20,000 nucleotides of DNA from Proteromonas lacertae (taxonomy: Eukaryota). The translations under genes were made by a program, and so were the position numbers. This document shows positions 1 to 20,000 of the stretch, piece by piece; position 1 is the first letter of the stretch, and every line of letters starts with the position of its first letter. The stretch lies in NCBI GenBank assembly GCA_002245135.1, contig NGBS01000603.1, forward strand, positions 122,980-142,979, written 5' to 3'. Below the pieces are notes generated by a model. The model had not been told where the DNA came from. It made no database searches and saw nothing but the letters and a program-made list of their open reading frames with translations.

Positions 1-206
1 TCTACATGAGATATGTATAACATAGCAGATATAATGGTTTCAAGATAAAAACAATAAATATTTAACTGCGTTGCATGATGTTTCTTCAAATATGCAAATT
101 AAATTTTGATGAGGTTTGAACAGATCGTGTTTTATTTATTTTGCGTTATAGATTATAGATCCACGATAATAAATTAAGTCATATAGAAATTTACATTAAT
201 TGAATC

Positions 207-1620
207 ATGATGAACTATAATTCCAACAAGAGCCATTCAAACTTTGAATCTCAAATTAAAAAGAAGAAAGTACAGAAAAAGGAAGAATGGAATCCATATC
301 AGCCACCACATCTAGTATATATTTATTTTATTTATCGTAAGATCATGAATTCGCGTATGGTTTTAATTCAACAATTAAACATGAATAAAGAATTATTGAG
401 TCCATATGTATCAGCAAGATCAAATAGAAAACCAAAGACGAAGATCAGGTCTTTACTGTGCCTGGTTACTGAAAAAGAAACAAATACACCAGGAGCGATG
501 CTTGGTCCATGTCGAACACACATTAAAAAGGATGGTGAAACCCAAACTGATAAAGAAGATTTCGAACGTAAAAGGTCATTTATTAAACAAATTACACCAA
601 GGAATGTTCGAGAAGCAAGAGAAAAGGAAGGAAGACTTGACGATTTTGCAGGTGAATTTGTACATAATTTAATCCCTGAAGTACTAGAAGAAATATACAT
701 TGAAAAAATAGATAAAATAGCCAAAATCACAATAGAAAATATAATACACAAATTAGAAGAAGAAGAAATTGATGAAGCAATTAAAATAGTTGTACCAGCC
801 TGTATAGATTCACTAATGACAGAAGTAATACAAATCCAAGAAGAAGAAGCTGCAGAAGCAGAAGCAGCTGAGTTAAAAAGATTAGAAGAAATCGATGATT
901 TACCAGGAAGAATAGTGAAAAGTATAGCAGGAATAGATATTTCTCATTATGTAAACGTTGGCGATTTTTCACCAATGACTCCAATTACAGAAAGAGATGA
1001 CTATGCGGATATGCAACCGAATGATATTCTTAAAGATCCAATCACAAGAGCATTTCTAAAAGCATATTTAATAAAGTGCTATCAAGAAGAATCAATAGTA
1101 TTTTGGGAGATTGTACATGAATTAAAGGATATTTCGAATAGAATTACTAAAAAGGAGAGGAAGAGATATTGTAAAGAGATATATGATACTTTTATTAGTG
1201 ATGGTTCGAAAATGGAGATTAATATAAATAGTGACATGAAGAATAGAATAAAAGAAACGTTGAAAAGAAATGGTGATGATGCTTCTATGTTTGATGATGC
1301 TGAAGATGAGATGGCAAAGTTGATTATTGCTAATAATTTCAATGATTTCAAGAAATCTGATTTTCATAAGAAATCAAGGGCAATTCAAAAATGGTTTTCT
1401 ATATTTCCAAAGTTTGATAATGATTTGAGTATTGCAATAGCTGAATCAATCAGTTATAGTCGTAGAACTGCATATATTGGACAATATTGTATATCTATTC
1501 ATTATTCTGTTTTCTATTATTATAGTCCCTCCTCCAAAGGATGTTGTATCTGAAACAAACAGAATTAGAAAGTTGATGGCTAGTTTGATGAGTTTCTTTG
1601 AAGATTTGTTTGGAGCGTAA
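207..1620 (+). CDS. RGS-domain protein, paralog 1 (spliced; last intron 1489-1525; possible small 5' intron 315-341)
   Basis: RGS box at ~1023-1370: DILKDPITRAFLKAYL..YQEESIVFW..EIYDTFI..GSKMEININS..MFDDAEDEMAKLI..NDFKKS. Removing GTATAT..TAG intron 1489-1525 gives GQY-FPPPKDVVSETNRIRKLMASLMSFFEDLFGA* (TAA 1618-1620), matching the paralog 2 terminus. 5' exon structure is uncertain. Confidence 0.85.
1489..1525 (+). other. Spliceosomal intron, 37 nt, phase 1 (position shared by all three RGS paralogs)
   Basis: GTATAT...TTATAG. Removal yields GQY-FPPP. The same junction occurs at 3460-3494 and 6017-6054. Confidence 0.85.
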
Positions 1621-2126
1621 ATTAATTATTATAATTAATATCTATTATACTGTATTCTTATCTATTGCTACATATATTTAATTTTGAAAAAAAAGAGCAC
1701 GATCTGAGTTCAGTTATAAGTTTTGTTATTTTATCAAAAATATTCTCGTCCTTCGATATTTTACCAATTAACAAAACAAATATATAATATTTAGACTTAT
1801 ATTTTTACTTATAAATGATATTAGCACATCCGCTTCAGTCATATCCCACATCAGAGAAAAGAAGAGGAGATAACACAGAGATCATCAAAAAATGATATTT
1901 ATCGAGTGAATTATATTGCTCCAGCACCATCGACTGTATTATTGACATACATTTTTCAATAGATAAACCAATATTGAGTTGTAGATCTAATAAAATAACA
2001 TAGGTAATAATAAGAAGTATCTTCTGTCATCACCAATACATTGTGGTAGAAAATCGGAATTATAGTCCAAGAATTTGTATAATTAAACATATTTATATAT
2101 TGTGATTTATAGTATCACCTGTTAGT

Positions 2127-3589
2127 ATGGATGTATCTACTAATACAAAAGGTCCAATGAAAGGAATGTGTAAAACACGAAGATATGTCTCTAATTGCAC
2201 TCAAACAAGTGAAATAGAATTTGAACCAATCGATTTATCTGTCAATACATCAAAACAAAATAGAAAGAGTAAATCAGATGACAATGATGCTGATAAAACA
2301 AATAGAAAAAGTGTATTAAGTGAAGAAGGTGATGAATATTCAAATATTACACCAATGCATCAACTCAAATTGAACAAAAAAGAGAATAATCAAAATGACA
2401 TGATGAGAAGAAGAAGAAGAAAGAGGAGAAATAGAAGAAATAAAAGAGGTTCTGGCTATTTATTAAGAAATGCAATCAACAATAGATATATGAAGTTACA
2501 GAAAAACAAAGATGGTCAATTTGTAGATGAAAATGGTAAAGTAGTTGAAGGAATTAAAGAAGGAGAAGATGGTAGAATATTAGTTGAAAAAGTTGGCGAA
2601 GATGGTAAAGTATATTATGAAGCAGAAGGATTTGAATATGAAGAAGAAGAAGATGAAGATGATGATAGAGGAGAAGAAGAAGATGATGATGATTTTGAAG
2701 GAAATGATGAATTTAATAAAGAAGGAAATGAAGATGATAAAAAAATAGAAACAGAAGTGAAGAAATGTATTGATTCAATGATTGATATAATTGAAAAAGA
2801 ATCGAAAAATACTATAAGCAATTCATTAGAATCCAGAGCTAGAAATAGTATTGCACATTTGAATTTCAATTATTTGGAGAAGTTGAAAATAATATCTGAG
2901 ACTGATTCACCATTTGCTAATTCTCCTTTATTATCACCAAATAATGGTACAGAATCAGATACTGATAAAAAAGATAGAACTGAAAAGTGTAATAAAATAT
3001 TAGCTGATCCAATATTAAGAGCATTTTTCAAAGCATATTTAACTAAGAATTTTCAAAGTGAAAGTATATTGTTTTGGGAAGCAATTTTTGAATTAGAAGA
3101 TATTGAAGAAAAGATAACTTCAGTTGAAAGAGTGAAATATATTAAAGAAGTGTATGATTTGTTTATTGAAGAAGGTTCTAAGATGGAAATTAACATTGAA
3201 CATGATTTAAGAAAGAAAATCGAAGAAAAAGTGAATGATAAAACTGATAAAGTTAGTGTTTATTCAGATGCTAAGAATGAGATAGCTAGGTTAATTATTA
3301 CTAACAATTATGAAAATTTCAAGAAAACTGACCTTTATAAACAAGCTGGAGCAATTGAGAAGTGGTTTTCAGTTTATTCGAAATTTGACCCTGATTTGAA
3401 GAAAGCTATCGCTGAACAGATGAGTCTTGTCAGACAAACTGTTTATGTTGGTGAATACTGTATATTTATTATTATTTTATGTATATTTCTATAGTCCCTC
3501 CTCCTAAAGAGGTTGTTGAACAAGATAGTGTGTTAAGAAGACTTATACGAGAATTACTTGATTTTTTCCAACATTTGTTTGGTAAATAA
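2127..3589 (+). CDS. RGS-domain protein, paralog 2 (spliced; last intron 3460-3494; true start probably upstream near 1815 via introns 1936-1962 and 2077-2112)
   Basis: RGS box at ~2994-3340: KILADPILRAFFKAYL..FQSESILFW..EVYDLFI..GSKMEINIEH..NYENFKKT. Splicing 3460-3494 gives GEY-FPPPKEVVEQDSVLRRLIRELLDFFQHLFGK* (TAA 3587-3589). An intron-like GTATAA..TAG at 2077-2112 joins an open upstream frame (..NYSPRI-LSPVSM). Further upstream the frame cannot be closed without assuming indels. Confidence 0.83.
3460..3494 (+). other. Spliceosomal intron, 35 nt, phase 1
   Basis: GTATAT...CTATAG. Removal yields GEY-FPPP. Confidence 0.85.
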
Positions 3590-3826
3590 ATGTATAATAT
3601 TATTGCATATAACATAAGTTGTATAATTGTATTGTTTTGTTGTATATATTCAAATAATGGTGTTTATAAAAGATAAATGATGACCATTATGCTAAAAACA
3701 AAATTGAATGTGTATTAAGATCTGCTAAAACCGCAGAAGTAACGATATTTCTTATTTTAATATTTTATTTGTAGATAATCTTGTAAAATAATATAAAGAG
3801 AATTCTCATAAAAGAACTATTCTTTA

Positions 3827-6236
3827 ATGAATAAGTCTAGGCGTTATCATCCAGACTCAATCCAATATCAACTATTGAAAGAGATAGAAGAAAGACAGAA
3901 AAGATCTAAGCAACAGCTTAATGCACTTTCACTTGTATTTTTTATTATTGCATCAAATAGAGTTCTAGTGTATCTGAATCATCTTTCGATTCAGGTAGGT
4001 ATGTTAGTAATAATACTCAATCTCCAATACATTATAGAAAACAAAAACCATATCCCAAAAGACAATGTATGTTTCTTGATTTTTTATGTATTTAGTGTCT
4101 CCCATCGGTTCTGTAAGAAGAAATGATAAAATGAGTAAAAAAGACGATGAAAGAAAGTATAACAAAGGAAATAATAAACTGGAAGTACAAACACAGACTT
4201 ATGCTGAAGATTTTGAAGAAGAACTTAATCAAAATAACATATGTGAAAATGAAGAATATGGAGGAAATATAGAAGAAGGTTGTTCACCTACAGAAGAAGA
4301 ATTTGTTGATGAAGATGATAATGAAATGAGTGATACTCATGCTACAGATATAAACCCTAAAAGATCATCCAAAATTGTTTCAAACAACTCAAATATTTCA
4401 TCTAAAAGAAATTCCCAATTATCAGTAAAGAGTAATTCCAGTCACCATAATAACAATACAATAACTCCCAAAAGAAAGTCAAATACATCACAAAAATCCA
4501 AATTAAATGAATTAGAAAAGGATGTAAAAAAAAGTAATAATAATAATATCAATAACAGTAATAATAACAAAAGTAGTGGTATAAACAATAATTCTAATTC
4601 AAACAAATCTAATAATGACACTTTCATAAATAATAATAGTCAAAATGATTATATTGATAATAGCAATAATAATAAGAATAAAGATGATGATAATAGTCGA
4701 CCTCAAAATATTAATAAAACAGAACAAATCAAATCAAATTCTGAAACAAAGCAACAACAACAACAACAGCAATCAAAAGTTGAAGGAAAATCTGAAGAAA
4801 AAGTAGAAAAACAAGATCCTGATGTATTGGAAGATTCCTTTGAGAATAATGATGATGATAATGATGATGATACTAAAGAAGAAGATAAGAATGATAAACC
4901 ACTGACAGATAAGGATTATGAAACAGTATGTAAATTATGTATTGAAGCAATGATCACTGAATTAATTGAAGATGAAAATGAAGAAGAAGAAGCTGATCCA
5001 AAAGTAGATTTATTGATTAATACTAATGTTGAAGTAGTGGATAATTCATTAAATAGTAGAATAAGAAAGAGTGTATGCGAAGTACAGAATGAATATTTGA
5101 ATAAAATTGACCAAATGCCAAAGTCAAGAAGAGCTTCAAAACTAACAGATGAAATTGAAAAGAAAGCAGCTGAAAGTAAAGCAGCAGCTGCTGCATCAAA
5201 AGAGAAAAAAGAAGTAAAAGAAGTAAAAGCAGAAGAAGCTAAAAAGGTCAATATTGATGATGATGTTGATGTATTAAAGAAAATAATGTCATTACCTCCT
5301 CCAGATCCGATGAGTGAAATTATAGTACCAAATAGTGAAGTTGATTCACAATCATCAGCACCTCCTGTTCCTCCAATAGCAATTAAACCAAATAAAAACA
5401 TACCGAAAGCCATGGATACTCCAATAATGGAAGAAGATGAAGATGATGAAGATTTACCTGATGAAGCTGAAGAAGTTGATGGAAATAAGAAATATGCTCA
5501 AGTATTCAATGATCCAATAACTAGAGCATTCTTAAAAGCGTATATGATTAAGAATTTTCAAGAAGAATCTATAATATTCTGGGAAACTGTGAAAGAGTTA
5601 GAAGATATTGCGAAGAGAATTACTAAACAACAGAGAAAGGATTATTGTCAAGAAATTTATGATAAATTCATAAAAGAAGGAAGTGAGATGGAGATAAATA
5701 TTATGGCAAGTCAAAGAATTAAAATTACAGATAGAATTAAGAAACATGTATTAATATATATATATATATATATATTATATGTTATTATTATTTATATAGC
5801 CTGGTCATGCAAGCATGTTTAAAGAAGCAAAATTAGAAATGGAGAAACTAATTGTGGATAATAACTACAATGATTTTCTTAAAAGTGAATTCAATACAAA
5901 AGCTAAAGCTATTAATGATTGGTTTAGTGTATTTAGCGAATTTGACGATGAATTGAAAAAAGCAATTGCAGAAAAAGTATATCAAATTAGAGGTACTACG
6001 TATCTGGGTCAATATTGTATATATATATATATTATGTTATATTATATTATATAGTCCCTGCACCAACTGATGAAAAACAAAAGAAATCTAATTTAAGTCA
6101 GTTGAAAAGTTCATACTGTATGTATAGTGATACTCAGAGTATGAGTTCATTTATGTCCACAAGCACTTGGGATTCAGAAATACCTTCTACTCCTGCTGAT
6201 TTGCCAAGAAGTATAAGAATTGCTGGATTTAATTAG
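3827..6236 (+). CDS. RGS-domain protein, paralog 3 (exons 3827-3934, 3961-4066, 4096-5747, 5800-6016, 6055-6236)
   Basis: Four GTAT..TAG introns (26, 29, 52, 38 nt) join the ORF-track fragments into one open frame. RGS box ~5499-5900: VFNDPITRAFLKAYM..FQEESIIFW..EIYDKFI..GSEMEINIM..KKH-PGHASMFKEAKLEMEKLI..YNDFLKSEF. Long Asn/Gln/acidic low-complexity N-terminal half. Confidence 0.88.
4535..4772 (+). repeat. Coding low-complexity AAT/CAA-rich tract (poly-Asn then poly-Gln) in RGS paralog 3
   Basis: SNNNNINNSNNNKSSGINNNSN..., followed by KQQQQQQQS. Confidence 0.7.
5748..5799 (+). other. Spliceosomal intron, 52 nt, inside the RGS box of paralog 3, containing a (TA)n tract
   Basis: GTATTA...TATAG. 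Removal joins IKKH to PGHASMF, colinear with LKRNGDDASMF of paralog 1. Confidence 0.85.
6017..6054 (+). other. Spliceosomal intron, 38 nt, phase 1
   Basis: GTATAT...TATAG. Removal yields GQY-FPAP. Confidence 0.85.
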
Positions 6237-6384
6237 ATTGTTTATTATTAATCATATTATAATAATCATTATATTATTTTTTATATATTTTTCTTTTGGT
6301 GTTTAGTTTTGATTTGAGTCGAAAAGTGAAGATAGATATATATATATTTTTATAATAACGATAATAATATTAGTTGTTTTACAT

Positions 6385-9300
6385 TTATAATTTAGAAGAA
6401 TCATCAACCACATCATTCTGATCAATCTCTAGTTCATCCAACACATTTATTACAACATTCGTTTTTGGAATTGATTTAACAGATTTTGCAAAATTAGAAC
6501 TTCTATGAGAAGTATGAGACAAATAATTGTCACTATTGGTTGATAATCTTGTTTTAGAACCATTATAAATACTATTTGCAGTAAAATAAAACACATCTGC
6601 GGCTGATATAGTACATAAGCTAATATCACCTACTTCAAATACATTTGGTCTTAATTTGAATCTTCCTTTTTCAACTCCTTTTCTGGCTATACTTTTACTT
6701 TGTTTAGAATTAGTTGAATTTGAACTTGCTGAGGATGAGCCAATTGTTGTGGTTGTGAAATAATAAAAGAATATCTTTAATTTTGAAGCAAATTGTAAAA
6801 CTAAAACAGCTATTACACCCAATTCTACACCTATTCCTCGTAACATCATTAAAGTATCAGGTTGTTTAGCCATCATTAGATTCAATGGAATTTCTAATAT
6901 TCCAACAATAACTATTAAATTATATAAACAATAAAAATAATATACTCATTATTCCTATTATTGAAGCTAATGTCTTTGATTCATTGAATTCGGATGAAGC
7001 TTTTCTAGTTTTCCATGCTAATCTTGCACCAAATAAAAACATCACTATTACTACACCTATTTCGATAAATGTAAATATATCATTCTCACTACATTCTCGA
7101 ATATAAACATCTTCTAAATAATTCGAATAATCCATACTATAAGTTTCAGTATAAAGAGATGGATCTATTACCCACCACACTGTCAAATAGATTATTTGAA
7201 CTGATTCTATACCTCCGATTATTTCTAGTAACATATAATTCGATATTTTTACTTTCCTCATCTCTTTATTATTAAACAATTTGTGTATTCTCCATGCTTT
7301 ACATAACAATATTCCAAACAAGAAATCAACTGATAAAGCAACTAACCATACTCTTAAAGCGCAAATCACATCATTTGGAGCTACTGTGAATATATATCCA
7401 GATACACTTAACATTATTAAAGATACTAATGTATAAGATAAAAATAAAGGTGAAGATGCTTTGATTATTTTCAAATGTCGATAACTTAATACACAAACTA
7501 AAGTAACTATTGATATTAGAATCAATATTATCATTAAAACCATTACCAAGATTTTTAAAACTTCATTCTTTTCATATAATACTTTCGTTTTACCCATCTC
7601 ACATTCAAAATTCTTCATATATGTCATTTGAGGCTCTAATATCTCTTCTTTTCCTTGACTTGGATATACTTTTGATAATTGTCCACTCATTATTCTGAAT
7701 AAATAGATTGGCTTTGTTACATGATTATTATATTTTACTACCAATTTACCACTTGGACTGTTGAATGATACATATTTCAAACTCATTTGTTTATATCTTT
7801 TACTTGGCCATTGTTTTGTATCTTTCAATCCTTCTTGTTCAGCTGCATATTCAATCCCAGATTTCCATAAATATAACGATGAATAACTCACTTCATACAT
7901 CTCATTCAAACTGATTGCATTTTGGAAATACGATTTCACTGTTTGAATAAACGCTTCTGCTTCAGTTGATGTTAATGAATCGGTAAATGATGTGGCTATA
8001 TAATTACCAGATATTTCCTTCAAATTATCTTTACTATAATCAGATTCATCATAGTTGATTAAAACAAATAAAAACGATGATTCAGACATTCTTGATTTCT
8101 TGAAATGTCCTATATATTCATTATTATCTTTTCCTCGAAATAGATTAAGAACAGCAAAAGATTTATAAGTTGAGGCAAGGGATGTTAAAGTATCATATAG
8201 TTTAGGATAAGAATTAGTATTATAGGCAGAAAACATGTATTCACCAATATATTCCATCGATTCATCTTTACAATATCTCTTTATATAATCAGCTATTACT
8301 AAACTAGAATTATCAATATTTCCTAATACAAATATGTATTTTGACCCTGTAGATTTTAAATAGTTTATTGTTCCTTCGATCTTTTGATTTATTGACATTC
8401 CCATTGATATTATGGATGGTGAACATAAATTTCCATCATCAGTACCAAGGAAGAAGAATTGAAAATCACTATCAACTGCACTTATATATCGATTTACTTC
8501 ATCTCGACATTTAGAACTCATACAACCAAAGATTCCAACTGCATTTGTTTCTTGATCTATTCTTCTAACTGTTGAATATATCTTACTTTGAGTCATGAAA
8601 TAATGATCACCTATTATTTTTCTTCCATTTACACCTCCTTCTGAATTGATTTTTTCAATTGTCATATCTTGAATTAACAGATTCTGTTGTTCAGATTTAC
8701 CACCTAAATCTATTTCATGTAAAAAGGCTATATGGATTGGATTTATATCAAATTTTTCGGATTTTTCAGTTTTCCAATCACATCGAAAACCAACATCTTC
8801 TCCTTCCATTTGATTATATATATCTGCTTCTATTGATTTCGAAGGCATCCAGTTTATATATACTTCATTATTTTCATTTATATAACCACTATATACATTT
8901 CTTTTAAAAACATGATTCACTGATAATTCGATATTTCCACTTGGAACATCCAATTGATAATCATATTTCAATTCTACTAATTTAGGATCTATTGAATTCG
9001 AATTTTGACAGATATTTTTCCAGTAAAATAACAATGCATATGCACTTTCATATTCACTTCTTATCTTCATTTTATCACCTATGTGAATATGTAAATCTTT
9101 AGAAAATGTAGAAGCTAAAGTAGGAATTCTAACTGAAGAAAATCTATTCGATTCGATTGATTCAAAATAACTACCAATCACTCTATGTCCAAATAAATAT
9201 TTAGATTCAAAATCATTCAGTATATTCTCATCAAATAATGCATTATAAACTGTATATTTTGGATATGTCAAACCTAAGTCATACATCGCTTTATAAAAAT

Positions 9301-12300
9301 GAATAGAATATTCTTTACTTTCAAAAGTTGCTATTATATATCCACCATCTGGTATTGCTTGTTGGATTGTTCTTAATTGGGAATTTCTCTCTTTTAAATC
9401 ATATCTTATATTACCCATCAATAAGATATTTGTGTAACTCATTCTAGATTGAATCATATCATTCAAATAAGTTGTATAATTAGATGGAGAATAAACTGTT
9501 ATGGCTGAACTACTATCTTCTAATATTCTTCTTACTGTCATTGTAGCTATTTGACTTGGATGTAATTCACTCACTATTACATTCTTTGGACATATTTTAC
9601 TGTATGTATGACCACAGAAGAAGAATATTTTATTCTTATCTTTCATCTCATTCGCGATTATTGGATAATCATCTGGCTCATATCCACCAAATATATAATC
9701 TATTCCATCTTTTTCTATTTCTTCGAATATTGATTTATAGTTTTTTGAATCAGATTTTACATCATATAATTTATAATACAATTGATAACTAAGTAATGGT
9801 TCTTTTGTATTTAAGTAAGTTACACCAGCTAAAATTGAATCAAATATTGGCTTTTCCAAAGCAGAATTACAACCAGTTATTGATATCACAACTCCTATTC
9901 TATAAGTAGATAATGATTTACCATTTCCTATAGTCAAATCATTGAAATTACAAACATAATAATTTCCATCACTTGTCATTTTATATGCTTTAGGATATTC
10001 CATTCTTTTTGCATCATATTCCAACTTCCATTCATTTTTCTTATTCTTATATGAAATCTTCATGATTCGACCTAAATATTGATTTACTCCATATCCTATA
10101 AACCCTTCTGGTAAATTCATCGCTTCTTGATTTATTAATTCTTTTCGAACTGATTTTCGATTGAAATCTTTTGTTTTATTTACAGCTTTGGACCATAGCT
10201 TTATTGAAGAATATAATCCAGATAATATATCATTTATAAATACTTCATTCTTATTCAATCTTTCATAAGCGTTTTTAACAAATTGTTTGTTAACTTCACT
10301 TTCATCTTCTAAATAATAACTCTGAATTACTTCATAATCATTGTAGTTTGATAATAAGATTGTCGATGGTGGATCTGCTATTATTATGTGGATTTGTTTT
10401 TCATTCAATTCAGATTTCTTTATTTCGTCTATCAAATAATCATAATCCAATAAATAACCACTGAATATTATACAAATTTCACTATCTCCTTTCATATATC
10501 TTTTGATTCTTTTGATTTCTTTAGATATTTCATCATATGATTTACAAACTATAGATTTTTCATTAAATCTATTCAAATATTCATTTATATAATCACCAGA
10601 GTCAGAATCAATAGATTTGGGAAATGCAATTAAAAATTCATCATAATTTCTATTTCTCAACACATTCAATACTGGATCATATAAACTAATATGATCATTA
10701 GAAGTAAATATATGTTCTTCACAACTTCCTATCGGGTATTTAAACACATTAAACAATATCAAATCATTTTCTTTTATATAGTCACTGATTCGATTTACAC
10801 ATTCTAAACTTTCAGAAAAAAATATCACTTTTGGTTTAAAGTCATTAATACTGTTCATAAGTATATCACCACAGTTTTCTAAATCAGATAATATATCATA
10901 AATAGCTGTTTCTAATTCTATTCCATTTATTCCACCATTATTATTTATTTCTTCTATTGCCATTTTGAATATATCAATTTCACCTTTGTTCAATTCACCT
11001 AATTCACCAGATAAAGAGGAAACTAATAATACTCTTTCAGCTTCTATAGAATATTGACTCTTATTCACTGATGGAGCAAATGAACACATCATTCTAAAAG
11101 TCTCAGGAATATCCCAACTCCAAGGTCTTGGATTTTCATACTTTGACTTAGAATACAACAATGAGAATTTCCCATTAGAGTCAAATTTACCAATATTGAA
11201 CGGAGATGAACGATAATGACTTACATCAAATACAAATTCACCTAATGCATCATGCTTTGATACTTCTAATAGCTTCTCTCTTACTACATCAGTATCAAAT
11301 GTTTTCGCAGATTTTACTGCTTCTATCCACATTTTTATACCTACATTCGCTGTGTTTGTAAGAGCTGTTGGTTCACTTATATAAGCATAATTATTCATCA
11401 CTTTCTTAAACTCATCATTCGAGTCAGTATTAACATCAGAGAAATATTCAGCTACTATAAATACATTCTCTTTTATTGAATTTATAAATCCATCATATTT
11501 ATCAATTGGAGATCTTGTATCAACAAACATATATTTCGATTTATCAAAACCAATATCATTCACTGTTATTAGCAGTTTCTTTAGCAAATTTGAATCACTG
11601 ATTGTGAATAATACTAAACCCCCTCCATCCATTTTGTTAATCAATGATTTCACTTTATCATTTTCAATACCAATTGATGAATCAATTATATAATTCCCTT
11701 TATAAAAATACATACCTGCACCTTGAGATTCAGTTATAGATGATATTGTATTACATTCTTCTTTGTCTTCAGTTATTGATACTATGCTTGAAACAGTAGT
11801 TTCAGATATAAAGTATTCTAATATTTGAGGAATATATTGATTGGGTAATGGACCTAAATAGAATGTATCATAATCACATTCTTGACCATAAAATTTATCA
11901 ACATAGAAGAATAAAATATAATGTTTCTTACACACTTTTTGAACTATTGTCTTACATTCTATATCTGTACATCCGATTGTCATTTTCAAATCAAATTCTG
12001 TAATTTTTGAATCTAATTCATTCTCAAATATAGTTAAATCAGGATTATAATCAATAGATATAGGTAATATCAATTTGTTCAATATCAAGCCTTCTTCTAA
12101 CTGTTGATGCAATGCAGATAAAGCACCATATAATGATTTCTTATGTAAATCTCTTTTAACACCATTAACATCATATATCAAACCAACTGTCACAAATTCA
12201 TATTCATCGTATTTATTATTTTCTATATCACATCTTTGTAAATTGGTTCTTTGAAATAATCCTAAATATCCATTGTTTATAACTGGATAGGAAAATTTAT

Positions 12301-15300
12301 AATCAGCTGTTAATAATATTTCACCATCATCACTAATTGTTTTAGTAAAGATCTTAAATGAAGAATCAACATGATTATTACTTCTAAACTGCACATTACT
12401 CACTATTGTTTCTACTGAAGTGTTATAAACTAATGATTTAAAGGCATCTCTATCAAATGATCCTTTTATCTTTAATAATTGACATAAATGGTCAAAACTT
12501 CCATAAGCTCGAAGAACTGGTCTGGAAATATCTTCAAAAAAGGTATATCTACTATAGAATCTACCTTTCAATTTATTTATCATGGCAATAGATCTTTCAT
12601 CATCAGGATTTTCAGTATCAACATAATAATGACCAATAAATTTATCACCCAAATCCAATATTTGTTTTTGGCTTAAAACTGTATTTAATGTCACATATTC
12701 TGGAGGTTTCATGTCTAATTCATTCATCACTTCGATTAAAGCTTGAGCAGATGGACCTTCAAGCATTGATACTATTAATGCTCCATTTCCTGTTTTTCTT
12801 TGAATTAAAGTTACTAGATTCTTTAAGTCAGAACAGCCAAGTGGAATGTCTAATTCATAATCAAATGAATCATAAAACATTGATAAATCATATTTTATTT
12901 TATTGGTTAATGTTTCAGAATAAACTGTTCGGGAGTGGATTAAAACTTTCTTATCTTTTTGATGATCTCTTATCCAGTATAACAATATTGACTAACAAAA
13001 ATATAATTCATTTATATAGAGTATAATATATATACATAGGAATTAGCTGGTAAACCATAATAAAAACATTTTGATAAACATTCACCTCCTTCATAATCAT
13101 TTGGAACTAATAATGTTCCATTCATTTCCTTTAATACTTCATTTATCGCTATTCTAATACTCTTTTCCCAACCACCAAAATAATAGGTTATTTCGTATTT
13201 TTTAAATACTTCTTTTATTCTTTTTTTGACTGTTTCTTCATCATCTCCATCTGTAAATACATATAGTAGAATCTTTTTACCATTTACTCCTCCATTATTA
13301 TTATAATCAGTTACAGCTGTTTCTAAACCAATTAAATATCTAATTGAACTTTGGAAATATTCATCTTTGTAGGGAAGTATTACTCCAAACATTTCGGCTG
13401 AAACTAAATACTTTTCTCCTAAACCATCTCTCCAGTTACATTCATATAGTTCAGATGGATTGAATTCTAAATAGTAAGATTTTGGTTCATAAGATTGAGT
13501 AATTACACCTTCAAAATCAATATTTCCACTATTTTCATTTATTCTACCTATAAAAAATGGTAAATACATTCGATTATTTGGATCAAATGAAGTATTTCCC
13601 AATATGTAGGCAGTTCGACTATTATATACTTGTTTTCTTATATCTCCTACATTAAATGAATTACTTTCTTTAAGTATTTTTGATAAGTGTAATGTGATTG
13701 TATAGATAGAAGCATCATAAAAATTGGGAAATATATCATATCTTGAATTTGCATTTTGAAATAATTCTACATATCTCATGCTTTCCACATTAATATTATT
13801 AATAAATGAACTAATAACATTAATACCTCCACCATTCACATTATCAAAATGACTATGGGATTGATCATACAAATAAATTGAATAGGTATTGACACATTCT
13901 TCTCTAGATTCAAATCTTTTACAAATTTTATTATTATATGCTTCAAATAACATTTCAGTTACTTTGGATGTAAAGAAAGCAATTATTTTACCACCATCAA
14001 TCATCAGAAAATAAGATTTTACAATACAATCATACATATCTTTTACTGTATTTCTTGGACTTACTTTACACGATAATACAATTTCACTGTCAAATGCATT
14101 TAACATTGACTTCAGTATTTTTACTCGACTATCATAAAATCCATCATCATAGTATATAATTGACATTTTGGTTCTTTTCAATGTAGATAAGTATATTCCA
14201 AATGGATATATCTCTTGATTTGGTGTTCCAGTTGCATAGTATATTGCTTCTTCACAAGTATTACCAATAGAATTTGCTGTATAAAAGAACAAAATATTGC
14301 TGCTAGACAGTGAAGGAACCATGTAATTCTTTGTATTATCATTACATCCACCTATTATTAAATCAATTCCTCTTTTTTGTAATCTAATGACAAGATCAGA
14401 TGCTTTTTCTTGATCAGATGGACAATCATGTAATTCACTTCTTATATATCTATTCTTTATACTTGATTCATCATTGATTTGAGATCTTAATTGAATTATT
14501 GAAACATAACTATAGAAGTAATGTTCTTCTTTTATATTGCTTATATCCAATACATAAGCTATTCCTATCATTTCAATCTCTTTCATTACTTTTGCAGGTC
14601 GAATTGAATAATCACTATCAACATATACATTATTATGAATTAAATATAAATATGGTTCTGGCATTATTGGATTTTCTATCTCAGCATAAAGAATATTAGA
14701 ACCTTTCACTTTCTGTATTGCGTAAATTGGAAAACTCATATAGTTATTTTTGAATAGTGTTGTTTTACCTAATGGAGATGAAACTGGATGAGAATAGAAG
14801 TAATTTCTCAAATTAAATACACTGTTTCGATCAATACCTTCATTTAAGGCATTTTTCATCATTATTAAAGAAATATAAAATGAAATCTGCATATTACTCA
14901 ATAATGAGTTTGAATCTCCTTTATAAGTGTCAATAAATTTCTTTAATTCTTTATTCTCTTTATTATCTAATCCAATAAAGTAACAAGAAGCAAAATATAA
15001 TCCTTCGGCATTTGTTTTATTCTTAAACATTGTTTCTACACAATCAACTACATAGATTGATATTTTATTTTTTGGATAATCTTCTTTAAATGTTGAAATA
15101 AATGTTTCAGTATAATTATCTATTGATAGATACAAAAAGTAATCAACATAATCTGGTTTTGTTATATTCTCTATCTTTTCACAAATGTCATTCCAATCAT
15201 CATTAAATGGATCTACATCAATTCCATATGTATGTCCTTTCACAGATTTAGCTAATTCTTCTGCATATTTGAATGAGTTTATTGAATCTCTACAACAAAT

Positions 15301-16039
15301 ATTAAAATAAGATTATAAATATATATACTGACTATTTGATAAATAAACAAATAATATTGTTTGATTCTTAGCTACTTGAGTTAAAATATTCCATTCTAAT
15401 CTTTGATTAGGTATTGTGTTTATCATTAGTATATTCTCATATGAAACTTCTCCACCTGATGGAGATAATGAGAATAATAATTTCTTTTGATTTACCAATA
15501 TATCAGCTATTGTATCTCTTTCTTCTTTCCATTGACTTCCACAATAACATAAAATATCTTCTTTATCTTTACCTAATTCTGTTACTTCTTTCTTCAAGTT
15601 CTTTCAATGTTGAATAATGGATATATTCAGGTAAGATTTCTCTTCCACCTATTCCACCATCTTGATTAATCATATCAAATATAACTGTATAATAATCCAT
15701 TAAGGTATTATCATCACTTGAATATCTATTATAAACCATTACTATTTTATAGGAATTGAATTTTGATATTATAATTTTATCTTTTGAATATTCACAGGTT
15801 AATGATTTGTTATAAAATGAATAAACTCTTTGATTAGATAGTTGATTCAAAATATTCTCTGATTTTATTGGATATATTGAACTTTTCACTTGAAACATTC
15901 CTAATTTGCCTTGAGCAAAACCATTATAATATACTTCATATTGATTATATGCAGGATTTTTAACTGATTGATGGTATATATAATTCTTATAAACTGATGG
16001 TAAAAAAGAGGAAGATGATTCGATTGACTAGTATAAAGA

Positions 16040-16075
<36 letters not shown>

Positions 16076-18176
16076 TTGAATAAGTAATGAAAATAGATTA
16101 TGAATTAAACCAAGTTGAGTGAATAAAGGATTTGTTCTTCTGGTTATTTTAAACATATCATTTCTAAATGGATCTAAGATTGTGAATTCATATTAGTGTT
16201 ACTGTGACCAAGAAATATAACATCATTATACATATCAACTTTAGGATTATGTCTATTTTCATCAAGAGTAAGTTCATCAAATAAGTATGAAATAATTGTA
16301 AAGTTATTTGAATAAGGTCATTCCTTTATCATAAAAAGTAGGAAATAAAATATCAAGGAATGTCTTTTTAACAACTAAAATGATTGCTGTTCTGTTATAT
16401 TCACCTATGGGCATTTCATTTATTTGTTTTGTTATATTAATTGCTTCATCTTTACTTGCTTTTAACATATCATAATATCCTATTTTCACTTTACTATATC
16501 CTCTGGAATTTAATTCTTCTGTTACGATATTTCGACTAGTTTTACCAAAAAATAAAGTTGCACCAACAATAAATACTCTATCATAATTGTTTTTCAATAT
16601 ATATTCAGCTGTTAATGAAGCATATGAACTTGTTATAAAATCACCAAATATCACATTCTTGAAACATCTTTCACCTGGAGTTTGACCTATATAGAATAAT
16701 TGAATATCATAATCATATAAAGCATCAGAAAATTCAACCATTTTCTCATAATCAACAACTATGAAGATTGTATGAAGATAAGATGTATGGTAAAATTCTA
16801 ATATTTCATTTACTACATCATTTGTCTTTCTACTTACATCTAAAATCAATTGAGTTAATTTTCTTCCTATTACATAACCAGCTTCAGATATCATTTTGTC
16901 TATATACAATCTAATAAATTTGTTTTTATAAGTAGACGTGTCTAATATAAAACCAATTGGTAATGAATCAACTGTTGATATTCCATCAATTGGATTTGAT
17001 TTAAAATTACATGCTTGTTGTTTCGATTATACCATAATAACCACTCACTTCAAAATCAATATCATATGGAATAGTAAATGTTTGTACATATTTTCCTGTT
17101 GTACCAATAATTGTACAAATTGACATTGATAAAGTAATGAAGTGATTTGGTAAAATATACAATTCACCACCTGGATATGGTAATGGTTTGTTATACATAA
17201 ACGGTAAAAGATATTTTATCTTAGTGGTTGGATATTTCTTGCTTGGTTTCAACAAATCCATCTAACACACCTGCTAATACAGCATATTCATACCCTGAAG
17301 CGTCATCAAATATTGAAGTGTAATTATTTTGATATTCTTTTGTTATGATTAAGCCTTCTTTACCTGTATAACCAGTAATTAACATATTATAAACATTGTA
17401 ATCTCCTATATCAGGCTCACTAAATTTATTATAGTCTAAAAATCCAGGCAAATAGTATATTGGATATTTATCTGATGTTTCTGATATGGATGTGAGAAAA
17501 TCTTATTCTTCTCTTCAGAATTTTAGCAATTTTATTACTATCACTTACTCCCATTAGCGTTACAACAGTTGAAGTAATTCTTACTAATTGTTTTACTCAA
17601 ATACTCTTCTATTACCTCATCAGTCAGGGTTACATTTGACGAATAGATTATTTTTACTCCAAATAAGCTAGCTGTTGATGTGAGTCGGTCTAAATAGAAA
17701 CTGTCTATTTCAGAACCACTATCAAACACAAGACTCACATTACCATCATAATTAATTCCTATTTGAGTGAAAACTATAAATGAGAATAGAATAATATTAT
17801 TATCATACCATTTTCGATAAGTGGTATAACCGACACACCACTTATGATACTTCTTGAGCATCTACCAACACTATATGCATTAGTACACATCACAAGTATT
17901 TTAGTATTAACTAAAGCATCTGCCTTGAGAGTTGTAAACATCATTGTTACATCTCATCACAATCATTTCTATTCCATCATCCTCTGCATTGTTAAATTCA
18001 TTGGAATAATCATGAGAATTATCATCGATTAATGAGAGTAATGTCGAAGAGTCGGATGATAAACATTGTAGGGCTTCAGAAAGTCAGTATAAATTTGGTC
18101 GTTTGCATTACCTAAGTAGGCTATTTTAGGTACATTTAAATTTTACCAGGAGGCTTAAGAATAATAAAAATAGCAT
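6385..18176 (-). CDS. Giant class C (GABA-B-like) GPCR with signal peptide, nine tandem UrtA/AmiC-like periplasmic-binding domains, 7TM and Ser/Thr-rich tail (spliced; 5' third interrupted by small indels)
   Basis: In-frame introns at 6912-6945, 12992-13035, 15290-15328, 16028-16075 and 17774-17808 join ORFs 6385-6885, 6920-12985, 13012-15243 and upstream fragments. Class C 7TM motifs IIKASSPLF, KAWRIHKLF and LAWKTRK..EFNESK. Repeated INxxGGxxG and LFFY..G..C...G..PNQ motifs about every 1.15-1.2 kb. Putative start ATG at 18176 (MLFLLFLSLLVKFKC, then KIAYLG after an indel). The start position is less certain than the rest. Confidence 0.85.
6780..7565 (-). other. Class C 7TM domain (7tm_3-like) of the giant receptor
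   Basis: Seven hydrophobic segments from VLKILVMVLMIILILISIVTLVCVL to GIGVELGVIAVLVLQFASK. TM3-start Cys (DVIC) and ECL2 Cys (IRECSE). TM3 Lys (KAWR) and TM6-proximal Glu (NESK) typical of class C receptors. Confidence 0.9.
6912..6945 (-). other. Spliceosomal intron, 34 nt, within TM6 of the GPCR
   Basis: GTATAT...AATAG on -. Removal gives IIGIM-IIVGILEIPLNL, restoring TM6 and TM7 in frame. Confidence 0.85.
12992..13035 (-). other. Spliceosomal intron, 44 nt
   Basis: GTATAT...TGTTAG on -. Joins GLPANSY to SILLYWIRD, linking the 743-aa and 2021-aa ORFs. Confidence 0.85.
16028..16075 (-). other. Spliceosomal intron, 48 nt, mostly a (TA)n microsatellite (16044-16074)
   Basis: GTATATATA...TACTAG on -. 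The downstream exon is in frame with ORF 15569-15898. Confidence 0.8.
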
Positions 18177-18770
18177 TAGAAATTAATTATTTTGTGTCAA
18201 ACCTATAAAATCTTTTGTTGCAAAGCATTAAAAATCTCATACTATGTATATGAAATATATAATCAATAGATTTTAATTTTATTTTTAACTTTTTTATGTA
18301 TGTACTACTAACAACTGAGGAGTAAATAATATTTATCAGAACATTTCGAATATACACATTAGTAGTAGTTGTTATATAATAGTAAATATTATTATATATG
18401 TATCGCATGTTTTTAGTAACACTTTAAGTAGATTGATAATTAACGCGAACAGAAGAGATAGCATCAATGCATTATATTTATATATGTACTTAATGATTCT
18501 ATATTTGAATTATGTTAAAATACAATAACAGAAACTCTTAATAATTGAACAATTGTTACAATCTTTAGGCCGTTAAAAATTAATCAATTAATAATAATAC
18601 TATGTAGCGAAGGATTGATTTTATATGTTAATATAATAAGAATATTATTAAGGCGAGGATTTAATGTTTAATTGCTGTTAATTAAAGATTTGATTATTTA
18701 AAACATTATAACTTATTGTATAAATAATACAATTTAAAACACATAATAGAAATTATTTTTCAATTATTCT

Positions 18771-20000
18771 CTAAATATTTTTCTCATCACAACTAAAGAC
18801 ACTACCAACATAACTAAAGGATAAAAGTACCATTAAATGGTGTATAACATACTTTGTATTAGCTTCATTAACCTTCTTACCAACTACATGAAAACGACAA
18901 GTTTCAGTAACATAAACTTTTATCCAACTTCCAACTTTATTTTCTTCATCAATATCAACTAATACTTTAATATAGCTCTTAGTATGACAAACATTATGCT
19001 TTCCATCAATTTCATTTGAAACAAATACATCTAAATATTTATGTAATAATCCTTTATAAGGTAAATATTGATTAAATAATGCACTAATTTCTCTACTTCT
19101 TTCTTTTACTATTTTTCTATCAACTCTTTTCATTAAAGCACCTGGAGTAGCCTTTACGTGGATAATATTGAGATATATTGACAATAGGAAATTCATATTC
19201 TTTTAGTAGATTAACACTCTCTCTATGATCTTCTTCTGTTTCACCACCTAAAACCACAGATTATATCAGTTGCAATAGTGATACCTCCTTACTTTACTAA
19301 TCATATAATCAACCAAATCTCTGAATAATTCTATTTTATATTGTCTATTCATTAATTCTAATACATTATTACTTCCTGATTGAACTGGAATATGTAAAAA
19401 TGAGGAAAACTTCTTGGATGATTCAATATCTCAGCCATTTCTTTTTTGTATTTAGCTATATATGGTGGATTTGTCATTCCTACTCTTAACATCATATTCT
19501 AATAACAATAATAATAATATATTACATTTATAAGTATATACATCTGGTAATAATTTAATAATTTCTTTCAATAATGCAGGTAAATTAGTTCCAATATCTT
19601 GACCATAAGCACCAGTATCTTCACTACTAATCCATATCTCACTCACTATCCCTTTCTTTAACTGTTTCTTTTACTCTATCCAATATCATTTTCTGGCGGA
19701 TAACTCTTCAAAGTACCTCGTGCAAATCTAGTTTTACAGAATGTACACTTTCCTAAACATCCACTGGATAGAATAAGTATTTCTACTTTTTCATTTTTTC
19801 TTACTTTTGGAAGTATAAGAGATGGATTTTTTCTTGTTTCATATATTTTGTATTGTATTACCTTTCAATGTTTCTTCTACAACTTCAACAACTCTGTCAA
19901 TTTGATGAGTCCCAATTGTTGATAGATTCTTTAATACCTCTATACTTCGATCAGCTTGAGGAACAAACCACAAATAATTACTTTTTTGTTCTTTTGTTTG
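18771..20000 (-). CDS. CDKAL1: Threonylcarbamoyladenosine tRNA methylthiotransferase (CDKAL1/e-MtaB; radical SAM + TRAM), 5'-truncated by the window edge, with introns and several frameshifts
   Basis: Radical-SAM motif [16 protein letters not shown] (CxxxCxxC at 19736-19759), [28 protein letters not shown] (after intron 19499-19541), [33 protein letters not shown], and TRAM-like [20 protein letters not shown]. Confidence 0.88.

Follow-up and report, generated by a model that had tools for sequence, protein, structure and literature searches.

Gene organisation and features

The window (the whole stretch of 20,000 nucleotides of Proteromonas lacertae DNA that was analysed) carries a minus-strand gene, 18176-6385, encoding a protein of approximately 3,850 aa with a signal peptide, nine modules of about 385 aa each, a class C seven-helix domain (7TM) and a tail. 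Spliced, and with X placed at the breaks, the protein counts 3,851 aa. One gene is supported, as the earlier note had proposed with a single minus-strand protein of about 3,800-3,900 aa; we count six introns where that note had five. The features are as follows.

18147-18176, minus strand: exon 1, with start codon and hydrophobic core, likely signal peptide; aligns with the hydrophobic N-terminus of homologue P0005
18146-18121 or 18146-18112, minus strand: intron 1, with alternative ends
16964-18118, minus strand: module 1, UrtA-derived type I periplasmic-binding fold (PBP-I), most diverged; six frameshifts
17808-17774, minus strand: intron 2, inside module 1
15752-16963, minus strand: module 2; two frameshifts; Peripla_BP_5 E 1.1e-6 (one fragment); repeat HMM 81 bits
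16075-16028, minus strand: intron 3, inside module 2
14569-15751, minus strand: module 3; last of the frameshifts near 15592; Ser in place of both conserved cysteines
15328-15290 (or 15332-15288), minus strand: intron 4, inside module 3
13393-14568, minus strand: module 4; Peripla_BP_5 E 5.4e-15; TIGR03407 E 1.2e-9
12194-13392, minus strand: module 5; candidate ligand site
13035-12992, minus strand: intron 5, inside module 5
11036-12193, minus strand: module 6; Peripla_BP_5 E 1.1e-27; AF2 model and Foldseek
9905-11035, minus strand: module 7; pocket hypervariable across homologues; AF2 model
8738-9904, minus strand: module 8; Peripla_BP_5 E 1.6e-24; AF2 model
7568-8737, minus strand: module 9, membrane-proximal, without urea pocket; its sequence is the most conserved among close homologues
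6780-7567, minus strand: 7tm_3 class C seven-helix domain; Pfam 146.7 bits
6945-6912, minus strand: intron 6 (34 nt), in TM6; the alignment is gap-free across it
6385-6779, minus strand: Ser/Thr-rich cytoplasmic tail and stop codon, from sequence and alignment

Ten frameshifts fall within the 2.6 kb at the 5′ end (18176-15592) and none within the next 9.2 kb. The earlier note had seen repeats 4-9 and the 7TM joined without an indel; the clean part is even longer, comprising 3,029 aa that start at 15591 and include most of repeat 3. We infer the exact N-terminus, since all ten frameshifts have to be bridged, including an indel at the donor of the signal-peptide exon: exon 1 joins the frame of exon 2 only by bridging this indel, across which a signal peptide is likely present. 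The 5′ frameshifts are probably assembly errors, because the adjacent housekeeping gene, a tRNA methylthiotransferase, is equally broken: seven frame changes without an explanation occur there within about 0.7 kb. We consider it very unlikely that the 5′ end is truly broken, in a gene that is either in decay or expressed in a shorter form of six to seven modules. The concentration of frameshifts in this part speaks for such a scenario, as does the existence of shorter family members (e.g. P0041 and P0051, two modules each). However, besides the equally affected neighbour, the 811 codons of the 5′ part hold no nonsense codon (an argument of little weight if substitutions outnumber indels only about three-fold, P=0.16), their codon-position GC equals that of the clean ORF, a hydropathy scan found no signal-peptide-like hydrophobic stretch within the clean part, and P0005 is intact, with modules 1-9 in a single ORF collinear over 3,227 residues. 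P0005 also rules out that 15.6-18.2 kb forms a separate gene, a possibility the earlier note had raised against its own reading. An alternative genetic code is ruled out by a 2,023-aa ORF that the standard code reads without a stop.

A repeat HMM built from homologues matched the 3,851-aa protein nine times (28-274 bits, all iE <= 7e-11), and the first strands of repeats 2-9 recur with a period of 1,131-1,212 nt (377-392 aa), in line with the nine regular repeats of about 380 aa noted before. A Pfam search, from which 7tm_3 and nine Peripla_BP domains had been expected, returned 7tm_3 and Peripla_BP_5/6 in repeats 2-9, but not in repeat 1. On its own, repeat 1 scores 39.4 bits with the repeat HMM, where none of 500 shuffles exceeds 1.1; it matches P0005 79-382 in phmmer (iE 6.8e-11) and is the sister of P0005 module 1 in the repeat tree (support 0.88). 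Identity between the modules of the protein is only 11-17%, which rules out recent tandem duplication or concerted evolution.

Seven-helix domain

The 7tm_3 match, with a curated cut-off of 33.5 bits, identifies the protein as a class C GPCR. Seven helices follow the secreted ectodomain, TM1-5 from the structural model and TM6-7 from alignment and hydropathy; the hydropathy scan flags six of the seven, TM4 being under the threshold. The alignment contains the TM3-ECL2 cysteine pair, K-x-S in ICL1, K-x-x-R in TM3 and F-N-E at ICL3/TM6, which we take to be class C GPCR motifs. In TM7, where F/Y-x-P-K is presumably the class C motif, the protein and P0002 have FASKL, and P0003 has FVPKF. For module 9 plus the 7TM, the best Foldseek matches are GABA-B receptors (PDB 9jr0, 7c7s, 6wiv), which agrees with the GABA-B-like 7TM suspected earlier. 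The overall TMq towards these receptors is only about 0.3, with an rmsd of about 24 Å, and the ectodomain therefore sits differently from that of GABA-B. Pfam found no NCD3G cysteine-rich domain, and in the model module 9 runs directly into TM1. The cytoplasmic tail gave no credible Pfam match.

Ancestry and fold of the modules

The modules descend from UrtA, a urea-binding protein of bacteria, within the UrtA/AmiC branch of urea- and amide-binding proteins. The best NCBIfam match was TIGR03407 (UrtA) in all four window modules tested, at scores of 37.6-87.2 bits that lie below the curated cut-off of 492.75 bits. Foldseek with modules 6-8 returned UrtA first and then AmiC (ranks 1-10, TMt 0.81-0.86), the same fold being found in UrtA (PDB 7s6e, 7s6f, 8hic, 8tg1) and Pseudomonas AmiC (1pea). 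An ancestry from the ANF-type flytrap was rejected on this ranking and on the Pfam results, in which ANF_receptor had no match on the window ORFs; the mGluR/GABA-B-type flytrap (ANF/LIVBP) assumed in the earlier note thus gives way to the UrtA/AmiC branch on Pfam, NCBIfam and Foldseek evidence.

AF2 models were obtained for modules 6-8 (pLDDT 90.0, pTM 0.85) and for modules 8-9 with TM1-5 (pLDDT 92.7, pTM 0.85). Every modelled module keeps the two-lobed fold; the PBP-I fold, on which the earlier reading depended, is thus borne out for modules 6-9, the range that the modelling covered. On pTM alone, a defined packing of the modules against one another and against the 7TM is predicted, and so is a disulfide that staples each module: the ECS...CDW cysteine pair of cyanobacterial UrtA recurs in the window modules, and the two columns hold Cys in 93% of 138 repeats and in 99% of 135, respectively, window module 3 having lost both together.

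A family of multi-module receptors

We found 29 other proteins with at least two modules and a 7TM, including proteins of Capsaspora (CAOG_05347, P0038, three modules) and of a chytrid (Phlyctochytrium bullatum KAJ3101170.1, P0051, two modules). Uninterrupted nine-module relatives are P0203 (JGI, 3,909 aa) and P0003 (Logan, 3,745 aa), and the closest homologues of the window protein are Logan proteins. P0203, P0003, P0051 and P0038 resemble the window protein in their tandem UrtA-type modules, degenerate proximal module and 7tm_3, but differ in their near-bacterial UrtA sequence and, except in Capsaspora, in a retained urea pocket. A midpoint-rooted FastTree of 115 rows places their 7TMs outside the clade of the window protein. 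In the repeat tree, modules group by position across the family; for those of P0003 and P0203, pairing by position is limited to modules 1, 5 and 9.

Other searches returned little of this kind. With the window ORF as query, a word-index search for homologues gave no match, a profile search among longer proteins gave five matches, of which only P0001 belongs to the family, and a metagenome scan yielded a single, unrelated class C locus (L001). In the ESM Atlas, all clusters found with P0001 as query were class C proteins of 700-950 aa with a single flytrap. A search of sequencing runs gave no match, which says nothing about expression. Literature searches on Blastocystis gave no support for a receptor of this kind there.

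Ligand pockets and possible mode of action

The urea pocket of UrtA consists of W120, S122, Y141, Q144, E146, Y190, F192, N246 and S274 (PMC10392092). Each window module retains only 0-3 of these nine residues; as judged by sequence, none of the nine has kept its urea pocket. By contrast, 8-9 of the nine are kept in seven modules of P0203 and in five of P0003, and all four residues that hydrogen-bond urea are present in 7/9 and 5/9 modules, respectively. Relatives with an intact pocket would be urea sensors; a literature search for a eukaryotic urea-sensing GPCR found none. The membrane-proximal module is, by its pocket residues, degenerate in every member checked (0-3/9 in all 20 proteins having one, some of them partly covered; 0-2/9 in Capsaspora, the chytrid and P0026), and it likely serves as an adaptor to the 7TM.

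Pocket conservation among homologues was assessed for modules 4-9, modules 1-3 having too few homologues. Only module 5 exceeds background, with a pocket identity of 0.56 vs 0.30 among eight close proteins (p=0.003) and of 0.37 vs 0.23 among 17 proteins (p=0.02); these values are uncorrected for six modules, only the close-set value staying below 0.05 after multiplication by six, and the proteins are related rather than independent. The columns of modules 4 and 6-9 are not above background (p>=0.2). The module 5 subfamily holds Trp, Asp, Glu and Glu/Asp at exact pocket positions, Gln having changed to Asp and Asn to Glu/Asp relative to UrtA, with loss of the urea-oxygen contacts. In the window protein itself, two pocket positions of module 5 do not match the consensus of this subfamily: Val replaces Tyr141, and the Ser274 column also differs. 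Module 5 is thus likely the only window module with a conserved, re-tuned acidic pocket, and a candidate ligand site.

Our best explanation, which we hold to be about as probable as its negation, is a small-molecule sensor in which the distal module 5 would bind the ligand and the remaining modules would relay closure towards the membrane helices. The two-module chytrid receptor may represent the basic unit, a UrtA sensor plus a non-binding adaptor and a 7TM, on which arrays would have arisen by multiplication of the sensor. In the window lineage, the re-tuned module 5 would suit a cationic nitrogen compound, e.g. a guanidinium, amidine or amine. Activation is assumed to be class C-like, proceeding from clamshell closure via dimer rearrangement to G-protein coupling.

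The earlier note had pictured a multi-sensor antenna that might integrate several ligands, or use some modules as a stalk or adhesion element; nine active sensors are not supported. That most modules are active, each for a different small molecule, and that the receptor integrates them is, in our judgement, unlikely, although several observations would suit it: the two-lobed fold persists in all modelled modules, each module has kept its own identity, since modules group by position despite their low mutual identity, and in the close subfamily module 9 carries a partly conserved alternative set, with Arg in 7/8 proteins at the Gln144 column. However, a fixed ligand per position would not lead one to expect pocket columns at or below background in modules 6-8 (module 7: 0.12 vs 0.32), and inter-module interfaces explain position-specific conservation equally well. 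One binding module with a relay fits better than nine ligands. Low pocket conservation in modules 6-9 could also mean ligand diversification among paralogues rather than dead sites.

Quite unlikely, though not as much so as a broken 5′ end, is that in this lineage the ectodomain has turned into a long stalk with a structural role in adhesion, contact or mechanical sensing and retains small-molecule binding only as a vestige. The loss of the urea pocket throughout would be consistent with this, as would the 19 N-glycosylation sequons of the ectodomain and the fall in conservation against P0005 from 41% near the membrane to 18% at the distal end, as in surface-exposed stalks; in contrast, the residues held by module 5 lie exactly at pocket positions, and full urea pockets persist in relatives of the same nine-module layout.

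For the family as a whole, we tentatively propose, with rather less confidence than for the binding-and-relay mechanism of the window protein, an undescribed group of eukaryotic urea/amide-sensing GPCRs: UrtA would have been captured and arrayed up to nine-fold over a non-binding adaptor, closure would be relayed along a rigid flytrap chain, and one lineage would have kept the nine-module scaffold in many paralogues with re-tuned pockets. What is understood of class C activation concerns receptors with a single flytrap per subunit. With nine modules in the ectodomain, the question becomes how a signal travels through several domains, and the family, whose members range from two to nine modules, is a natural series on which to study it. 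Relatives with intact pockets bring a named and cheap candidate ligand, urea, and the two-module chytrid receptor is small enough for expression. The family adds one more independent case in which class C receptors captured a binding protein from bacteria, and it provides scaffolds for biosensors of urea.

Comparison with known systems

UrtA is a single soluble subunit of an ABC importer, whereas here it has been multiplied and fused to a GPCR, with the nine pocket residues lost. The characterised class C receptors (mGluR, GABA-B, CaSR, T1R) have one ANF-type flytrap per subunit, in contrast to the nine UrtA-type (Peripla_BP_5-type) modules described here. GABA-B and other metazoan class C GPCRs share 7tm_3 and a PBP-I domain joined to TM1 without NCD3G, as in the window protein, while mGluR, CaSR and T1R carry NCD3G before TM1.

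Non-metazoan class C GPCRs with bacterial solute-binding domains on 7tm_3, as here, appear in three papers (PMC3251606; PMC3971589; Seppala 2016, PMC5168858). In the sections consulted, the longest N-termini are of 1,667 and 1,600 aa, compared with an ectodomain of about 3,470 aa here, and there is mention of neither tandem copies nor UrtA ancestry. A periplasmic-binding domain combined with 7tm_3 was already catalogued in 2012 and 2014 (PMC3251606, PMC3971589), the 2012 dataset including Capsaspora CAOG_05347 (Krishnan 2012) and the 2014 supplement listing the architecture '/Peripla_BP//7tm_3/' (de Mendoza 2014). The earlier note knew of no such receptor; this domain combination is on record, and for UrtA-type arrays on class C GPCRs our literature search found no description.

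The Bordetella BvgS family has one to five tandem flytraps, of which the distal one is mobile, and the proximal one is closed and puts strain on the membrane helices (PMC4352136). In these respects BvgS is the closest mechanistic analogy. No direct precedent exists for a relay that has to pass through four intervening modules; in BvgS relatives the number of modules goes up to five. The binding-protein class of BvgS is presumably type II, differing from that of the window modules. BvgS is a bacterial histidine kinase with at most five modules, whereas the output domain of the nine-module window protein is 7tm_3.

Results

GC content in the window is 20–32%, introns are short and of the GT-AG type, and the standard code yields long ORFs, which points to a eukaryote, probably a microbial one. 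On its minus strand, 15591–6385 of the receptor gene reads as 3,029 codons with a single terminal stop and no indel once three introns are removed, in agreement with an earlier note that described repeats 4–9 and the 7TM domain as indel-free.

Introns of the indel-free part
15328–15290, minus strand, GT-AG intron
13035–12992, minus strand, GT-AG intron
6945–6912, minus strand, GT-AG intron

Alignment with homologues shows no gap at the exon junctions in module 5 or TM6 and almost none at the one in module 3. The upstream part (18176–15592) requires three further introns and ten frameshifts; the splicing proposed earlier thus holds, but not its count of five introns. Bridging the breaks with X gives a protein of 3,851 aa, within the 3,800–3,900 aa anticipated, in which a repeat HMM built from homologues detects the nine repeats claimed (28, 81, 142, 165, 197, 255, 188, 274 and 205 bits for modules 1–9) at a period of 1,131–1,212 nt (1.13–1.22 kb estimated previously). 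Module 1, with 39.4 bits on its own against a maximum of 1.1 among 500 shuffles, is the weakest of the nine, yet real.

That modules 1–2 form a separate gene is ruled out by the homologue P0005, a single 3,244-aa ORF with a hydrophobic N-terminus, which aligns with the receptor protein from its start through module 9 (28% identity over 3,227 columns) and terminates in intron-like sequence; we therefore retain the one-gene reading. The 5' frameshifts look like consensus errors, because the frameshifted part holds no nonsense change in 811 codons (6% of point changes would yield one), its codon-position GC (0.348/0.300/0.175) matches that of the indel-free ORF (0.348/0.299/0.172), and a neighbouring gene, taken as a control for assembly error, is equally broken.

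Control gene
18771–20000, minus strand, MiaB-like-B tRNA methylthiotransferase (CDKAL1-type)

It is split by eight frame changes into nine pieces free of stops; an intron accounts for one of the changes, and seven are unexplained.

Pfam assigns the modules to Peripla_BP_5 and Peripla_BP_6, with no ANF_receptor match in any module, and the membrane region to 7tm_3 (146.7 bits). These are the families expected; NCBIfam further places the modules nearest UrtA (urea_ABC_UrtA first in four of four tested, far under the cut-off). The 7TM domain retains the class C TM3–ECL2 cysteines and ICL1, TM3 and ICL3 motifs, and its TM7 is without the proline of the F/Y-x-P-K motif. AlphaFold models of modules 6–8 (pLDDT 90.0, pTM 0.85) and of modules 8–9 with TM1–5 (pLDDT 92.7, pTM 0.85) contain complete two-lobed domains, bearing out the predicted PBP type I fold for modules 6–9; Foldseek ranks UrtA first and AmiC next for the former, and GABA-B receptors and UrtA first for the latter. 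Two cysteines, near-invariant across modules and lost jointly in module 3, suggest one disulfide in each module.

Modules of the window's AT-rich clade cluster mostly by position in a tree built from 134 repeats, 17 partial ones having been set aside, and identity is 11–17% between modules of the window protein and 18–44% to the same-position module of close homologues. Exceptions are window modules 1 and 4, slightly closer by raw identity to other positions of P0005, and some off-position modules of the homologues P0031, P0018 and P0027. Given this clustering by position, the array is older than the clade's expansion.

A full HMMER search (E ≤ 0.001) gave 3,862 matches; 150 among the matches listed, six later matches and the window protein make up the 157 sequences examined. 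At least 30 of these, including the window protein, combine two or more modules with a 7TM domain, and in at least 21, many of which end in intron-like sequence, two or more modules occur without a 7TM. Two relatives have uninterrupted ORFs: P0203 (3,909 aa; signal peptide, nine modules, 7TM) and P0003 (3,745 aa; module 1 incomplete). Both are probably transcripts, since their contigs scarcely exceed the ORF. The family members with a name are Capsaspora CAOG_05347, which has three modules, and Phlyctochytrium bullatum KAJ3101170.1, which has two.

Other architectures were also encountered. P0204 (EukProt, 2,216 aa) carries pairs of sensor and degenerate UrtA modules with Ephrin_rec_like repeats between them and a membrane region of a type other than 7tm_3, that is, the same two-module unit on a different receptor body. 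P0100 (JGI, 1,604 aa) has two UrtA modules with perfect pockets some 800 residues apart, without 7tm_3. An unrelated class C receptor gene, also with introns, lies on metagenome contig L001 (874–4368). P0056, P0088, P0138 and P0207 join class C 7TMs to TIG repeats, VWA_N/Cache, LamG/Ig, or PBP_like_2 plus RGS, which fits the diversity already known among class C receptors outside Metazoa.

PMC10392092 names nine UrtA pocket residues, four of them hydrogen-bonding to urea. All four are present in 7/9 modules of P0203 and 5/9 of P0003, where a sixth, cut-off module keeps the three visible. No module of the window protein has more than one of these four; of the nine, each keeps 0–3. In every member checked, even where the distal pockets are perfect, the membrane-proximal module is degenerate, yet it is the best conserved of the complete copies in the window's subfamily (40% to P0001 and 35% to P0002, both homologues). 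In the chytrid receptor KAJ3101170.1, the distal module keeps 7/9 pocket residues, both misses lying in an apparently mis-spliced stretch, and the proximal one 2/9. Among modules 4–9, pocket columns exceed background conservation only in module 5 (p=0.003 with 8 proteins, p=0.02 with 17; p≥0.2 for modules 4 and 6–9). Its pocket in the close set has Trp (6/6), Asp at Gln144 (6/6), Glu (6/6) and Glu/Asp at Asn246 (7/7), and both residues that hold the urea oxygen are variable. Because two carboxylates replace amide acceptors, chemical reasoning suggests that the module 5 ligand may be cationic.

A further group of genes lies beside the receptor.

Neighbouring genes
204–6236, plus strand, three tandem RGS-domain units (Pfam RGS)

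After each unit come an identically placed intron and a short exon that is similar in all three, and the units are probably three paralogous genes; no obvious frameshift was seen in the stretches inspected. They end 148 bp from the receptor stop, tail to tail, and this adjacency of G-protein regulators to a GPCR gene may be coincidence.

Discussion

The receptor is a real and apparently not yet described class C GPCR variant. The earlier note knew of no such architecture, and we found no description of multi-module or UrtA-type class C receptors in the full-text literature searched, mostly outside subscription journals. The portions available of PMC3251606 list CAOG_05347 and class C N-termini up to 1,667 aa, and those of the PMC3971589 supplement '/Peripla_BP//7tm_3/' without copy number. 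No such description was found in the available portions of PMC5168858, PMC12842992, PMC8687355, PMC12965686, PMC4758236, 10.1101/2024.02.22.581678 or 10.1101/2025.04.15.649019, whose domain tables (Supplementary File 10) and figures could list receptors of this kind, nor in one supplement file of its journal version, PMC12716839. The ectodomain is about twice the longest found in print in the portions available. The family is widespread and its candidate ligand testable.

Beyond architecture and pocket sequence, we infer the mechanism, including the predicted coupling to signalling. The chain would most likely run from sensor module(s) through relay modules and an adaptor to the 7TM, with the chytrid two-module receptor as a putative minimal form. 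In intact-pocket relatives, multiple equal sites could provide avidity or a graded urea response; in the window's lineage, the best candidate sensor would be one re-tuned site. Such an arrangement may be likened to BvgS, which, according to PMC4352136, carries up to five flytraps in tandem, the distal one mobile and the proximal one closed.
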